Part shown: one piece after another, positions 1 through 64,000 of the stretch | Numbering within the stretch: position 1 is the stretch's first letter | How the letters are laid out: each line of letters opens with the position of its first letter | NCBI GenBank assembly: GCA_035479295.1 | Contig: DATIIV010000020.1 | Location: forward strand, 10,027-74,026 | From: Candidatus Saccharimonadia bacterium | GTDB lineage: Bacteria; Patescibacteriota; Saccharimonadia; UBA4664 | Reading direction: 5' to 3' | DNA length: 64,000 nt | Notes under the pieces: model-generated | What the model was told of the DNA's origin: nothing | Database searches by the model: none | The model's input: only the letters and a program-made list of their open reading frames with translations | Program-made: the position numbers and the translations under genes

Positions 1-1488
1 GAGCAGCGGCGCGGCCTCGTCATCGCCTCGACCGCCCAGGAGCACCATGGGGTGATGGATCGGCCGGTGCTGGAGTATGTGCTGGAGAATCTGCCGGAGT
101 ACGCCCGGCTGCATCATATCATCGAGACTCATCCCGAGACCATGGGCGACGACATGAAGCTGATCGGCCAGTACACCGATGCCTTGACGCGCTTTGGCGA
201 GCTCGGCTACTACGATATTCAGGAGCGGGCGCGCCAGGAGCTGCTTGATTTTCAGGTGCCGCCCGAGCGGATCGACGGCCCTATGGGCAAGCTGTCCGGC
301 GGCCAAAAGCGCTTTGTGGAGCTAGTTAAAGTGACACTGAGCGACGCTGACCTGGCGCTGATCGATGAGCCGACCAACCACATGGACTACGTGGCCAAAG
401 AGGCCTTCGTTGAGTGGCTCGAGGACGCTCAACAGGCCGTGGTGGTCATTACCCACGACCGCGATGTGCTGGCGGTGGTCGATCGCATTGTCGAGATCAA
501 AGATCACGGAGTCGCTAGTTTTGAGGGCAATTACGAGACCTACCTCAAGCAAAACGGTCGCACTACCATGAACGCGGTTGAGCAGTATGAGTTTGATCAG
601 CGCACCTTGGCCAACTTGCACAAGCAGGTGATGGAGGCTCGGCGCAAAAAAGGTATGGCGGCGGCCTCTAGCGCCACGCGGTTTCGCATTATGGAGGAGC
701 GGCTGCAGCGCCAGTACGATGCGCTCAAGAGCCGACTGCAGAAGCCCTCATTCTGGATCGATAGCGAGCAGCTCGACACCATGCAGAGCAAGGTGGTCGA
801 AAAATACGACCGCTACAAGGCCAAAAATATTCGCATTCAAACGCGCGGCGTAACCGAAGGCCAGCGTACGCTCGTTACCGTGGACAGCCTGTCGTTGGGC
901 TACGACGGCCCGCTGTTTGCTGGCCTGTCGCTGACGCTGCGCCAGGGCGAGCGACTGGAGCTCAAGGGCCGCAACGGCGTCGGCAAATCCACGCTGATCC
1001 GAGCGATTCTGGCTACGGCGACGGGCGGCCGGCTGGGCTCGCAGGTGTACGCCGGCACGATTGAGCTCGACCCCAAGGTGAGTATCGGCGTGTATGAGCA
1101 AGAGATCGACCCCAAGTATCTGCCGCTGCCACTAGCTACGGCCATCGCCCAGGTCTACGCCGAGCGCGGGGTGGCGGTCAGTGATCAGCGCGTTAAGCAA
1201 GTTATGTCCGATTACCTGTTCGACCCGCAACTCGATGGCAAACTCGAGATTGGCCGGCTGAGCGGCGGCCAAAAAGCCCGGTTCCAGCTCATCGCCATGC
1301 TCTGTCATAGCCCTAATCTGCTCATTTTGGACGAGCCCACCAATCACCTTGATCTGCCCTCGATCGAAGAGCTGGAGAAGGCGCTCGATCGCTACGCCGG
1401 CGCCATCCTCTACATCTCGCACGACTCATATTTTACGCGCGGGGTGGGCGGGGAAGTGGTGGAGATTACGTCAATTAATCAAAATTAG
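1..1488 (+). CDS. ABC-F family ATPase (tandem ABC domains), 5' end runs off the window
   Basis: Two ABC signature/Walker-B blocks (LSGGQKRFVEL...LALIDEPTNHMD and LSGGQKARFQL...LLILDEPTNHLD) with no TMD. The reading frame is open from nt 1, so the first Walker A lies upstream of the window. Confidence 0.75.
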   Translation, partial: EQRRGLVIASTAQEHHGVMDRPVLEYVLENLPEYARLHHIIETHPETMGDDMKLIGQYTDALTRFGELGYYDIQERARQELLDFQVPPERIDGPMGKLSGGQKRFVELVKVTLSDADLALIDEPTNHMDYVAKEAFVEWLEDAQQAVVVITHDRDVLAVVDRIVEIKDHGVASFEGNYETYLKQNGRTTMNAVEQYEFDQRTLANLHKQVMEARRKKGMAAASSATRFRIMEERLQRQYDALKSRLQKPSFWIDSEQLDTMQSKVVEKYDRYKAKNIRIQTRGVTEGQRTLVTVDSLSLGYDGPLFAGLSLTLRQGERLELKGRNGVGKSTLIRAILATATGGRLGSQVYAGTIELDPKVSIGVYEQEIDPKYLPLPLATAIAQVYAERGVAVSDQRVKQVMSDYLFDPQLDGKLEIGRLSGGQKARFQLIAMLCHSPNLLILDEPTNHLDLPSIEELEKALDRYAGAILYISHDSYFTRGVGGEVVEITSINQN

Positions 1489-1502
1489 CGTACAATACGG
1501 CT

Positions 1503-2906
1503 ATGAAGGGGCATCTCTACTTTATCGGGATTACCGGCCATGCCATTCGGGGACTGGCGCTGGCGGCGCGCGATAACGGCTATGAGGTGAGCGGCTTGGA
1601 CGAGACCGGCGCGCCGCCTGGCAGCGATTGGCTGGATGAGCGCGACATTCGCTGGAGTCGCCAGTTTGAGCCGGCGCAGCTGCACGACGTGACGGCCGTG
1701 ATTGTGACCGGCGCGCACGTCAGCGACGAGTATCCGGCCGTGGTGGAGGCGCGTCGGCGAGCTATTCCGATCAAGTCGTGGGCCCAGTGGGCGGGGGAGT
1801 TTGCGGCCGATAAGCGGGTGTTGGCGGTGGCCGGCACGCACGGCAAGACCACCACGACCTCGTTGATTACGTGGCTACTGGAGGCGGCGGGTCGGCGGCC
1901 AGACTTTCTGATTGGCATTAAGCCCTTTAATTTTGATTCGAGTGTGCGGCTGAGCGATGCGCCAGTGCTGGTGATCGAGGGCGACGAGTATCGCGCCTCA
2001 AATTTGGAGCCGCAAGCCAAATTGGAGTATTACCACCCCAATGTGCTGGTGCTAACGTCGGTGGAGCACGATCACCCCGACATGTACCCCGATTTGCAGT
2101 CGGTGATCGATCGGTTTAGTAGCGTGGTGGCGGCGCTGTCTGGCGACGGCCGGTTGGTGGTGTGGAATGGCAGCGAGACGGCGCTGCAGGTGGCGGCGAA
2201 GGCCTCGTGCGAGGTGGTGACCTACGGGCTCAAGGACGGCGATTACTCGGCCCGCGATGTGGGTTACTTGCCGGCCGGCCTTGAGTTTGACGTGCACCAC
2301 GACGGCCGATTACTGGGCCGGCTGGCCGTGCCGATGTACGGCCGCCACAATGTGCTCAATGCGCTGGCCGCCACGGTGGTGGCGCTGGGCGAGGGCCTAA
2401 CGTTCGCCGAGATTATGGCGGGCGCGGTTGGCTTTAAAGGCGCTTATCGTCGGTTTAATGTGCTGACGCCGGCCGGCGCGCCGATAACCGTGATCGATGA
2501 TTATGCCCACCACCCCACCGAGGTGGCAGCCACCATCGAGGCCGTCAAGCTGCACTTTGCTGGCCAGCGCCTGCTGGTGGTGTACCGGCCGCACACGTAT
2601 TCGCGTACCAAGGCGCTGCTGGCCGAGTACCGAGCCTCGTTTGGCCAGGCCGATCTGGTGTTTATGGCCGATGTGGAGGCCGCGCGCGAGTCGGCGGCCG
2701 ACCGCACGGTTAGTGGCGCCGACATTGTGGCCGGCCTAGGCGAGCAGGCGGTGTACGAACCCGACCGAGCGCGCCTGGCCGACCGGGTAGTAGCGGCCGC
2801 TCGCCCCGGCGACGTGGTGCTCTGTATGACCGTATCGGGCTACGACCGCATCGCCAATGAGCTGGCCGAGCGGCTCGGCGCCACCACCGGTGAGGCCGCC
2901 GCATGA
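1503..2906 (+). CDS. Mur ligase family protein, Mpl/MurC-like (UDP-N-acetylmuramate-peptide/L-Ala ligase)
   Basis: GTHGKTTTTSLI P-loop, EGDEY...LTSVEHDHPDMY and DDYAHHPTEV motifs typical of MurC/Mpl. The N-terminus YFIGITGHAIRGLA is Mpl-like. Confidence 0.7.
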   Translation: MKGHLYFIGITGHAIRGLALAARDNGYEVSGLDETGAPPGSDWLDERDIRWSRQFEPAQLHDVTAVIVTGAHVSDEYPAVVEARRRAIPIKSWAQWAGEFAADKRVLAVAGTHGKTTTTSLITWLLEAAGRRPDFLIGIKPFNFDSSVRLSDAPVLVIEGDEYRASNLEPQAKLEYYHPNVLVLTSVEHDHPDMYPDLQSVIDRFSSVVAALSGDGRLVVWNGSETALQVAAKASCEVVTYGLKDGDYSARDVGYLPAGLEFDVHHDGRLLGRLAVPMYGRHNVLNALAATVVALGEGLTFAEIMAGAVGFKGAYRRFNVLTPAGAPITVIDDYAHHPTEVAATIEAVKLHFAGQRLLVVYRPHTYSRTKALLAEYRASFGQADLVFMADVEAARESAADRTVSGADIVAGLGEQAVYEPDRARLADRVVAAARPGDVVLCMTVSGYDRIANELAERLGATTGEAAA

Positions 2907-3331
2907 GGGTCGGCACTACCGCTAGCGGTCTCATCGTCCGGCTCGAGCCCGACGACGACGTCATCGCCCAGATTCAGGCGGCGGCCGCAGCCCACCACGT
3001 CGTCAACGCCGAAGTCACCGGTCTCGGCTCGGTCGAGGCGCCCACCCTGGCTCACTATCGCCGCGATACCAAACAGTTCACCGAGCGCACCTTCGACGGT
3101 ATCTTCGAGGTTGTCTCGTTGGTCGGCAACATCAGCCTGACCGACGACCGTCCGACCCTTCACTGCCACGTCATCATTAGCGACGCCGGCATGACCACCC
3201 ACGGCGGCCACCTGGTGCGCGCCACCTGCTCGGCCACATTGGAACTCATTATTCGCCAGCTCGATACCACCTACATCAAACGCCGCGATGATGCTGTCGG
3301 ACTAAACGTCTGGCAATTGCCAACCGCCTAA
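2903..3331 (+). CDS. DUF296 / PPC-domain protein (predicted DNA-binding)
   Basis: The pattern FEVVSLVGNIS...RPTLHCHVIISD...GGHLV...ELIIRQL matches the bacterial DUF296/PCC fold. ATGA overlap with the upstream gene. Confidence 0.65.
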   Translation: MRVGTTASGLIVRLEPDDDVIAQIQAAAAAHHVVNAEVTGLGSVEAPTLAHYRRDTKQFTERTFDGIFEVVSLVGNISLTDDRPTLHCHVIISDAGMTTHGGHLVRATCSATLELIIRQLDTTYIKRRDDAVGLNVWQLPTA

Positions 3332-3394
3332 TGGGCAAAATAGACGAAGCCCCGCCACCCAGTCGGGCAGCGGGGTGTGCAGAGAGCAGGGCGA

Positions 3395-3712
3395 CTAGAG
3401 GCCGAGCCGAATGGAAACGATAGTACCCAAGGTTATCCAGGAGGCGGTGCCATTGGGCCTCAAGCTCGCCTCCAGCTCCGGATCGGCCGTAAACTCGAGC
3501 TTGTCGCCTCGCTTGAGGTCGGCCCTAATAGAGCCCCGCGTTGAGCCATCAGTCTCTTGCTGCGGTACGGTTATGCGGCCGATCAGCTGGTTGTGGGCCC
3601 CGTCCACTGACTCTACGCGAAAGACGTAAGGCCCGGTAACGCCGGTCATAATGCTAATGACACAGCCCTTAAAGACGATCTTGGGGCTAAGCTGGTCAAC
3701 CCATCTGCTCAC
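3395..3712 (-). CDS. hypothetical protein
   Basis: 105-aa ORF with GC3-rich codon usage; no recognisable motif. Confidence 0.4.
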   Translation of the reverse strand: MSRWVDQLSPKIVFKGCVISIMTGVTGPYVFRVESVDGAHNQLIGRITVPQQETDGSTRGSIRADLKRGDKLEFTADPELEASLRPNGTASWITLGTIVSIRLGL

Positions 3713-3890
3713 GTTCGCGGCTCCTTAGTTTGCGCTCGGGTTCGTTTGTGGCCAGTCAGCACTATACCATACCCAATCTTGCTAAATTAGCGTCAGCTCG
3801 GCACACCCGTCACTCGACAAAGGCCTCTCAGACTACGATAGTAATAATCGAATCGACATCAATTCTTCGAAAGAGCGAGAGACTAAGGAG

Positions 3891-4076
3891 ATGATGGTGG
3901 CTGATTGCCCCGACTGCGGGTTTGAGAAAGGTATCGTCGGGATGGGTGGATGCAACTGTAAGGATACGCTCCTGGCGATGATAAATCGGGCCGGAGCGCG
4001 GCTGCAGATCGAGAATGCCGGCGACGACCTCGGTGACTTTACCGACCCTCCCTCCGACAGCCCTGCTCAGGACTGA
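3891..4076 (+). CDS. small hypothetical protein with CxxC...CxC (zinc-ribbon-like)
   Basis: AAGGAG 7 nt upstream of the ATG, 61 aa, CPDCG...CNC. Followed by a strong terminator. Confidence 0.45.
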   Translation: MMVADCPDCGFEKGIVGMGGCNCKDTLLAMINRAGARLQIENAGDDLGDFTDPPSDSPAQD

Positions 4077-4103
4077 GACTTTGGCCGCGATTTGAGCCGT
4101 GCC

Positions 4104-4151
4104 AGCGGTCGGTCTTGAGGCAACGAGCCTCTTGACCGACCGCTTTTTGTT
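4104..4151 (+). terminator. rho-independent terminator (11-bp stem AGCGGTCGGTC/GACCGACCGCT plus TTTTTGTT)
   Basis: Inverted repeat followed by a T-run, seen directly in the sequence. Confidence 0.6.
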
Positions 4152-4152
4152 A

Positions 4153-4181
4153 TTGCCATTTCGGGCTTAACCAGATAAAAT
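4153..4181 (+). promoter_or_regulatory. sigma70-like promoter TTGCCA-N17-TAAAAT upstream of fusA
   Basis: The hexamers and spacing are in the sequence. The leader that follows (4195-4240) has a GCGCAC...GTGCGC hairpin plus a T-run. Confidence 0.4.
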
Positions 4182-4256
4182 ATGGTTAAGCAGTGCGCAC
4201 AGCGCCTTTTTCATGTGCGCCTCTTTATTTTTTTAGAAAGGATCAACGTAACCCCT

Positions 4257-6335
4257 ATGGCCCGCGAATACTCGCTCGAAAACACCCGTAACATCGGCAT
4301 TATCGCCCACATCGACGCTGGTAAGACTACCACCACTGAGGGCATCCTTTATCGCACCGGCAAGACGCACAAGATCGGCGAGGTCCACCAGGGCGAGGCC
4401 ACTATGGACTGGATGGCGCAGGAGCAGGAGCGCGGTATCACCATTACCGCCGCCGCCACGACCTGCTTCTGGAAGGGCAAGCGCATCAACATCATCGACA
4501 CGCCCGGCCACATCGACTTCACGGTTGAGGTTGAGCGTAGTTTGCGCGTACTCGACGGCGCCGTCACCGTCTTCGACGGCAAGATGGGCGTGGAGCCGCA
4601 GTCCGAGACCGTCTGGCGCCAGGCCGACAAGTACGGCGTGCCGCGCATTTGTTTCATTAATAAGATCAACCAGACCGGCGGCGACTTCTACAAGAGCCTC
4701 GAGAGCATTCACGAGCGACTGAGCAAGCGGGCCTACGCCATTCACCTGCCGATCGGCTTCGAGCAAGAGATCAACGGCGTCATCGACCTGATCGAGATGA
4801 AGGCCTATACCTACAAGGACTACAAGGACCACGAGCTCATCGAGGGCGAGATCCCGGCCGACATGCTCGAGAAGGCCACCAAGTACCGCAACCACCTGAT
4901 CGAGGCGGCGGTCGAGGCCGACGATGAGCTGATGGAGAAGTACCTGGAGGGTCACGAGCTCACCATCGATGAGCTCAAGCTGGCCATTCGCAAGAGCGTG
5001 CTGACCGGCACCTTCTTCGCCGTCAGCGGCGGCGATGGTCGCGGCGTCATCGTTGAGAAACTGCTCGACGCCATGGTCGACTTCTTGCCCAACCCGCTCG
5101 ATGTCGGCAGCGTCTGGGGCACCGATCCCAAGACCGGCAACGAGCTTGAGCGCAAGCCCAGCGACGAGGAGCCGTTCTCGGGCTTGGCTTTCAAGATTGC
5201 CACTGACCCGTTCATCGGTAAGCTGGCCTTCTTCCGGGTCTACTCGGGCGTGGTTAAGAGTGGTTCGTACATTCTAAATGCCTCGACCGGCGAGCGCGAG
5301 CGCATCGGCCGCCTGGTGCTGATGCACGCCAACTCGCGCGAAGAGGTGCAAGAGGTGCACGCCGGCGAGATTGCGGCGGCCGTCGGCCTTAAGGGCACCA
5401 CCACCGGCAATACCCTCACCGATGTCGACCACCCGGTCATTCTCGAGAGCATTACCTTCCCCGAGCCGGTTATCTCTATCGCCGTCGAGCCCAAGACCAA
5501 GAGTGACCAGGAGAAGATGGGCAACGCTCTGCAGCGCCTGGCCGAGGAGGACCCGACCTTCCGCGTCCACACCGAGGAACAGACGGGGCAAACCATCCTG
5601 GAAGGTATGGGCGAGCTCCATCTCGACATCCTCGTCGACCGCATGAAGCGTGAGTTCAAGGTTGAGGCCAACATCGGTCGGCCGCAGGTCGCTTACCGTG
5701 AGACCATTAAGAAAGAGGCCAAGGGCCAAGGCAAGTTTGTACGCCAGACCGGTGGCTCCGGCCAGTACGGCGATGTCTGGATCGAGCTGACGCCGCTGGA
5801 GCCGGGCGAAGGCTTCGTGTTTGAGAACGGTATCGTTGGCGGTGTGGTGCCGCGCGAGTACATTAAGCCGGTCGAAGAGGGCATTAAGGATGCTATGTCG
5901 ACCGGTATCTCGGCCGGCTTCCCGGTGGTGGATGTTAAGGCCAAGCTATACGACGGTAGCTACCACGATGTTGACTCGTCCGAGATCGCCTTCAAGCTGG
6001 CAGGCCGTCTAGCCTTTAACGAGGTAGCCAAGAAGGCCGACCCAATCATTCTCGAGCCGATCATGAAGGTTGAAGTAACGGTGCCCGAGGAGTACATGGG
6101 CGACGTTATTGGCAACCTTAACTCTAAGCGTGGCCGCATCGAAAGCATGGAGGATCGCGCCGGCGCCAAGATTATTGATGCCAAGGTGCCGCTGGCCGAG
6201 ATGTTTGGCTACACTACCACGCTGCGCTCCATGACGCAGGGCCGTGCCTCCAACTCCATGGAGTTCGACCACTACGAGGAAGTGCCGCGCAACGTGGCCG
6301 AGGAGATCATCGCCAAGCGCACCACCAAGGCGTAA
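4257..6335 (+). CDS. fusA: elongation factor G
   Basis: [20 protein letters not shown] and NKID G-domain motifs, and an overall EF-G-like sequence. Start chosen at [14 protein letters not shown] (AAAGGA upstream) rather than the ORF-track ATG at 4182. Confidence 0.93.
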
Positions 6336-6363
6336 TCTCGCCTCACTTCGAGTACTGCTCGAC

Positions 6364-6396
6364 CAAAAAGACCTCATAGCCGGGGTCTTTTTTGGT
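6364..6396 (+). terminator. rho-independent terminator AAAAAGACC-loop-GGTCTTTTTT
   Basis: 9-bp perfect stem with flanking A and T runs, immediately after the fusA stop. Confidence 0.55.
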
Positions 6397-7067
6397 TGCG
6401 TCATGGTTTTATAACGGCTATGCTTGCCATAGGCCGAGATTGCTACTAGACTCGATAAGGTCGTGCCGACACGTCGAGGGGCCGAGTCGGCAGATAGCTC
6501 TCCGGGAAGATGATGACACCTGGAGAGAAATGGTCCGGCATCTGCCGGGAAGATCCGGACCGCAGGGCTGGTCTGGCCCAGCGTAGCTCGTTTACACTCC
6601 CACGGACGAGATTGCGTTGGGCCAGACTGGTTCCTCAGCCAAGTTCCCTGCAATTGCTTTCGGACGTCCCGACCGCGCCCGGCCCGTCCGATAGGTGGCA
6701 CGTTACTGCTAGCCAACGCACCCTTGTCCCTGTCGGTTCGTTTGCCAGCATAAATGGTTTTTCGGCTCTTGCCCCGAGCCGGCAACCTTGTGCCACATCC
6801 CTTAGAGCGGGGCGGCCTCCCCCAGGCCATCCCCGGTGGCTCGTCGCCCCGCTCTGCTGTATTTGTTGCCTGCCGTTAGGCGGGCGATTGTAGCCCGGCC
6901 TGTGTGCCGGGCTTTGTGCTGCTTAGGCCTGAATCTCAAAACCCCTCGTCTCGGCGCGCCCCTGCTTTATAGTTCTCCTGTGAGGGTTGTTTGAGCGAAG
7001 CAAGTTTCCGCAACGGGAACCTATAAGGCAGGAAGCGCCTGGGGCGGGGGACTCAGGTGCTTAGGGC

Positions 7068-7097
7068 TTTACAAGCCTAGCCCAATCTGTCTATAAT
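7068..7097 (+). promoter_or_regulatory. promoter TTTACA-N18-TATAAT upstream of tuf
   Basis: Consensus hexamers; about 165-nt leader to the tuf ATG, with AAAGGAG as ribosome-binding site. Confidence 0.5.
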
Positions 7098-7264
7098 ACG
7101 AGGGTCCAAGCGGGCAGTATTTTTTATGTACTAATACTGTTCTTAGGCAATTACTAACAAATTTGGTTCCATGGCAGATCGCTGATGCGGCCGCCGTTTT
7201 CGGTCTACCGCGTGGCAAAGCTGCCACATTAACCATCTGAAATGGAACTATTAAAGGAGTATCA

Positions 7265-8446
7265 ATGGCTGAATTTGCACGCACCAAGCCGCACTTCAAC
7301 GCTGGCACCATCGGTCACGTCGACCACGGCAAGACCACGCTGACCGCGGCCATCACCATCGTCCTGGCCAAGCACAATCCGTCGGACGTCAACAAGAAGA
7401 TCGATTACGATCAGATTGACAAGGCTCCCGAGGAGAAGCAGCGCGGTATCACCATCTCTACCTCGCACGTTGAGTACGAGACCGAGAAGCGCCACTACGC
7501 GCACGTCGACATGCCTGGTCACGCCGACTACGTTAAGAACATGATTACGGGTGCCGCTCAGATCGATGGCGCCGTGTTGGTTGTTTCGGCCGCCGACGGC
7601 CCGATGCCGCAGACCCGTGAGCACATCCTGTTGGCTCGCCAGGTGGGTGTGCCGTCGATCTTGGTCTACATGAACAAGATGGACATGGCCGACCCGGAGC
7701 TGGCTGAGCTGGTCGAGATGGAGATCCGCGAGCTGCTGGCCAAGAACGGCTATGACGAGAACGCCCCAGTCGTCAAGGGCTCGGCCCTCAAGGCCATCGA
7801 GGGTGATGCTGAGGCCGAGAAGTCGATTCTCGAGCTGGTTAAGGCTATGGACGACTTCTTCCCGGAGCCAGTCCGCGAGCTCGACAAGCCGTTCCTGATG
7901 CCGATCGAGGACGTCTTCTCGATCAAGGGCCGCGGCACCGTTGCCACTGGTCGTATCGAGCAGGGCAAGATCAAGGTTAACGAAGAGGTCGAGATCGTCG
8001 GCATTCGCCCGACCAAGAAGACCGTCGTCACCGGCGTCGAGATGTTCAAGAAGCTGCTGCCCGACGCCCAGGCCGGCGACAATGTGGGCGCCCTGCTGCG
8101 CGGCATTGAGCGCACCGACATCGAGCGCGGTCAGGTTCTGGCCAAGCCCGGTTCGGTTACGCCACACACCGAGTTCGACGCTGAGGTTTACGTCCTGAGC
8201 AAGGACGAGGGCGGTCGCCACACCCCGTTCTTCAAGGGCTACAAGCCGCAGTTCTACATCCGCACCACCGACGTTACCGGCGCTGTGACGCTGCCGGACG
8301 GTGTCGAGATGGTTATGCCGGGCGACACCATCCAGATGAAGGTCGAGCTGATCGCTCCGATCGCCATGGAAGAGGGTCTACGCTTCGCCATTCGTGAGGG
8401 TGGCCGCACCGTGGGTGCCGGCGTGGTGACCAAGATCATCAAGTAG
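7265..8446 (+). CDS. tuf: elongation factor Tu
   Basis: [23 protein letters not shown] and NKMD motifs; 393 aa; EF-Tu across the full length. Confidence 0.97.
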
Positions 8447-8462
8447 TCTACGCGATTGATCG

Positions 8463-8492
8463 CAAAAAAGGACCTACGGGTCCTTTTTTGTT
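8463..8492 (+). terminator. rho-independent terminator AAAAAAGGACC-TACG-GGTCCTTTTTTG
   Basis: Perfect stem plus T-run, seen in the sequence. Confidence 0.65.
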
Positions 8493-8649
8493 GGCGGTGG
8501 CACAGGAGCGGCCAGAGCCGGCTCAGGCTCGCACCCTCATAATGGTTTCCGGCTGTGGAACTCGCTTCGCTCGGACAGTCCTCGCCGGAGAACCATCATG
8601 GGGCTGCTCGCCGATAAAAGGGACGAATTCTAGGGTTTGAGCGCGGATG

Positions 8650-8678
8650 CCTTTACAAACGCCACGTTACCGTTTACA
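8650..8678 (+). promoter_or_regulatory. promoter TTTACA-N17-TACAAT upstream of rpsJ
   Basis: Consensus hexamers; about 90-nt leader. Confidence 0.5.
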
Positions 8679-8767
8679 ATATCGCTCAATACCACTAATC
8701 ATATACCGAGAACTCGTCCGGCCGGTAGAGCCGCGAAGAGGTTACGGTATCGCACCAGGAGACTGAT

Positions 8768-9094
8768 ATGCCCGAAGCCAAGACCGAGACTAAGCAGCGC
8801 ATTCGTATTCGCCTTAAGGCCTACGACTCGAAGGTGATCGACCAGAGCGCTAAGCAGATTATTGAGACCGCCATTCGCACTGGCGCTAGCGTGGCCGGCC
8901 CGATTCCGCTGCCGACCGAGCGTAACGTTACCACCGTGCTGCGCAGCACCCACGTCCACAAGGACGCCCGCGAGCAGTTCGAGATGCGCACGCACAAGCG
9001 CCTCATCGACATTACCGAGCCGACCCCCAAGACCATCGACGCCCTGATGAACCTGAACCTTCCGGCCGGCGTCGACATTGAAATAAAAATGTAG
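8768..9094 (+). CDS. rpsJ: 30S ribosomal protein S10
   Basis: IRIRLKAYD...ETAIRTGA...GPIPLPT...RTHKRLIDI, an S10 signature. Confidence 0.95.
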
Positions 9095-9100
9095 TTTAGC

Positions 9101-9130
9101 CTCAAAATGCTCCCGGAGACGGGGGCTTTT
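9101..9130 (+). terminator. terminator hairpin GCTCCCG-GAGA-CGGGGGC plus TTTTGAGT
   Basis: 7-bp stem with a GNRA-type loop and a U-tract directly after rpsJ. Confidence 0.5.
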
Positions 9131-9150
9131 GAGTATAGAGATCATTTTGC

Positions 9151-9630
9151 ATGCGTAATTATAGTGTAGGCCGGGCTATGTGGCTGATGTCACTACTAGT
9201 GATCTGGCTGCTGAGCCTACTCATTGCTGCCGTGGTAGCAACGGATAATCTTCTGCTCCAGTGGGTCGGCTTGACTCGGGCCGGCCAGATTATTGCAGTC
9301 GCACCACTAGCCGATTCCGTCTGGCGCAATGGACTGGAGCGCTATCGGTATCAGGTGCAAGCAGCTGATGGGCGGCAGTATACCGTCAACGATTATTGGC
9401 TTCACCCGGTGGGTGCGGCTGCAGTAGTGCGGCTGACTCCAGACTCGATAGCTAGCAACGGCCAGGTGGCTCTGGACGGCGATTATTATAGCCCAGAACT
9501 TATTTGGGGCATAATATATTTGATGATCTCGGCTGGGTGGGGCTGGTGGTTGGTAATACAATGGCGGAGCGGGCGCTGGCCGATGAGTCACAGCATGATG
9601 CAGCGATTGCTGCCCTGGTTCTTGCGATAA
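9151..9630 (+). CDS. hypothetical membrane protein (N- and C-terminal TM helices, DUF3592-like topology)
   Basis: Hydrophobic N-terminus LMSLLVIWLLSLLIAAVVA and C-terminus WGIIYLMISAGWGWWLVI. Confidence 0.45.
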   Translation: MRNYSVGRAMWLMSLLVIWLLSLLIAAVVATDNLLLQWVGLTRAGQIIAVAPLADSVWRNGLERYRYQVQAADGRQYTVNDYWLHPVGAAAVVRLTPDSIASNGQVALDGDYYSPELIWGIIYLMISAGWGWWLVIQWRSGRWPMSHSMMQRLLPWFLR

Positions 9631-9822
9631 GCCTGGAGGTGACCTGGCGGGCGCCCTTGACGGTGTCGTGCAGCCCGCGTATGTGCGGTAGCACCCGCAG
9701 ACGTTAGATTGGCTCTGGGGAGGGGCTGAGAGACATGTCCGAGCAGTATGCGCTGTCAATCACAGCCTACAGCAAACCCCAATCAGCGGGGCTTGCTGCC
9801 GAGCCGATTGGGGCGGATTGCG

Positions 9823-10698
9823 CTATTCCTGGAGGAAGAGAGCGGTTGCTTTACGGGTAAAGTAGAGCGGCTCTTGATCGGCGCCATCTGGCTGAGCTGC
9901 TACTTGTCTGGGGAGCGAGTGACTAGTGATATCGCGAGTGTTGACCCACAAGTTGCCGAAGGTCTGACCGGCGCGAGGGTCGCCCGGGGGTCGTTGTCGC
10001 GCCAAATAGAGCGAGACGGTGCCTTCCGGCAGTAACGAACCGCGGGCGGGGGTGCTGCAGTAAGTGATGGGGTCGCCGTCGGGGTGGCCTAGCATTACCA
10101 CGGCATCTGTCAGGCCAGTCATCGGCTGAGGGAAGCCACCCGTGGAGGGGCTATGCCGGGGCTCGGCTGTCGGAAAGAACAGTCGGGCCGGATCGGCCGG
10201 CTCGTAGCTGTATAGCAACCGCGGTAGCGGCAGAGCCTGTCCGGTCGGCGGAATGGGCGCAATCAGTCGGACGAGCAGCGGCCAATCCGGATACCGTTTG
10301 GCAAACTCGGCCAGCAGCTTCTCGTTGACCGTCGGCCGCAGCCCGTGCGGCAGATTATTCGCCTTGAGCGCGGCGGCGAAGGTCTCGGGGCGGGCGTCTG
10401 CCATGGTGATGGTGCGTGTAAACTCGTCGTTCAGCTGGGGCGGCCGTCTCGGCAGATCATGCAGGCCGGGATAATGCGTCGCCGCAATGTCGCGCAAGAG
10501 GCAGGGTCCACCGGTCGGGCTCTTGAATGGTGGGCTCAGCTCGACGGTTGGCACTGGCAGAAGCAGGGCGTTAGGCTGAGCGTTGCTGGCCACCAGGCAC
10601 TCATGACCACCGGTATGCCTCAGCTCTCCGTTTGTGATGGTGGTCTGCCCAAAGTAGATCGTCTGCTTGATCTTGCCGGGCCAGAGTAGCCAGCTCAC
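9823..10698 (-). CDS. hypothetical protein
   Basis: 291-aa ORF, no recognisable motif. The + strand overlapping ORF 9748-10035 was judged spurious. Confidence 0.4.
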   Translation of the reverse strand: MSWLLWPGKIKQTIYFGQTTITNGELRHTGGHECLVASNAQPNALLLPVPTVELSPPFKSPTGGPCLLRDIAATHYPGLHDLPRRPPQLNDEFTRTITMADARPETFAAALKANNLPHGLRPTVNEKLLAEFAKRYPDWPLLVRLIAPIPPTGQALPLPRLLYSYEPADPARLFFPTAEPRHSPSTGGFPQPMTGLTDAVVMLGHPDGDPITYCSTPARGSLLPEGTVSLYLARQRPPGDPRAGQTFGNLWVNTRDITSHSLPRQVAAQPDGADQEPLYFTRKATALFLQE

Positions 10699-10806
10699 GT
10701 GTCGTCCTTCCTGTTGGGATCACAGCCGTACACCACCATACCATATTACCTATTTGCTGCAAGGGTCGTCGCCACAAAATCAGCCGTAGCTGGCCTTGGG
10801 TGTAGT

Positions 10807-11325
10807 ATGATTCCTAAAAAGGAACCAACAGCTATGGCTACCCCGAGCCACGACCAACAACCCGCCATCTTCGATAAAGAGATTCTGCGCTTCACCTTCT
10901 GCGGCATTGTGATCGCCAGCTTCTTTGCGGCGCTAACGGCGGGCACGAGCCTGCGCGACCTGCTTAGTCCCTATGGCAGCCAAGTTGCCACCACCGTGCT
11001 GGGGCTGGCGGCGGCCCTCTCGTTTGCCTATCTGCTGAGCGTGGCCTCGTGGCTCAAGTACAAGAGTCCACGCAAAGTCGACCGGTTTACGCTGAGCGCC
11101 AAAGTGACGCGCTTCTTTTATGACATGACGGTCAACGTTTTTGGTATTTACGTGCTGGTGCTATTGTCGCAATTCGTCATTACGCGCTGGCTGCATCTGG
11201 GTTTTCTGTGGTATCTGCTGCCATTGTACGTGGTGGTCTCGAGCGGGCTGTATGTGGTGGCGCGGTTTGGCTGGTTCTTGGTGCGGGGGTTGATAGAGTA
11301 CTACTACGACGAGATTGCTAGCTAG
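10807..11325 (+). CDS. hypothetical multi-pass membrane protein
   Basis: At least four hydrophobic helices. The ORF-track start at 10699 abuts a divergent gene, so an internal start (ATG 10807 or 10834, the latter with AAGGA upstream) is more plausible. Confidence 0.45.
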   Translation: MIPKKEPTAMATPSHDQQPAIFDKEILRFTFCGIVIASFFAALTAGTSLRDLLSPYGSQVATTVLGLAAALSFAYLLSVASWLKYKSPRKVDRFTLSAKVTRFFYDMTVNVFGIYVLVLLSQFVITRWLHLGFLWYLLPLYVVVSSGLYVVARFGWFLVRGLIEYYYDEIAS

Positions 11326-11479
11326 AGCGAAAAACAGCGCAAGTTGAATGGAAAATTCGTCAATTATTCGTCAGCGCGCGAAAACATGGAGGCCATACTA
11401 CGACGAGATCGCAAGTTAGCCACTTACTTTTTAGTATAATGAGGTGAACAAGAGCCGAACTTAGTGCTATAATGATGAC

Positions 11480-12676
11480 ATGAACTTATTTGGCGAGACA
11501 AATCGACCCTTAGCTGACCGGGTGCGGCCGCAGACGCTTGAGGAGTTTGTGGGCCAGGCGCAGGTGGTGGGCGAGGGCCAGTTTTTGCGCACGCTCATTG
11601 AGCGCGGCCAGCCGACCTCGCTGATTCTGTGGGGGCCGCCGGGTACGGGCAAGACCACCTTGGCGCGCATTATTGCTCGTAGCGGCGACTACGCTTTCGA
11701 AGAGATCTCGGCGGTGACAAGTGGGCTGCCCGAGGTTAAGCGGGTGATTGAGCGGGCGCATGAGCGGCGGCGGTTGGGTCAGAGCACGCTGCTGTTTGTG
11801 GACGAGATTCATCGGTTTAATAAGGCGCAGCAGGACGCGTTCTTGCCGCATATGGAGAATGGCACCATCGTACTGATCGGCGCCACCACCGAGAACCCGT
11901 CGTTTGAGGTGATCGGGCCGCTGCTATCGCGCAGCCGGGTGGTGGTGCTAGAGTCGCTGTCGGTGGAGCAACTGGCGGCGATTATTGAGCGGGCGGCGGC
12001 CCAGCTGCCTGGCGTTGCGGTGGAGCCGGCCGCCCGGCAGCTGCTGGCCGAGCTGGCGGCCGGCGATGCCCGCATGGCTCTGGGCGGCCTAGAGACGGCG
12101 GCCGGGCTGGCCAAGGTCATTACGCCGGCCGTCGTTAAGCAGGCCATGCAAAAGCCCACCGCCAAGTACGACAAGGGCGGCGAGCACCACTACAATGTGA
12201 TCTCGGCCTTCATTAAGTCGGTGCGCGGTGGGGCGGTCGATGCGGCCTTGTTCTACTTGGCGCGCATGCTCGAGGCCGGCGAAGACCCCAAGTTTATCGC
12301 CCGGCGGCTGGTAATCCTGGCTGCCGAAGACATCGGCTTGGCCGATAACACCATGCTGCCCTTGGCCGTTAGCGCCTTTCAGGCCGTTGAGCGCATTGGC
12401 TTGCCCGAGGGCCGCATTGTGCTGAGCCAAGCTACCATCGCGCTGGCCCAGGCGCCCAAGAGCCGCGCAGCCTACGACGCCATTGCTCGGGCCCAGGCGG
12501 CCGCGCGCGAACATCCCACCGCCGAGGTGCCATTGCATCTGCGCAACGCGCCGACTAAGCTCATGAAAGAGCTTGATTATGGTAAGGATTACCAGTGGCG
12601 CCCCGGTTTTGAGCACCCCCAGGGCTTTCTGCCCGAGGCGCTTAAGGGCGAGCACTTCTACCGCGGTCCCCAATAA
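11480..12676 (+). CDS. rarA: replication-associated recombination protein A (AAA+ ATPase RarA/MgsA)
   Basis: LILWGPPGTGKTTLARIIA Walker A, LFVDEIHRFNKAQQDAFLP box, and the RarA C-terminal helical/tetramerisation region. Confidence 0.85.
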   Translation: MNLFGETNRPLADRVRPQTLEEFVGQAQVVGEGQFLRTLIERGQPTSLILWGPPGTGKTTLARIIARSGDYAFEEISAVTSGLPEVKRVIERAHERRRLGQSTLLFVDEIHRFNKAQQDAFLPHMENGTIVLIGATTENPSFEVIGPLLSRSRVVVLESLSVEQLAAIIERAAAQLPGVAVEPAARQLLAELAAGDARMALGGLETAAGLAKVITPAVVKQAMQKPTAKYDKGGEHHYNVISAFIKSVRGGAVDAALFYLARMLEAGEDPKFIARRLVILAAEDIGLADNTMLPLAVSAFQAVERIGLPEGRIVLSQATIALAQAPKSRAAYDAIARAQAAAREHPTAEVPLHLRNAPTKLMKELDYGKDYQWRPGFEHPQGFLPEALKGEHFYRGPQ

Positions 12677-12726
12677 TTCGCTCGGTGGGACTAGTACTGC
12701 AATTACGGTTATGGTTAAATAAGGCC

Positions 12727-13005
12727 ATGAAGAAACCCACGCGCAAATCAGCGGCTCGCGAGACCGACAACGCCTATTTCCTGAAGATCCTGCTCTACTT
12801 TGTCTTTGGCACGATCTGGATTAAGTACAATGGCCAGCCCATACTGCCGATCGGCCTCATTACCGGCCTCTTCTTTATCCACTCCGATCACTTCTCGATC
12901 GATCGTAAGGTTGAGTATGCCATCTTGATTGTCGCGGCACTGATGGGGCTGATGGGCTTCGGGCTGTTCTTGGGCTTCTGGGGGCCAGGACCGGGGAGCG
13001 CCTAG
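12727..13005 (+). CDS. small membrane protein, hypothetical
   Basis: MKKPTRK start after TAAGG; two hydrophobic helices. Confidence 0.4.
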   Translation: MKKPTRKSAARETDNAYFLKILLYFVFGTIWIKYNGQPILPIGLITGLFFIHSDHFSIDRKVEYAILIVAALMGLMGFGLFLGFWGPGPGSA

Positions 13006-13208
13006 TAGTCCTCCACGATGCGGCGTAAGGTTAGCGCCATTGTCCAGGTCATAAAGCCAAACTGAACCAGCGCTAAACCGCTACGTACAACGCTAAATTG
13101 AGTTGGAGTAAAACCATAGAGGAAGCTCAATAGAATATCTGCGCCCAGCAGGTAGGCTAGTTGACGACTGAATGGAGACTGAAAGAGGGTAGGGTGAGAG
13201 AGCTGCAT
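13002..13208 (-). CDS. small membrane protein, hypothetical
   Basis: 68-aa ORF with two hydrophobic helices, convergent and overlapping the previous gene by 4 nt. Confidence 0.3.
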   Translation of the reverse strand: MQLSHPTLFQSPFSRQLAYLLGADILLSFLYGFTPTQFSVVRSGLALVQFGFMTWTMALTLRRIVEDY

Positions 13209-13319
13209 GAGACTCGCCTTTCTCTTGAATTAATTGATTATATTAACACCGTTGCATCTATTTGTCAATGCTTGTGCAATTTAATCGCGAAACGAAGGTC
13301 GGTTTAATCCGGCTATGTG

Positions 13320-13349
13320 TTGACAGGACTGGTCCAGATAGGCTATAGT
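13320..13349 (+). promoter_or_regulatory. promoter TTGACA-N18-TATAGT upstream of rplC, with ~130-nt leader
   Basis: Near-consensus hexamers upstream of the ribosomal cluster that restarts after the insertion. Confidence 0.5.
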
Positions 13350-13478
13350 CACATGGTATTTGCACGGCATATGCGTGTCGCAATCAAAACCCAACCTAGG
13401 ACGTGGGCAGGTCTAGTTCGCTAGAAACCGCTCATAGCCTAGCGCTTATTTTTGCCAGACTTCTTAAAAGGGACGACC

Positions 13479-14135
13479 ATGAAGGCGCTTCTCGGTACAA
13501 AACTCGGAATGACCCAGCTCTTCAATGCTGATGGTAGTGTCGCCCGCGTGACGCTAATTCAAGCTGGTCCGTGTGTAGTGACGCAGGTAAAGACTATTGA
13601 GCGGGATGGCTACAACGCCGTTCAGCTTGGTTATGGTAAGGCTAAGCACCAGCCCAAGCCGCAGGCCGGTCACCTTAAGGCGGCCGAGGCCGACTCGCGC
13701 ACCATGCGTGAGATTCGACTAAAGGACGTCGACGGCGGTCATCCGCAAGCCAAGGCGCTCGTCGAGGCTCAGCAGGCAGCTTTGGCGCTGGAGGTGGGTG
13801 CCCAGCTCGATGTGAGCGTGTTTGAGGCCGGCGACGAGATTCAAGTGACGGGTGTCTCCAAGGGCAAAGGCTTTGCCGGCACCATTAAGCGTCACAACTT
13901 TAGCCGCGGTCCTAAGACGCACGGTTCGCACAACTACCGTGCTCCGGGCTCGATCGGTTCGGGCTTCCCGCAGCATGTCTTTAAGGGTATGCGCATGGCA
14001 GGCCACATGGGTCACGACCAGGTCACCGTTAAGGGTCTCAAGGTAGTGGTGGTTGATGCTGAGCGCAACATTATTGCTGTGTCAGGCGCCGTTCCTGGTC
14101 CCAAGCGCGGCACCGTAACGGTAAGAGGTTTGTAA
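13479..14135 (+). CDS. rplC: 50S ribosomal protein L3
   Basis: MKALLGTKLGMTQLF start (internal to the ORF-track ORF) and the GHMGHDQVT motif region. Confidence 0.93.
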   Translation: MKALLGTKLGMTQLFNADGSVARVTLIQAGPCVVTQVKTIERDGYNAVQLGYGKAKHQPKPQAGHLKAAEADSRTMREIRLKDVDGGHPQAKALVEAQQAALALEVGAQLDVSVFEAGDEIQVTGVSKGKGFAGTIKRHNFSRGPKTHGSHNYRAPGSIGSGFPQHVFKGMRMAGHMGHDQVTVKGLKVVVVDAERNIIAVSGAVPGPKRGTVTVRGL

Positions 14136-14770
14136 TGGCAACGGCTATTTCTTATTCCAAGACAGGCAGCAAGCACGAAGCGGCGGTTAAGCTGGAGCAG
14201 GCTATCTTTGGCCTTGAGGCCAATCACGAGCTGGTCGGCCAGGCCTACCGCACCTATCTGGCCAACGGCCGCAACGCCCATCCGGCGACGCTGACGCGGG
14301 GTCTGGTAGCCGGTGGTGGCCGCAAGCCGTGGCGCCAAAAAGGCACAGGCCGGGCTCGCGTTGGCTCGATCCGCGTGCCCAACTGGCGCGGTGGTGGTGT
14401 GGTCTTTGCGCCTACCGGTAACGAGAACCACACGCTGACGCTGCCGGCCAAGATGAAGCATACGGCGCTGCGCCAGGCGCTCAGCTTGCGGGCCGCAGCC
14501 GGCGATATCGTCGTGCTAGAGTCGTTTGATTCGGCCGACGGCAAGGTTAAGGGCACCGTTGAGCTGCTCAGCAAGATGAAGCTCGAGGGCAGCGTGCTGC
14601 TGGCGGTCGAGACCAAGACTGAGCTCATCATTCGCGCTACTCGCAACCTAGCCGGCCTCAAGACCGTCGGCGCCAAGTACCTCAACGTTTACGATGTCAT
14701 GAACGCCGACAAGTTGGTGTTAACGCAGGCCGCCCTCGATGCGATCAAGGTTTGGCTGGGAGAGAAATAA
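14135..14770 (+). CDS. rplD: 50S ribosomal protein L4
   Basis: GGGRKPWRQKGTGRARVGS motif. Confidence 0.93.
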   Translation: MATAISYSKTGSKHEAAVKLEQAIFGLEANHELVGQAYRTYLANGRNAHPATLTRGLVAGGGRKPWRQKGTGRARVGSIRVPNWRGGGVVFAPTGNENHTLTLPAKMKHTALRQALSLRAAAGDIVVLESFDSADGKVKGTVELLSKMKLEGSVLLAVETKTELIIRATRNLAGLKTVGAKYLNVYDVMNADKLVLTQAALDAIKVWLGEK

Positions 14771-15051
14771 TGAGTCAGATAGTCCTTACCCCCAAGATTA
14801 GCGAGAAGGCCATGTACTTGGCCGAGCGCGGCATCTACGTCTTTGAGGTCCCGACCTCCACTAATAAGATTGAGGTCACTAAGGCCGTCGAGGCCGCTTT
14901 CAAGGTTAACGTTACCGACGTCAACATGATCGTAGCCAAAGGCAAGACCAAGCGGTTCCGCCGGGTGCTCGGTCGCGAGAAGGACGTCAAGAAGGCCATG
15001 GTTAAAGTTAAGGCCGGTCAGTCGATCGCCCTGTTTGAGGGAGCAAAGTAA
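14770..15051 (+). CDS. rplW: 50S ribosomal protein L23
   Basis: MSQIVLTPKISEKA...YVFEV, an L23 signature. TAATG overlap with rplD. Confidence 0.9.
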   Translation: MSQIVLTPKISEKAMYLAERGIYVFEVPTSTNKIEVTKAVEAAFKVNVTDVNMIVAKGKTKRFRRVLGREKDVKKAMVKVKAGQSIALFEGAK

Positions 15052-15902
15052 TGCCAGTTAAACTCTACAAGCCGACTACCCCTGGTCGCCGCGGTATGAC
15101 CTCGGCCGACACCTCGGCTATTACCAAGAAGCGCCCGGAGCGTTCACTCATCGTCATTAAGAAGGCGGGTTCGGGTCGCAACAACCAAGGTAAGATCACC
15201 GTTCGCCACCGTGGCGGCGGCGTTAAGCGCTTCTACCGTCTGGTTGATTTTGACTTTAAGTCGGTGGCCTCGGCCGTAGTTAAGGCTATCGAGTTTGACC
15301 CGAATCGCTCGGCTAACATCGCCCTGGTTCAGATCGATGGTGGCAAGCTGGCCTATGTGCTGGCTGGTTCTGGCATGAAGGTAGGCGACCAGCTCGCTTC
15401 GGGCGAGGAAGCCGCCATCCGCACCGGCAATCGTCTGCCGCTTAAGAACATTCCGGCCGGTACCCAGATCTACAATATCGAGCTGGTGCTCGGCAAAGGC
15501 GGCCAGATTGCTCGCAGCGCTGGCACCAAGGCGCAGCTGGTATCCAAGGAATCAAGCCAGGAGGGCTTTGTGCAGGTCCGCCTTCCTAGCGGTGAGGTTC
15601 GCTTGGTGCACGAAAACTGCCAGGCCACCATTGGCACCGTCGGCAACGAAGCTCACCAGAACATCAAGTACGGTTCGGCCGGTCGTCGGCGCCGTCTCGG
15701 TTGGCGTCCGCAGGTTCGTGGTTCGGCCATGAATCCGGTCGATCACCCGCACGGTGGTGGTGAGGGCGCGCAAGCCACATCAATTTACAAGTATGGCCAG
15801 AAGACCCCGTGGGGCAAGCCGGCGCTGGGTCTCAAGACTCGCCGTCGCAAGCTCACGAACGCAATGATCGTCCGTGGCCGTAAGCAAGGTAGGAGACGCT
15901 AA
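15051..15902 (+). CDS. rplB: 50S ribosomal protein L2
   Basis: GRNNQGKITVRHRGGG...MNPVDHPHGGGEG. Confidence 0.95.
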   Translation: MPVKLYKPTTPGRRGMTSADTSAITKKRPERSLIVIKKAGSGRNNQGKITVRHRGGGVKRFYRLVDFDFKSVASAVVKAIEFDPNRSANIALVQIDGGKLAYVLAGSGMKVGDQLASGEEAAIRTGNRLPLKNIPAGTQIYNIELVLGKGGQIARSAGTKAQLVSKESSQEGFVQVRLPSGEVRLVHENCQATIGTVGNEAHQNIKYGSAGRRRRLGWRPQVRGSAMNPVDHPHGGGEGAQATSIYKYGQKTPWGKPALGLKTRRRKLTNAMIVRGRKQGRRR

Positions 15903-16175
15903 ATGAGTCGTTCACTCAAGAAAGGACCATACGTAGACGAGCGTCTGTTGGGTCGCGTGATCGCGCTGTCGGCCAACGACAAGACGGTGCTCAAGACCTG
16001 GGCGCGAGACTCAACCGTTTCGCCCGAAATGGTCGGCCGCACCATCGCCGTACACAACGGCCGCATGCACGTACCGGTCTTTGTGACAGAAAACATGGTT
16101 GGGCACAAGCTCGGCGAGTTCTCGCCGACCCGCAAGTTCCGCAACCACGGCGGTAAGCTGGCGAAAGGTAAGTAA
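15903..16175 (+). CDS. rpsS: 30S ribosomal protein S19
   Basis: SLKKGPYVD...[26 protein letters not shown]. Confidence 0.95.
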
Positions 16176-16606
16176 TGAAGACGCAAGCAACCGCAAAATT
16201 TGTTGGTACTTCGGCCCGCAAGACTGGCCTGGTCGCGGCGCTTATTCGTGGTCGCCGGGTGCTTGAGGCGCAGACCATCCTGGCCAACACCAACAAGCGC
16301 GCCATCGTTCCGGTGGGCAAGGCGCTTGATTCGGCCGTAGCCAACGCCGAGAACAACTTTAATGCCAAGGCCAAGGATCTGGTTGTAGAGAGTGTACTTA
16401 TCGGTCCGGGCCCGTCGCTCAAGCGCTCGATGCCGCGTGGTAAAGGTAGTGCCGCGGCTATTCTGAAGCGCTCAAGCCACATCACTGTAGTGGTGACCGA
16501 TGGTAAGGCAGTGGCGACACTATCTTCGGCTAAAACGGCGGCCAAGACCGAAGCTAAAGCCGAGCCGACTACCGAGAAGGTCGCTAAGAAAGAGGAGGCC
16601 AAGTAA
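16175..16606 (+). CDS. rplV: 50S ribosomal protein L22 (C-terminal Lys/Ala-rich extension)
   Basis: ARKTGLVAALIRGRRV...TNKRA...NAENN...LKRSMPRGKG. Confidence 0.9.
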   Translation: MKTQATAKFVGTSARKTGLVAALIRGRRVLEAQTILANTNKRAIVPVGKALDSAVANAENNFNAKAKDLVVESVLIGPGPSLKRSMPRGKGSAAAILKRSSHITVVVTDGKAVATLSSAKTAAKTEAKAEPTTEKVAKKEEAK

Positions 16607-17232
16607 TGGGTCAGAAAGTAAATCCGCGCAGTATGCGCCTCCAGATCGACCGCGATTGGCAGTCGCGCTGGTACGCCGATAAGGACTACGCCACCTTCTT
16701 GATCCAGGATCTCAAACTGCGCGCCGCCGTGCAGAAGAAGCTATCAAAGCGAGCTGGTGTAGCGCGTATCGACATTGAGCGCTCGCCTGGTCAGCTGGTG
16801 GTAACGATTCACACCTCCAAGCCTGGCGTGGTCATTGGTCGCGGCGGCACCGGCGCCGAGGAGCTCAAGAGCATGCTCTCGAAGCTGGCCGGCGGCCCGG
16901 TCAAGGTCTCCATCGAAGAGATTAAGAAGCCAGAGACCAACGCGCAGCTGGTCGCCGACAACATTGCCGGTCAGCTAGAGCGCCGTATTGGCTTCCGTCG
17001 CGCCATGAAGATGGCCGTCGAGAATGCCATGAAGAGCGGCGCCCTGGGCGCCAAGGTTACGGTGGCCGGTCGCCTCAACGGCGCCGAAATGGCCCGTCGC
17101 GAAACCGTCAGCCAGGGCAGCATTCCGTTGCACACGCTGCGCGCCGACATTGACTACGCTAACGGCTTGGCTCGCACCACCTACGGCGTCATCGGCGTTA
17201 AGGTCTGGGTGTATAAGGGCACGAAGTTTTAG
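16606..17232 (+). CDS. rpsC: 30S ribosomal protein S3
   Basis: MGQKVNPRSMRL...KH domain...IGVKVWVYKG. Confidence 0.95.
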   Translation: MGQKVNPRSMRLQIDRDWQSRWYADKDYATFLIQDLKLRAAVQKKLSKRAGVARIDIERSPGQLVVTIHTSKPGVVIGRGGTGAEELKSMLSKLAGGPVKVSIEEIKKPETNAQLVADNIAGQLERRIGFRRAMKMAVENAMKSGALGAKVTVAGRLNGAEMARRETVSQGSIPLHTLRADIDYANGLARTTYGVIGVKVWVYKGTKF

Positions 17233-17241
17233 GAAATCGCT

Positions 17242-17667
17242 ATGTTACTACCCAAGAAAACCAAGTATCGCAAGCAAATGAAGGGTCGCCTCCGTGGCGA
17301 GGCTTCGCGCGGCACCGAGATCGCCTTTGGCCAGTTTGGGCTCAAGGCTGAGACCGGCGAGCGCATCACTTCGCGTCAAATCGAGGCCGCCCGACGCGCC
17401 ATGACTCGTTACATTAAGCGTGGTGGCAAGGTCTGGATTCGCATCTTCCCCGACACGCCTATCACCAAGAAGCCGGCCGAAGTCCGCATGGGCTCGGGCA
17501 AGGGCGCCGTCGATCACTACGCTGCCAAGGTTCGTCCCGGTCGGATCATGTTCGAGATGGATGGCGTAACCGAAGAGGTGGCCAAAGAGGCTATGCGTCT
17601 GGCCGCCCACAAGCTGCCGGTTCGCACTCGCTTCCTGGTGCGCGAAGTACCCGGAGAGGTTGAATAA
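17242..17667 (+). CDS. rplP: 50S ribosomal protein L16
   Basis: [16 protein letters not shown]...[20 protein letters not shown]. Confidence 0.95.
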
Positions 17668-17876
17668 TGAAACTCCAAGATATTACCAAAAAGACCGACG
17701 CCGAACTGGCCGAGCTGATCATTACGACGCGCTCTGAGCTGGCCAAGGCTGTTATTGAGAGCCGGACCAAAGAAATTAAAGACACCAAGCAGTTAGGTCG
17801 CCTAAAGAAGACCATCGCCCGCGCGCTTACCATCGCTCGCGAGCGCGAGATTGCCAAACTGGAGGCAGCACAATGA
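17667..17876 (+). CDS. rpmC: 50S ribosomal protein L29
   Basis: 69 aa, helical, at the expected position between rplP and rpsQ. Confidence 0.85.
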
Positions 17877-18124
17877 TTCGCACCCTGCACGGAACAGTCG
17901 TTTCCGACAAGATGGACAAGACGGTGGTTGTGGCGGTTAACACCGTTAAGGAGCACCCGAAGTACCGCAAGAAATATAAAGTAACCACCAAGTTTAAGGC
18001 CCACGACGAGGGTAATACTTGCCAGATCGGTGATCTGGTGGAGATCACCGAGACGCGTCCGCTCAGCCGTGACAAGCGCTGGCTGGTGGCCCGCAAAGTA
18101 ACCGCCAAGGAGATGGAGGCGTAA
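17873..18124 (+). CDS. rpsQ: 30S ribosomal protein S17
   Basis: [16 protein letters not shown]...HPKYRK. Confidence 0.93.
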
Positions 18125-18125
18125 T

Positions 18126-18494
18126 ATGATTCAGGCTGAAACCAGACTCAAAGTCGCCGACAACACTGGCGCCAAGGACTTGCTCTGCATCAAGGTGCTG
18201 GGCGGCTCGCGCCGTCGCTACGCCGCGGTGGGTGACATCATTACCTGCAGCGTCAAAGCCGCCATTCCAGGCGCGGGTGTCAAAAAGAAGGACATCGTGC
18301 GGGCAGTCGTTGTGCGCACGATCAAAGAGACCAAGCGTCCCGATGGCTCAAGCATTCGCTTCGACGAGAACGCGGCCGTGCTCATCAACAAAGACGGGCA
18401 GCCTCGTGGTACTCGCATCTTTGGGCCGATCGCTCGTGAGCTGCGCGATGGTGGGTATATGAAGATCATCTCGCTCGCGCCGGAGGTATTGTAA
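18126..18494 (+). CDS. rplN: 50S ribosomal protein L14
   Basis: [17 protein letters not shown]...[11 protein letters not shown]. Confidence 0.95.
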
Positions 18495-18868
18495 TGAAAC
18501 TCAAGCGCGAAGATAAGGTGATTGTGCTAATTGGTCGCGACAAGGGCAAGACGGGCACCGTAACAGCGGTTATGCCGCGCGCCAACCAGGTGGTTGTCGA
18601 GGGCGTCAATGTGGCTAAGCGCCATACCAAGCCATCACAGAAGCAGCCGCGTGGCGGTATCCTCGAGATCACTAAGCCGATCGACGCCTCCAAGGTAATG
18701 GTGCTTGATCCGCAGTCCGGTAAGCCGGCTCGCATCGGTTACACCATCAAGGCCGACGGCACCAAGGAGCGCGTCTTTAAGGTCAGCCGTAACCACGATG
18801 GCAAGAAAACTAAGAAGGCCGAGGTCACCAAAGAGGCCGATAAGGGTGACAAGGCAGGTAAGAAATGA
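18494..18868 (+). CDS. rplX: 50S ribosomal protein L24
   Basis: KOW motif [17 protein letters not shown]; Lys-rich tail. Confidence 0.9.
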
Positions 18869-19410
18869 CACGTTTTAAAGAAACATACCAGAAAGTAGCC
18901 GTCCCGGTGCTCAAGGAAGAGTTCAAGTACACCAATCCTCACCAGGTGCCTCGTATTACCAAGGTGGTGGTGAGTGCTGGTGTGGGTCGCGCAGTCAGTG
19001 ATGCTAAGCATCTGGACGCCGCGGCTGAGACTCTGGCTCGCATCACCGGCCAGCACCCGGTCGTAACGGTGGCGCGCAAGAGCATCGCTTCGTTCAAACT
19101 GCGCGAGGGCAACAAGGTTGGTACCACCGTGACGCTGCGGGGCGCTCGGGCCGAGGAGTTCCTGGATCTCTTGGTGGCGGCCGTGCTGCCGCGTATCCGC
19201 GACTTCCGCGGCATCTCGGACACCGCTTTTGACGCCAACGGTAACTACTCGTTGGGTCTGAATGATCAGAGTATCTTTCCGCAGATTCCGTTCGACGAGG
19301 TTGGTGCCGTGCATGGGCTGCAGGTCAATGTGGTAACCACTGCCAAGTCGCCCGCCGAGGGTAAGCGGCTGCTTCAGTTAATGGGCTTTCCCTTTAGGAG
19401 GAACGCGTAA
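18865..19410 (+). CDS. rplE: 50S ribosomal protein L5
   Basis: [13 protein letters not shown]...RDFRGIS...NGNYSLGL. Confidence 0.95.
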
Positions 19411-19595
19411 TGGCGCGATTAGCTATGATTATTAAAGCCGCGCGCAAGCCGAAGTTTTCGACCCGCAAGGTCAATCGCTGCAAGGTTTGTGGTCGACCGC
19501 GTGGTTATATCCGTAAGTTTGGCCTCTGCCGTATTTGCTTCCGTGAATTTGCCTCAAAAGGCCAGATTCCGGGTGTGACAAAGGCTAGTTGGTAA
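19410..19595 (+). CDS. rpsN: 30S ribosomal protein S14, type Z (zinc-binding, 61 aa)
   Basis: CKVCGRPRG...CRICFRE four-Cys pattern. Confidence 0.93.
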
Positions 19596-19606
19596 GGAGT
19601 ATAAGC

Positions 19607-19996
19607 ATGTTTTTCAATGATTCAATCGCTGATTTGCTCACTCGAATTCGCAATGCCGCTACGGCGCGCAAGGCAGCCGTGGTCATGCCATACTCCAAGA
19701 TGAAGGAGCAGGTGGCGCGCATTCTCCAGGCCAACGGCTACCTGGCTGAGGTTCAAGTGGCCGAAGCCGGCGGCTTTAAGAGCCTTGAGCTCACGCTGCC
19801 CGAGGATGCCGCGGCTATTACTGCGCTGGTGCGGGTCTCCAAGCCTGGCCGCCGCGTGTATGTCGGCGCCAAAGAGATTCCGGCCGTGCTCGGTGGCCGT
19901 GGTCTGGTGATTCTGTCGACCTCCAACGGTGTCATGAGTGGCCGTGAGGCTCGCAAGGCCAACCTCGGCGGCGAATTAATCTGCAAGGTGTGGTAA
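19607..19996 (+). CDS. rpsH: 30S ribosomal protein S8
   Basis: Start moved to MFFNDSIADLLTRIRNA, with TAAGGAG 8 nt upstream. The ORF-track start at 19589 would put the ribosome-binding site inside the ORF. Confidence 0.92.
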   Translation: MFFNDSIADLLTRIRNAATARKAAVVMPYSKMKEQVARILQANGYLAEVQVAEAGGFKSLELTLPEDAAAITALVRVSKPGRRVYVGAKEIPAVLGGRGLVILSTSNGVMSGREARKANLGGELICKVW

Positions 19997-19997
19997 G

Positions 19998-20537
19998 ATG
20001 AGCCGAATTGGACGACAACCAATTACTGTGCCGGCCGGTGTTACGGTTGAGCAAGTGGGCCGCACCATTAAGGTTAACGGCGCCAAAGGTGCGCTTGAGC
20101 TAGAGCTCATGCCCGACTTAAAACTAGAGCAGGCTGACAGTGTCTTGACGCTCAGTAAAGAGGTGGAGACGCCGGAGACCCAGCGCTCGTTTGGCCTCAT
20201 GCGCACACTCATCAATAACATGGTGGTGGGCGTATCGCAGGGCTTCCAGCGTCAGCTTGAGATTAATGGTGTTGGCTTCCGCGCTAGTGTGGCCGGCAAC
20301 ACTATTACGCTCAGTCTCGGTTTTTCACACCCAGTCAACTTTGTTCTGCCGCCGGGTGTTGAGGCCAAGATCGAGAAGAACGTTATTACGTTAACGGGCT
20401 TCGATAAGCAGGCAGTCGGCCAGGTTGCCGCCAATCTGCGGGCGCTCAAGAAGCCGGAGCCATATAAGGGCAAGGGCATCAAGTACGTCGAAGAGCACAT
20501 TCGCCGCAAGCCGGGTAAGACCGCTACAAAGGGTTAA
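19998..20537 (+). CDS. rplF: 50S ribosomal protein L6
   Basis: MSRIGRQPITVPAGV...KGKGIKY. Confidence 0.95.
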   Translation: MSRIGRQPITVPAGVTVEQVGRTIKVNGAKGALELELMPDLKLEQADSVLTLSKEVETPETQRSFGLMRTLINNMVVGVSQGFQRQLEINGVGFRASVAGNTITLSLGFSHPVNFVLPPGVEAKIEKNVITLTGFDKQAVGQVAANLRALKKPEPYKGKGIKYVEEHIRRKPGKTATKG

Positions 20538-20542
20538 AAATT

Positions 20543-20887
20543 ATGAATACTACACTAACACAGTTACAACGCCGTCGTGCTCGGGTTCGCGCCCGGGTCT
20601 CAGGCACGCCCGAGCGCCTGCGCCTGGCCGTCACTATCACGCTACGCCACATTGTGGCTCAGTTGATCGACGACACCGAGGGCAAGACGCTGGTGTACGT
20701 CACCACGGCTAAGCAGGATGTTAAGGGCACGATGACCGATAAGGCCGTCTGGGTCGGTGAGCAGATTGCGGCCAAAGCTAAGGCCAAGAAGATCGCTCAG
20801 GTGGTCTTTGATCGCCGTGGTCGCATTTACCATGGCCGCTTGCATGCCCTGGCGGAAGCTGCTCGCAAAGCAGGATTGGAGTTTTAA
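20543..20887 (+). CDS. rplR: 50S ribosomal protein L18
   Basis: [21 protein letters not shown]...[12 protein letters not shown]. Confidence 0.93.
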
Positions 20888-21375
20888 TGGCAATTGTAGA
20901 GCAAGTCAAAGAGTTCGAAGAGAAGGTCATTAATATTGACCGTGTGGCCCGGGTAGTCAAAGGTGGCCGCCGTTTCCGCTTCCGCGCCGTAGTTGTGGTG
21001 GGCGATGGCAAGGGGCGGGTTGGCGTTGGTGTCGGCAAGGGTTCCGAGGTTATGACCTCGATCGCCAAGGCCGTCTCCCGCGCGAAGGCCCAGATGATCA
21101 CCGTGCCCCTTAAGGGTAACACCATTCCGCACGAGATTCAGGTTCGTTTTTCGGGCGCGCAGGTGCTGCTTAAGCCGGCTTCAGCTGGTACCGGCGTTAT
21201 CGCTGGCGGCGCCGTGCGCAATGTAGTTGAGGTAGCTGGTATTCACGACCTGCTTACCAAGTCGCTCGGTTCTAGCAACAAAGTCAACAACGCCTATGCT
21301 ACTATTATGGCATTGTCACAGCTTAAGGCGGCGCCAGTTAAGCCCAGCAAAGACCGCCAGGAAGTTGCGGCCTAG
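20887..21375 (+). CDS. rpsE: 30S ribosomal protein S5
   Basis: [38 protein letters not shown]. Confidence 0.95.
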
Positions 21376-21384
21376 GATATAACT

Positions 21385-21882
21385 ATGAAGATTCACGATC
21401 TACAACTCACCTCATCGAAAGACCGCAAGCGAGTCGGTCGCGGTATCGGTTCGGGCTATGGCAAGACGGCCGGCCGCGGTACCAAAGGTCAGAACGCCCG
21501 GACCGGCGGCGGTGTCCGCATTGGTTTTGCCGGTGGCCAGAACCCGCTCGCCAAGCTGCTGCCCAAGAAGCGGGGTTTCCGAGCGCTCAATCCGACCAAT
21601 TATCAGGTAGTTAACCTGGCTCAGCTTAATAGCCTCAAGGATGGCGCCGTAGCCGACAATCAGACGCTGGCTCAGGCTGGCTTGGTCAAGAAGGCCGACC
21701 AGCTCGTAAAACTGCTGGCCCAAGGCGAGCTCACCAAGAAGCTAACGGTGAAGGTGCAGGGTGCCAGTACTGCCGCCACTGCCGCGGTGGAGAAGGCTGG
21801 AGGCTCAGTTGAGCTGACCCCGCTCCCCAAGCAGCCCAGCAAGAAGGCCACTCGGCCCAAGGTCGAGACTAGCGCCTCATGA
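21385..21882 (+). CDS. rplO: 50S ribosomal protein L15 (directly after rpsE; no L30 gene between)
   Basis: KRVGRGIGSGYGKTAGRGTKGQNARTGGGVR. Confidence 0.93.
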   Translation: MKIHDLQLTSSKDRKRVGRGIGSGYGKTAGRGTKGQNARTGGGVRIGFAGGQNPLAKLLPKKRGFRALNPTNYQVVNLAQLNSLKDGAVADNQTLAQAGLVKKADQLVKLLAQGELTKKLTVKVQGASTAATAAVEKAGGSVELTPLPKQPSKKATRPKVETSAS

Positions 21883-23192
21883 ACCTAACGACGCTCAAGC
21901 AGGTCTATCGTTCGCCTGACTTGCGTCGTCGTGTATTGGTGGTTCTGGGCCTCCTTATTCTGTTTCGCTTCCTGGCTCACGTTCCCGTGCCGGTACCCGA
22001 TAACGCCGCTTTGGCCAACTTTCTTAAGTATGTCTTTAACTCGAATAAGGTTCTGGGCTTTGCCGACCTGTTTTCGGGCGGGGCTTTAACCAACTTCTCC
22101 ATTATTATGATGGGCGTTGGGCCATACATTAACGCCTCAATCATTATTCAGCTCCTTACCCAGGTGGTGCCGCGACTCGAATCATTGCAAAAAGAGGGTG
22201 AGATGGGCCGGCGCAAGCTCAACCAGTACACGCGTCTCCTGACGCTACCATTGGCTCTAGCTCAGTCGTTTGGTATGGTCTTCTTGATTCAGCAGACCTC
22301 GACTCAGGTGACTGGCCACGACCTTATTGGTCACCCCAACCTGTTCCAGTGGCTGCTGATGGTGAGCACGATTACCGCCGGCACCATGTTGCTCATGTGG
22401 ATCGGCGAGATCATTACCGAAAAAGGCATTGGCAACGGTATCTCGTTGATCATCTTCTGTGGTATTATTGCCCGGCTGCCTACTACGGCCGGTCAGTTTA
22501 CCTCGCTGGCCAGTGGCGATACGGGTAAACTGTTGACGCTGGTCTTCTTCTTGGCGGCCACGCTGGCTATTATCGCCTTTGTGGTGGTACTTAACGAAGG
22601 CACGCGCAATATTCCGGTATCATACGCCAAACGGACACGCGGCAACCGAATCTATGCCGGCGTTGATACACATCTGCCGCTGCGCGTTATTACGGCTGGC
22701 GTCATTCCGATCATCTTTGCGCTGGCCTTTTTGTCGGTGCCGGGTATTTTGGGCCAGATTCTCTCGAACGCTAAGACCCATTGGGTGGCCAGCGCCGCCA
22801 AAGAGCTTACCACGCTGTTTGCGACTACCGGTGCCATCTATGCCGTGTCGTACTTTGTACTGGTGGTAGCCTTTACCTACTTCTACACCTCGGTAGTATT
22901 TAATCCCAAAGATATTGCCGAGAACCTGCAGAAACAAGGCGGTTTTGTGCCCGGCATACGGCCTGGCTCTCAGACCGCTACCTATCTGCGGCGGGTCGTT
23001 AATCGCATTACGCTGGCCGGAGCGGCCGGCTTAGGCATCATTGCGGTGCTACCGTTTGTCGCCCAGAGCTTTACCCAGAGCCAAGTCTTAACCTTTGGTG
23101 GTACTGGTCTGCTTATCGTAGTTAGCGTGGCCATAGAGACGCTTAAACAGCTCGAGGCGCAGGCTATCACCACCTCCTACGAGCAGTACTAG
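21879..23192 (+). CDS. secY: preprotein translocase subunit SecY
   Basis: 10-TM protein with the SecY signature regions (GVGPYINASIIIQLL, plug and hinge). Confidence 0.95.
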   Translation: MNLTTLKQVYRSPDLRRRVLVVLGLLILFRFLAHVPVPVPDNAALANFLKYVFNSNKVLGFADLFSGGALTNFSIIMMGVGPYINASIIIQLLTQVVPRLESLQKEGEMGRRKLNQYTRLLTLPLALAQSFGMVFLIQQTSTQVTGHDLIGHPNLFQWLLMVSTITAGTMLLMWIGEIITEKGIGNGISLIIFCGIIARLPTTAGQFTSLASGDTGKLLTLVFFLAATLAIIAFVVVLNEGTRNIPVSYAKRTRGNRIYAGVDTHLPLRVITAGVIPIIFALAFLSVPGILGQILSNAKTHWVASAAKELTTLFATTGAIYAVSYFVLVVAFTYFYTSVVFNPKDIAENLQKQGGFVPGIRPGSQTATYLRRVVNRITLAGAAGLGIIAVLPFVAQSFTQSQVLTFGGTGLLIVVSVAIETLKQLEAQAITTSYEQY

Positions 23193-23255
23193 GGTGAAGA
23201 GTGATGAGATTCTCCGGATTTTTGGCAAAATACCTCAAAAACAGATAGAAAACCC

Positions 23256-23284
23256 TTTACAAGAAGCTAACAATTATCTATAAT
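23256..23284 (+). promoter_or_regulatory. promoter TTTACA-N17-TATAAT upstream of infA
   Basis: Consensus hexamers 20 nt before the infA ATG. Confidence 0.5.
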
Positions 23285-23304
23285 CGACAACTGTAGTCAT
23301 ATAT

Positions 23305-23541
23305 ATGTCAGACGCAAAGAAGAGCACAAAGGAAGTAATTGAAGTAGAGGGCACCGTCATTGAGACTCTGCCCAATGCTTTGTTTAAAGTTCAGCTCGAG
23401 AACGGCCACGTTATCTTGGCCCACATCTCGGGCAAGATGCGCATGCACTACATTCGCATCATCCCTGGTGATCGCGTCGCGGTAGAGATGACACCGTACG
23501 ACCTCTCGAAAGGTCGTATCATTTTCCGACACAGGAACTAA
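23305..23541 (+). CDS. infA: translation initiation factor IF-1
   Basis: [27 protein letters not shown]...ISGKMRM, an S1-like IF-1. Confidence 0.95.
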
Positions 23542-23556
23542 CGGCGAGGAAGAGAC

Positions 23557-23673
23557 GTGAAGGTACAACCGAGCGTAAAGAAGAGGTGTGACAAGTGCAA
23601 GATCATCAAGCGCGAGGGTGTCTTGCGGGTGATCTGCGAGATTTCTCGCCATAAGCAGAGGCAGGGTTCTTAA
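23557..23673 (+). CDS. rpmJ: 50S ribosomal protein L36 (GTG start, 38 aa; not in the ORF track)
   Basis: By-eye translation gives [38 protein letters not shown] with the C-x2-C...C...H zinc motif. GGAAGAG ribosome-binding site; TAATG overlap with rpsM. Confidence 0.85.
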
Positions 23674-24059
23674 TGGTACGTATTGCTGGAGTAAATATTC
23701 CTGACGCCAAGCGCGTCGAGATCGGGCTTACCTACATCTACGGCGTTGGTGACACCACTAGCCGTAAGATCTTGGCCGCCACGGGCGTCAATCCCGACAC
23801 TCGCGTCAAGGACTTGACCGAGGCCGAGACCTCGAAGTTGCGCGAGTACATCGACAAGAATTTCCAGGTCGAGGGCGACCTACAGCGGCAGATCAGCTTG
23901 AACATCAAGCGCCTCAAGGAGATCAGTGCCTACCGTGGGCTGCGCCACAAGGCCAACCTACCGGTGCATGGACAGCGGACCAAGACCAACGCTCGCACCA
24001 AGCGCGGCAAGAAGGTCACCATGGGCTCCGGCCGTAAAAAAGCAGCAGCTAAGACGTAA
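23673..24059 (+). CDS. rpsM: 30S ribosomal protein S13
   Basis: [26 protein letters not shown]. Confidence 0.95.
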
Positions 24060-24068
24060 GGTATATCA

Positions 24069-24470
24069 ATGGCAAAGACAACCACTAAAACCAGTACTGC
24101 TCGTCGCCGCAAGATCAAGCGCACCGTCGCTGCCGGTCAGATGCACGTTCAGGCAACCTTTAATAACACCATCGTGTCGTTTACCGACGAGCGCGGCAAT
24201 CTCCTGTCGTGGTCGAGCGCCGGCGCCGCTGGCTTTAAAGGCTCACGCAAGAGCACGCCGTTTGCAGCCCAGAGTGCGGCCGAGCGGGCCGCTACCGCTG
24301 CCAAGGACTATGGCTTGGCCAAGGTCGACGTGTTCGTGCGAGGCGTTGGCTCCGGCCGTGAGTCGGCCATTCGGGCGCTCATTACCGCCGGCATCGCCGT
24401 CAACAGCATTAAGGATGTGACTGGTATTCCGCACAACGGCTGCCGTCCGCGTAAGGCCCGGAGAGTCTAA
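24069..24470 (+). CDS. rpsK: 30S ribosomal protein S11
   Basis: [19 protein letters not shown]...[13 protein letters not shown]. Confidence 0.95.
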
Positions 24471-24473
24471 ACC

Positions 24474-25088
24474 ATGGCACGTAATCTTTCACCTATCCTA
24501 AAGCAGTCTCGTCGCGAGAAGACGGCTCTGCACCCCAAGGCTATTAAGGGCATGACCAAGCGCCCCTACGGTCCCGGCCAGCACGGCCCGCAGAGCGGCC
24601 GTCAGAAGCTCACTCAGTATGCTGTTCAGCTGCGCGAGAAGCAGAAGGTCAAGCGCATGTATGGTCTGCTCGAAAAGCAGTTCGCCAAGGTCGTTAAAGA
24701 GGCCGACCGCCGCCAAGGCATCACCGGCGACATCCTGATTCAGCTACTGGAGCAGCGGCTGGACAACGCCGTTTACCGGCTCGGTCTGGCGCCGTCGCGC
24801 CAAGCTGCCCGTCAGGTCGTTACACACGGCCATGTTCTGCTCAACGGCCGCCGCGTCGACATCCCCTCGATTCTTCTCAAGCCCGGTGATGAGATCCAAG
24901 TTCGCCCCAAGAGTGCCGCTAACGCTTACTTTAAGGCTGTGGCCGAGACGCTGAGCGTGAATGACGGGGTGCGCTGGCTTAGCTTCGACGCTAAGAAGCT
25001 CTCGGCCAAGGTTACAGGACTACCGGCGCGCGAAGATGTTAATGAAGAGATCCGTGAGCAATTAATTATCGAGTTTTACTCAAGGTAA
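24474..25088 (+). CDS. rpsD: 30S ribosomal protein S4
   Basis: S4 domain plus ...LEQRLDNAVYRLGLAPSR. Confidence 0.93.
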   Translation: MARNLSPILKQSRREKTALHPKAIKGMTKRPYGPGQHGPQSGRQKLTQYAVQLREKQKVKRMYGLLEKQFAKVVKEADRRQGITGDILIQLLEQRLDNAVYRLGLAPSRQAARQVVTHGHVLLNGRRVDIPSILLKPGDEIQVRPKSAANAYFKAVAETLSVNDGVRWLSFDAKKLSAKVTGLPAREDVNEEIREQLIIEFYSR

Positions 25089-25104
25089 CGAAAGGACGAT
25101 CACC

Positions 25105-26040
25105 GTGTTACACCCTATACAGCTACCGGAGCTTAAGCCGGTTCACGAGGAGGGCAATAAGGCTACGTTTGCGATTGAGCCCTTGTACTCGGGTTATGGT
25201 ATGACCCTGGGCAACTCGCTGCGCCGTGTCATTCTGTCGAGTCTGGGCGGCGGCGCCGTCACGGCCGTCAAAATTGACAGCGTTGCCCATGAGTTCTCGA
25301 CCATCGATGGCGTTAAAGAAGATGTAGTCGAAATTATTCTTAATCTCAAGAAGTTGCGCTTCCGGGTTTACTCGGATGAGCCGCAATTCTTGGTCCTGAC
25401 CGCCAGCGGCAAGGGCGAGGTAACAGCTACTAGTATCAAGACGTCTTCGGATGTCGAGATCGTCAACCCCGACCAAGTTATCGCGACTCTTGACACCGAT
25501 AAGGTTAAGCTTGGCATGGAGATCAAGGTCGAGAAGGGCCGTGGTTACGTGCCGGTCGAGCACCGCGAGAGCGAGAAGCTTGAGGTCGGCATGATTGCGG
25601 TTGACGCGCTCTACTCGCCGGTGCAGCGCGTGCGCTATAACGTCGAGAACACGCGGGTGGGCCAGATGACCGACCTCGACCGATTGGTAATTGAGGTCGA
25701 GACCGACGGCACCATTACCCCGCACGAGGCGGTTCGCCAGGCGGCCGAGATCCTGGTAGAGCACTTCCAGGTCGTGGCCGGTAACCCCATTGGCAGCGTG
25801 GCTGGAGTACCGGTCGAGGAGCGTGGCGAGACCGGTGCTTCCAAGATCAATATCGAAGAGGTTAATCTGTCGCCCCGCACGACCAATGCGCTGATCAATA
25901 ACGACATCAAGACCGTCAAGGATCTGCTCAAGCTGACCGACCAAGAGCTACGCGAGCTTAAGGGCTTTGGCTCCAAGGCTTACGATGAGGTCAAAGACAA
26001 GATTGCCGAGCTCGGCTTTGCGACGGAGAAAGTGAGCTAG
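25105..26040 (+). CDS. rpoA: DNA-directed RNA polymerase subunit alpha (GTG start)
   Basis: N-terminal domain [25 protein letters not shown] and C-terminal domain with helix-hairpin-helix. Confidence 0.93.
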   Translation: [311 protein letters not shown]

Positions 26041-26041
26041 C

Positions 26042-26548
26042 ATGCATCGTCACGGATACAAAGGGCGCAAGCTCCAACTCGCAGCCGGCCCACGCCGCGC
26101 GCTCATTCGCGGCCAGCTAACTTCGTTGGTGCTGCATGAGGCCATTACTACCACCGAGGCCAAGGCCAAAGAGGTGGCGCCTCGCTTCGAGCGCCTGGTT
26201 ACTTACGCCAAAAAAGGTACTCTGGCCGGCGGCCGAGCGCTGCGCGAGGAGCTCCTCACCGAGAATGCCACGCAGAAGATGCTGCAAGTGCTAGCGCCGG
26301 CCTTTAAAGACCGCCAGGGTGGCTACACCCGTATTATTAAATTGGCCAATCGCCGCGGCGACAACGCGCCAATGGTGCAGCTATCGCTTGTGCTCGATGG
26401 CGTTCAGCTGACCGAGGTCGAGGAGGCTGTTGAGGCAAAGGCCGTTAAGGCTGCGCCCAAGACCGCCAAAGCTGCCGCTAAGCCGGCTGCCAAGGCTAAA
26501 ACCGCCGCTAAGGCCAAGGCCGAACCGGCCGAGGTAATCGCATCATGA
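26042..26548 (+). CDS. rplQ: 50S ribosomal protein L17 (long Ala/Lys C-terminal tail)
   Basis: MHRHGYKGRKL...LVLHEAITTTEAKAKE. Confidence 0.9.
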   Translation: MHRHGYKGRKLQLAAGPRRALIRGQLTSLVLHEAITTTEAKAKEVAPRFERLVTYAKKGTLAGGRALREELLTENATQKMLQVLAPAFKDRQGGYTRIIKLANRRGDNAPMVQLSLVLDGVQLTEVEEAVEAKAVKAAPKTAKAAAKPAAKAKTAAKAKAEPAEVIAS

Positions 26549-26976
26549 AGACCTACTCACCCAAACCAACTGAATTAACGCACGACTGGTACATTGTCGA
26601 CGCCGAGGGCCAGACCCTGGGTCGGTTAGCTACGCTGATCGCCACCTACTTACTGGGCAAACATAAGCCGCAGTTTAGCGCTCATCTCGATTGTGGCGAC
26701 AACATCGTAGTTATTAATGCCGCCAAGATTGCCGTAACCGGCAACAAGCTTGAGGATAAAAAGTACTACCGTCACTCTGGTCATCCGGGCGGCATCAAGG
26801 AGACCAGTTTGGCCGCGCTGCTAGAGCGCAATCCGGCTCAGGTGCTCGAGAAGGCTGTGGCAGGCATGCTGCCCAAGAACCGTCTGCACGACGATCGCAT
26901 GTACCGACTCAAAGTGTACCCGACGGCGGAGCATCCTCACGCGCCACAAGCGCCTAAACCGCTAGGAGATAAATAA
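26545..26976 (+). CDS. rplM: 50S ribosomal protein L13
   Basis: WYIVDAEGQTLGRLAT...KNRLHDD. Confidence 0.95.
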   Translation: MKTYSPKPTELTHDWYIVDAEGQTLGRLATLIATYLLGKHKPQFSAHLDCGDNIVVINAAKIAVTGNKLEDKKYYRHSGHPGGIKETSLAALLERNPAQVLEKAVAGMLPKNRLHDDRMYRLKVYPTAEHPHAPQAPKPLGDK

Positions 26977-27377
26977 TGGCCGAATCAGCTAACCACTACC
27001 ACTACGCACGCGGCCGCCGCAAGGAAGCCATCGCCACCGCTCGGCTCTATCAGGGCAAGGGCGAGATTCTGGTGAACGATCAGCCGGCCGCTACCTACTT
27101 TAACAACGACTCGCTGATCGCCGTCGTGGAGCGCCCGCTCAAACTAGCCGGCCAAGACCAGAAGCTGCGCATCACGCTGCACGTTTCGGGCGGCGGCAAG
27201 GCCGGCCAGGCCGACGCGGCTAGCTTGGCGATCGCCCGCGCCCTCAACGTCATGAGTGACGACCTGCGCCCGACCCTCAAGAAGGCCGGCATGCTTACCC
27301 GCGACCCGCGCGAGAAGGAGCGCATGAAGCCTGGCCTTAAGAAGGCCCGCAAGGCGCCGCAGTTCTCCAAGCGCTAA
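26976..27377 (+). CDS. rpsI: 30S ribosomal protein S9
   Basis: ...GGGKAGQADAASLAIARAL...C-terminal KR. Confidence 0.95.
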   Translation: MAESANHYHYARGRRKEAIATARLYQGKGEILVNDQPAATYFNNDSLIAVVERPLKLAGQDQKLRITLHVSGGGKAGQADAASLAIARALNVMSDDLRPTLKKAGMLTRDPREKERMKPGLKKARKAPQFSKR

Positions 27378-27398
27378 ATTCGCTCAACTAGTCTGCTA

Positions 27399-27430
27399 CA
27401 AAAACGACCCCCGCTGGGGTCGTTTTTGTG
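27399..27430 (+). terminator. rho-independent terminator AAAAACGACCCC-CGCT-GGGGTCGTTTTTGTG
   Basis: Perfect 12-bp stem plus T-run at the end of the ribosomal cluster. Confidence 0.7.
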
Positions 27431-27552
27431 TTGGGGTAGGCCGATCCTGACTCTTGCGAATTATGTCCAAACCAAGTACAAACAGGGTAGCCACTTTGTA
27501 GAGGCAAGGGGGAAGCACCAATCGGGTTACTCAACGAGGCAGGGAGATAACC

Positions 27553-28191
27553 GTGAAAGATTCGAGACGGCTCAGGGAGTTCCTGGAGCTCATCGAGGCA
27601 GAGGACATCCTGGAGCTCGATTCCAAGACCAGGACGATGCTGGTGGAGCGCCTGCACTTCGTTCGCGGCTCGGGCAAGCCCATTCCGCACATGCAGCTGA
27701 ACGACTACGTGTCGGAGCAGGAGACGGCTGGGCTCATTGGCCGGGAGCGATCGGAAGATCAAATCTGGTGTTTGATGCTGACCGAGATGGGCAGCGCCAA
27801 GTTGGCCGACCTGCGGGGGGCGACCCCTGCGATAACTAAGCCGGAGCTGCCGGCCGCCGAACGAGGGCCGGCCACGGCAGTCGAACTTGATTTGGTCGAT
27901 CTGTCAGAGCCCGAGCCGGAAGTGGTCGCGTCCGCTAGGCCGGTCCGTCGTCAGGCTCGGCCAGGGCGGTCGGTGATCGTTCGGCCGCCTCGGCCGCTGA
28001 CGGTGGCTCCGCCGGCCGCGCCCGAACTCGACGAGCCCACCGACCGGGCCCTGGCCAACTTCCTGGAGCTGGCGAGCGTGGCACCCTCGCCGGCCGGCCG
28101 GGCCTTCTGGGCTGCCAAGGCGGCAGCTCGCCAGTTGGCCCTGGAGGTGAACGCCGCCTGTGGCAACGCCCTGCCCGTTAGTGCCGCCTAG
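27553..28191 (+). CDS. hypothetical protein: structured N-terminal ~90 aa (possible wHTH) plus Pro/Ala-rich disordered tail
   Basis: 212-aa ORF. The C-terminal half is low-complexity (PPRPLTVAPPAAPELDEP...). Confidence 0.4.
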   Translation: MKDSRRLREFLELIEAEDILELDSKTRTMLVERLHFVRGSGKPIPHMQLNDYVSEQETAGLIGRERSEDQIWCLMLTEMGSAKLADLRGATPAITKPELPAAERGPATAVELDLVDLSEPEPEVVASARPVRRQARPGRSVIVRPPRPLTVAPPAAPELDEPTDRALANFLELASVAPSPAGRAFWAAKAAARQLALEVNAACGNALPVSAA

Positions 28192-28210
28192 CCATCACTC
28201 CCGGCTAGCC

Positions 28211-28245
28211 GATGGCCTCAACCCACCTCTGGGGTTGAGGCCATC
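28211..28245. repeat. perfect 14-bp inverted repeat GATGGCCTCAACCC...GGGTTGAGGCCATC (hairpin / bidirectional terminator candidate)
   Basis: Seen in the sequence between convergent genes. Confidence 0.5.
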
Positions 28246-28254
28246 TCCTTGCCT

Positions 28255-29004
28255 CTACGCTACCTCGAAGGTAACCAAGATTGGCAAGTGGTCCGACAGG
28301 CTTGTCTGCAATAACTCAGATTTGGTAACTTTTACGCCTGTGGTATGTAGCACATAATCCAGCCGCCATCTCAGTTGGTCATAATGGTGCGGTCCGATCG
28401 CAAACGGCTTGGTGGTCCAGGTCTTTTGGGCCAAAGCTGGCCCCGCGTGACGCAGGCCTTGGCGCAGCCGACGCCCCGCCCACGATGACGGCGTAGCGTT
28501 AAAGTCACCGGCCAGTAGGTAGGGCTCTGTTGGCGTCTCGGCCAGAATCCGCTCCACCATGGCTCGCTTGGCCGCGCTGGCCCGAAACTGCGGATGAAAT
28601 GGCAGGTGTGTGGTGCCCACCGCTATGACCTGACCGCCGGGCAGCGTCACCTGCACCCCCAGATACAGCCGTTCATCGCGCTTCACCTGGCCATTCTCTA
28701 CCAAGCCCGGCTGCAGCACGATTCGCCGCCGCTCCTGCAGTTCAAACCGCGAAAATATTCCGTCGCCCATTAGTGTCTGCCCGCCGTCGGGTAGCCGCAT
28801 CGGCCCGTACTTATAAAAACCGTAGTAGCCCAGCGTCTCCGCCACATGCGCCCCCACGTCCGCGTACTGCGGCAGATAATTCCGTGTTAACTCCTGCAGG
28901 CACACAATATCAGGCTGCACCGACCGCAAAAACTGCCCGATCGCCGCCGGATCCTCATTATACATACTATTCCACTGCAGCAGGCGGAAGCTCATATCAT
29001 TCAT
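28255..29004 (-). CDS. endonuclease/exonuclease/phosphatase (EEP) family protein
   Basis: N-terminal LLQWN...DIVCLQE and C-terminal SDHLP motifs typical of the EEP fold. Confidence 0.65.
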   Translation of the reverse strand: MNDMSFRLLQWNSMYNEDPAAIGQFLRSVQPDIVCLQELTRNYLPQYADVGAHVAETLGYYGFYKYGPMRLPDGGQTLMGDGIFSRFELQERRRIVLQPGLVENGQVKRDERLYLGVQVTLPGGQVIAVGTTHLPFHPQFRASAAKRAMVERILAETPTEPYLLAGDFNATPSSWAGRRLRQGLRHAGPALAQKTWTTKPFAIGPHHYDQLRWRLDYVLHTTGVKVTKSELLQTSLSDHLPILVTFEVA

Positions 29005-29259
29005 TATATAGTCTTACTCCGTTATATATTGAAAGCCCTAGGCATTACCGGTATAGTCGACCATTGGAGGACCCAATCTCGGGCTCTTCAGGACCAAGCA
29101 GTTGCTGCGAGCCAAGAAGGGTAAGCGTAGGCATGAGACATATGCCTGGACTGCAGCTCAAGAACCGGCGTAGGAGTAGCCCGCCTGGCGATGAGGGCGG
29201 CGACTGACAAGAGCAGCTGACGTGCTTCCACTCTCCGATCTCAACCAGTAAGGTCTGAC

Positions 29260-29334
29260 ATGATTCTGATGCACGCACCTCGCCGAGGCGAGGAAAAAGG
29301 CAACGGCTACATGAGTGGTGGCCAGGATGCCTGA
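29260..29334 (+). CDS. micro-ORF, N-terminal part of Gly-rich peptide A (MILMHAPRRGEEKGNGYMSGGQDA)
   Basis: TAAGGT 6 nt upstream. Its tail KGNGYMSGGQD aligns with peptide B QGNNGSRGGEN. Confidence 0.3.
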   Translation: MILMHAPRRGEEKGNGYMSGGQDA

Positions 29335-29425
29335 GGGACGGGGCGGCGAGGACGACAACGGCTTTCACGGCGGCGAGAACGACCAGGGCCACCATGGCAC
29401 CAAGGAAGGCAACGGCGGCAAATAG
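29327..29425 (+). CDS. micro-ORF, Gly/Asn/His-rich peptide A, second frame (MPEGRGGEDDNGFHGGENDQGHHGTKEGNGGK)
   Basis: In a +1 frame relative to 29260-29334. It shares the DNGFHGG motif with peptide B. GC3-rich codons (GGC/AAC/CAC/GAG). Confidence 0.3.
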   Translation: MPEGRGGEDDNGFHGGENDQGHHGTKEGNGGK

Positions 29426-29499
29426 CACGTTTGTCTCCACTCGGGGCTGGCTCGCCTGTCCTGGCTCCAAATCCAATTCTCAATGGAAGAGGTCTAGTC

Positions 29500-29586
29500 G
29501 TGACTAACGTCAAATTGCAAGGCAACAACGGCTCTCGCGGTGGCGAGAACGGCGGCGACGGGTTTCACGGCGGCGGGCGTCTGTAG
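29500..29586 (+). CDS. micro-ORF, Gly/Asn-rich peptide B (VTNVKLQGNNGSRGGENGGDGFHGGGRL), GTG start
   Basis: GGAAGAGG ribosome-binding site 7 nt upstream. Paralogous to peptide A. Followed by a terminator. Confidence 0.4.
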   Translation: MTNVKLQGNNGSRGGENGGDGFHGGGRL

Positions 29587-29647
29587 GTTGGCGGAAAGTG
29601 CGCTGAGGGCAACTAGAATCGCCTGACTTGGCTTCGCTAGCTGCACC

Positions 29648-29702
29648 GGTCCGGCCTAGGGGCGTTTGCGCACCTCTAGGCCGGACTAAGCTTTTTGCTT
29701 AG
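29648..29702 (+). terminator. compound hairpin GGTCCGGCCTAG...CTAGGCCGGAC plus AAGC-TTTTT-GCTT
   Basis: 11-bp stem and a second small stem with a T-run downstream of the peptide ORFs. Confidence 0.45.
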
Positions 29703-29742
29703 CCAGTAGCCGAGTAGACCATAAGCACGATATAATGCGCTT

Positions 29743-30738
29743 ATGGATAAGCACGATCGCCGCACCATTATCCGCGTCTCGCTGGCCTCGCTCATTCTGA
29801 TGCTGGGCGGCACGGTTGGCTTTATGTTGACCGCTGGATTGGCCCCTGCCCAAGCCTTTTATGAGACAGTAATGATCCTGCTAACGCACTTTGACCACTA
29901 CAGTTTCCCCGATGGCGGCTCGCGCGTTTTGGTAATTGTGTTAATTCTGAGCTCGTATGCGTTGATTGCCTATTTGCTTAAGCTCTTTGCGGAAAGTATC
30001 ATGGGCTTAAGTGGTAATGTACGGAAACTTCGGGTGAAAGCTAAAGTTGATAAATTAAGCGAGCATTATATTGTGTGCGGCTTGGGGCGGGTAGGCTCGC
30101 AGGTGGCGCGCGAGATGCACCAAGAGGGAGTGTCGTTTGTGGCGCTCGATCGTGATGCGGCCAAAGTTGAAGAGGCGCTGGCCGCCGGCTATTTGGCGCT
30201 GCAGCTCGATAGTAGTCAAGAGGAGGCGCTGGTGGCGGCTGGCATTGAGCGCGCTAGTGGCTTGGTAGCCTGCCTTAGCGAAGACTCGCTGAACTTATTT
30301 GTGACGCTGGCGGCGCGGTCGCTCAACCCGCATCTGTACATTGTGGCTCGAGCCAATCAGCCGGCCAATGAGGTGAAGCTAAAGCGGGCTGGGGCCGACC
30401 GGGTGGCTATGCCGTATCGCATTGGCGGGTATCATATGGCATCGATGGCGCTGCGACCGAACGTGGTCGATTACATGGATATTGTGTCGGGTAAGGGCGG
30501 TACGGCCGATCTGGAGGTTGAGGAGATGGTGGTGGGGGAGCGGTCGCGGCTGGCGGGGCATCATCTGGGCAAGTCGCTGGCCGAGGGCGAGATTGGCGCC
30601 ACCGTGATCGCCATTAACGGCGTGGACGGGACGAGCCGGGTGCGGCCGACCGGCAAGGAGATGATTTATCCGGGCGACCGGCTGATTATTTTGGGCTCTA
30701 AACGTGATTTAACGGACGCTTCGGCGCTGATTCGATGA
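29743..30738 (+). CDS. potassium channel protein with TrkA-N/TrkA-C (RCK) domains
   Basis: Two TM helices, then HYIVCGLGRVGSQVA Rossmann (RCK/TrkA-N) and a C-terminal TrkA-C-like domain. Confidence 0.75.
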   Translation: MDKHDRRTIIRVSLASLILMLGGTVGFMLTAGLAPAQAFYETVMILLTHFDHYSFPDGGSRVLVIVLILSSYALIAYLLKLFAESIMGLSGNVRKLRVKAKVDKLSEHYIVCGLGRVGSQVAREMHQEGVSFVALDRDAAKVEEALAAGYLALQLDSSQEEALVAAGIERASGLVACLSEDSLNLFVTLAARSLNPHLYIVARANQPANEVKLKRAGADRVAMPYRIGGYHMASMALRPNVVDYMDIVSGKGGTADLEVEEMVVGERSRLAGHHLGKSLAEGEIGATVIAINGVDGTSRVRPTGKEMIYPGDRLIILGSKRDLTDASALIR

Positions 30739-31628
30739 GGCATGAGCTAACCGTGCCCGCCGGAGCTGCTGCAGGGCGGCTCGATGTGTTTCTGGCCACC
30801 GCGCTGGGTGAGTCGCGCAGTGCGGTGCAGCGGTGGCTCAAGGCCGGCCAGGTGCAGGTGAATGGCGTGGTGGCGCGGGCCAGCTACGAGCCGGTGGGTG
30901 GCGACCAGATTGTGGTGGAGCCAGTGGTGGCCGTGGTGGAGTCGGTCGCCGCGCCCGAGCTGCCCATTGTGTATGAGGACGCCGACTTGCTGGTGATCGA
31001 CAAGCCGGCCGGTATCGCGGTGCACGGCGGTAATGGCCGCGCCGGTGAGTCCACTGTGGCCGAGGCGCTGCGCGGCCGCACCACCGATCCCGACCCAGAT
31101 CGGCCGGGCATCGTGCACCGGCTGGATCGCGACACCTCCGGCTTGCTGGTGGTGGCCAAGTCGGCCGCGGCCAAGGTCCAACTGCAAGAGCAGTGGCGCG
31201 AGCGGCGAGTGGCCAAGACCTACCTGGCGCTGGTGGTGGGGCGGCCGCAGCCGGCCGAGGCTGTTATTAATTTGCCGCTCGATCGCGATCCGGCTCACCC
31301 CACTCGGCGGCATGTTAGCCCCGGCGGCCGGCCGGCTACTACCCGCTATCGCACGCTGGCCGAGTATCCCGGCTATGCCTACGTGGAGGCTCGGCCCGAG
31401 ACCGGCCGGACGCACCAGCTGCGCGTGCACTTTGCCGCTATTGGCCATCCCATTGCTGGCGATACGGTTTATGGCCCGCCTAAGCGCCCCCTTGGCCTTA
31501 AGCGTCAGTTTCTTCATGCTACCGCTTTAAGCTTGGTGGCGCCAAGTGGACGCCGGCTGGAGCTGCACAGCCCATTACCGGCCGACTTGTCAACCGTTCT
31601 CAGCCAGCTGGAAGGTCCGTATAATTAA
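30735..31628 (+). CDS. rluD: RluA-family 23S rRNA pseudouridine synthase (RluD-like, with S4 domain)
   Basis: S4-like N-terminus (RLDVFLA...VQRWLKAGQVQVNG) and the catalytic HRLDRDTSGLLVVAK motif. Confidence 0.8.
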   Translation: MRHELTVPAGAAAGRLDVFLATALGESRSAVQRWLKAGQVQVNGVVARASYEPVGGDQIVVEPVVAVVESVAAPELPIVYEDADLLVIDKPAGIAVHGGNGRAGESTVAEALRGRTTDPDPDRPGIVHRLDRDTSGLLVVAKSAAAKVQLQEQWRERRVAKTYLALVVGRPQPAEAVINLPLDRDPAHPTRRHVSPGGRPATTRYRTLAEYPGYAYVEARPETGRTHQLRVHFAAIGHPIAGDTVYGPPKRPLGLKRQFLHATALSLVAPSGRRLELHSPLPADLSTVLSQLEGPYN

Positions 31629-31632
31629 GTCT

Positions 31633-32520
31633 ATGAGACTCTTGCTGCATCATGTAACTGAGCGCCAGTTAGCCACCGCGACCGAGACGACGGCCGGTAG
31701 CTATGTCTTTCATGGCCCGCGCGGAGTGGGTAAGGCCACAGCGGCGCGGGAGCTGGCTCGTCGGCTTAACTGCCGGGGCGATGAAGGGGGCGACTGTGCT
31801 CATTGTCGGCAATTTGAGGCTGGTGCCTACCCAGATTTTATCTGGGTGCAGCCAGAGGGTCGTGCGAGTGTCACGATTGAGCAAGTTCGCCAGCTGGGCC
31901 ACAGCCTCACCATGACGCCGTATTATGCCGAGGGCAAGCGCTTAGTGGTGATCGATCGGGCCGAGGCCCTGACGGTGGAGGCGCAGAATGCCTTGCTCAA
32001 GTTAATTGAGGAGCCGCCGCCGCGCACTCATTTCGTACTGGTAGCCGAGCAGCTCGGCGCGCTGCTGCCCACCATGTGCTCGCGGCTGGTGCCAATCTAC
32101 TTTGCGCCGCTGCCGGCCGCCACCATTGCCGAGCTGCTCGAGAGCCAGGAGGGGCTGCGGCCGGTGGAGGCCACGCGGCTAGCCGCGCTGGCGGCTGGTG
32201 CGCCCGGTCAGGCGCGCCGGCTGGCCACCGATCCGGCCGCCGCCGCTGTTCTGTCGCAGCTCGACGAGGCCGCCGTTATGGCCCTGTCGGCCAGCCTATT
32301 CGACCGCTTAGTTTTAGCCAGGCGCCTAGCCGACGCCAAAGCGGAGCTGCCGCTATTGGCCGGCCGCCTGCAGCAGTCCGTGCTGGGTGGCCTGCGCCAG
32401 GGTAGCGAGCTCCCGGCCCTGGCGGCTAGCCGCTTGGGCGCGCTGGAGCGATTCCGCCGTGGCCTTACCGCTAACGTCGGCGCTCGCGTAGCGCTTGAGC
32501 GGTTAATGCTGGAATTATAG
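31633..32520 (+). CDS. holB: DNA polymerase III subunit delta'
   Basis: YVFHGPRGVGKATAARELARRLNC plus a CxxC zinc module and LLKLIEEPP. Start moved to MRLLLHH, just after the rluD stop. Confidence 0.75.
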   Translation: MRLLLHHVTERQLATATETTAGSYVFHGPRGVGKATAARELARRLNCRGDEGGDCAHCRQFEAGAYPDFIWVQPEGRASVTIEQVRQLGHSLTMTPYYAEGKRLVVIDRAEALTVEAQNALLKLIEEPPPRTHFVLVAEQLGALLPTMCSRLVPIYFAPLPAATIAELLESQEGLRPVEATRLAALAAGAPGQARRLATDPAAAAVLSQLDEAAVMALSASLFDRLVLARRLADAKAELPLLAGRLQQSVLGGLRQGSELPALAASRLGALERFRRGLTANVGARVALERLMLEL

Positions 32521-32522
32521 CC

Positions 32523-33143
32523 GTGCTAGAGATTCTCATTCTTATCGCGGCGGCCGTCATTTTTCGGCGGCAGCTGCTGGCCTATGGTGCTTCTGCTGCG
32601 CCTCCCTCGGCTGCAGCCGCGCTGGCGCCGCGCCGCCTCTCGCCGCAGTTGGTTCAGTTAGTCGATTACGCCGATCGTCTCTACGCCGAAAAGAAGTGGC
32701 TGGCGGCCGAAAAAGCCTACCTCAATGTGCTAAAACTCGACCACAAGCACGTTACCGCCTACAGCCACCTTGGTATCATCTACTCGACTCAGAAGAATCT
32801 GGCCGACGCCATCGAATGTTTCCAGATTGCTGTGCGCTTGCGGCCTAGTGCCAGCACGCATCAAAATTTGGGCTTGGCCTACTATGAGAATCGCAATTAT
32901 ATGAAGGCCATCGCTACGTTCGAGAAGGCGATTATGTTTGAGCCCTCAGCGGCCCGCTACCTCACGCTCAGTAAGGCCTATCGCAAGATCAATGACACCG
33001 CTCATGCACTCACGGCGCTCGAGCGGGCTGCCGAGCTCGATTCGTCACCCCGCGTGCTCGAGCAGTTAATCGAGGGCTATCGCGGGACGGGTCGTTCAGC
33101 CGAGGCCGAAGCGGTCCAGCGGCGGCTGACGCCGACACCTTGA
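32523..33143 (+). CDS. TPR-repeat protein with N-terminal TM helix (GTG start)
   Basis: Repeated AxxxY/NLG TPR-like units (AYLNVLKLD..., QNLGLAYYENRNYMKAIATFEKAI). Confidence 0.6.
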   Translation: MLEILILIAAAVIFRRQLLAYGASAAPPSAAAALAPRRLSPQLVQLVDYADRLYAEKKWLAAEKAYLNVLKLDHKHVTAYSHLGIIYSTQKNLADAIECFQIAVRLRPSASTHQNLGLAYYENRNYMKAIATFEKAIMFEPSAARYLTLSKAYRKINDTAHALTALERAAELDSSPRVLEQLIEGYRGTGRSAEAEAVQRRLTPTP

Positions 33144-33211
33144 TTGCGGCGGCCGAACTTGCTAAGATGACCGGGCAAACGGCGCCGCCCGAGCGGCCGC
33201 CAGCCCACTGT

Positions 33212-33286
33212 GCCGACGTAGCTCAATGGTAGAGCAACGGTTTTGTAAACCGTTGGTTGGGGGTTCAATTCCTCTCGTCGGCTCCA
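33212..33286 (+). tRNA. tRNA-Thr (anticodon TGT), CCA encoded
   Basis: Cloverleaf GCCGACG/CGTCGGC acceptor stem, anticodon loop TTTGTAA, T-arm GGTTCAATTCC. Confidence 0.85.
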
Positions 33287-33335
33287 GAATTTATTTACTC
33301 ACACCGATCTCTTTGTTTTTGGTATAGTTAAACGT

Positions 33336-34088
33336 ATGAAGAATATTCTTATCACTGGCGTATCCAAAGGTATTGGCCGTACGCTGGCTCATCATTTTCA
33401 CGGCCTTGGTTATACTATTTTTGGTGGCTATAAATGGTCTGATGCGTATAAAGAAGAACAAGCCTTAGCAGAAAGCCTAAAAGCCGAGTTGCCAAACCTA
33501 ACGCTCCTACCCTTTGACCTGGCTGACAGAGAACTGCTAGACCAACTGATTCGGCGCATGAAGGGCGTTCAGCTTGCTGCCATAGTGAATAACGCTGGAG
33601 AGTTTATCCCGAATAATTTTGCTCAGTTTAGCCCCGATACCTGGGATCGGAGCATCGCTGTCAATATGACCGCCCCGCTTTTGCTTGTTTTTGGGCTTCG
33701 CGATAATCTAACAAGCAACGCGAGCATCGTTAATATCGCCAGCACTGACGCATATTACGCTGCGTACGACGATATCGGTTATGCTGCAAGCAAAGCAGGA
33801 CTTATTAGTGTCACCAAAAGCTTGGCGGCCGCGCTTGCAAGCCGGAACATTCGCGTTAATGCCATCGCGCCAGGCTGGGTAGATACCGAGATGGCGGAAA
33901 ATGCGGCTGTTAACGAGTTTGCGCACTTTCAAACTCCCTTAGGTAGAAATGCAACGACACAAGAGATAGCCGGTGTAGTCGAATTTCTCGTCTCCTCCAA
34001 GTCATCTTTCATTAACGCTGCGGTCATTAATGCAGATGGCGGCTATTCGAGCGTCGACTACGTGGTAAAAAAAGAGGCAGAAGGTTAG
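33336..34088 (+). CDS. SDR family oxidoreductase (short-chain dehydrogenase)
   Basis: TGVSKGIGR, NNAG and YAASKAG catalytic Tyr/Lys motifs. The gene is clearly lower in GC (~48%) than its surroundings. Confidence 0.85.
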   Translation: MKNILITGVSKGIGRTLAHHFHGLGYTIFGGYKWSDAYKEEQALAESLKAELPNLTLLPFDLADRELLDQLIRRMKGVQLAAIVNNAGEFIPNNFAQFSPDTWDRSIAVNMTAPLLLVFGLRDNLTSNASIVNIASTDAYYAAYDDIGYAASKAGLISVTKSLAAALASRNIRVNAIAPGWVDTEMAENAAVNEFAHFQTPLGRNATTQEIAGVVEFLVSSKSSFINAAVINADGGYSSVDYVVKKEAEG

Positions 34089-34142
34089 GCAAATTGCTGC
34101 CGGTTTTGTGGTAGCGGCCGTATTTCGAGCTATAATGATTCC

Positions 34143-35135
34143 ATGACGATCTTTGCCTCGGCCGAGGCCTTTCAAGCTAAATTCCGCGCTGGCCTAGCCG
34201 CTACCTTGGCTCTTCCCGACGTGACGCCCGGCCAGCTGGTGCTGGTGCTGGCCAACGCCATCATGCTGGGCGACGAGCACCTGGTTGAGCAGGTGCGACT
34301 CCTGGCCGAGCCATGGCTAGCCAAGATTCCGGAGACGATGCCGGAATCGGCCGTCGTCGAAGATGTGCAGGTGCTGCGGCTGGCGCTACTGGCTGGTGAT
34401 CCCTTGGCTCTATCGCAGCGTCGTACGACGGCCGCCGGCTGGCAGATTCAGCTCAATCGGCTGCGGGGATTTCGGCCACATCGCGCCGCCGGCAGCCGCG
34501 CCACCACGCTGCATCGACCGTTCGACTCGGCCGGCTTCTCGTTTGAGCGCGTGCCGCATGAGGCCTACGCTCATGTTGATTTTTGTGGCCAGTCCGTCGC
34601 CTTATTCTTTAATAAATACCCGTTTGAGCCCTACCATACCGTAGTGGTGCCGGATGTGGCTGGTCGCCATCCGCAGATTCTGCGTCAGTCAGACCATGAA
34701 CTAGCCTGGGAGCTGCAGACTGCTCTGGCGCCGATCCTGCCCAACGTGGCCACGGGCTACAATGCCCTGGGCACCTTTGCCTCGGTCAACCATCTGCATT
34801 TTCAGACCGTTATCAGCGATCAAAATCTGCCGCTGATGCATCTACCGGAGCTCTCAGCCTACCCGATCTCCGTCCGTCAGTACCACACTAGTGCCGCCGC
34901 CTGGCACCAGATTGATGAGCTACAGCAGGCCAACCAGCCGTTTAACCTGGTGTACGCGCCCGGCCGTGTCATTGTTATCCCGCGCCGATTCCAGGGCAGC
35001 TACGAGCAGGCCGATTGGGTGAGCGGCTTTGCCTGGTACGAGCTGGCCGGTAGCTTTATCGTCTCAGACGAGGCCCAGTATCACCGGCTCACCGATGCCG
35101 CCATTCTGACCCAGCTCCGGGCGGCGACTGGTTAG
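34143..35135 (+). CDS. HIT-superfamily nucleotide-sugar/dinucleotide phosphorylase-like protein (GDP-hexose phosphorylase / Ap4A phosphorylase-like)
   Basis: FNKYPFEPYHTVVVP... and a SVNHLHFQ (H-x-H-x-Q) variant HIT motif. Confidence 0.5.
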   Translation: MTIFASAEAFQAKFRAGLAATLALPDVTPGQLVLVLANAIMLGDEHLVEQVRLLAEPWLAKIPETMPESAVVEDVQVLRLALLAGDPLALSQRRTTAAGWQIQLNRLRGFRPHRAAGSRATTLHRPFDSAGFSFERVPHEAYAHVDFCGQSVALFFNKYPFEPYHTVVVPDVAGRHPQILRQSDHELAWELQTALAPILPNVATGYNALGTFASVNHLHFQTVISDQNLPLMHLPELSAYPISVRQYHTSAAAWHQIDELQQANQPFNLVYAPGRVIVIPRRFQGSYEQADWVSGFAWYELAGSFIVSDEAQYHRLTDAAILTQLRAATG

Positions 35136-35179
35136 GTCTTGCCTTGCCGGCCCTCTAACGGTACAATAATCAAGTTCAA

Positions 35180-35265
35180 GCCGGGTTACTCAAGTGGCCA
35201 ACGAGGGCTGACTGTAAATCAGCTGGCATTAGCCTTCGGGAGTTCGAATCTCTCACCCGGCACCA
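35180..35265 (+). tRNA. tRNA-Tyr (anticodon GTA), long variable arm, CCA encoded
   Basis: Acceptor stem GCCGGGT/ACCCGGC, anticodon loop CTGTAAA, class-II extra arm. Confidence 0.85.
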
Positions 35266-35388
35266 GGAATTATTTTTGCTTAGTCAAAGTAAAATGGCGC
35301 CACACGTTATGTATGGGTTAGCTCAATGGTTGCTAATACTTACTTCTTATGCTTATCTTAAAGAAGTAGGAGCTAATGTTAACCCAAT

Positions 35389-36531
35389 ATGAGTATCTCA
35401 AATAGTGCCGCCTCAACTCTAACCAATCTGCCGTCGCCTACCGAAGCGCGACTGCCGGCGGGCATGAGTGTCCTCGATGTAATTATCTTTGCTGCCGCCC
35501 TCGCCTCTGATCCGCGCGCCATCGATGCTTCGCTCAATAAAGTTCGCGCTATCACGGCCAGTTCTAGCGCCGGTGATCTGAGCGACCAAGATCGGCGGAC
35601 GCTTGATAGCGTATACAACGACCTAGAGACGTACCTGGCGGAAAAGGAGCCATTGCGCGCTCTCACCAGACAGTCCATTCGCCAGCGAATTTATGATTAT
35701 ACCCAAAAGCGGCCATCGCAGAGTCTGCGCCGGCCCCTAATGATTATTTGGGCGGCCATCATTGTGATGACGGCGCTGCCAATTATATTGCCGCTTCCGG
35801 CGGGTACGACCGCGGCTCGGCCAGTGATTGCCGTGGTGCTATTTCTGACGACGATTAATGCTGGCGCGGCCTGGCTGTTCTGGTCGGCGCGCAAGAACTT
35901 TCGCGATGAGCTTAGGCAAGTCTATGTACCGATCTCGCTCGGCATTGTTCTGTTGGGTACGAGTTTATTTCAGGTGCCGGTGATGATTATTCTTGGCAGT
36001 CCCACCGTCTTGTTGTGGTTTCGTTACGTCACCGCGAGCATCCCGGTCCTTATCGTGGTTACGCTCATTTATGTTGGTATCTGCCGATTCGTCAAATTTA
36101 GCAATCTCACCAGCCGACTTACCAAGCTCAATGTTCTCGTTCTCAGCGCGCTAGTGCTTGTGTTGCTTGCCGCGTTCCTGCCCCATGTGGCCTCAACCGC
36201 TCCCTTATGGATGCATCTGGTTTCGCTCCTCATCCTGGTAAGCGGTACCGTAATAGCCGGCTTTACTGTGGTATTGATTAGTCGGATGCGGTCGCGTTTG
36301 AGTCTCGTGTATTGGCGGCCGCTAGGCTGGCTCATGAGCGCCGTGGTGCTTTTAGGCATCAACTTTGTGCAGTTCATTATTATTCAGCTGGCTCTGCCGC
36401 CCACTAGTTTTTATGCGAGCCGGGGCTTCTCGGCGCTACCACTCCTCATTACCGGCTTTCTCATGCTTAAGGCTGGAGCGGCGTTTAAGCGCTTCGATGT
36501 TCCAATTACAAAGACAAGGCTGAATGGCTGA
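35389..36531 (+). CDS. hypothetical polytopic membrane protein (~8 TM) with ~100-aa soluble N-terminus
   Basis: Hydropathy visible in the translation; no known motif. Confidence 0.45.
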   Translation: MSISNSAASTLTNLPSPTEARLPAGMSVLDVIIFAAALASDPRAIDASLNKVRAITASSSAGDLSDQDRRTLDSVYNDLETYLAEKEPLRALTRQSIRQRIYDYTQKRPSQSLRRPLMIIWAAIIVMTALPIILPLPAGTTAARPVIAVVLFLTTINAGAAWLFWSARKNFRDELRQVYVPISLGIVLLGTSLFQVPVMIILGSPTVLLWFRYVTASIPVLIVVTLIYVGICRFVKFSNLTSRLTKLNVLVLSALVLVLLAAFLPHVASTAPLWMHLVSLLILVSGTVIAGFTVVLISRMRSRLSLVYWRPLGWLMSAVVLLGINFVQFIIIQLALPPTSFYASRGFSALPLLITGFLMLKAGAAFKRFDVPITKTRLNG

Positions 36532-36631
36532 TCCTGCCACTAAGCAAATAATACAGCTTAAAAAGCCCCACAAATAGTTAAGGAGCCGGATCGACCATCG
36601 CGCGATCCGGCTCCTTGATTTCTGCGGCTAG

Positions 36632-37111
36632 TTAGTCTCGCGGTTGCCGCCGCCGCTGCTCGCTGGGGCTAAAGTCCCAGCACATAGCAGCCGCATACAG
36701 CGGAGACTCGAATACGAGCAACATGAGCACCAGCCGGGCCAAAGAACTGTAGGTGTTAAGCTCCTGCGGGTAGGCGGTGAGCCAGAGCCATCCCACCACA
36801 AAGATAAGAAGGCTAAGCGTCCATACCACCGACGCTATCCCGCGCCATGGGTAGGGCCAGGTTGCGATCAGGTGCCAGATCAGGGCGCCATGCAGGGCCA
36901 GCAAGACCATAGCGCTTATGGCTAGGCCGGCTAGCGGGTAGCCTTGGAAATGCGCTAGCACGGGCTCATGTTGAGTGAGGGCTGGCATATTGTCCAACAC
37001 AATGCAACATAGCGAGCTGGCTGCGGCTCCTAGGGCCCACAGCACAAGATATTTGCAGACTCTCCCCCAGAATCGGTCTGATTCCGAGCTTTGCTTGGCT
37101 TCATCGTACAT
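36632..37111 (-). CDS. hypothetical membrane protein (4 TM)
   Basis: Hydrophobic helices; 159 aa. Confidence 0.4.
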   Translation of the reverse strand: MYDEAKQSSESDRFWGRVCKYLVLWALGAAASSLCCIVLDNMPALTQHEPVLAHFQGYPLAGLAISAMVLLALHGALIWHLIATWPYPWRGIASVVWTLSLLIFVVGWLWLTAYPQELNTYSSLARLVLMLLVFESPLYAAAMCWDFSPSEQRRRQPRD

Positions 37112-37505
37112 ACCTGCGCCTCTCTCGGCTCATAATCATAAAAGCACCCACCCCAACAGTAGATGCTTCTATGATCTTTAAGGCAAGCGAGTGGTTAGTA
37201 TTGGTCTCGGCCCGTGCTGCCAGTTGCAAATGGAGCGGCCGGCCACTGTCTTCCACTGAGCTAGGTTCTTCTCCGAGCTCCGACGCCACATACCCAGGGC
37301 GCCGAACCTTGCGAGATATACCAAAGCCCGAAGACTAGGTTACTGAAATAGCCGTGAGCGTAACTCGGCAGAATATCCAAAAAAACGGGCTATCTGGAGA
37401 GTATTTTTTGGCCAGGCCCAAGCAACATGACGTTAGCGCGTCTAAAAGTCACCCAGCGCCTTGTCCAAGCTGCGCTTTTATGCTATTGTTTTATGGTTAG
37501 ATTTT

Positions 37506-37580
<75 letters not shown>

Positions 37581-37599
37581 GAAGAAAGAAATTATCAAG

Positions 37600-37794
37600 A
37601 TGAAACGGCTCGTACGCAAAACCAGCGAAAAGAAGCTCACCGGACTTTGCGCTGGTATCGCTGACTATCTTGAGGTCGATGTAGCCGTGGTGCGGCTTGT
37701 CGTTCTAACGATCGTCATCATGTCTGGCCCCACCGGCCTATTGTTGTACTGTGTCGCTTCAGTCATTACGCCAAAAGAAGGAGAGATTACCTAA
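37600..37794 (+). CDS. PspC-domain membrane protein
   Basis: [24 protein letters not shown] matches the PspC consensus, followed by a TM helix. Confidence 0.7.
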
Positions 37795-37955
37795 TGCCAA
37801 AGCGCAACCGCCCATTCGTGGCTCTGGAGTGCACTAGCTGCAAGAACCGCAACTACACCACCTCCAAGAACCCCAAGAACACCACCGACCGCCTCGTGCT
37901 CAACAAGTACTGCAAGCACGAGAAGAAGGTCCTGTCGCACAAAGAGACCAAGTAG
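37794..37955 (+). CDS. rpmG: 50S ribosomal protein L33 (53 aa; not in the ORF track)
   Basis: By-eye translation gives [53 protein letters not shown] (CxxC...C motif). TAATG overlap with the PspC gene. Confidence 0.85.
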
Positions 37956-37974
37956 TCTCGGCGTCGCGCTGTGT

Positions 37975-38010
37975 CTGAACGAAAAGCGGCCTTCGGGTCG
38001 TTTTTCGGTA
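37975..38010 (+). terminator. terminator hairpin GAAAAGCGGCC-TTCG-GGTCGTTTTTC
   Basis: Stem-loop with a U-tract right after rpmG. Confidence 0.5.
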
Positions 38011-38064
38011 TCAGGCTCGACGATTCGCCGGTCATTCAGTATAATAAGCCAGTTATCGCACCGT

Positions 38065-38139
38065 AGGGGAGTAGCTCAGCTGGCAGAGCACCGGTCTCCA
38101 AAACCGGGTGTCGCAGGTTCGATCCCTGTCTCCCCTGCC
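38065..38139 (+). tRNA. tRNA-Trp (anticodon CCA)
   Basis: Acceptor stem AGGGGAG/CTCCCCT, anticodon loop CTCCAAA, close to E. coli tRNA-Trp. Confidence 0.85.
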
Positions 38140-38432
38140 ATGAATTTATAGTTTTGTCAAGTTGCGTCTTTGGCCGCGATTTTGTTTTTGCTAGCATAAC
38201 TTCTCGCTTGTGACATAATTGATCACATGCAAGAGCCCACTCTCGAAGAGATCGAATATCTGATGACGAAATTAGCAATTCCCGTTTTATCGAATCGAGC
38301 GAATTTCATTCCCGCCGGGCGAGCCGCGTCGGTGCGAGAATGATGCCGAACACTCATGGAGCCTAGCCTTTCTGGCATGCAGCTTGGCTCCTGAGAGAGA
38401 CAAGAACTTAGATACCGGCAAAATAGCTTAAT

Positions 38433-39905
38433 TTGCGGTCGTCCCTGACTTGGTGGAAGTCTTCGCCGGTGATACCGCACCCTGGCGGGACGAGCAAATG
38501 CTTAACTCGAAAGAGCAGCGTGAGGCAGAATCGCTGGAGCTTATTAAGGCGCTTTCCATGGATTGCTCAAACCATTGGTGAATACGAATCGCGCGGTAGC
38601 AATAAAGCAAAATTCGTGTGGGCCGTAGGCAAGATTCTTCCACTCCTGACGCGTAAGCTTGAACAGGGGCGCTATTACATTGAGAATGGCATTACCAAAC
38701 AACGCTTTGACGATAGCCTAGTCGATCATAGACGGAAAGCCCATGCTCATCCAAAAATTAGTAGCTACTATGAACAGCTGCGGGAAATTTTCGAAACCCA
38801 TCAAGAACGACTCCTAGAGAGGCTTGTGATGACAAAACCAAAAGTCGCAGTCATCGTTGATGGCCCGGACCCCGACAATTACGTCTGCATTTTGGCCGCG
38901 CTCAGCTCGCTGATGTGCTACGAAGTTGTGGCCGTCATCATGACCGGACGCCCGGTATCAGCGAGCGCGGGCGCGCTGCCTTATGTACTCAATCCGTATG
39001 CCAGCAGGGCGGTGCGGCGGGATAACGCTTTGCACGCGAAGGGCATCCTCATGCGGCACGGCGGCGAACGGATCCTCGTGTTTGAGGGCGGCAGAGCGCC
39101 ATTCTCGACGATTCCACACGACAAGCACATCCACGAGCGAGTTACGGATGTGTACGACGACGCACACGCCGGCCACATGCCGGCCGGCGACATCGACGAC
39201 GCCGTGAGTTTCCTCGCGGGGCTGGACGGACCGATTCACGTGATCTGCGGTGGCCCGATGACGGATCTGGCGTACTTGATGCGCCAGCCGATGCTGGAAG
39301 GCAAGCTGGGGATCGTCACGGCGCAACTGGGGATGTTTAACCTCGGGACCGTGAAGACGATCGCGGGCGGGCGGCGACAGTTCAATGTCCTGGCTGATGT
39401 CGGTGCAGCCTACGATGTGCTGACGCACCTTTCTAGCCCGTTCTACCTGGTCCCGACCGACATCACCAAGCACGATGATCACGCGTTCCATAGCGTTGAT
39501 GAGTTGGGTATCCTGTCCCGGTCGAAGGCCTTCGACGAAGTGACGATGATGTACGACCTGGCTTGGCCGCATATGTGGGGTAAGCTGGGAATCCCGGCTC
39601 ACGTTCACGACTTCCACCCGGCCGAGCTGATGGACCTGCTGCTGCGCGAAGACCCGATGCATCACGTCCGACCCTCGCAGGTAGGGCGTGATGTGATCGG
39701 TAGGTACAGCATTTCACCGGTCGGGATCAAGCATGTGCCTCATCTCTTGTTCGAGAAGCACCGCTGGGGCGAAATCGATCTTGGCCTCGCCAACCCGCAA
39801 CTGCCGTCCCGGTTTCTCGTAGACGGCTGCGACACAAGCGGCCACCGCCGAATTCTGGCGGCCACGCTCAACGCCGTAGGCAGTTCTCAGCTTCAGATGA
39901 CATAA
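38433..39905 (+). CDS. hypothetical protein (possibly starting internally at MTKPKVAVIVDG, nt 38829); weak nucleoside-hydrolase-like N-terminal Asp cluster
   Basis: 490-aa ORF. The first ~130 codons are in a lower-GC stretch. VIVDGPDPDNY Asp-rich motif; otherwise no firm family. Confidence 0.4.
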   Translation: MRSSLTWWKSSPVIPHPGGTSKCLTRKSSVRQNRWSLLRRFPWIAQTIGEYESRGSNKAKFVWAVGKILPLLTRKLEQGRYYIENGITKQRFDDSLVDHRRKAHAHPKISSYYEQLREIFETHQERLLERLVMTKPKVAVIVDGPDPDNYVCILAALSSLMCYEVVAVIMTGRPVSASAGALPYVLNPYASRAVRRDNALHAKGILMRHGGERILVFEGGRAPFSTIPHDKHIHERVTDVYDDAHAGHMPAGDIDDAVSFLAGLDGPIHVICGGPMTDLAYLMRQPMLEGKLGIVTAQLGMFNLGTVKTIAGGRRQFNVLADVGAAYDVLTHLSSPFYLVPTDITKHDDHAFHSVDELGILSRSKAFDEVTMMYDLAWPHMWGKLGIPAHVHDFHPAELMDLLLREDPMHHVRPSQVGRDVIGRYSISPVGIKHVPHLLFEKHRWGEIDLGLANPQLPSRFLVDGCDTSGHRRILAATLNAVGSSQLQMT

Positions 39906-39908
39906 CAC

Positions 39909-39935
39909 CTTGTGCCCCCGCGCAGAGCGGGGGCA
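39909..39935 (+). terminator. hairpin GTGCCCCCG-CGCAGAG-CGGGGGCAC
   Basis: 9-bp GC stem directly after the stop codon. Confidence 0.5.
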
Positions 39936-40081
39936 CTCATTACATTTATGAAGACCACAAGCAGAGCCTTTATTCTCAATACCATCGTCTTCATCGAGCT
40001 CAAAAGTTTGGACTAGGGACTGCCACCCCTGCCGCCAGGCTTCTAGTGAGCCTGCGCTAACCTAAATAAGTGCTCTTCTCG

Positions 40082-40115
40082 GGTCTGCCTTCGGTTTTTG
40101 CGCCGAAGGCAGACC
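40082..40115. repeat. perfect 13-bp inverted repeat GGTCTGCCTTCGG-TTTTTGCG-CCGAAGGCAGACC
   Basis: Seen in the sequence between convergent genes (39905 + and 40169 -). Confidence 0.5.
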
Positions 40116-40168
40116 TCTTGACTCGAGGCTCCAGTACTCCAAAACCCAGAGCAGTGAAGTCTAATTAG

Positions 40169-40774
40169 TCAGCTGAAGCATTTGGCGCAACCGCCGTGAG
40201 CCTTCCATAGCTCTTGCCAGCAGGACACGCCGTCTTGCAGCAGGATTTCGTAAGGGCTGCGCTTACGTGACTTGAGTGGGTCAACTGACTCAAAGATGCA
40301 GCCGGCAACCTGAAGTAGCTTTTCTTCATGCCGGAATTCGGTATCTGGCCAGGGCAAGGCTTCGAACGAGAGTTGCCCGTGGTCCTCGTACATCTGTTGC
40401 CCCACAAACTTCATCCGCGGCAGCAGGGGCGCAATCGTTACCTGGTGGAGACGGCGCAGCTCTGGGTAAGTGAGGCGCAAGTATGCCCAATTCTCCTGCA
40501 CGCAGGTAGAGCGGCCTTCCTTTCTGAACTGCGGCAGGTACTCCGGGTGACGCCGACTCATGTAGGCCTCGGCGACGTCGCACTCGCGAATGCCTCGATC
40601 GGCCTCGCCGGCCCAATAGTTGCCGCAGAACACGAGTAGCGGTGCTGCGCCCCGGCTCAGCAGCTCAACGGCACGGTCTATCTCTTGGTAAACGAACGGC
40701 TCAAACTCTCGCTCACTTCCGTTCTTTTCTCGGAGGCGGTTTCCAAATACCACAATGGCATCATAGGCTGGCAC
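40169..40774 (-). CDS. DUF218 / YdcF-like protein
   Basis: DAIVVFGNRL...LLVFCGNYW...EAYM pattern typical of DUF218. Confidence 0.55.
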   Translation of the reverse strand: MPAYDAIVVFGNRLREKNGSEREFEPFVYQEIDRAVELLSRGAAPLLVFCGNYWAGEADRGIRECDVAEAYMSRRHPEYLPQFRKEGRSTCVQENWAYLRLTYPELRRLHQVTIAPLLPRMKFVGQQMYEDHGQLSFEALPWPDTEFRHEEKLLQVAGCIFESVDPLKSRKRSPYEILLQDGVSCWQELWKAHGGCAKCFS

Positions 40775-40879
40775 GCGCCTAGTGTATTCGATTTGCCGAC
40801 AGGTTGCTTGTCTAATACTACAAATTAAGGCCGTTTCTGGAGTCGCTTTAGAGGATGATATAGTACCTAGGTCTATTAT

Positions 40880-41083
40880 ATGAGTCTTGATTACTTAGAA
40901 CATTTGGTTAAGAGAACCATAGCGGCCGGCAAGCCCTGGGGTGTCGGACCTACCCGGGCTTGGCTAGAGGTGCTAAACGACCAGCTGATAGTTCAAGAGG
41001 CGCTATGGCGGGACGGCCAGCGAGTCGAACGGATTGAGCCGCCGGGCGAGAGGAGCTGGGTGCTGGGTCGTTACGTGCTCTAG
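40880..41083 (+). CDS. hypothetical small protein
   Basis: 67-aa ORF, lower-GC region. Confidence 0.3.
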   Translation: MSLDYLEHLVKRTIAAGKPWGVGPTRAWLEVLNDQLIVQEALWRDGQRVERIEPPGERSWVLGRYVL

Positions 41084-41102
41084 GGGATGGTATGCTAGGT
41101 GC

Positions 41103-41453
41103 ATGAACGAGCCAGTGGTAACCATTAAAGAGGCGCAGCAGCTGGTTAAGGACTTTGCGGTCCGCAATGGCTGGAGAGACCTGCCCAACGTCGACAAATT
41201 TGATCATCTTCACGAAGAGCTAATTGAGATGTCGCAGCACTTACGGTATAAAGACGAAGCCGAGCGATTGGCGACGATCAAGGACAAAGCCGAGGTCTTT
41301 AAAGACGGGATAGGGGACTTATTCTTTGCGCTGTGCCGGCTGGCCAATCAGCTGGATGTAGACGTTGAAGAGGCGTTTAATATGGCTCAGCAAGAGATTT
41401 TGGCCAAGTACGATCACAAAAATAATGAGAACAATTTGATCAAGGGAGCTTAG
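41103..41453 (+). CDS. MazG-like nucleotide pyrophosphohydrolase (single-domain)
   Basis: FDHLHEELIEMSQ...IGDLFFALCRLANQLDVDVEEA, an all-alpha NTP-PPase EExxE/D pattern. Start at MNEPVV. Confidence 0.65.
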   Translation: MNEPVVTIKEAQQLVKDFAVRNGWRDLPNVDKFDHLHEELIEMSQHLRYKDEAERLATIKDKAEVFKDGIGDLFFALCRLANQLDVDVEEAFNMAQQEILAKYDHKNNENNLIKGA

Positions 41454-41752
41454 CGCCCCTCAAGCACTTCGCGGAACTTGCCCCACTCGACCAGGACAGT
41501 GTCCACATTTCGCTTGGGCACTATGGCGCGAATGGCTGCTTCTACCCGTTGGACACAGACGGCGCTGAGCCCGGCCCTGTTCTCTACGACGGCCGAATAG
41601 AACGCATCTGCGATCTCCCACGAGTTAACGAACTCGTTGCCTAGCTTTTGGCCTACCGTAGTGGTGACCGAGCTACATTCCGGTCCCAGGCTGTCACCAG
41701 CCAGTTGTTCTATGGCTTGCCGCGATGGTAGACGGTAGCGAGTTTGGTCCAA
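41450..41752 (-). CDS. hypothetical protein
   Basis: 100-aa ORF, no motif. Confidence 0.35.
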   Translation of the reverse strand: MDQTRYRLPSRQAIEQLAGDSLGPECSSVTTTVGQKLGNEFVNSWEIADAFYSAVVENRAGLSAVCVQRVEAAIRAIVPKRNVDTVLVEWGKFREVLEGR

Positions 41753-41844
41753 TGCTATTCCTTAGGCCTTTTCTGATAATATCACGGCCGTCAATAATAC
41801 TTATTACGCTTATGCTTTTGAACTGAGGCTGGAGAGGTTTGCCA

Positions 41845-41873
41845 TTGACAAACTGCATGTGGGATACCATAAT
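41845..41873 (+). promoter_or_regulatory. promoter TTGACA-N17-CATAAT
   Basis: Consensus -35 hexamer upstream of ORF 41915. Confidence 0.4.
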
Positions 41874-41914
41874 GTAGAAACGGTCCTTCCGAACCCAATG
41901 CGAATGGAGTTCTC

Positions 41915-42328
41915 ATGTTTGGTCGCACCACGCTCCGCGAATGGCCCGAGTGGGGCGCAGAGTTCGCGCTCCTAACCTTGTTCTTGCCCGTCGTCGCGGT
42001 GGTGGCAGTGCCACTGTGGGCCGACGAGCTCAATCCGGGCTCGCCCCACGGCTGGCTCCCCATTGTCGCGGTCTTCGTTTACGCCGTGATCAACGCGGTG
42101 CCGCCCATGCTCCGCTGCAACCAGATGAAGGCCATCGGCCTGGTGGGCATTGCGCTGGTGCACGTCATCGTCGCGACCTTCCTGGGGCGGGAGCTCTTCG
42201 GCAGCCTGGCGCAGGGTGTCTACAACGGCAATATCGTGGGAGCCCTGGTCGCTGGCAGCGTGCTCGTGGTGTTCATCGCCCACCTGTCCCTGTCGCCTGC
42301 CGCCAAGACCTTGGCCGCCCAGAGCTGA
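41915..42328 (+). CDS. hypothetical membrane protein (4 TM)
   Basis: Hydrophobic helices. Confidence 0.4.
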   Translation: MFGRTTLREWPEWGAEFALLTLFLPVVAVVAVPLWADELNPGSPHGWLPIVAVFVYAVINAVPPMLRCNQMKAIGLVGIALVHVIVATFLGRELFGSLAQGVYNGNIVGALVAGSVLVVFIAHLSLSPAAKTLAAQS

Positions 42329-42424
42329 CCATCCCGACCGCCCTGCGCCACCCGCGCTTGCTTTCTTCGCCGCCAGGCGCACCTCGTGTGTGCCTGGCGG
42401 TTCGTCGTTTGGGGCGAGAGCTGG

Positions 42425-43537
42425 TTAGGTAACCAGCGGCAGCTCAAACCAGAATGTGCTGCCGGTGCCCTCTGTGGAGTCAAAGCCGATCCGGCCACCG
42501 TGGTGCTCCACGAAGTACTTGGCGATGGCCAGCCCCACGCCCGACGAATCCGGCTGCAGCACCGAGGCGTTGGAGGCGCGAAAGAAGGCCGTAAACACGT
42601 TGCTCTGCTCGGCGGCCGGAATGCCGGCGCCGGTATCGGTGATCTCGAACCGGACCGCCTGATCGGTCTGTCGCAGCGAGCTGGTGATGGTGCCGTCGGT
42701 GCCGGTGTAGGCGGCGGCGTTCTCGGCCAGCTTCTCCAGCACCAGCCGAATGTCTTCCGGGTCGACGAACAGCGGATTAAGCGGTTGTTTGGGCGCAGTA
42801 TATTTGCAGGTAATGCCCTTAACCTTGCAGCTCTTCATCCACTCCACCATGATCGACTTCCAGAGGCTCTCGATCGAGGTCTTCTGCTTACTCAGCATTA
42901 CCCGGCCCTCTTCCATATCGATAACCAGCAGGAGGTCGCGAATGCGCGTCACCAGCTTCTGGTTGGCGTCGTAGGCAATGCGCAGGATCTCGCGCTGGGT
43001 TGGCTTAACTGCGCCAACTTCGCCGCCCAGCACATGCGCTAGATTCCAGCCCACCACCGTCAGCGGCGTACGTAGCTGGTGAGCCATAATGCCGATGAAC
43101 TTCTGCCGCAGCTCATTAAGATGGGTATTGCGGCGCTCGGCATCTTTTTTGGCATAGGCGTTTCTGAGAGCGGTGGGCAGACGCTGGAGGTTATCTTTTA
43201 GAATATAATCGTCGATACCAGCCTTGATAATCTCGACCACCGTGGCCTCAGGCAGCGCGCCGGTTACCAGCAAGAACGGCGCCTCGATCTGCTGCTGGCG
43301 CGTCAGGGTAAAGGCCTCCAGGCCGTTAAAGTCGGGCAGCGAGTAGTCGGACAGGATGACGTCGGGCCGCTCCTCATCGAGAGCCGCCACGAAATCGGCC
43401 TTGGTGCTAACTCGCCGCGCTGTAAAGGCGATTTCACCCTTCTTAAGTTCGTGTTGCACCAGCTCGGCGTCGGCGGCCACGTCCTCGAGCATAAGGATTT
43501 TGAGCGGCGGCGCTTTGATAGGAGATTGCTCGGTCAT
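42425..43537 (-). CDS. hybrid receiver-histidine kinase (REC-HisKA-HATPase_c)
   Basis: N-terminal receiver (LMLEDVAADAEL...DVILSDYSLPDFNG), H-box MAHQLRTPLTVV, and C-terminal ATPase G-boxes. Confidence 0.8.
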   Translation of the reverse strand: MTEQSPIKAPPLKILMLEDVAADAELVQHELKKGEIAFTARRVSTKADFVAALDEERPDVILSDYSLPDFNGLEAFTLTRQQQIEAPFLLVTGALPEATVVEIIKAGIDDYILKDNLQRLPTALRNAYAKKDAERRNTHLNELRQKFIGIMAHQLRTPLTVVGWNLAHVLGGEVGAVKPTQREILRIAYDANQKLVTRIRDLLLVIDMEEGRVMLSKQKTSIESLWKSIMVEWMKSCKVKGITCKYTAPKQPLNPLFVDPEDIRLVLEKLAENAAAYTGTDGTITSSLRQTDQAVRFEITDTGAGIPAAEQSNVFTAFFRASNASVLQPDSSGVGLAIAKYFVEHHGGRIGFDSTEGTGSTFWFELPLVT

Positions 43538-43539
43538 GG

Positions 43540-43983
43540 CTAGTTAGGCAGCCGGTTAATCGCCATCCAGTACAGGCCAGCCTGCGACAGCACCTCGACG
43601 AATTTATCAAAGTCGACCGGCTTCTGAATGTAGCTGTTGACGCCCAATTTGTAGCACTCCTTCAGGTCGGTATTCTCCTGCGATGAGGTGACCATAACGA
43701 CCGGGATCGACTTGGTATGGTCGTCGCTCTTAATTTTGCGCAGCACCTCAATGCCATTGACCTTGGGTAGTTTGAGGTCGAGCAGGACCACTTTGGGGCC
43801 CACCTCGGCGTTGCGGTCGGCGTAGCGTCCGGTAGCAAAAATGTACTCCAGCGCCTCCTGGCCGTCCGACACCGTAAAGATCTTGTTGGCCAAATTGCGC
43901 TTCTTGAAGGCGCGCAACGTTAGCTCCACATCGCTAGGGTTATCCTCGACCAGTAATATTTCTATTTCACTATAATTCTGCAT
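43540..43983 (-). CDS. single-domain response regulator (CheY/Rcp1-like receiver)
   Basis: [10 protein letters not shown]...[12 protein letters not shown]...MVTSS receiver motifs; no output domain. Confidence 0.85.
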
Positions 43984-45800
43984 TACGTCTCCTTCTGGTG
44001 GTTTTTATGATCATCGGTGCGGGGCAGGGTAAACGAGATCATGGCGCCTTCGCCCACCTTGCCCTCGGCCCAGACCCGGCCGCCGTGGCGAGTGACGATG
44101 CGCTTAATGATGGCCAGGCCCACGCCGGTGCCCTCAAAATCTTTCTGGTCATGTAGCCGCTGGAACACGCCAAACAGCTTATCAACAAAGGTCATATCAA
44201 AACCAGCACCATTGTCACGAACGTAGTAAATGATCTCGTGCGGCCCGGTTTTGGCACCGGCCTCAATAATGGCCGGCTGCTTGTGGCGGGTAAATTTAAT
44301 GGCATTCGAAAGCAAATTAGCCCAAACCTGGCGCACCAGCCCCGCGTCGGCCGGCACTTGCGGTAGATCGTCCAGCACAAACTTGATTGAGCGGTTGGGG
44401 TTTACTACTTTGAGCTCATCGAAGACCTCTTGCGCCAGCTTCTTCATATCGACCGGCTGCTTCTTAACCTCCTGCCGCCCCAGACGCGAGAAGGCCAACA
44501 GGTCATCGATGAGCGTCCCCATCTGTTGGGTGCTGGCAATAATGGTGCTGAGCAAGTGCTGGCCGTCGGCATCGATCTTGGTGGCATAATCCTCGGCCAA
44601 GATCTTGGAGAAGCCGTCGATGGCCCGCAGGGGCGCGCGCAGGTCGTGCGAGACCGAGTAGCTAAACGACTCTAGCTCTTTGTTGGTGTTCTCGAGCTGT
44701 TGGGTGCGCTCGGCTACCTTTTGCTCCAGATTGCCGCGCGCCTCCTGAAGCTGCTCCAGCATGTGGTTAAAGGTGGTAGCCAGGCCGCCGATCTCATCGC
44801 GGGAGAGCACCAGGGCCCGCTGGGCGGTGTCGCCGCCAGCGATGCGCTTGGCCACCACCGAGAGCTGGATGATCGGCCCCGTAATCGTCTGCACAAAGAA
44901 TAAGATGACCATAATCACAAACAGACTAAACATGAGCGTGACGATGAGAATGTTGTCGCGCAGCTGGTCGGCCGCCCGAAACACCTCGCTGGCATTGACC
45001 TTAGTAATCAAGGCAACATTGTAGGCGGGAATGTATTTGAGCGTGTAGAAGAATGGCGCCGATGCCGTAGTAACCAGCCCGCTACTGCTACCGGTATGGT
45101 TGGCCAGCGCCTTTACGATAGCTGGCGCCATCAGTTGTTGGCGCAGTTCGGCTTGCTGCGGATCGCTGGCCTTAAAGCGGCTGCTGCCCAGGGTCACGCT
45201 GCCGTCGGCCTGGCGTCGTGCAAACATAATGTCGCCGGTGGCGCCGAGTCCGGTATAGTCTTGCACGATAGTCGCTAGCTGCTGGCCTTGATCGATAAAC
45301 TCCAGTCGGCCCACCACGACGCCGTTAGTAGTAATGGGCTGCCGAATACTCACGGCCGGCAAGTCGTTATTGGGCAGCAAAAAGTCCACCGCTCCCGTCT
45401 GCGGCGGTGCGATCTGGCCGATCAGCTTGGGCTCGGTGGAGGCGATAATTCGGTTCTGCAGGTCGAGCACCGAGATCGAGTTAGTCTTCTCTAGGGCCCG
45501 CCGAACGCCCATCAGATAGCTATTTATCTGCTGCTGAGTAGCCTGGCTGGGATTGCGTTGATAGTCCGTCACCAAATCAATCAGGGTTGGCCGCGTCGCG
45601 GTTAACGTCACATCATCGCTATAGCCATTAATGAAGAGGTGGGTGCGGGACTCCTTAAAGGCGTTAATGTTCTGAACATTGTTGGTGGCCTCCTTGGTAA
45701 TGGCGGCGCGAGCCGAGACAAGCGTAAAGATACTGGTAAGCGTTAGCGGCATAACGGCTGTGAGCAAAAAGATAACGAGAAACTTGCTGCGAATTGTCAT
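43983..45800 (-). CDS. sensor histidine kinase with ~270-aa extracytoplasmic (Cache-like) domain, HAMP, HisKA, HATPase_c
   Basis: TM-periplasmic-TM architecture, HAMP ([27 protein letters not shown]), H-box [13 protein letters not shown] boxes. Confidence 0.85.
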
Positions 45801-46759
45801 GGGGCCACCACCTTCGCGCTGACTGTTCTGAGCCGCTTGATGCCGAGCGCCAGCAGCAAAAAGCCAAAGCCTTGCAACAAGATAAACGCAAACAATACCA
45901 GGAGCAAAGCCCCTAGGCCAATAGTAACTAATCGAGCGGCGCCCAGTGATAGTACGCTTTGCAGCAGAATCGAGCTAAAGATGATCGCCCATAATCCGTA
46001 CATTACGCGGGTGAGCGACTTAAAATAGTCAGTACTGGAGAGGTACGGCAGGAGGTCATTGAGGGTAAAGGCCACCGAGAAACCCAGCCACCAGGTTACA
46101 AACACCGGCACAATAATGGTGAGGACGATCAGCCAATCCGGTAGGTAGTAGCTGGCCAAGATTAGATTGCTTTGGGGTACCTGTCGGTTGGGATTGGTAA
46201 AGACTAAAAAGACGTAAAAAGCTCCGATCACCAAGATAATAATGGTCTTAATGATGGCGTCGCTCAACGGAGATTGCGCCATAATTTTGCGGTAAGCCGC
46301 CTTTAGCTGCTCGATGCCACGAAAGATCTCCCACACGCCAATGAGGAGCGGAAAAACATAGAGGTAGTTAGTAATAATAGTAATAACTGGTTTACTGATA
46401 GGCTCGGTAAAGTAGGGTCGGAGTGAACCAATGATGGCCGACACAACGAGGCCGATTACCACCCACCACAGACCACGGCGCAGGCCGGCCATGAGGGGCG
46501 CAAACTCCCTGCCCGCCGTGGCCTTGGACCTCAGGTAGTCGTCAAGCAAGGTGAGACCGTACACTCCCAACACCCAGGTGATAAGGTAGGGGATAGTGAG
46601 GGTAAGCCGTAGTAGCATGAGCTGGATTGGCTCGAGATGGATAGCGCTGCTGGTAGTAGGCGCAAAGCTGGTAAAACCCAGGTATAGCACGATAGCTACG
46701 CCAAGCAGACTATAATTGCGGCGGGCGGGGAACCAAAACGATTGAGCGGTTGTGGTCAT
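45797..46759 (-). CDS. hypothetical polytopic membrane protein
   Basis: At least eight hydrophobic helices. Confidence 0.45.
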   Translation of the reverse strand: MTTTAQSFWFPARRNYSLLGVAIVLYLGFTSFAPTTSSAIHLEPIQLMLLRLTLTIPYLITWVLGVYGLTLLDDYLRSKATAGREFAPLMAGLRRGLWWVVIGLVVSAIIGSLRPYFTEPISKPVITIITNYLYVFPLLIGVWEIFRGIEQLKAAYRKIMAQSPLSDAIIKTIIILVIGAFYVFLVFTNPNRQVPQSNLILASYYLPDWLIVLTIIVPVFVTWWLGFSVAFTLNDLLPYLSSTDYFKSLTRVMYGLWAIIFSSILLQSVLSLGAARLVTIGLGALLLVLFAFILLQGFGFLLLALGIKRLRTVSAKVVAP

Positions 46760-46772
46760 GGTGGCTCCGAGG

Positions 46773-47585
46773 TTAGCTTAAGGACATAGTTTTACTAGAG
46801 GGCTCATTCATGGTGGTAAAGCGTTCGTTGCTCTTGAGCACCTCGCTTAAGAAGTCAGCGAAGTACCCCCGGCCCACGGCCGCCGACACAATGCCACTGA
46901 CATCCTTGGGTAGGCACTTGCCGCCAAAGCCTCGCTTATTGGCAAAGACGCTGGAGAAGGCGCGTCCAACCCGCTCGTCGAGCAGCCAGCCTTCGCGCAC
47001 GCGGTGCCAATTAAGGCCGAACGTCTTGGTGATCTCGTAGAATTCATTAGCAAAGGTGACTTTGGCGGCCAGGTACGAGTTGGCCATATATTTAATGAGC
47101 TCAGCCTCGCTAGCGCTGCAACTATAGTAGGTGGCGTGCGGACCCATCACTGGCTCAAAGATGTCAAAGTAGTAGCCCACCTCGTCGTCGGGACCGCCCA
47201 CAATTACGAACGGCGTCTCGGCGATCGATTGATGGATCGGATTAAAATAAGTGCTCTCGCCAATGTACTCCGGCGAGAAGCAGATCTTTTTGCCGGTCTG
47301 TACCCGCAGGCGCTCGGTGGTAGTGGGTGGCACCGTCGATTTAATGAGAATGCGCGGATTATCGAGCCGCTTGAGCGCCCGCTCTACAATCGAAGTGTCG
47401 CACGAACCGTCCAGCCCGATCGGCGTGGGCACGCAGATGACGGCCAGCTCGCACTCCCGAATGGCTGCCTCCGGGTACTCAGCGTTGTGGGCCGGATCGT
47501 AGGTGGTGAGGTCGTAGTGCTGTCTCAGGAAGTCCTTAAACGCTTTGCCTACGTAGCCTTGACCGATAATGGCAATCTTCTTCAT
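46773..47585 (-). CDS. UDP-glucose/GDP-mannose dehydrogenase family protein, C-terminally short (~270 aa)
   Basis: KIAIIGQGYVGK Rossmann motif, SPEYIGEST, catalytic GFGGKCLPKD, but no UDP-binding C-terminal domain. Start at MKKIAII (AAGGAAGG ribosome-binding site) rather than the ORF-track 47708. Confidence 0.65.
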   Translation of the reverse strand: MKKIAIIGQGYVGKAFKDFLRQHYDLTTYDPAHNAEYPEAAIRECELAVICVPTPIGLDGSCDTSIVERALKRLDNPRILIKSTVPPTTTERLRVQTGKKICFSPEYIGESTYFNPIHQSIAETPFVIVGGPDDEVGYYFDIFEPVMGPHATYYSCSASEAELIKYMANSYLAAKVTFANEFYEITKTFGLNWHRVREGWLLDERVGRAFSSVFANKRGFGGKCLPKDVSGIVSAAVGRGYFADFLSEVLKSNERFTTMNEPSSKTMSLS

Positions 47586-47598
47586 TCTCACCCCTTCC

Positions 47599-47976
47599 TT
47601 ACGCACCGGCCTCTTGCAGCGCCTGAGCGATCTGTAGCCCCAGCTGACGCATCGAAACCTGCGATTTAACGATATATTCCTTAACGCCGTAGGCTTTGCC
47701 GGCCTCAATATCCTCGTTCTTCTCGAGGTTGCTCAAGATAAAGACCGGAATCTTGCTGCCCAAATTAACCCGGAGCTCTTGTAGCACCTGCAGCCCATTC
47801 TTGCGCGGCATAATAATGTCGAGCAGTAGCAGATCGACGGGCTGGGACTTAAGAACCTCAATGGTCTGCTCACCGTCCTCGGCTGTCACAACGTTAAATC
47901 CTAATCCTCTAACTTTCTTCGACAACAGCTTTAGTAAACTCGGCTCGTCTTCGGCAATGAGTATAGTTTTTGCCAC
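47599..47976 (-). CDS. orphan single-domain response regulator
   Basis: ILIAEDEPSLL...LLLLDIIMPRKNG...ILSN receiver motifs. Confidence 0.85.
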   Translation of the reverse strand: MAKTILIAEDEPSLLKLLSKKVRGLGFNVVTAEDGEQTIEVLKSQPVDLLLLDIIMPRKNGLQVLQELRVNLGSKIPVFILSNLEKNEDIEAGKAYGVKEYIVKSQVSMRQLGLQIAQALQEAGA

Positions 47977-49466
47977 GGTATTTTGTCCTTTCCTGTTACG
48001 GCTTTAATTACAATCGGCCACAGCCAGAACAGCATGAGGCAGACCCAGAACGTGCTAATGAGGAGAAGGCCGCTCAGGCCGTAGCGAACAAAGTTGTAGA
48101 CCAAGCAAAAGATGCCGCTGCCGGCCATAATGAGCTGCGGCAGCACCAGCCTGGCCTCGCGAGCACCATGGGCCAGCTTGGAAGTAACCTTGTAAGTCGG
48201 CACGGTGTGGCGGTGCAGGAGCGCCTTAATGGTGGCCATTTGGTAGGCCGGAAAGAGGCCAGCCCACACGCGCGACGAGAGCTGGCCGTGGCTGAGCCGG
48301 CCAAAGTAGGTGAGGGTAAAGAGCAGGTCGGGCAGGCGCGTCACTAGGTACCATAGGCCGCCGTGCACAATGGGGTCATTAAAGAGCAGCGAGTAAAAGT
48401 TGGCCACAAAGATACCGGGCAAAAAGAAGGCGCTTACCAGGTAACAGTAGCCGATCTCGAAGTAGTGCAGGCGCTGGCGCCAAGTGAGCCCCTTGCGGGT
48501 GAGCGGCTGCTGCCAAAAGAAGACGCGCAGCGTATCGAGCGCCCACGTGCCGCGCTGCTTGTAGACCTGCGAGATGTCGCTGGGCGCGGTGCCCTGGGTA
48601 TAAGGCTGCGTCACATACACGGTGCGGTAGCCGGCCGAGTGCATTAGGTAGCTCGTATGAAGGTCTTCCACCACGTTCCACTCGCTAAAGCCGCCGATCT
48701 CCTTGAGGTATTTGCGGGCGTAGATTACGCCCGAGCCGCAGCTAATGGCGGCATTGTCTTTATTTTTGCCGGCCTGCAAGTAGTCGTAAAAGAGGTGGTC
48801 GTGGTTAAAGTCGTCTTTATCGATAGTGAAGACCTGGCGCGAGGCTACAATGGCCACTTTGTCGCGCGAGAAGTGGCCGAGCAGATCGTCCAGGATGGCC
48901 GGATTAACCACATTATCGGCGTCGAGCACCAGAATGTAGGGCGCGTACGACTGAGTGAGGGCATAGTTGAGATTGGCGGCTTTATAGCGCTTAGCGGCAC
49001 GGTCCGGTCGGCTCAGATAGTGACAATGGTACTTCTTGGCCAGCGCTTTTACCTCAGCGCGACCGCCGTCGTCGAGTAGATAAACAGTGGTATTGGGGTG
49101 GTCGATCTCGGTGGCGGCCTTAACGGTATTCTCGATCATGCCCAGCGGCTCGTTCACCATAGGAATAAACACGTCGACCGGGCTGCGCAGCGAGTAGGTG
49201 CCGCCAACCAGCTCGTACTGGCGCGTCCAGTGGTTAAAGACTACTAGCAGCGTAAAGAGGCCCACTAGCACCTCCAGCACCCAGAAACACCAGCCGAACC
49301 AACCATGAACGTTAAGCGCCAAGAAGGTGAGGTAGATTAAGGTGGTGCCGCTGCTAGCCAGACCCAGCTTGCGGGACTTATCGAGATTCCAGAGCCAAGA
49401 TATAATATGCATAGCATACGCAGTATAAGGCATAACGCTTATGCTTAAATTGGCGTATAGGTGCAA
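47931..49466 (-). CDS. family-2 glycosyltransferase, processive cellulose-synthase-like (membrane)
   Basis: D, DxD (LDADN) and QRGTW (QxxRW) motifs plus TM helices on both sides. Confidence 0.8.
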   Translation of the reverse strand: MHLYANLSISVMPYTAYAMHIISWLWNLDKSRKLGLASSGTTLIYLTFLALNVHGWFGWCFWVLEVLVGLFTLLVVFNHWTRQYELVGGTYSLRSPVDVFIPMVNEPLGMIENTVKAATEIDHPNTTVYLLDDGGRAEVKALAKKYHCHYLSRPDRAAKRYKAANLNYALTQSYAPYILVLDADNVVNPAILDDLLGHFSRDKVAIVASRQVFTIDKDDFNHDHLFYDYLQAGKNKDNAAISCGSGVIYARKYLKEIGGFSEWNVVEDLHTSYLMHSAGYRTVYVTQPYTQGTAPSDISQVYKQRGTWALDTLRVFFWQQPLTRKGLTWRQRLHYFEIGYCYLVSAFFLPGIFVANFYSLLFNDPIVHGGLWYLVTRLPDLLFTLTYFGRLSHGQLSSRVWAGLFPAYQMATIKALLHRHTVPTYKVTSKLAHGAREARLVLPQLIMAGSGIFCLVYNFVRYGLSGLLLISTFWVCLMLFWLWPIVIKAVTGKDKIPWQKLYSLPKTSRVY

Positions 49467-49514
49467 TATTTGGGCTATCGATAGTTAATCTTTTGTTAAG
49501 AAGCCTAAAAAAAC

Positions 49515-50396
49515 CTAATGAGTAAGCTGATAAACGCGCACATAATCGATCTGAAGTCTGGCCGGAAAATGAGTCTTGGCATTAGCATTGCCGGGTAGGG
49601 TGCCTCCGACGGCCAGGTTAATGATGAGCTCCATTGGCTTGTTGGTGACGTTACTGCCAGTCAGCGTCTTAAGATGCCGACCGTCCGCGTACCAGTCGAT
49701 ACGGCCGGGCTGCCAGTTGACGGCATAGGTGTGCCAGCCGGCAGTAAAGTCGCCGGCGCTGTAGGTGGTGGCGTCTTTTTGCGGATGGCCGGCGGCGTCG
49801 GGCCAGTGGTAGGTCGCTAGCAGCTGGTGCGGCGCGCTGCCCACCAGCTCCATAGCGTCTATCTCCGGTGGCCAGCTGTGGTCGGTGGGCAGCAGCCAAA
49901 AGGCCGGCCAGAGGCCTTGGCCGCCGTCGGTCTTGAGCCGCGCCTCCATGTAGCCATAGCTGGTCGACCACTTAGGCGCAGCGTCGTAGCTGGGCCGGCC
50001 GGTCGAGATCAAGCCCGAGATGTAGGGGTAGGTCTGCTCATACGAGCCGCTCCAGCCGAGTGTCGGCCGAGGTTGGGCAGTGAGAGTGGCATGGCCGTTG
50101 CTGACGCTAACTTGGCTAGCTCGGTACCATTCTTGTTCAAAGTTGCCGTTGTTGGTGCAGCCGTCGTGAGCCGCGTCGTACCAGTCGTAGCAGGTTACCC
50201 AGCGGTCGGCGTTAAGCCGTGAGCCATCGAACTCATCGTCGAAGACCAGTTGCCAATGCCGGCCGGCCGGTGGCGCTGGCAGCCCGCTGCTCGTCTCGGG
50301 CAAAATTACCGTCAGAACTGCCAAGAGACCAAGGCTCATCGCTAGTCCGATCGGCAATGCGCCCCGGGTTGGCGCCTTATAAAACATATTTTGCAT
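49515..50396 (-). CDS. GH16 family glycoside hydrolase (beta-glucanase/laminarinase-like), secreted
   Basis: Signal peptide; catalytic EIDAMELVG (E-x-D-x-x-E) motif. Confidence 0.75.
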   Translation of the reverse strand: MQNMFYKAPTRGALPIGLAMSLGLLAVLTVILPETSSGLPAPPAGRHWQLVFDDEFDGSRLNADRWVTCYDWYDAAHDGCTNNGNFEQEWYRASQVSVSNGHATLTAQPRPTLGWSGSYEQTYPYISGLISTGRPSYDAAPKWSTSYGYMEARLKTDGGQGLWPAFWLLPTDHSWPPEIDAMELVGSAPHQLLATYHWPDAAGHPQKDATTYSAGDFTAGWHTYAVNWQPGRIDWYADGRHLKTLTGSNVTNKPMELIINLAVGGTLPGNANAKTHFPARLQIDYVRVYQLTH

Positions 50397-50427
50397 TGTA
50401 AAAGATCATCGTGCTAATGTTAAGGCG

Positions 50428-52056
50428 ATGAGTAAACGTTGTAAATTATACTACATACTCGTGTCAGTGCTGTCAGCGGCAATTATCGGATTATTTGCGC
50501 TCTGGTGGTTCAATTTAGCTCATATTCCGCATAACTTTAGCGGCCGCTGGCATCTCATTGATGCACTGTTGTATCTGGCTGTCAGTTACGTTATTTGGCA
50601 TCCCATGGTAATGATGGTGCTGGCCTGGGTGGTGGCGCTGCACATCAAGGAGCTGCCCAAACTGCGGCCGGCTCGGGGTGCACGCGTGGCTTTCATTACC
50701 AACTTTGTGCCGGCCTCGGAGCCCATTGAGCTACTCGAAAAAAACTTGCCGGCCATGGTGAAGGCCTCCTACAAGCACGATACTTGGTTGCTCGACGAGG
50801 GCGATGACCCGGCCGTTAAAGCGCTCTGCGAGCGACTAGGCGTGCACCACTACAGCCGGCGCGGCCAGCCCGACTACAACACGGTTGGCGGTAAGTTTGC
50901 CGCCAAGACCAAGGGTGGCAATCATAACTCTTGGTACGACCGCCACGGTGCCAACTACGACTTTGTGGCCCAGATCGATACCGACTTTATTCCGCGCAAA
51001 GATTTTCTCACCAAGACCCTGGGCTATTTTAAGAACCCTAAGATCGCCTTTGTGGGCACGCCGCAAATTTATGGCAATACCGCTAAATCGCTGATTGCTC
51101 GAGGTGCGGCCGAGCAATCGTATATTTTTTATGGACCGTTCTTGCGTGGCCTCTGTGGTCTCGATAGCTCGCTCTTGATCGGCGCCAACCACATTATCCG
51201 GGTGGCGGCGCTCAAGAGCGTCGATCATTACAGTGCGCACATCACCGAGGACCTGCTAACAGGCATGAAGCTCCACGCCGACGGCTGGCAGAGTGTCTAC
51301 GTGAGCGAACCGCTGGCCGTGGGCGAAGGCCCCACCGCGTGGCGGCCGTACTTTAATCAGCAAATGCGGTGGGCTTACGGCTGCATCGATATTTTGTGGC
51401 ACCACAGCCCGCGGTTGCTCCGGCGCATGTCGTACCGCCGAGCCATCTACTACGCCTGGCTGCAGCAGTACTACTTTACGGGTCTCGCCATGGCGCTGGG
51501 TATTATTGGCTTGGTGCTCTACTTTGGGCTGGGCATTAGTACGGCTACACTCGATATGCGGCAATTTTTGCTGGTATACCTGCCAGCTATCTCGATCTGT
51601 GGCTTTATGGCGCTGTGGCTGCAGCGGTTTAATGTGCGGCCGCGGCAAGAGCGCGGGCTAATGGTGGCCGGGGCTATTGCTAGCTTGGCGGCCTGGCCAA
51701 TCTTCTTTCTAGCCTTTATTTGCGTGCTACGGCGCAAGCACCTCGTTTATAAAGTTACGCCCAAGGGTATGTTTAATAAGCCCAGCCACGAGCTACATAT
51801 CTTTAAGCCGCACTTTGTGGTCGCACTCATTGGGGGCCTGGCCCTGGCCTCGTCTTTTTTTACACATCGGCAATCGTGGGTGATGATGTTTTGGGCCGGC
51901 TGCATCACTGGCTCAATGGCGTTATTGCCCTTTATGGAGGACATATATCAGGTTTCGTTGCGTGTTCGCTCGGCGATTCTGCTGAGAGCGGCTAGGCTTA
52001 AGCGCTGGCGGTTGATAAAACAGCCAAGTCCGGCCCAACCGCAGGGCGGCGCGTAG
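50428..52056 (+). CDS. family-2 glycosyltransferase, processive cellulose-synthase-like (membrane)
   Basis: DTDFIP, TEDLLT and QQMRWAYG (QxxRW) motifs with flanking TM helices. Confidence 0.8.
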   Translation: MSKRCKLYYILVSVLSAAIIGLFALWWFNLAHIPHNFSGRWHLIDALLYLAVSYVIWHPMVMMVLAWVVALHIKELPKLRPARGARVAFITNFVPASEPIELLEKNLPAMVKASYKHDTWLLDEGDDPAVKALCERLGVHHYSRRGQPDYNTVGGKFAAKTKGGNHNSWYDRHGANYDFVAQIDTDFIPRKDFLTKTLGYFKNPKIAFVGTPQIYGNTAKSLIARGAAEQSYIFYGPFLRGLCGLDSSLLIGANHIIRVAALKSVDHYSAHITEDLLTGMKLHADGWQSVYVSEPLAVGEGPTAWRPYFNQQMRWAYGCIDILWHHSPRLLRRMSYRRAIYYAWLQQYYFTGLAMALGIIGLVLYFGLGISTATLDMRQFLLVYLPAISICGFMALWLQRFNVRPRQERGLMVAGAIASLAAWPIFFLAFICVLRRKHLVYKVTPKGMFNKPSHELHIFKPHFVVALIGGLALASSFFTHRQSWVMMFWAGCITGSMALLPFMEDIYQVSLRVRSAILLRAARLKRWRLIKQPSPAQPQGGA

Positions 52057-52128
52057 CCTGACGCCATAAGGCAGAAGCGGCTCCCGTCCCCGCCCAAAGG
52101 GTGAGACGAGAGCCGCGAACGACTGGGG

Positions 52129-52857
52129 CTAGGCGCCGTGCTTGGCTATGAACCGCCTTGTGCACTCCAAAAGGTATGCTTGGTTCTTAAGGTTCAGCCG
52201 GAAGAACCCACCGAATACCTCATGCGGTCGAAGCTCAGCGCTACAGAGTCGATCGTCGCCCCGATGCGGGTGCGTGAAGATCAACGTGCTGCTCGGGTCA
52301 GTGTCGGCAAGAGCCATATGGTCGGGCGTCACCGACCAGGTCTGGTGGCCTGGAATGATGCTGGCGCACCGGGCCATTGCCACCTGTCTGGCGATGTCTG
52401 GCGCGAGGCAGCCGTTGGCAACCAGCGCTATGCTGGTGACGTTGTGAGCTGTGGCGAGCCTGGCTGCGGCCGCGATCTCTTGCTGCGGGTCCTGTGAGCT
52501 GGTGTCAGTAACGGCGGCGTCGAGCAGCTCATCGAGCCGGGACTGCCCGATTCTGTCTGCCAGCTCACGGTGATCGCGGATGGCATCGAACTCGATCAGC
52601 TCGTCCCGGCGCAAAAGCAGCAGTTCTCGCACGGCATCGGCTTCGGCCCGGCCGTCGGACCTGTGCGAGGCACCGGAACCCATGCCGATGAACGCCACGC
52701 TCTTCAATCCGTGATTGAGCGCACACAATATCGCCATGGGCAAGCTGCCCAATTGCTGCTGCTCCGGGTCGCCCCAGAGCAAGTCCTTCCAGCCGATGGT
52801 GTTGGTGTGAAGGCCGCAAATCCAGACTGCTCTCTCTGTCGTCATGCGATGCTCCAT
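52129..52857 (-). CDS. hypothetical protein, DUF218/YdcF-like (paralogous pattern to 40169-40774)
   Basis: AVWICGLHTN...VAFIGMGSGAS...AEADAVREL resembles the DUF218 core. Confidence 0.35.
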   Translation of the reverse strand: MEHRMTTERAVWICGLHTNTIGWKDLLWGDPEQQQLGSLPMAILCALNHGLKSVAFIGMGSGASHRSDGRAEADAVRELLLLRRDELIEFDAIRDHRELADRIGQSRLDELLDAAVTDTSSQDPQQEIAAAARLATAHNVTSIALVANGCLAPDIARQVAMARCASIIPGHQTWSVTPDHMALADTDPSSTLIFTHPHRGDDRLCSAELRPHEVFGGFFRLNLKNQAYLLECTRRFIAKHGA

Positions 52858-52932
52858 TTTCGTGAGTCGTTGAACTGCCGGGAAAGAGCAGGCCCCATTG
52901 TATCACAGCAGGCAGCTCACTATGATGACGCA

Positions 52933-53231
52933 ATGAACCAGCGCTGCGCCTGGGTGATGCGGGTAATGAATTATACGAGCAGTACCATGATGAGGAATTT
53001 TGAATTCCTCATTCTGGGGCCGGTTTATCGTGGTTGACGATTCTGCGGCGGCGCCAGGGCTATCGAGCTGTCTTTGCCAATTTTGATGCCATGGCGGTAG
53101 CTCAGTACGGCTGGGAGCAGGTGGCGGCTTTGTTGGCTGAAACCGCCATTATTCGCAACCGGCTTAAGGTAACCGCTGCTATTAATAATGCCCAAAAGTT
53201 TCTGGAGGTGCAGCGGCTCGGTCGGTCCTGA
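52933..53231 (+). pseudogene. tag: DNA-3-methyladenine glycosylase I (tag) remnant, frameshifted and C-terminally truncated
   Basis: MNQRCAWV matches the Tag N-terminus (MERCGWV). A second frame (53034-53231) matches the Tag mid-region (YRAVFANFDAMAVAQ...AIIRNRLKVTAAINNAQKFLEV) and then stops early. Confidence 0.6.
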
Positions 53232-53332
53232 TGGTGGCCGAGTTAATCGGTACGCAAGTACAACTCTAGCGGTTTACACATCGATTGGCGCCGGACAGTA
53301 ATGTCCGACGCCAATGGTTGATGTGGATGGGA

Positions 53333-54748
53333 CTAGGCGGCCCGGCGCAGCTGGCTAACGGCTGCGATGGGTTCGCCCGTGAGGGACACCTCGGCCTGGA
53401 AGACGCGGCCGCGGTAGACGGCACGGCCGTCGTGGATGTGGATGGGCTCGATGGCGAAGGGCTGGTCGCCGTCGAGGTAGGTAACGACCGCCAGGCCCTG
53501 CTGCCAGTTCTCGAACCGGCTGACCGGACGGCCGGCGTTGCTGGCCGCTCCGTTGGCGCTGGGTACTGCGCCGTCGACCCGGCAGAGGCAGCCGGGGGTG
53601 AAGGCCATCAGGTTGCGGCCCGAGCTGTGGTCGGTCTTCCACTGCATCTCGATGCGGTGAACGTGGCCGAAGATGCTCGAGGCGCCCTCGTCGTCGACCA
53701 CGGCCTTGGCCGTTGAGCCGTTGGACCGCACGATCTTGCCGTGTTGGCAGTTGAGCCGGTCGTTGATCCAGTAGCGGGCGGCCGGGTAGCCGTCCACGTA
53801 CTGCACACCCAGCTCGGCCAGCCGCAGCAAGTGCTGGATGCTCATGACCGGCCAGGAAGCCGGCTGGTTGGCCTGGCGCAGCCCGAAGGCGGCCCGGGCG
53901 TTGTCGAGAATCCAGCGGAGCAACCGGTAGTCGTGGTTGCCCTCGAGCAGTACCCGCTCCTCGGCGTTGGGTGCCGCCGCCTCCTGCTCGGCCAGGAACA
54001 GGTGGCCGCGGTCGAGGCCGGCCTGCATGGTGGTGGCGAAGGTGGGCAGCTGCACGAACCGGCTCAGATTCGGCAGGTCCAGGAAATCACCCAGGTTGAC
54101 CACCTTGTGCGGGTTGACGAAGCGCATGATCTGCAGCGCCACGTTCATGGCCTGCTCGTCGTGCATCGCCACTAGCTCGCCGGTGGTCGGGTCCTGCCAG
54201 TAGCCGATCTGCGGGTCGGGCAGGACCACCGCCACCTTGAGCGGACCGGTGCGCGGCTTGGGCACGTGCACGTGGCGGATCACCACGGGCGCGGCCGGCT
54301 GCACCACGGGCCAGGCGGGACCTTCGGCCGCACCAGCCGGGCTCATCACCACCGAGGTGACGTCCAGGTCGTGGATCTCGGCCTCGCCGGCGTTGTTCTT
54401 GGTCAGCATCTGGTAGGTGCCCACGCGCACCTTCTCGACCTTGCCGATCTGGTCGGCGTCGATGCCAGCGTCGATCAGCAGTTTGGCCACGCGATTGATG
54501 GTGGCGGCGTCCGGCACGGTGCCGGCGGCGGTCTGGTCGCTCGCCTCGGCCTCCGTCATGGCCTCGCTGCCGTCGTGGAAGTTCGGGTCGGGCCCGACTC
54601 CGCCGGCCTTGGCATAGGCCCTGGCGCGTAGCTCCAGTAGTCGTACGATGTGGTGCTCCGGGAAGGCCTCCGTCAGCTGCTGCGGCGTCAAGCACGCCAG
54701 CAGTCGCGCGGTGGTCTTGGCCGTCAGCGGGAGCCTCTTCTTCTCCAC
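53333..54748 (-). CDS. calcineurin-like metallophosphoesterase with ~180-aa N-terminal extension
   Basis: GDFLD, GNHD and GHVH phosphoesterase motifs in order. Confidence 0.65.
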   Translation of the reverse strand: MEKKRLPLTAKTTARLLACLTPQQLTEAFPEHHIVRLLELRARAYAKAGGVGPDPNFHDGSEAMTEAEASDQTAAGTVPDAATINRVAKLLIDAGIDADQIGKVEKVRVGTYQMLTKNNAGEAEIHDLDVTSVVMSPAGAAEGPAWPVVQPAAPVVIRHVHVPKPRTGPLKVAVVLPDPQIGYWQDPTTGELVAMHDEQAMNVALQIMRFVNPHKVVNLGDFLDLPNLSRFVQLPTFATTMQAGLDRGHLFLAEQEAAAPNAEERVLLEGNHDYRLLRWILDNARAAFGLRQANQPASWPVMSIQHLLRLAELGVQYVDGYPAARYWINDRLNCQHGKIVRSNGSTAKAVVDDEGASSIFGHVHRIEMQWKTDHSSGRNLMAFTPGCLCRVDGAVPSANGAASNAGRPVSRFENWQQGLAVVTYLDGDQPFAIEPIHIHDGRAVYRGRVFQAEVSLTGEPIAAVSQLRRAA

Positions 54749-55305
54749 AACACACCTCCAAGTAGGACGAACAAGGGTGTTTAGTTATATTCACTTGTGA
54801 AGGTAGGGAAGCCCCACCGTGGGGTTAGCATTAGTATATGGTTCGATCATCCAACTATGCAAGACTAAAACGTAAGAAAAATTAGAGCAATGCACAGTGA
54901 CACAATTAACACTTACGCTCGACCAGATAAAGGCCACGCTCACTTTGGTAAACGTAAATAGTCACTAAAGAATCGGCATAACCGGTCGCATTCCTGGGGC
55001 TAGGGTTCTTGGCTGTACTAGGTACTGTACTGAGGCCAGTAATGCGGGATAGACGCCGATAAGCACCTACACAAAGCCGGTAATGAATTGCGTACGCGAG
55101 CTACTGACCTTGGTGTAGTACTGTGAGTTAACGGATAATCTTGGGTGCACTCATCTAGTTAGTCGTGGGGTATAGTAGAAGTATGTCTGCCAGTAACTCT
55201 CATCAGGCCAAAGCCGTGGCCGGAGCGCGGTGATGATGCGCATATCCGGAAGAGCACTTTTATTTGCTGCCGATTCTGGTGCGCTACATTAAGGAGAACG
55301 GCTAA

Positions 55306-56352
55306 ATGAACGATCGCATTATTGGCATTATGCAGCAAGCCATCGCCGATCGGGTCTTTCCCGGGGCGGTGGTGAGCTATGTGCGAGGCGGCCAGACCAC
55401 GGTACTGCCGGTGGGCCATTTGCGCTACGATGGCGCCGAGGCGGTGACGGCCGAGACGGTCTACGATGTGGCGTCGATCACCAAGAGCATTCCGACCTCG
55501 ACGTTGGCACTGTGCCTGATTGACGAGGGCAGGCTAGGGCTCGATGACCGGGTAATTAAGTATGTGCCCGAGCTGCAGAACGAGTATCGCGACCAGCTGC
55601 TGGTGCGGCATTTGCTAACGTATACGGCGGTCTGGGATGTGCCGGGCGGGCTGTCGGCGGTGGCGCGGAGCGGGGCTGAGGCGGTGCGGCAGGCGCTGCT
55701 AACCGCGCCGTTGCTGGCGCCCCCGGGCCAGCGCTACTTTTATACCAATCCGCCGGCCATTCTGCTGGGCTGGATTATCGAGCGGATCTGCGGTCGGCCG
55801 CTGGACGAGGTGGCGGCCGAGCGGTTCTTTGGGCCACTCGAGATGGCGCACACGACCTTTCGGCCCGAGACGCTGCCTGGCGCGGTCATAGCGCCCACCG
55901 AAATTGACGACCGCGGCGAGGTCTGCGGCCAAGTGCACGACGAGGCGGCCTGGGCGCTGCGGCAGGCCGGCCAAGTGGCAGGCAACGCCGGGCTCTTTAG
56001 CACCGCGCCGGACCTGTTGCGCTTTGCCGAAATGCTGCTGGCCGGCGGGCGGCTAGACGGCCGGCGCTGCCTGAGCGCCGAAACGGTAGCGCGCATTCCG
56101 GTTAACCAGGTGGCCGAGCTGGGCGCCTGCGCCGGCCTGGGCTGGGAGCTCGGCCAGCCAGCTTTTATGGGCGCCCGCGGCAGCGACCGGCTCTTTGGCA
56201 AGACCGGCTTTACCGGCTGCTTCATCTTGATTGACCCGGTTAAACAGGCCGCGCTGGTGCTCCTGTCCAACCGGATTCATCCCCAGCGGCCACCCAACCG
56301 CGAGGCCATTAACGCCGTACGCCGGGCTATCGCCGATCTTGTATTTGGCTAA
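55306..56352 (+). CDS. serine hydrolase, beta-lactamase/PBP-like family
   Basis: SITKS (S-x-x-K) active-site motif at ~residue 60; class-C/AmpC-like fold. Confidence 0.75.
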   Translation: MNDRIIGIMQQAIADRVFPGAVVSYVRGGQTTVLPVGHLRYDGAEAVTAETVYDVASITKSIPTSTLALCLIDEGRLGLDDRVIKYVPELQNEYRDQLLVRHLLTYTAVWDVPGGLSAVARSGAEAVRQALLTAPLLAPPGQRYFYTNPPAILLGWIIERICGRPLDEVAAERFFGPLEMAHTTFRPETLPGAVIAPTEIDDRGEVCGQVHDEAAWALRQAGQVAGNAGLFSTAPDLLRFAEMLLAGGRLDGRRCLSAETVARIPVNQVAELGACAGLGWELGQPAFMGARGSDRLFGKTGFTGCFILIDPVKQAALVLLSNRIHPQRPPNREAINAVRRAIADLVFG

Positions 56353-57276
56353 TTATAGCCACCGTCGCCGATACAGCACATAGAGAATCAGGCTACAAAC
56401 CGCTAATGTGCCCAGCATAATCCAGCCAAACGCCGCGTGCGAGCCTTGCCCCGGCAGGGGAACGTTCATGCCGTATAGGCTAAACACGATCGTCGGAATC
56501 GTCAGCACCACCGTGAGCGAGGTGAGCAGCTGCACCTGGCGGTTTAGGTTGTTGGTCATAATGTTGGAGTAGGCCTCGCGGATGTTAACGATGGTCTTGA
56601 GCGCGCCGCTACTGGTTTCGGTGAGCTGGCGCGTCGCTTGAATTAAGTCCTCGATCAGATCGCGATCGTCCTCAAAGAAGGTTAAGCCGTGGCGACCCGA
56701 TAGCAGGCTACTCAGCAGCAAGTTGGCCGGCACCAGTTCGCTCAAAAAGTAGTTGAGCGCATCTTCAATCACCACAAACTGCACGAAGTCGCGGTTATTA
56801 ATGGTGGCCACATTCAGCCGCGCCCGGACACTGCGAATCTGGCGCGTCAGGTAGGTGATATTGCGCTCGTAGGTGCCAATAATGTGGCGCAGCAGCTGAA
56901 GTAACAACTTAGCCCGCTGGGTAGTAATGAGGCTGCTAGCAAGCAGTCGTTCGGTTTCGGGCAGCTCGGCTGGGCTAATGCTGGCAACAAACTTTGGCCC
57001 AACTACCAGCAGAACTGGCCGTGTTATGACCTGCTCGCCCTGGCGCAAGGCGTAGCGCATGTACACGTATGTGTTATCGTCGTCGATCTCGAGTCGCGGA
57101 ATCTCGTCGGGATCAAGGGCGTCGGTTAGCAGGTCGGGGTCGAGGTTGAATTTGGTAGCCAAAAGGTTGAGTTCAGTCTCGGTGGGCGCCTCTACACGCA
57201 CCCAGCTGCCGGTCCGAAACTTGTCGAGCCGGGTTAATTTTGAGTCCCGGATATTCCGGTAGTGGTAGGTGATCAT
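56353..57276 (-). CDS. corA: CorA family magnesium/cobalt transporter
   Basis: YGMNVPLPG (GMN) motif between two C-terminal TM helices. Confidence 0.85.
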   Translation of the reverse strand: MITYHYRNIRDSKLTRLDKFRTGSWVRVEAPTETELNLLATKFNLDPDLLTDALDPDEIPRLEIDDDNTYVYMRYALRQGEQVITRPVLLVVGPKFVASISPAELPETERLLASSLITTQRAKLLLQLLRHIIGTYERNITYLTRQIRSVRARLNVATINNRDFVQFVVIEDALNYFLSELVPANLLLSSLLSGRHGLTFFEDDRDLIEDLIQATRQLTETSSGALKTIVNIREAYSNIMTNNLNRQVQLLTSLTVVLTIPTIVFSLYGMNVPLPGQGSHAAFGWIMLGTLAVCSLILYVLYRRRWL

Positions 57277-57441
57277 GCATCAACCTCCGACTAAGTCAAT
57301 CTGACAAAACGGCCGCACCAGAACGGTGACGGCTCTCAAGTATTATGGTTGCTCGAAAATAAGAAGTATTAAAAATAAGCCTATAGGGTTAAAACGGCGC
57401 ATCGGAGGTCTGGCGCGAAAGCTGCCAGACCTCCGATAGGT

Positions 57442-58092
57442 TCAGATCGAGATGGGTGCCGGCAACGCCAGGGTGGCTGAGGCCTTGCGCAGTAAGGCCC
57501 AAGCTGTGTGCTGCGGACTGATGTCAAGCTGCGCCAGGATGCCTCCGAGCACGTGGTGCGCAAAGCGCTGACACGCGCGCGGCGACGACCAGGCCTCCAC
57601 CAGCACGAGCCTGCTAGGCTGCTTGAGTACAATCCGCAAATCGGCATCTGCCACATTACTGCCGCAGAGACCGCTCTCGATCGCTTCGCTCATCAGTTCC
57701 CAGGTGTCATCCTCCTCGCCGGATGTTACTGCGATCTCGAGAAGGGACATGTGGCTGCTGGCTTGCAGTCGCTCAGAGTTGCCCGCCAGATGTAGGACGT
57801 GCGGCGTTGAGATGTCGGTTACGCGACAGGCCTCTGTGGCGGCCTGGGCCAGCAGCTGGGCTGTTTCCACTAGCCGATGGTCGGTGGCGTCACCGCCGTT
57901 GCGGGCCTCGAATACGCACAATCTCAGCGATCGGCCGGGCTTGAAGCCCGCCACGCTGGCGCGTGCGTCTTTGTCCACCGTTCCGGTGATGGCGGCAGCT
58001 AGTCCGCCTATTCCTTGCGGTATCTCCAGATCGACGACGCCACAGTCAGCAAACCGGAGCAGGAGGGCGCGATAACCCAAGTCGATTGTCAA
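57442..58092 (-). CDS. hypothetical protein with ABM (antibiotic-biosynthesis-monooxygenase)-like C-terminal domain
   Basis: LVLVEAWSSPRACQRFAHHV resembles the ABM domain C-terminal consensus. Confidence 0.35.
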   Translation of the reverse strand: MTIDLGYRALLLRFADCGVVDLEIPQGIGGLAAAITGTVDKDARASVAGFKPGRSLRLCVFEARNGGDATDHRLVETAQLLAQAATEACRVTDISTPHVLHLAGNSERLQASSHMSLLEIAVTSGEEDDTWELMSEAIESGLCGSNVADADLRIVLKQPSRLVLVEAWSSPRACQRFAHHVLGGILAQLDISPQHTAWALLRKASATLALPAPISI

Positions 58093-58206
58093 AACTACTC
58101 CTTTTTGTGGTTACTTGGCAGCAGTTTGTAAATAATGCCATAAGAAAGCAAAATAAGCAAGTATTCGTGAGTGGAGAAAGTATTTTCTGGCCCTGGAGCC
58201 TTCTCT

Positions 58207-58701
58207 CTAACGTGTCACCGCAATAGTAGCACCGGCCTCGGCCCGTGGGGCGGTGAGCTGCCATTGGCCGAACTCATTGCGAGCCACATGGTAGCCACTG
58301 TTGAATTGGCCGGCGCCGCCGATGGGGTCCTGAGGGATGGCCGCTAAGCTGTCGCCGGTACCGATGAGAAAACCTAGGTCGGCCAGCTTAGCCGTCTTGC
58401 AGACGGCGCCTTGGCTGGTGCAAATATCCAGGCCGTTGGGTGGCAGAGTAATGGGCAGCCGGCTGTGGCGGGTCATGTACTGATGAAGCGCCTCGCTCAA
58501 GACGGTGAGGTCGGCGGTGCGCTGGTGGTTGCGGCTGCTCGGCGTGTTGGGCGAGTGAACCGAGACGACGGGGGTCGCCAAACTATGGGCACCCAGGGTG
58601 CTCAAGGCAGCCACAATGGCCGCCGCGCCAAAGCCCACTCCGAGCCAGCGCCACTGCACCACGCGGCCGCGATAGATTGACGATTGGCGAGTGAACTTCA
58701 T
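58207..58701 (-). CDS. hypothetical membrane-anchored secreted protein, pilin-like (no prepilin cleavage motif)
   Basis: N-terminal TM, DLTVLSEALHQY pilin-alpha1-like segment, C-terminal Cys pair (CTSQGAVC). Confidence 0.35.
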   Translation of the reverse strand: MKFTRQSSIYRGRVVQWRWLGVGFGAAAIVAALSTLGAHSLATPVVSVHSPNTPSSRNHQRTADLTVLSEALHQYMTRHSRLPITLPPNGLDICTSQGAVCKTAKLADLGFLIGTGDSLAAIPQDPIGGAGQFNSGYHVARNEFGQWQLTAPRAEAGATIAVTR

Positions 58702-58760
58702 AGTCTCTTTGTATCATAAGCGTTATGGTCAGGGCTAGGCAAAAGCGCTAAACTGAGACC

Positions 58761-59738
58761 ATGAGCGGTACGCCTACGCCATCTCAACCTGAGCAGCACG
58801 ATCTGGTAATTATTGGTGCCGGGCCGGCCGGGCTGGCCGCCGCGCTCTACGCCGCCCGCGAGGACCTGCGGCCGCTGGTGCTCGAGAAGGCTGTGGTCGG
58901 CGGACTGGCTGCCATTACGGCCACCATCGAGAACTACCCCGGCTTTGAGAACGGCGTGGGCGGGCTCGAGCTAGCCGATCACCTACTGGCCCACGCCAAG
59001 CGGTTTGGCGCCGAGGTGCGCAGCGGTCCCGAGGTGGTGGGCCTGGCCCGTACGGCCGACGGCCTGCGTCTCACTCTGGCCAACGACCAGCCGCCGATTC
59101 TGGCGCAGGCCGTCCTCATCGCCACCGGCTCCACCTACCGCCACCTCGGCGCGCCCGGCGAGGCCGAGCTGATCGGCCGCGGCGTGCACTTTTGCGCCAC
59201 CTGTGACGGGCCGATCTACCGCGGCCGCGAGCTGGTAGTGGTGGGCGGCGGCAACTCGGCTCTGCAAGAGACGCTCTTCTTGGCTAAATTCGCTCGTCAC
59301 ATCACTATGCTGGTACGCGGACCCGAGCTTAAGGGCTCGGCTATTTTGCGGCACCAGGTGGCGCAGCTCACCAACGTTACCGTTGTGTCCCAGCTGAGCG
59401 TTACTAGCCTGGCCCGGGCTGAGCCAAACGGCCCTATTACCCTAGAAACCACCAAGACCGGCGGTGGCGCTGGGCCGCAATTTACCGCCGATGGCGCCTT
59501 TGTCTTTATCGGTCTCCTAGCCAATACCGCGCCCTTTGCTAAAACTCTGGAACTCGACGCCCGCGGCTTCATTGTTGCCACGCCCGATTATGCCACCAGT
59601 CTACGCGGCGTCTTTGTGGCCGGCGACGTGCGCTCCGGCTCCACCTGGCAGATCGCCAGCGCTGTGGGCGAGGGTGTCGCGGCAGCACTCAGCATTCGCA
59701 CCTATCTGGACGGCCAGCGCCACCAAACTGCCGCTTAA
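58761..59738 (+). CDS. trxB: thioredoxin-disulfide reductase
   Basis: FAD-binding LVIIGAGPAG, redox-active CATCDG, NADPH-binding VVGGGNSA. Confidence 0.9.
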   Translation: MSGTPTPSQPEQHDLVIIGAGPAGLAAALYAAREDLRPLVLEKAVVGGLAAITATIENYPGFENGVGGLELADHLLAHAKRFGAEVRSGPEVVGLARTADGLRLTLANDQPPILAQAVLIATGSTYRHLGAPGEAELIGRGVHFCATCDGPIYRGRELVVVGGGNSALQETLFLAKFARHITMLVRGPELKGSAILRHQVAQLTNVTVVSQLSVTSLARAEPNGPITLETTKTGGGAGPQFTADGAFVFIGLLANTAPFAKTLELDARGFIVATPDYATSLRGVFVAGDVRSGSTWQIASAVGEGVAAALSIRTYLDGQRHQTAA

Positions 59739-59818
59739 ATTACGCCAAGAGGTCCAGAGGCGTACCAAAAGCGACCCCCGGACGAAGCGTCCAGGGGTCA
59801 GCTAAGGTGGTGTGGGTC

Positions 59819-60343
59819 TCACAGTAGCGACGACATATCCTCTGGCGGAAAAGCCTCCACCAAGGCCTGAAGAGTTGGAAATACCCGGATCCCCAGGCAG
59901 TCCATCACCTGGCATTGGCGCTGCCATAACGGCTCACTGGCTCTCCATGCTGGGTATACGGGGCGTGGCGCTGCCGCCAAGAGGCGGGCTTGCTGGCTAC
60001 GAAAGCCGCGGGTTCCCAGAAGAACCCTGCCGCGACTGGCGGTGACTATCAAGAGGTTCAGATCTGGCCGGTCGTTGCCCAGGTTCGGCGTATAGCTGTG
60101 GTAGATGCCGCAGCTACAGTTGTAGTTAGGCGCGTCGCCGCAGGGATCGTCGGTTGCCAGGCAAACTGCTCGCATGGTGCCGCTACGCCAGGGTGTGCGG
60201 ATGCCGTGGAGAGCCCAGGTCGCCGGTTGGTCTCTGAGCCGCCTCACCTTCATGGCTCGGTAGCCGCGCAGAGCGGCGGGGACGAGCAGCGGCTGGGCGT
60301 TTGGGCCGACGCCCCAGATCGCCTGATCGTTGATGGCTACCAT
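59819..60343 (-). CDS. hypothetical Cys-containing protein
   Basis: 174-aa ORF, CGDAPNYNCSCG cluster; no family assigned. Confidence 0.35.
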   Translation of the reverse strand: MVAINDQAIWGVGPNAQPLLVPAALRGYRAMKVRRLRDQPATWALHGIRTPWRSGTMRAVCLATDDPCGDAPNYNCSCGIYHSYTPNLGNDRPDLNLLIVTASRGRVLLGTRGFRSQQARLLAAAPRPVYPAWRASEPLWQRQCQVMDCLGIRVFPTLQALVEAFPPEDMSSLL

Positions 60344-60597
60344 AAGGCGCTCCCAACCGGGACGGGCTCGGCGGCGGGCTCGGCCGGAGCCGGCTCGACG
60401 GCCGGCGTGATCTCGGGGCTCTCCGGCGGCTCAAACTCAAGCACGCGGCGGATAGGACCAGTGTCGCCCATCGGGTACTCCTTGGGTAAGCGAAGCAGTA
60501 CAAGGTGGAGAGTATTATGCCTACCTGAACGCTTTGTGTCAATTATTTATGGCTTAAACTGGAGAAATATCGCCTAATTCGCTATGATGGCAACGTT

Positions 60598-61983
60598 ATG
60601 AAACCACTTACCACTATTCAAACTATCAAAGCGACCGGCCAGACTGTAATTGTGCGCGGGTGGGTGCACACGGTGCGCGATATGGGCAAGATCACCTTTA
60701 TTGACCTGCGCGATCAGACCGGTTTGCTGCAGGTAGTAGTGCCGGGCGATTATGAATTGCCCAAGCTCGGCGTCGAATACGTGATCGAGGTAGAGGGCAA
60801 AGTCCGCGAGCGCGGTGAACGCTTCCGCAATCCCAAGCTGGCCACCGGTGAGGTGGAGCTGGGTGCCAGCCGCGTCACCGTGCTAAATGAGGCGGCCGAG
60901 CTGCCGTTTGAGGTCAAAAAAGACACGCGCGACATCAACGAGGAGCTGCGGCTGAAGCACCGCTACCTGGATCTGCGGAGCGAGCGGATGGCGGCTAATC
61001 TGCGATTGCGCTCGCGCATTACCAAGTTCATTCGCGACTATCTGCACGAGCAGGACTTTACCGAAGTGGAGACGCCACTGCTGACCAAAGGTACGCCCGA
61101 AGGTTCGCGCGAGTTCTTGGTACCGTCGCGGCTGCACGCCGAGGAGTTTTACGTCTTGCCGCAATCGCCGCAGCAGTTTAAGCAGCTGCTAATGGTGGGC
61201 GGCGTCGGCCGCTACTACCAAATTGCCCGCTGCCTGCGCGACGAGGACCAGCGCGGCGACCGCCAGCTCGAGTTCACCCAGGTGGACATGGAGCTCAGTT
61301 TTGTGGAGCAAGAAGACATTCTGGCCCTGAACGAAGCCCTGATGATTGCCTTGGTTAAGGAGTTATTCCCCGATAAGCACATCACCCAGACGCCGTTTCC
61401 CCGCCTTACGTACGCCGAGTCGATGGAGAAGTATGGCTCCGACAAGCCCGACTTGCGTCAGGATAAAGATGACCCTAACGAGCTCGCCTTCTGCTGGGTG
61501 ACCGATTTTCCGATGTTCGAGATTAATACCGAGAGCAGCAAGGTCGATGCGGTGCACCACCCGTTTACGGCGCCCAAGGCCGACGACACAGCATTGCTTG
61601 AGTCCAAGCCCATGGACGTGCGGGCCGATGCCTACGACATCGTGCTCAATGGCTACGAGGTGGGCGGCGGCTCTATTCGTATCCACGACGGCGCGCTGCA
61701 GCACCGAGTGTTTGAGCTGCTCGGCCTGGGCAAGCACGAGATCGAGGCTCGCTTTGGCCACATGCTAGAGGCTTTTCGCTACGGCGTGCCACCGCATGGC
61801 GGCATCGCCTACGGCCTCGACCGGCTAGTGATGATCCTGGCCAACGAGCCGAATATCCGCGAAGTGATCGCCTTCCCCAAGACGGGCGATGGCCGTGATC
61901 CGCTAACTGGCGCCCCGAACGTTCCGGCTGACTCGGCGCTGCATGAGGCCCATATTAAGACGGTGCCGCCCAAGAAGCGCTAG
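60598..61983 (+). CDS. aspS: aspartate--tRNA ligase, short archaeal/eukaryote-type (no GAD insertion domain)
   Basis: OB anticodon-binding N-terminus, FRNPKL, QIARCLRDEDQRGDRQLEFTQVDMELSF (motif 2), GYEVGGGSIRIHD, C-terminal AFPKT. 461 aa. Confidence 0.85.
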   Translation: MKPLTTIQTIKATGQTVIVRGWVHTVRDMGKITFIDLRDQTGLLQVVVPGDYELPKLGVEYVIEVEGKVRERGERFRNPKLATGEVELGASRVTVLNEAAELPFEVKKDTRDINEELRLKHRYLDLRSERMAANLRLRSRITKFIRDYLHEQDFTEVETPLLTKGTPEGSREFLVPSRLHAEEFYVLPQSPQQFKQLLMVGGVGRYYQIARCLRDEDQRGDRQLEFTQVDMELSFVEQEDILALNEALMIALVKELFPDKHITQTPFPRLTYAESMEKYGSDKPDLRQDKDDPNELAFCWVTDFPMFEINTESSKVDAVHHPFTAPKADDTALLESKPMDVRADAYDIVLNGYEVGGGSIRIHDGALQHRVFELLGLGKHEIEARFGHMLEAFRYGVPPHGGIAYGLDRLVMILANEPNIREVIAFPKTGDGRDPLTGAPNVPADSALHEAHIKTVPPKKR

Positions 61984-62025
61984 CGGTGCCGAGTTAAGTT
62001 ACTCTGAGTTTTGCACTATTTCGTG

Positions 62026-62505
62026 GCTTTATGAAGAATCGAAGAGGCCAAAGTTTGGTAGGGGATGCCCTCCTCAATGGCTTTTGCCCTTAAGCGGTAC
62101 AAGTCGCGTTCCGACAGGCGAATATTGATGTTCTTGGTTTTGTTGAGAGTATTTTTGGCATACTGCTGTAGAGCTTTTTTACGTTCGGCCACATCCGGCG
62201 CGCTCTGAAGCTGGCCGGCCTCAAAGTCGTCCAGGATCGTCTGCTCCTTGTATGTACTGTTTAGTTGCTTTTCGACTTGGAATAATGGTTTTTAAAAAGA
62301 CCTTGGCGTCGTCTTCGACGTAGGGGACTAAATAGGCGTAGCTGCGGCAGGCAATGACTAAAACTCGTTGACTCGGGTATCGATTCGCATTGGGGTGCGT
62401 AATGTCATTCAGGATGCCTCCTTCATCGATTGCTGTGAGGATGTCCTCGAAGCTAGTACTACGTTCCGTCTTTAGCTTGGAGTTTTTCGCCTCGTCCCAA
62501 TCGAA
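62026..62505 (-). pseudogene. BrnT (DUF497) toxin / BrnA (ribbon-helix-helix) antitoxin pair, apparently decayed: no canonical start codons
   Basis: Minus-strand translation gives ...YFDWDEAKNSKLKTERSTSFEDILTAIDEGG...VLVIACRSYAYLVPYVED...RKATKQ (BrnT-like). An overlapping frame gives ...KNINIRLSERDLYRLRAKAIEEGIPYQTLASSILHKATK* (BrnA-like). ~47% GC patch. Absent from the ORF track. Confidence 0.5.
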
Positions 62506-62869
62506 GTATTTAAAGCATAGGGCTTGCTCGTCATCATGAGACTCAAGAAGAGGCCATCGTGTATGTGCCGCTCTTTACGCGACCCGAGTGGAAAGGCACG
62601 CCACGTATGGCTTATCGAACAGTAGAAGATTTTAATAATACCTTTGAGTGGGCCGATGACCGAATGCCGTAAGAAGCGACCCTCCTGGCATAGGCATATC
62701 TTCCCAAAGTCTCACATAGAATATTCACTATATTCTATATAACAGCTCTAGCAGAAATATGACCGCTCTCAGCCAAAAGAAAAAGGGGTCGTGTGGTTGC
62801 AAGATAGCAACCACTCGACCCCGGCGGACGGGGAAAGAGAGGGCGGGCAGGGCGCCGCGAGCCTTGGGC

Positions 62870-63487
62870 TCAGCTCGTTGTGGCTGACGGCTCGTGGTCC
62901 AGGCGGACCAGCGCGGCACCGGCGGTCACGACGATGACGATACTAGCGACAGTGTAGCCGGCGGGTAACATCACGTTCAGGTTAAGCTGCATGACTAGGG
63001 TGACCAGGACTGCCTGGATGGCCTCGGCGACCGGGCCGCTGAACTCGGCGGCGGCCAGAGCGATCAGGGACGTTGCCGCGATGGTGGCGCCGACCTGCAA
63101 GGCACGGGCACTACTCAGGGCACTGATGATAAGCAGCTCGACGCGGTCGATCAGCTTGCTGGCGTAGCGCGACTTCAGGGTCGCCAGGGTGACTACGAAG
63201 GTCACGCCGGCGGATCCCGCTACTTCCAGCCCGAACGGCAGGCCGGTCGACAGGTACTCGACGCCGTAGCCCTGGGCTAACAGCACCAGGGCGGGACTAA
63301 CCGCACCGGCCAGGCTCACCGTGAAAGCGCCTAAGCGCCCATACATGGCCAGCACGACCACCCGTCGCCCGCAAAGTTCAGGGGCGACGATGGTGACCAG
63401 CAGCGCCAGCGTGAGCGTGGCGACCAGGACGGTGGGCAGACAGATCATCGGCAGCACAGTTCTCTCTTTTCTCAAGTCTCTGGGCAA
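62870..63487 (-). CDS. hypothetical polytopic membrane protein
   Basis: At least five hydrophobic helices. Confidence 0.45.
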   Translation of the reverse strand: MPRDLRKERTVLPMICLPTVLVATLTLALLVTIVAPELCGRRVVVLAMYGRLGAFTVSLAGAVSPALVLLAQGYGVEYLSTGLPFGLEVAGSAGVTFVVTLATLKSRYASKLIDRVELLIISALSSARALQVGATIAATSLIALAAAEFSGPVAEAIQAVLVTLVMQLNLNVMLPAGYTVASIVIVVTAGAALVRLDHEPSATTS

Positions 63488-63680
63488 GCGCAGGGCGGGC
63501 TTACCTCATATATACGATAGCATATTTTAGATAAAAACACAATAGATGCGACTGTCGCTGAGCCTCAATCGCGAAAAGTTATTTAGGGCGTGACAAGTTG
63601 CATCGTTTGTGTTACAGTTAATAAAATAATTTGCGCTGCCGGTGGACCTATGAGCCGGGGCGTTTTAATGTGGAATTCCT

Positions 63681-64000
63681 ATGCCCGAGACACTCACATC
63701 GACCGATCGTATCCGCAACGTCGCCATTATTGCTCACGTTGACCATGGCAAGACTACCCTAGTGGACGGCCTGCTCAAGCAGTCCAAGACCTTCCGCGAG
63801 AACCAGGCCGAGATGCAGCAGACCGCCATTCTCGACACTGGTGACCTGGAGCGCGAGCGTGGCATTACCATTAGCGCCAAGACGATTGCTGTTAACCATG
63901 ACGGCTACAAGATCAACATTATCGACACGCCGGGCCACGCCGACTTCTCGGGCGAGGTGGAGCGAACGCTCAATATGGCCGATGGCTGCCTGCTGATCGT
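63681..64000 (+). CDS. typA: translational GTPase TypA/BipA, 3' end runs off the window
   Basis: By-eye translation [35 protein letters not shown]...[14 protein letters not shown]...[16 protein letters not shown] is closer to BipA than to LepA or EF-G. Confidence 0.8.

Follow-up and report, generated by a model that had tools for sequence, protein, structure and literature searches.

A Saccharimonadia locus pairing a BcsA-like glycosyltransferase with a single-domain receiver: a putative phosphorylation-controlled beta-glucan system

Introduction

BcsA-like GT2 enzymes lead to beta-1,3-containing glucans in Sinorhizobium meliloti, where BgsA is responsible for a mixed-linkage beta-glucan, and in Agrobacterium, where CrdS is responsible for curdlan. 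BgsA is activated by c-di-GMP, and a partner-switching mode of control has been described for the mixed-linkage glucan. The PilZ-less BcsA-like synthase CslA of Streptomyces works without a dedicated switch (PMC8892547). In the Methanobacteriaceae, proteins of the MTH_548 type consist of a receiver (REC) domain fused to a BcsA-like glycosyltransferase (PF13641), an architecture confined to three genera of archaea (Galperin et al. 2018, PMC5847659). Such a coupling implies that phosphorylation controls a polysaccharide synthase directly. The mechanism of DevR, a receiver linked to the heterocyst polysaccharide of Anabaena, is still unclear (bioRxiv 10.64898/2026.04.08.717354).

Here we describe a locus from a Candidatus Saccharimonadia (CPR) MAG in which the gene of a BcsA-like synthase, GT2a, directly adjoins the gene of a single-domain receiver, REC125. 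This pairing suggests that a sugar polymer is switched by phosphorylation and not by the usual c-di-GMP signal.

Results

The locus occupies positions 42425-52056 of the analysed 64-kb stretch of DNA (the window). It contains nine ORFs (Table 1), and their coordinates, Pfam domains and motifs agree with the original prediction for this region. Eight genes form a minus-strand set in which no gap exceeds 102 nt and several genes overlap, an operon-like dense packing that suggests co-transcription. No further REC or histidine kinase (HK) genes are found in the window outside the cluster. A DNA-binding output domain is absent from all GT2a/REC clusters examined.

Table 1. Genes of the locus and their positions in the window
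Gene	Position	Strand	Size and features
RECHK	43537-42425	-	370 aa, REC-HisKA-HATPase (Pfam)
REC147	43983-43540	-	147 aa, REC (Pfam)
HKsens	45800-43983	-	605 aa, TM-sensor-HAMP-HisKA-HATPase (Pfam)
MEM320	46759-45797	-	320 aa, polytopic membrane protein, no Pfam match
Dehydrogenase-like gene	47708/47585-46773	-	UDPG_MGDP_dh N-terminal and central domains only (Pfam)
REC125	47976-47599	-	125 aa, REC, Pfam 77.7 bits
GT2a	49466/49412-47931	-	GT2, 493 aa counted from ATG 49412
GH16	50396-49515	-	293 aa, Pfam GH16 87.8 bits
GT2b	50428-52056	+	542 aa, BcsA-like processive GT2

The gene GT2a is read from the ATG at 49412, a TTG start at 49466 being also possible. Its product carries the motifs DDG, DAD and VED (48657-48671) and the conserved gating-loop motif YKVTSK (48177-48194). 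The gating loop is followed by two TM helices, after which the protein ends; the PilZ domain is absent. The non-canonical sequence QRGTW (48543-48557) is found in place of QxxRW. Because the Arg of QxxRW is missing and VED replaces TED, the donor, the product or even the activity of GT2a could differ from those of BcsA. The AF2 model of GT2a (pLDDT 89.4, pTM 0.88), in which the tail 481-493 is disordered, gave Foldseek TMq values of 0.84 against E. coli BcsA and 0.81 against R. sphaeroides BcsA. A BcsA-type membrane-channel architecture is thus predicted with high confidence, in line with the membrane synthases originally proposed. The best PDB and NCBIfam matches of both GT2a and GT2b, which share only 24% identity, are cellulose synthase catalytic subunits, and their description as cellulose-synthase-like was therefore correct. 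Their scores of 183 and 125 bits lie far below the CelA equivalog cut-off of 699 bits. GT2a also matches the EpsU model weakly (25 bits), and some of its distant relatives bear SPOR (peptidoglycan-binding) domains.

The product of the gene GT2b shows the canonical motifs DTDF (DxD, 50977-50988), TED (51244-51258) and QQMRW (51358-51372) and the gating-loop motif YKVTPK (51748-51765), and it likewise lacks a PilZ domain. Its best phmmer match in the PDB is R. sphaeroides BcsA (91 bits). The GT2b family is widespread in Saccharimonadia. A second GT2 is adjacent or fused to GT2b in 15 of the 24 assessable loci, the fusions with a second complete synthase forming ORFs of about 1070 aa.

The GH16 protein has a hydrophobic N-terminal signal or anchor, and its catalytic motif EIDAME (49848-49865) aligns to EIDIME (ExDxxE). 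The P. furiosus endo-beta-1,3-glucanase 2vy0 is the best PDB match (130 bits), with laminarinases next. The assignment as an endo-beta-glucanase was thereby borne out, and GH16 is probably a secreted or membrane-anchored, laminarinase-like endo-beta-1,3(4)-glucanase. An enzyme of this type fits a beta-1,3-containing glucan as the likely polymer, which would be compatible with the beta-1,3 or mixed-linkage (curdlan-like) product first suggested as well as with other linkages. The arrangement of GH16 between two synthases was also part of the original prediction. The order GT2b, divergent from GH16-GT2a-REC, is kept at 63-73% identity in four genomes (the window, L001, L085 and, for GT2b-GH16, L086). 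Adjacency of GH16 to GT2b is frequent, not universal, being found in just 8 of the 24 assessable GT2b loci. In L011, a GH26-like gene takes the place of GH16, and a hydrolase gene still lies between the two synthases.

The REC125 gene starts with a GTG codon at 47976, preceded at a distance of 9 nt by the ribosome binding site AGGAAAGGA, and overlaps the 3′ end of GT2a (stop at 47931) by 46 nt (47931-47976), as originally noted. The same 46-nt overlap is present in a second assembly (L084), whose genes were called independently, and the overlap and the reading frames recur in L001, L085 and L023. The phospho-acceptor of REC125 is Asp53 within LLLLD (47818-47832). The acidic pocket, the Asp, the Ser/Thr and the Lys are conserved in 17 sequences, and every GT2a orthologue has a REC125 orthologue (92-178 bits) encoded directly beside it. 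The GT2a orthologue set was defined as the loci with a homologue of at least 472 bits and covers 18 distinct genomes (window/L084, L001, L002, L004-L007, L009-L016, L023, L058 and L085) at an identity of at least 48%. In all 18, a REC125-type receiver with an intact phosphorylation site directly adjoins GT2a, at a distance of 0-120 nt. Two arrangements occur: the receiver gene either overlaps or directly trails the GT2a stop codon (10 genomes) or lies divergently upstream on the opposite strand (eight genomes). Single-domain receivers number up to five per locus, together with one or two kinases, and the one that touches GT2a is always the REC125 orthologue and never another receiver of the locus. 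The pair is kept without a nearby kinase in L016 and L011, and in L016 no kinase is found within 10 kb. No REC125-type receiver was detected in the 62 remaining loci with more distant GT2a homologues, which include L017, not assessable as its contig ends at the gene, or in the 80 loci chosen via GT2b. Among the 120 best GT2a homologues, no PF00072 domain was found. Residues 64-76 of GT2a form a cytosolic motif that is invariant in the REC-associated proteins and missing from REC-less relatives; this candidate docking site is a lead only.

Judging from these comparisons, REC125 would be a receiver dedicated to GT2a. The direct receiver control put forward originally gains comparative support, because the GT2a-REC pair is present in every orthologue-bearing genome and in two arrangements; physical contact between the two proteins is what we infer. 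Since a kinase/receiver operon opens with REC125 wherever this gene lies divergently upstream, the adjacency could also reflect the whole two-component system rather than the receiver alone.

The sensor kinase HKsens consists of TM1, an extracytoplasmic domain of about 255 aa, TM2, HAMP, HisKA (SHDLRAPL) and HATPase. Its sensor region had been described as Cache-like, which was not upheld: it gave no Cache profile match, even at E<=5. The kinase core matches the LvrA C-terminal model with 265 bits, under the model cut-off. The REC147 start and the HKsens stop share 1 nt. In L004, a kinase-core orthologue of HKsens (318 bits) lies beside GT2a, and a REC147 orthologue (184 bits) is present. The PDB matches of REC147 are 5brj (146 bits) and 5ic5 (140 bits), followed by RcpB, RcpA and Rcp1, and the match to the EpsW model is weak (41 bits). 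By sequence, REC147 is of the phytochrome-response-regulator (RcpA/RcpB/Rcp1) type. This part of the proposed multistep Rcp1-type relay stands; an Hpt domain is absent from the cluster, which speaks against a canonical His-Asp-His-Asp relay. The RECHK core (residues 139-368) matches neighbouring PAS-type kinases with 97-121 bits in L002, L004, L005, L006, L009, L023 and L085; this type of kinase core thus recurs beside GT2a/REC elsewhere, there with an N-terminal PAS domain, not REC. The MEM320 gene, whose stop overlaps the HKsens start (ATGA), encodes a membrane protein with eight helices; its family is uncharacterised and numbers 553 representative homologues. It has no match in Pfam or NCBIfam, and its AF2 model (pLDDT 92.7) has no fold match in the PDB. 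One homologue (P0330) is a fusion with PAS-HisKA-HATPase-REC-REC. MEM320 may provide sensory input to HKsens or assist it as an accessory protein.

The likeliest start of the dehydrogenase-like gene is the ATG at 47585, after the ribosome binding site AGGAAGGGG. The resulting 270-aa protein has an intact Rossmann GxGxxG, the central domain and GGKCLPKD, and lacks the C-terminal UDP-binding domain. All of its homologues measure about 255-300 aa and make up a large, widespread family of proteins of about 260 aa. The protein is therefore full-length, and its earlier reading as a truncated UDP-sugar dehydrogenase is rejected. The gene had also been counted as part of the polysaccharide locus; no related locus contains it, and it probably lies outside the conserved system.

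Discussion

We propose, with a probability of roughly 0.55, that the locus encodes a synthase-dependent beta-glucan system in which two kinases act in a cascade on a dedicated phospho-receiver and this receiver gates GT2a post-translationally. The system would serve an extracellular beta-glucan of a monoderm-type CPR bacterium and would be built from two recurring modules. One would consist of GT2b, a second BcsA-like synthase (here GT2a) and the secreted laminarinase-type GH16, whose part may be to process the nascent beta-1,3-containing glucan by trimming or remodelling, in the way BcsZ acts on cellulose. The other would consist of the processive, channel-forming GT2a and its single-domain REC125. 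For the gating and the phosphotransfer routes we infer the following sequence. HKsens, possibly with the eight-helix MEM320, would sense an envelope signal and pass phosphate to REC147 and/or the receiver domain of RECHK. RECHK would then phosphorylate REC125, and phospho-REC125 would dock on GT2a from the cytosolic side, thereby switching polymerisation on or off, a counterpart of the c-di-GMP/PilZ role in BcsA. PilZ-less BcsA-like synthases such as CslA of Streptomyces operate without a switch of their own, which counts against this gating.

REC125 could instead be a phosphate sink or connector in a branched two-component network, with GT2a ungated, the synthases merely co-regulated or co-inherited neighbours, and the true output elsewhere, e.g. 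an unlinked DNA-binding regulator or pili/attachment functions. The number of single-domain receivers relative to kinases is typical of such networks, and in half of the genomes a divergent kinase/receiver operon begins with REC125. However, it is the REC125 orthologue that always touches GT2a, even where no kinase lies within 10 kb, as in L016, and its gene overlaps or directly trails the GT2a stop in 10 genomes; archaeal REC-BcsA-like fusions exist as well. We consider this explanation unlikely, if a serious one. These same fusions, with the overlapping reading frames, could be taken to mean that GT2a and REC125 are one protein, the overlap being a frameshift site, either programmed or introduced by sequencing. 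That is hardly credible: the overlap and frames are identical across independent assemblies and species, REC125 has its own GTG start and ribosome binding site and is encoded on the opposite strand in eight genomes, PF00072 is absent from the best GT2a homologues, and the GT2a tail is predicted to be disordered.

It is also conceivable that there is no single exopolysaccharide machine. GH16 would then be a nutritional or host-directed laminarinase, the two GT2 proteins would produce unrelated glycans of the envelope (for example a glycolipid, a wall glycopolymer or a beta-polymer of a sugar other than glucose), and the proximity of the genes would result from the compaction of a CPR genome of about 1 Mb. 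The limited adjacency of GH16 to GT2b, the GH26-like gene of L011, the non-canonical QRGTW/VED of GT2a, the SPOR domains of its distant relatives and the low CelA scores are in keeping with separate functions. Against them stand the gene order kept in four genomes, the hydrolase gene that lies between the synthases even when its family changes, and the fusion of GT2b to a second synthase, which speaks for a joint function. We regard separate functions as improbable.

The proposed receiver-gated synthase system resembles several described systems in part. With BcsA of R. sphaeroides and E. coli, GT2a shares the membrane-embedded processive GT2 with a similar predicted fold (TMq 0.81-0.84), the D, DxD and (T/V)ED motifs and an FxVTxK-type gating loop, and both loci contain a dedicated secreted endoglucanase gene, as BcsZ exemplifies. 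In contrast to the BcsA locus, the Saccharimonadia locus lacks a PilZ domain, BcsB and BcsC, GT2a has QRGTW where BcsA has QxxRW, the hydrolase is a GH16 (beta-1,3/1,3-1,4 specific) rather than a GH8, and the presumed regulatory partner is a phospho-receiver instead of c-di-GMP. BgsA and CrdS, likened here by description and not by sequence, have the product class suggested by GH16. The CslA-GlxA-CslZ system of Streptomyces also combines a PilZ-less BcsA-like synthase with a glucan hydrolase in a monoderm, but has no receiver or two-component genes attached and uses other accessory proteins, such as the GlxA oxidase (PMC8892547).

On the regulatory side, HepK-DevR of Anabaena and EpsW of the Myxococcus eps locus are likewise cases of output-less single-domain response regulators tied genetically to exopolysaccharide. 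Their pathways are, however, Wzx/Wzy- or ABC-dependent and not synthase-dependent, and none of their receivers is tied strictly to a single synthase gene. The Cph1-Rcp1 and bacteriophytochrome-RcpA/B systems contain the receiver class closest to REC147, which is also translationally coupled to a kinase with a SHDLRAPL-type H-box, whereas HKsens is a two-TM envelope sensor with HAMP and without a GAF/PHY photosensory module. By domain pairing, the MTH_548-type fusions are similar in that they, too, join a receiver domain to a GT2 of the cellulose-synthase-like kind (PF13641). To our knowledge, neither these proteins nor the GT2a-REC125 system has been characterised experimentally. The coupling of a receiver to a BcsA-like synthase is thus already known from the Methanobacteriaceae, where both reside in one polypeptide, whereas in the CPR bacteria described here they are encoded by separate adjacent genes.

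Organization of the gene cluster

Nine genes are located in the region 42425-52056, eight of them on the minus strand, with the synthase gene GT2b divergent from GH16, the gene of a laminarinase-like hydrolase. The gene content of the original prediction, including the quoted motifs QRGTW, EIDAMELVG and QQMRWAYG, was found in the sequence. Gene calls made independently in another assembly of this organism (GCA_964451975.1, L084) match this gene model, including the 125-aa single-domain receiver REC125 with its 46-nt overlap with the gene of the other synthase, GT2a. The minus-strand genes are separated, in transcription order, by 48-102, -46, 13, 13, -4, -1 and 2 nt, a packing that is operon-like. 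Promoter and terminator consensus scans of the minus-strand cluster revealed no convincing split, the counts not being meaningfully higher than in shuffled sequences; all terminator-like sites of this strand lie inside genes. No further receiver or histidine kinase genes are present elsewhere within the 64-kb window. The two ORFs beside GT2b are also called in L084, and their Pfam search was empty even at E<=5. In L001 their position is occupied by trehalose-6-phosphate synthase and phosphatase genes.

Features of the cluster and of related loci (window positions unless a locus is named)
Feature	Position or loci	Strand	Remark
GT2b, BcsA-like synthase	50428-52056	+	542 aa
GH16, hydrolase	50396-49515	-	293 aa
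GT2a, BcsA-like synthase	49412 or 49466 to 47931	-	
GT2a residues 64-76	about 49185-49223	-	
GT2a QRGTW	48543-48557		
REC125, single-domain receiver	47976-47599	-	125 aa
Short UDPG/GDP-Man-dehydrogenase-family protein	47585-46773	-	270 aa
MEM320, polytopic membrane protein	46759-45797	-	no Pfam/NCBIfam match
HKsens, TM-HAMP-HisKA-HATPase kinase	45800-43983	-	605 aa
REC147, second single-domain receiver	43983-43540	-	
RECHK, REC-HisKA-HATPase kinase	43537-42425	-	370 aa
ORF beside GT2b	52129-52857	-	242 aa
ORF beside GT2b	53333-54748	-	471 aa
GT2a-REC125-type pair	L001, L002/3/8, L004-L007, L009-L016, L023/32, L058; plus window/L084, L085		
GT2b tandem-synthase fusion	L088:6953-10171, L090:3565-6801; also L087, L091, L092, L094		ORF ~1070 aa
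CHIM_prot protein (PF27792)	L086:5389-6984	-	531 aa
GH26-like protein	L011:1466-2548	-	32.5 bits
C-terminal SPOR in distant GT2a relatives	L035, L037, L039		
C-terminal Cds6_C in distant GT2a relatives	L041, L047		
C-terminal PMT_2 in distant GT2a relative	L061		

In the ORF listing the dehydrogenase-like gene begins at TTG 47708 and overlaps REC125. Its plausible start is ATG 47585, which is preceded by AGGAAGGGG and gives the N-terminus MKKIAIIGQGYVG... with the Rossmann motif GxGxxG. The protein has a shortened N-domain, a central domain and the sequence GGKCLPKD, which in the alignment falls on the stretch around the catalytic Cys of UDP-glucose dehydrogenases. The protein lacks the UDP-binding domain at the C-terminus (PF03720), and the Pfam matches are limited to PF03721 (partial) and PF00984. 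The score for UDP-glucose 6-dehydrogenase lies below the cut-off (TIGR03026, 136.7 vs 189.8), and the alignment to 3vtf ends at residue 314 of 444. The gene had been described as a truncated UDP-sugar dehydrogenase. A truncation or pseudogene is ruled out, since the 13-nt gap downstream leaves no room for a C-terminal domain and homologues in the hundreds are equally long: nearly all of the best 120, from Streptomyces (plasmids included), Oscillospiraceae, Uhrbacteria and other hosts, have 255-300 aa. These ~260-aa proteins are a large unnamed family, in which a Rossmann domain, a central domain and the motif around the catalytic Cys occur without the UDP-binding domain. One homologue, P0182 (418 aa), is fused to a NUDIX domain. 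The dehydrogenase-like gene was found in none of the related synthase loci and is therefore probably a passenger.

Synthases and hydrolase

GT2a and GT2b share only 24% identity. As judged by profile and PDB searches, the closest matches of both are catalytic subunits of bacterial cellulose synthases: E. coli BcsA for GT2a (130 bits) and R. sphaeroides BcsA for GT2b (91 bits, a sequence match over residues 161-463 with the TM region included). The NCBIfam CelA model (TIGR03030, equivalog cut-off 699) gives 183 bits for GT2a and 125 for GT2b, the PgaC model 49 and 21 bits, respectively, and the NodC model 37 bits for GT2a only. An AlphaFold2 model of GT2a was built from 26 homologues (pLDDT 89.4, pTM 0.88). 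Foldseek ranks E. coli BcsA (9b8v_E, TMq 0.84) and R. sphaeroides BcsA (4p00_A, 0.81) ahead of plant CesA (~0.75) and hyaluronan synthases (~0.5). The modelled GT2a thus has the predicted BcsA fold, with a GT-A domain inserted in a TM channel and interface helices. The lack of such a channel had been named as an observation that would speak against the original prediction; GT2a is predicted to possess it, because the confident model superposes on BcsA.

GT2b carries the canonical motifs DEG, DTD, TED and QQMRW. In GT2a the first two are DDG and DAD, whereas the last two deviate as VED and QRGTW. In BcsA, UDP is contacted by the Arg that precedes the Trp of QxxRW. In the GT2a family, of which 80 loci were compared, this position is taken by T, Q, L, I or V, and by Arg in 2 of the 80; replacement of the QxxRW hallmark by QRx(T/Q/L/I/V)W is a family-wide trait. 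The gating loop FxVTxK is kept as YKVTSK in GT2a and YKVTPK in GT2b, with T and K unchanged throughout alignments A1 and A2. Both proteins stop two TM helices past this loop, and no Pfam match to PilZ or BcsB was obtained among the 18 window proteins scanned. With no PilZ, no BcsB and scores far under the CelA cut-off, neither synthase can, by these features, be classed as a bona fide c-di-GMP-dependent BcsA. Longer distant relatives of GT2a from Deltaproteobacteria, Nitrospirota and Anaerolineales bear a C-terminal SPOR (peptidoglycan-binding), Cds6_C (NTF2-like) or PMT_2 (glycosyltransferase) module and never PilZ, which implies that the whole family is devoid of PilZ. For the same reason, the idea that a receiver had replaced PilZ within the GT2a family was abandoned.

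By sequence, the GH16 protein is a laminarinase-type endo-beta-1,3(4)-glucanase. Its N-terminus forms a hydrophobic signal or anchor, it matches PF00722 with 87.8 bits (cut-off 22), and its EIDAME aligns with the catalytic EIDIME (ExDxxE) of the Pyrococcus furiosus endo-beta-1,3-glucanase 2vy0, the top PDB match with 130 bits. Laminarinases follow. All of the top 12 PDB matches are endo-1,3-beta-glucanases or laminarinases, with lichenases scoring far lower. This relationship favours a substrate containing beta-1,3 linkages. GH16 enzymes are not known to act on pure cellulose.

Eighty metagenome loci were selected through GT2b, and a REC125-type receiver was found in none of them. Flanking genes were counted in the 24 GT2b loci whose two flanks each extend for 2.5 kb or more: a second BcsA-like GT2 is adjacent or fused to GT2b in 15 of them, and GH16 is located within 2.5 kb in eight. 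A fusion of GT2b with a further complete BcsA-like GT2, a tandem processive synthase architecture, is encoded in six loci. The order GT2b / GH16-GT2a-REC is kept in L001 and L085. Microsaccharimonas L086 has GT2b / GH16-CHIM_prot-GT2c without a receiver, the CHIM_prot gene being placed between GH16 and the BcsA-like GT2 of a third type, GT2c. In Roizmanbacteria L011, a GH26-like gene and not GH16 occupies the slot between GT2b and GT2a-REC. The recurrence of GT2b with a second GT2 and a hydrolase indicates that two synthases plus a hydrolase are a recurrent design in Saccharimonadia.

Co-occurrence of GT2a and REC125

The comparison set comprised 80 species-representative genome loci with GT2a relatives, whose six-frame ORFs were searched with the window proteins. 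In every locus with a GT2a homologue of at least 472 bits (at least 48% identity), a REC125-type receiver is directly adjacent. These receivers score 92-139 bits, and the one of L085 178 bits. The pair is present in 18 distinct genomes, mostly Saccharibacteria, with one Roizmanbacteria MAG and some MAGs labelled Gammaproteobacteria. The receiver gene is located downstream on the same strand, overlapping the GT2a stop or at most ~80 nt away, in 10 of the 18 genomes, and upstream and divergent, 49-119 nt from GT2a, in the other eight. The 46-nt overlap is identical in L001, L084 and L085; in L023 it measures 55 nt. In the 62 lower-scoring loci, which include other CPR, Woesearchaeota, Deltaproteobacteria and Nitrospirota, a receiver is never located within 1 kb, L017 being counted although its contig ends at the gene. 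The remaining receivers of the pair-bearing loci reach at most 73 bits against REC125, which implies that the GT2a-adjacent receiver is a distinct orthologue group. The receiver goes specifically with the GT2a lineage. The 543-kb contig CAWDVI010000003.1 carries an HK-REC-GT2a-REC-GT2b block at both ends (L023 and L032), with GT2a of L032 split into two ORFs; the duplication probably reflects overlapping assembly ends of a circular genome, with a sequencing error.

In the alignment of 17 non-redundant REC125 orthologues the acidic pocket, the phospho-acceptor Asp, the Ser/Thr and the Lys are conserved, so that these receivers are phosphorylatable. DNA-binding response regulators are present in no examined GT2a-REC cluster. 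The motif R64-x3-L-x-GG-x2-S-x-R76 of GT2a is invariant in the 17 REC-associated synthases and missing, with a one-residue deletion, in 12 REC-less CPR relatives. It falls within the cytosolic linker that joins TM2 to the GT domain and represents a candidate docking site for REC125.

Kinases, further receivers and MEM320

The kinases contain HisKA H-boxes (SHDLRAPL and AHQLRTPL) and HATPase domains, and the receivers their phospho-site residues, as expected of two-component proteins. A typical multistep relay had been proposed; no cluster protein matches Hpt in Pfam or NCBIfam, and a His-Asp-His-Asp chain is not recognizable. The signalling architecture fits a two-kinase cascade or a branched two-component system. 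In other genomes the kinase beside the GT2a/REC pair is usually a PAS-HisKA-HATPase protein of ~365-550 aa, the core of which matches residues 139-368 of RECHK with 97-121 bits. RECHK of the window has a receiver domain in the place of PAS, which suggests that it acts downstream of another kinase. In L004 the HKsens kinase core and REC147 both have orthologues flanking GT2a (318 and 184 bits, respectively). The proposed likeness to Rcp1-type systems holds for REC147, which by sequence belongs to the phytochrome-response-regulator class (5brj, 5ic5, RcpB, RcpA, Rcp1), and fails for HKsens, which is a TM-HAMP-HisKA-HATPase protein without GAF/PHY. Its extracytoplasmic domain of ~255 aa between two TM segments, expected to be Cache-like, matched neither Cache nor any other Pfam family even at E<=5.

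The family of MEM320 comprises 553 cluster representatives and has no Pfam match. Its AlphaFold2 model is an eight-helix bundle (pLDDT 92.7) with no significant match in the PDB (best TMq 0.41, E>=0.02). P0330 (1016 aa), the single such fusion, joins a MEM320 homologue to PAS-HisKA-HATPase-REC-REC. Together with the ATGA overlap of MEM320 and HKsens, it hints at a role in sensing or as an accessory protein. An export function of MEM320 is unsupported, as there is no Pfam match, no PDB fold match and one kinase fusion only.

Proposed mechanism

In the best-supported reading, in which the phosphotransfer (its direction and its partners), the contact with the synthase and the polymer are our inference, an envelope signal would be perceived by HKsens, possibly together with MEM320, and passed to REC147 and the receiver domain of RECHK. 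RECHK would then phosphorylate REC125, and REC125~P would gate GT2a through protein-protein contact, as a functional analogue of PilZ/c-di-GMP in BcsA. In a further-reaching reading, a stand-alone phospho-receiver of one CPR clade may have replaced PilZ/c-di-GMP in the allosteric gating of a processive BcsA-like synthase, which would be hetero-paired with GT2b (fused to its partner in some genomes) and jointly with it would make a beta-1,3-containing or mixed-linkage surface glucan, deployed by the episymbionts upon an envelope signal. We give this further-reaching reading a probability of roughly 30%.

Alternatively, REC125 may serve as a phosphate sink and not gate GT2a, an explanation that is possible but less likely. 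Two loci, L016 and L011, hold the GT2a-REC125 pair without any kinase. That the neighbouring genes have unrelated functions is rather unlikely. The overlap of the two genes also raises a cryptic GT2a-REC fusion protein. This is very improbable: the genes lie in different frames or on opposite strands, and PF00072 is present in none of the best 120 GT2a homologues.

Almost all synthase-dependent exopolysaccharides (cellulose, alginate, PNAG, Pel, mixed-linkage glucan) are switched post-translationally by c-di-GMP. The conserved pairing of synthase and receiver would offer an alternative based on phosphorylation, minimal and genetically compact. Saccharimonadia are obligate episymbionts with genomes of ~1 Mb; that one locus retains two synthases along with a hydrolase and as many as seven signalling genes despite this size points to a surface glucan that is important and regulated, with host attachment or protection as possible uses. 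Asp53 of REC125 and the 64-76 motif of GT2a offer a concrete entry point to the control of the CPR envelope. Three uncharacterized families worth annotating are defined here: the QRx(T/Q)W synthases, the eight-helix MEM320 proteins and the ~260-aa dehydrogenase-like proteins.

Comparison with known systems

Our literature searches on Saccharibacteria, Patescibacteria and CPR yielded no account of a cellulose-synthase-like system. A PilZ-less BcsA-like synthase is already known from Streptomyces, CslA (PMC8892547), and a single-domain receiver tied to a polysaccharide locus is represented by DevR (bioRxiv 10.64898/2026.04.08.717354). REC-BcsA-like fusions have been catalogued in a domain census (PMC5847659), which lends independent support to the gating of GT2a by REC125. 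Novelty is therefore confined to the split, strictly co-localized synthase-receiver pair in CPR, inside a two-synthase/GH16 locus. In the MTH_548-type response regulators of Methanobacteriaceae, REC and PF13641 are joined in one polypeptide, whereas REC125 and GT2a are encoded by separate genes.

What the first reader, a model, noticed from the sequence alone, without database searches (positions are those of the whole stretch)
62026..62672. Decayed BrnT/BrnA (DUF497 / ribbon-helix-helix) toxin-antitoxin module in a low-GC patch, invisible to the ORF track
Between aspS and a membrane-protein gene, no ORF of at least 60 aa is called over ~750 nt. The minus strand nevertheless encodes a clear BrnT-like toxin body (YFDWDEAKN...SFEDILTAI...VLVIACRSYAYLV...ARKATKQ). 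Overlapping its stop is a BrnA-like antitoxin C-terminus (KNINIRLSERDLYRLRAKAIEEGIPYQTLASSILHKATK). Neither frame has an ATG/GTG/TTG start at the expected place. The only nearby ATG is out of frame, pointing to recent frameshift decay. A further +-strand fragment MAYRTVEDFNNTFEWADDRMP* (62607-62672) resembles another BrnT N-terminus. GC is ~47%, so the module was probably acquired and is now being eroded.
Basis: partly seen in the sequence, partly recalled or inferred. Interest (0 to 1): 0.5.

Follow-up and report, generated by a model that had tools for sequence, protein, structure and literature searches.

The report
Dead toxin-antitoxin cassette, two deletions
The gap after aspS holds the wreck of a horizontally acquired BrnT-like toxin / ribbon-helix-helix antitoxin pair and a neighbouring small gene, disabled by two deletions; this is ordinary gene decay in a Saccharimonadia genome, not a live or new system.

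Summary
The core observation is real. The minus strand of 62019-62511 encodes codons 2-90 of a BrnT-like toxin and codons 11-86 of its CopG-type ribbon-helix-helix (RHH) antitoxin. They are 81% and 87% identical to an intact pair in another Patescibacteria contig. The toxin family has more than 3000 members and the antitoxin family about 1280, mostly from Saccharimonadia.

The damage is not a frameshift. A 40-nt deletion at 62244-62249 removed the toxin stop, the antitoxin ATG and ten antitoxin codons. At 62511-62517 the toxin's codon 2 is joined head-to-head to about codon 19 of a + strand DUF1653-like small gene (62517-62672). Both start codons and any promoter are therefore missing.

The toxin frame has no ATG, GTG or TTG anywhere. 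Only a 58-aa GTG ORF survives in the antitoxin frame. An independent assembly is base-for-base identical.

pN/pS is 0.11 and neither frame has an internal stop, so inactivation came late relative to the divergence from the nearest intact copy. GC is 47% against 58% for the window, and relatives have no such cassette beside aspS; both fit acquisition. The remnant is ordinary and of low interest.

The parts
62019..62246 (-). Antitoxin remnant: codons 11-86 of an 86-aa CopG-type RHH antitoxin. The stop codon is at 62016-62018. The start codon and first 10 codons are deleted.
   Evidence: tblastn with the intact L001 antitoxin gives 87% identity over residues 11-86. Pfam CopG_antitoxin scores 24.9 bits, E 3.6e-5. 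There are 1282 homologues; the 119 other than the window's own ORF among the best 120 are 85-92 aa.
62016..62192 (-). Residual 58-aa GTG ORF inside the antitoxin remnant. It covers helix 29-50 and the RHH domain. Public records list it as hypothetical protein HSX02582.1 / VLI05_04710.
   Evidence: ORF list. Exact look-up finds a single-member cluster. It is the only protein shorter than 85 aa among the 120 best antitoxin hits. No Shine-Dalgarno-like motif lies before the GTG (sequence).
62244..62249 (-). Junction of a 40-nt deletion with GAG microhomology. Relative to intact modules, GAGGCATATCATGACTACATATTACGAGTTAGATAAAGAC is missing. That segment holds the toxin's last codons and stop, and the antitoxin's ATG and first 10 codons. 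The antitoxin's AAGGAG Shine-Dalgarno now sits 6 nt before an ATC codon and 9 nt before a CTG codon.
   Evidence: DNA alignment A2 with L001 and L002 shows a 40-column gap. Intact layout: toxin 5001-5282, antitoxin 5279-5539, 4-nt overlap.
62245..62511 (-). Toxin remnant: codons 2-90 of a 93-aa BrnT-like (DUF497) toxin. The frame then runs on through the deletion to a TGA at 62221-62223. There is no start codon.
62511..62517 (.). Breakpoint where toxin homology (minus strand, from codon 2) meets DUF1653-like homology (plus strand, from about codon 19). The toxin start codon, the small gene's start and first ~18 codons, and all sequence between them are absent. Possible TATTT(A) microhomology.
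   Evidence: Alignments A2 and A3. tblastn limits are 62514 for the toxin and 62517 for the small gene. 84 of 87 related loci have ATG, GTG or TTG at the aligned toxin codon 1; the window has TTT.
62517..62672 (+). 5'-truncated DUF1653-like small gene: residues ~16/19 to the end of a 68-71-aa protein, with stop TAA at 62670-62672. A GTG at 62559 would allow only a 37-aa product.
   Evidence: Four homologues, P0121-P0124, at 67-75% identity, E 3e-18 to 1e-14. Sequences. Pfam DUF1653 19.8 bits vs gathering score 23.5. DNA alignment A3. tblastn residues 16/19-66/69.
62785..62822 (-). Intrinsic terminator of the upstream membrane-protein gene (62870-63487, minus strand): a 16-bp GC-rich hairpin followed by UUUUUCUUUU. 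It insulates the remnant from read-through transcription.
   Evidence: Inverted repeat I1. The RNA fold of 62755-62870(-) that contains the hairpin has MFE -49.1 kcal/mol, z -4.35, and 0 of 200 shuffles fold as well.

Best explanation
The 47%-GC patch between aspS and the membrane-protein gene is a small, horizontally acquired islet in a Candidatus Saccharimonadia genome. It once carried a type II toxin-antitoxin operon and, divergently, a DUF1653-like small gene. The operon had the toxin first: a 93-aa BrnT-like toxin with a RelE-type fold, followed by an 86-aa antitoxin with a C-terminal ribbon-helix-helix domain, the two overlapping by 4 nt.

Two deletion-type lesions killed it. One joins the toxin's codon 2 directly to about codon 19 of the small gene. 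That removed both start codons and whatever promoter lay between them. The other is a 40-nt deletion flanked by GAG microhomology. It removed the toxin stop, the antitoxin ATG and ten antitoxin codons.

The toxin cannot be translated because its frame has no start codon. The antitoxin survives only as a start-less 76-codon frame with an internal 58-aa GTG ORF. No promoter-like site is found, and a strong terminator sits upstream.

Shown: homology, the position and nature of both lesions, absence of start codons, composition, reproducibility in a second assembly.

Inferred:
- The toxin was disabled before or together with the antitoxin. Losing the antitoxin while an active toxin remains would be lethal.
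- The lesions came late relative to the divergence from the nearest intact copy.
- The remnant now has no function.
For: - Homology: more than 3000 toxin homologues, best 81% identity. About 1280 antitoxin homologues, best 87%. Family HMM 155.7 bits on this piece only.
- Intact architecture in relatives: 93-aa toxin plus 86-aa antitoxin overlapping by 4 nt. Of 87 related loci, 84 have ATG, GTG or TTG at the aligned toxin start and 82 have a downstream antitoxin.
- Lesions: 40-nt gap and loss of homology upstream of codon 2. A DUF1653-like remnant abuts the toxin. No canonical start in the toxin frame.
- Not an artefact of one assembly: Logan assembly L171 and GCA_964451975.1 are identical to the window over 8346 and 8403 nt.
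- Timing: pN/pS is 0.11 for both genes against L001, with pS about 0.68. There are no internal stops. Window-unique versus L001-unique amino-acid changes are 8 vs 4 for the toxin and 1 vs 4 for the antitoxin.
- Acquisition: GC 0.47 against a window mean of 0.58, and GC3 0.44-0.62 against 0.75-0.81 in flanking host genes. None of 80 aspS loci in related genomes carries the module.
- No expression signals: no sigma-70-like site on the minus strand in 61900-63700. Intact relatives have TTGACA-17-TATAAT just before the start. A terminator lies upstream. No Rfam family or tRNA is present.
Against: - No read-level or expression data could be examined. The two assemblies may derive from the same read set, so their independence is limited.
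- The remnant frames show no sign of relaxed constraint, and the antitoxin's C-terminal 49 residues are identical to those of intact copies. This fits very recent inactivation, but it equally fits continued use of the antitoxin part.
- The TA module and the DUF1653-like gene are not neighbours in any other sampled locus. A single deletion across a divergent promoter region is therefore one of several possible histories for the junction.
- The promoter scan covers only sigma-70 consensus sites.
Confidence: 0.85

Rival explanations
1. Orphan antitoxin kept in service. The toxin is dead, but a shortened antitoxin is still made and works as a ribbon-helix-helix repressor or as an 'anti-addiction' factor against incoming copies of this very common Saccharimonadia cassette. 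It could be the 58-aa product from the GTG at 62192, or a 73-75-aa product from the ATC or CTG that the deletion placed 6 and 9 nt after the AAGGAG Shine-Dalgarno.
For: - The antitoxin frame is open for 76 family-aligned codons with only one window-unique amino-acid change.
- The C-terminal 49 aa are identical to L001 and L002 although synonymous sites are near saturation.
- The predicted RHH region, about residues 48-85, is wholly retained. It weakly resembles CopG and Arc.
- The Shine-Dalgarno of the intact antitoxin survives next to near-cognate codons.
Against: - There is no canonical start at the Shine-Dalgarno, and the GTG has no Shine-Dalgarno.
- No promoter-like site was found, and a terminator lies upstream.
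- The ancestral promoter region is gone.
- Helix 9-19 is lost from the 58-aa form. It probably belongs to the toxin-binding part (inference).
- Among the best 120 homologues no other short form exists, so this is not a recurrent, selected architecture.
- The sequence conservation is equally explained by recent inactivation.
Confidence: 0.1
2. Dead on arrival. The cassette was never functional in this genome. A DNA fragment that began at the toxin's codon 2 was pasted in by illegitimate recombination next to, or into, a DUF1653-like gene, and the 40-nt deletion came before or after that. This shares the 'remnant' verdict with the best explanation and differs only in history.
For: - Homology starts exactly at codon 2 with no trace of the family's promoter.
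- The TA module and the DUF1653-like gene are neighbours nowhere else.
- Relatives lack the module beside aspS.
Against: - GC3 of the remnants (0.53 and 0.62) is higher than in intact homologues elsewhere (0.40-0.49), while pN/pS stays at 0.11. This suggests some residence under selection in a GC-rich host.
- A simple insertion into the small gene would leave that gene's 5' part on the other side of the insert, but only 32 nt separate the antitoxin stop from the aspS stop.
Confidence: 0.2
3. A live module hidden by sequencing or assembly error, or rescued by recoding. Removing one T from the TTT at 62512-62514 (CTTT on the coding strand) would put the ATG (complement of 62516-62518) in frame, giving MLKYFDWDE. 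Alternatively, an RF2-like +1 shift at AUG CUU UAA A would do the same.
For: - The motif ATG-CTT-TAA-A precedes the toxin's AAA-TAC codons.
- A few family members carry one or two extra N-terminal residues.
Against: - That ATG belongs to the Ile-Gly codons of the opposite-strand DUF1653-like remnant.
- There is no Shine-Dalgarno and no promoter before it.
- The 40-nt deletion that removes the antitoxin start cannot be a homopolymer error, and a live toxin without its antitoxin would be lethal.
- Two assemblies agree base for base.
- None of the 87 related loci uses such a start.
Confidence: 0.02

Closest known systems
[quoted passage not shown] 2012, J Biol Chem 287:12098; BrnT structure PDB 3U97)
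   Same: - The gene order is toxin first and antitoxin second.
- The toxin is about 90 aa with the N-terminal F/Y-x-W-D-x-x-K-N motif and the C-terminal S-x-R-K-A-T motif.
- The antitoxin is a small DNA-binding protein. In Brucella it neutralises the toxin in a 2:2 complex and autorepresses the operon (as summarised in PMC10714953).
   Different: - Sequence similarity is marginal. Pfam BrnT_toxin scores 22.4 bits for the window and 26.5 for the intact relative, against a gathering score of 34.5.
- Where BrnT-type toxins have the Lys-His pair reported to matter for RNase activity (PMC10714953), the whole Patescibacteria family has Glu-Arg (alignment to 7VD7; invariant R17).
- The antitoxin matches CopG_antitoxin PF12441 better than BrnA PF14384.
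- The window copy has no start codons, no promoter and a 40-nt internal deletion.
Patescibacteria/Saccharimonadia 'BrnT family toxin' + 'CopG family antitoxin' pairs, as named in public records (for example P0021, P0023, P0058, P0211, P0240; intact loci L001-L005, L172, L173)
   Same: This is the family the remnant belongs to. Identity to the nearest intact pair is 81% for the toxin and 87% for the antitoxin. The order is the same. The sequence is low-GC even in GC-richer contigs.
   Different: Intact members are 90-98 aa plus 85-92 aa, each with a canonical start. In the closest relatives the two genes overlap by 4 nt. A TTGACA-17-TATAAT promoter ends a few nt before the toxin start. The window copy lacks all of these.
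Toxin of the Salmonella Typhimurium toxin-antitoxin complex PDB 7VD7
   Different: Identity is only 16-17%. It has the K-H-G motif where this family has E-R-x. No paper on 7VD7 was found in the held library.
DUF1653 (PF07866) small proteins
   Same: The + strand remnant and its four full-length homologues align to the DUF1653 profile across the G-L-A-R-H/S-x-x-T-x-E-E-x-V-V-Y core.
   Different: All scores are just under the gathering score (19.1-23.2 vs 23.5 bits). The window copy lacks the first ~18 residues and its start codon.

Membership tests
BrnT toxin / DUF497 (PF04365) | The Pfam profile match reaches the curated gathering score. | tested here: not met
   The window frame scores 22.4 bits (E 1.5e-4), full profile 1-76/77, against a gathering score of 34.5. 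The intact relative P0001 scores 26.5 bits. Many homologues carry a precomputed PF04365 hit, so this is a divergent branch rather than an unrelated family.
BrnT toxin / DUF497 (PF04365) | BrnT-type RelE-like fold. | tested here: met
BrnT toxin / DUF497 (PF04365) | The Lys-His pair reported as important for RNase activity is conserved (PMC10714953, citing Heaton 2012). | tested here: not met
   The profile alignment to 7VD7 places E-R of this family opposite K17-H18. R17 is invariant and E16 is at least 90% conserved across 102 sequences. That alignment has E 0.009, so the residue equivalence is tentative.
BrnT toxin / DUF497 (PF04365) | Ribonuclease activity and growth inhibition that the partner protein neutralises. 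| not testable with these tools
   This needs expression and RNase assays on an intact family member.
Functional type II toxin-antitoxin operon | Two complete ORFs with start codons, co-transcribed from an autoregulated promoter. | tested here: not met
   There is no ATG/GTG/TTG in the toxin frame. The antitoxin start and 10 codons are deleted. No promoter-like site was found. Intact relatives have all of these.
BrnA antitoxin (PF14384) | The Pfam profile match reaches the gathering score. | tested here: not met
   15.7 bits (E 0.02) against a gathering score of 26.1 for the window frame. The intact L001 antitoxin scores 15.8 bits.
CopG antitoxin (PF12441), ribbon-helix-helix | Profile match, plus a C-terminal beta-alpha-alpha RHH domain. 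| tested here: inconclusive
   24.9 bits (E 3.6e-5) against a gathering score of 28. Most of the 120 best homologues carry a precomputed PF12441 hit and the name 'CopG family antitoxin'. The model has pLDDT 75 with helices at 56-69 and 73-85. The best fold matches are CopG and Arc, with prob 0.82 but E above 1.
DUF1653 (PF07866) | The Pfam profile match reaches the gathering score. | tested here: inconclusive
   The window fragment scores 19.8 bits and P0121 scores 23.2 bits, against a gathering score of 23.5.

The most novel reading that the evidence does not exclude
The deletion-shortened antitoxin is still expressed, either from the GTG at 62192 or from the ATC/CTG now placed behind the surviving AAGGAG. 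It would be retained as a stand-alone ribbon-helix-helix protein that represses, or neutralises, incoming copies of the BrnT-like cassette that is widespread in Saccharimonadia. That would make it an 'anti-addiction' relic in an ultra-small episymbiont genome.
Probability: 0.08. Interest if true: 0.4.

Novelty: new member of a known kind. Interest (0 to 1): 0.15.

Why it matters
The main value is for annotation.

- Public records list only a 58-aa 'hypothetical protein' here. It should be read as part of a pseudogenised toxin-antitoxin cassette, with a second pseudogene (DUF1653-like) beside it.
- The locus gives a clean example of how a streamlined Saccharimonadia genome disposes of an acquired addiction module. 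The route is short microhomology deletions that remove starts and promoters. It is not point mutation or frameshift.
- The BrnT-like family that is abundant in Patescibacteria is a divergent branch. It has Glu-Arg in place of the Lys-His pair, and its antitoxin DNA-binding domain is unusually conserved. Both points may merit study on intact members.

None of this changes current understanding of toxin-antitoxin biology.

Tried and rejected
- **Second BrnT fragment on the + strand.** Rejected. There is no family HMM hit even at E<=100 with filters off. It is DUF1653-like.
- **Frameshift as the cause of the missing toxin start.** Rejected. Homology to intact modules stops at codon 2, and the sequence beyond it is another gene on the other strand.
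- **RF2-like +1 recoding at ATG-CTT-TAA-A.** Considered and rejected, for the same reason and for lack of a Shine-Dalgarno or promoter.
- **Toxin-antitoxin fusion created by the 40-nt deletion.** Checked by frame arithmetic and translation. The frames stay out of register, and the toxin frame ends at the TGA at 62221-62223.
- **Synteny in relatives.** 80 aspS loci were fetched from genome contigs. None has the module, and the closest (71% AspRS identity) has unrelated genes downstream, so no orthologous intact copy is available.
- **Closer relatives in metagenome contigs.** The best was only 64% identical. This was useful for family statistics only.
- **Non-coding RNA or tRNA integration site.** Nothing was found.
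- **Flanking repeats of a mobile element.** Only short chance-level repeats were found.
- **NCBIfam.** No relevant hit.
- **PDB sequence search with the antitoxin.** Nothing significant.
- **Heaton 2012 (PMC3320955).** The library does not hold it. Its content is cited via PMC10714953 and from memory.
- **Literature on TA pseudogenes in Saccharibacteria.** No papers found.
- **Other low-GC stretches of the window.** They look ordinary.

Full report
**What is in the sequence**

Between the stop of aspS (61981-61983, + strand) and the stop of a minus-strand membrane-protein gene (62870) lie about 890 nt with no ORF of 60 aa or more inside them.

One frame is open from 62574 to 62224 and contains KYFDWDEAKN...IIPSRKATKQY. 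Another is open from 62291 to 62019 and ends ...NINIRLSERDLYRLRAKAIEEGIPYQTLASSILHKATK.

GC of 61990-62780 is 0.470 against 0.582 for the whole window. This is the lowest 800-nt stretch in the 64 kb (mean 0.583, sd 0.041).

**Is it more than chance?**

Pfam alone is lukewarm, with every hit below its gathering score:

| Pfam family | Bits | Gathering score |
|---|---|---|
| BrnT_toxin | 22.4 | 34.5 |
| CopG_antitoxin | 24.9 | 28 |
| BrnA_antitoxin | 15.7 | 26.1 |

NCBIfam gives nothing relevant. The large protein collection settles the question.

- The toxin frame has more than 3000 homologues. The best is 81% identical and 93 aa long. Almost all come from Saccharimonadales or other Patescibacteria, and several are named 'BrnT family toxin' or 'DUF497'.
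- The antitoxin frame has 1282 homologues, the best 87% identical. They are named 'CopG family antitoxin' or 'CopG/RHH'.
- An HMM built from 120 toxin homologues scores this piece at 155.7 bits (E 3e-47) and hits nothing else in the six-frame translation of the window.

**What an intact copy looks like**

The contigs carrying the closest homologues show a 93-aa toxin gene followed by an 86-aa antitoxin gene, overlapping by 4 nt (ATGA).

In 87 related loci the codon aligned to toxin residue 1 is distributed as follows:

| Aligned first codon | Loci |
|---|---|
| GTG | 59 |
| ATG | 23 |
| TTG | 2 |
| CTG | 2 |
| at a contig edge | 1 |

Of these loci, 82 have the antitoxin downstream. Four of the five exceptions simply run off the contig.

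Several relatives have a textbook TTGACA-17-TATAAT promoter ending 6-10 nt before the toxin start.

**The two lesions**

The DNA alignment of the window's minus strand with two intact loci shows about 79% nucleotide identity to L001 through both genes, with two defects.

1. **A 40-nt deletion at 62244-62249.** The missing segment is GAGGCATATCATGACTACATATTACGAGTTAGATAAAGAC in L001. It holds the toxin's last codons and stop, and the antitoxin's ATG and first ten codons. GAG occurs at both edges, which suggests a microhomology deletion. The frames stay out of register, so no fusion protein results. The toxin frame runs on to a TGA at 62221-62223.
2. **Loss of similarity upstream of toxin codon 2** (AAA, complement of 62509-62511). 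The aligned 'start' is TTT. The toxin frame contains no ATG, GTG or TTG in its 97 codons or in the 21 open codons upstream.

**What lies beyond the breakpoint**

It has four clear homologues of 68-71 aa at 67-75% identity, E 3e-18 to 1e-14. These are weak DUF1653 (PF07866) matches at 19-23 bits against a gathering score of 23.5.

The window copy aligns from residue 16/19 to the stop, so the first ~18 codons and the ATG are absent.

The toxin's codon 2 is therefore joined head-to-head, across 62511-62517, to the interior of another gene. Both starts and any intergenic promoter have been lost.

The 'out-of-frame ATG' is the complement of the GC-ATA (Ser-Ile) codons of that gene. It is not a displaced toxin start.

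The family HMM does not hit the + strand fragment even at E<=100 with all filters off.

**Artefact?**

The window is from contig CAYVKC010000002.1 of GCA_964451975.1. The same proteins occur in a Candidatus Saccharimonadia MAG (HSX02581.1, HSX02582.1).

A separate Logan assembly of run SRR9179560 is identical to the window at all 8346 compared positions, including the whole remnant.

A 40-nt deletion and a gene-to-gene junction are not the kind of error that homopolymer miscalls produce. I could not inspect reads, and the assemblies may share reads.

**Age and origin**

Against the nearest intact pair (L001), pN/pS is 0.11 for both genes with pS about 0.68. There are no internal stops, and every column invariant across the family alignment is also kept in the window copy.

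With two outgroups, window-unique versus L001-unique amino-acid changes are 8 vs 4 for the toxin and 1 vs 4 for the antitoxin. Neither difference is significant.

Nearly all of the divergence therefore accrued under purifying selection, and the lesions are late relative to that divergence.

GC3 of the remnants is 0.44-0.62, against 0.75-0.81 in aspS, the membrane gene and the trxB-like gene. The family is low-GC in every host sampled.

None of 80 aspS loci from related genomes has the module. The closest has 71% AspRS identity and carries unrelated genes downstream. This fits horizontal acquisition by this lineage.

The module and the DUF1653-like gene are neighbours nowhere else. I therefore cannot tell whether one deletion removed a divergent promoter region or whether the fragment arrived already truncated.

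**Expression signals**

- No sigma-70-like site is found on the minus strand in 61900-63700.
- Directly upstream on the minus strand, the membrane gene ends in a 16-bp GC hairpin plus U-run (62785-62822). The folded 62755-62870(-) stretch has MFE -49.1 kcal/mol and z -4.35.
- No Rfam family or tRNA is present.
- The only callable ORF is the 58-aa GTG ORF at 62016-62192, which has no Shine-Dalgarno.
- The deletion left the antitoxin's AAGGAG 6 nt before an ATC and 9 nt before a CTG. Those are near-cognate starts at best.

**Family placement**

An AlphaFold2 model of the window's toxin body has pLDDT 95.6.

| Search | Hit | Score |
|---|---|---|
| Foldseek | 7VD7 toxin | TM 0.61 |
| Profile search of PDB sequences | 7VD7 only | E 0.009 |

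The profile alignment to 7VD7 puts the family's nearly invariant Glu-Arg opposite the Lys-His pair. That pair is reported to matter for RNase activity in BrnT-type toxins (PMC10714953).

The antitoxin model has pLDDT 75. It shows helices at 9-19 and 29-50 and a C-terminal RHH-like beta-alpha-alpha at about 48-85. That domain weakly resembles CopG and Arc.

The pair therefore works like BrnT/BrnA in outline. It sits in a divergent Patescibacteria branch, and its antitoxin is better filed under PF12441 than under BrnA.

**Mechanism**

In intact relatives, the inference from homology to BrnTA is as follows (Heaton 2012, recalled from memory and via PMC10714953). The toxin is a RelE-fold ribonuclease that arrests translation. 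The antitoxin binds it and, through its RHH dimer, represses the operon.

In the window nothing of this can operate. The toxin cannot be initiated. The antitoxin lacks its start and N-terminus. The promoter is gone.

Losing an antitoxin while the toxin is active is lethal. The junction at 62511-62517 that killed the toxin therefore most likely preceded or accompanied the 40-nt deletion (inference).

**Verdict**

Its mechanism (frameshift) and its second BrnT fragment are wrong, and 'BrnA' should read 'CopG-type RHH antitoxin'.

The locus is an ordinary pseudogenised cassette plus a second pseudogene. The only mildly interesting open possibility, at about 8%, is that the shortened RHH protein is still made and useful.

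Noticed in passing
window 62517-62672 (+): This is a 5'-truncated DUF1653-like small gene. Its full-length homologues P0121-P0124 are 68-71 aa and 67-75% identical. It is fused head-to-head to the toxin remnant. Only four homologues were found in the 5.8-billion-protein collection, so it belongs to a rare small-protein family.
   Followed up: yes
window 62716-62738: A perfect 9-nt palindrome, ATAGAATAT-5-ATATTCTAT, lies in the 40%-GC spacer between the DUF1653-like stop and the terminator hairpin. Its role is unknown; it could be an operator or a remnant of the acquired islet.
   Followed up: no
window 62785-62822 (-): A strong intrinsic terminator follows the membrane-protein gene (62870-63487): a 16-bp GC stem with UUUUUCUUUU after it. 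The simple terminator scan missed it; the repeat finder and the RNA fold found it.
   Followed up: yes
L002:4930-5000, L088, L089 (upstream of the toxin start): Intact relatives carry TTGACA-17-TATAAT promoters that end only 6-10 nt before the toxin start. The toxin mRNA would therefore be leaderless or nearly so. The spacers are AT-rich with partial dyad symmetry and may be antitoxin operators.
   Followed up: partly
alignment A4 (toxin family), residues 16-17 of the window body: The whole Patescibacteria BrnT-like family has Glu-Arg (R invariant) where 7VD7 and BrnT-type toxins have the Lys-His pair implicated in RNase activity. The catalytic chemistry may differ.
   Followed up: partly
window 62019-62165 (-) vs L001:5393-5539 and L002:5393-5539: The C-terminal 49 residues of the antitoxin are identical in three copies whose synonymous sites are near saturation (pS 0.67-1.0), while the toxins differ by 20-30%. 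An antitoxin DNA-binding domain more conserved than its toxin is unusual.
   Followed up: partly
L144:2929 and L154:2290: Two metagenome contigs with the same sequence have CTG at the position aligned to the toxin start. Either they use a non-canonical start or they are another inactivated copy.
   Followed up: no
window 60598-61983 (+): AspRS is the short 461-aa form. Its nearest relative in the species-representative genome set is only 71% identical, so the source lineage has no close sampled representative there. The public name is Candidatus Saccharimonadia. The window's GC of 58% contrasts with 40-55% in the other Patescibacteria loci fetched here.
   Followed up: partly
window ~12700, ~22800, ~33200-33400, ~38000, ~45600: These are the other 800-nt stretches with GC below 0.50. 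At a glance they are intergenic regions, small ribosomal/infA-type genes and a probable tRNA region, not further islets.
   Followed up: partly
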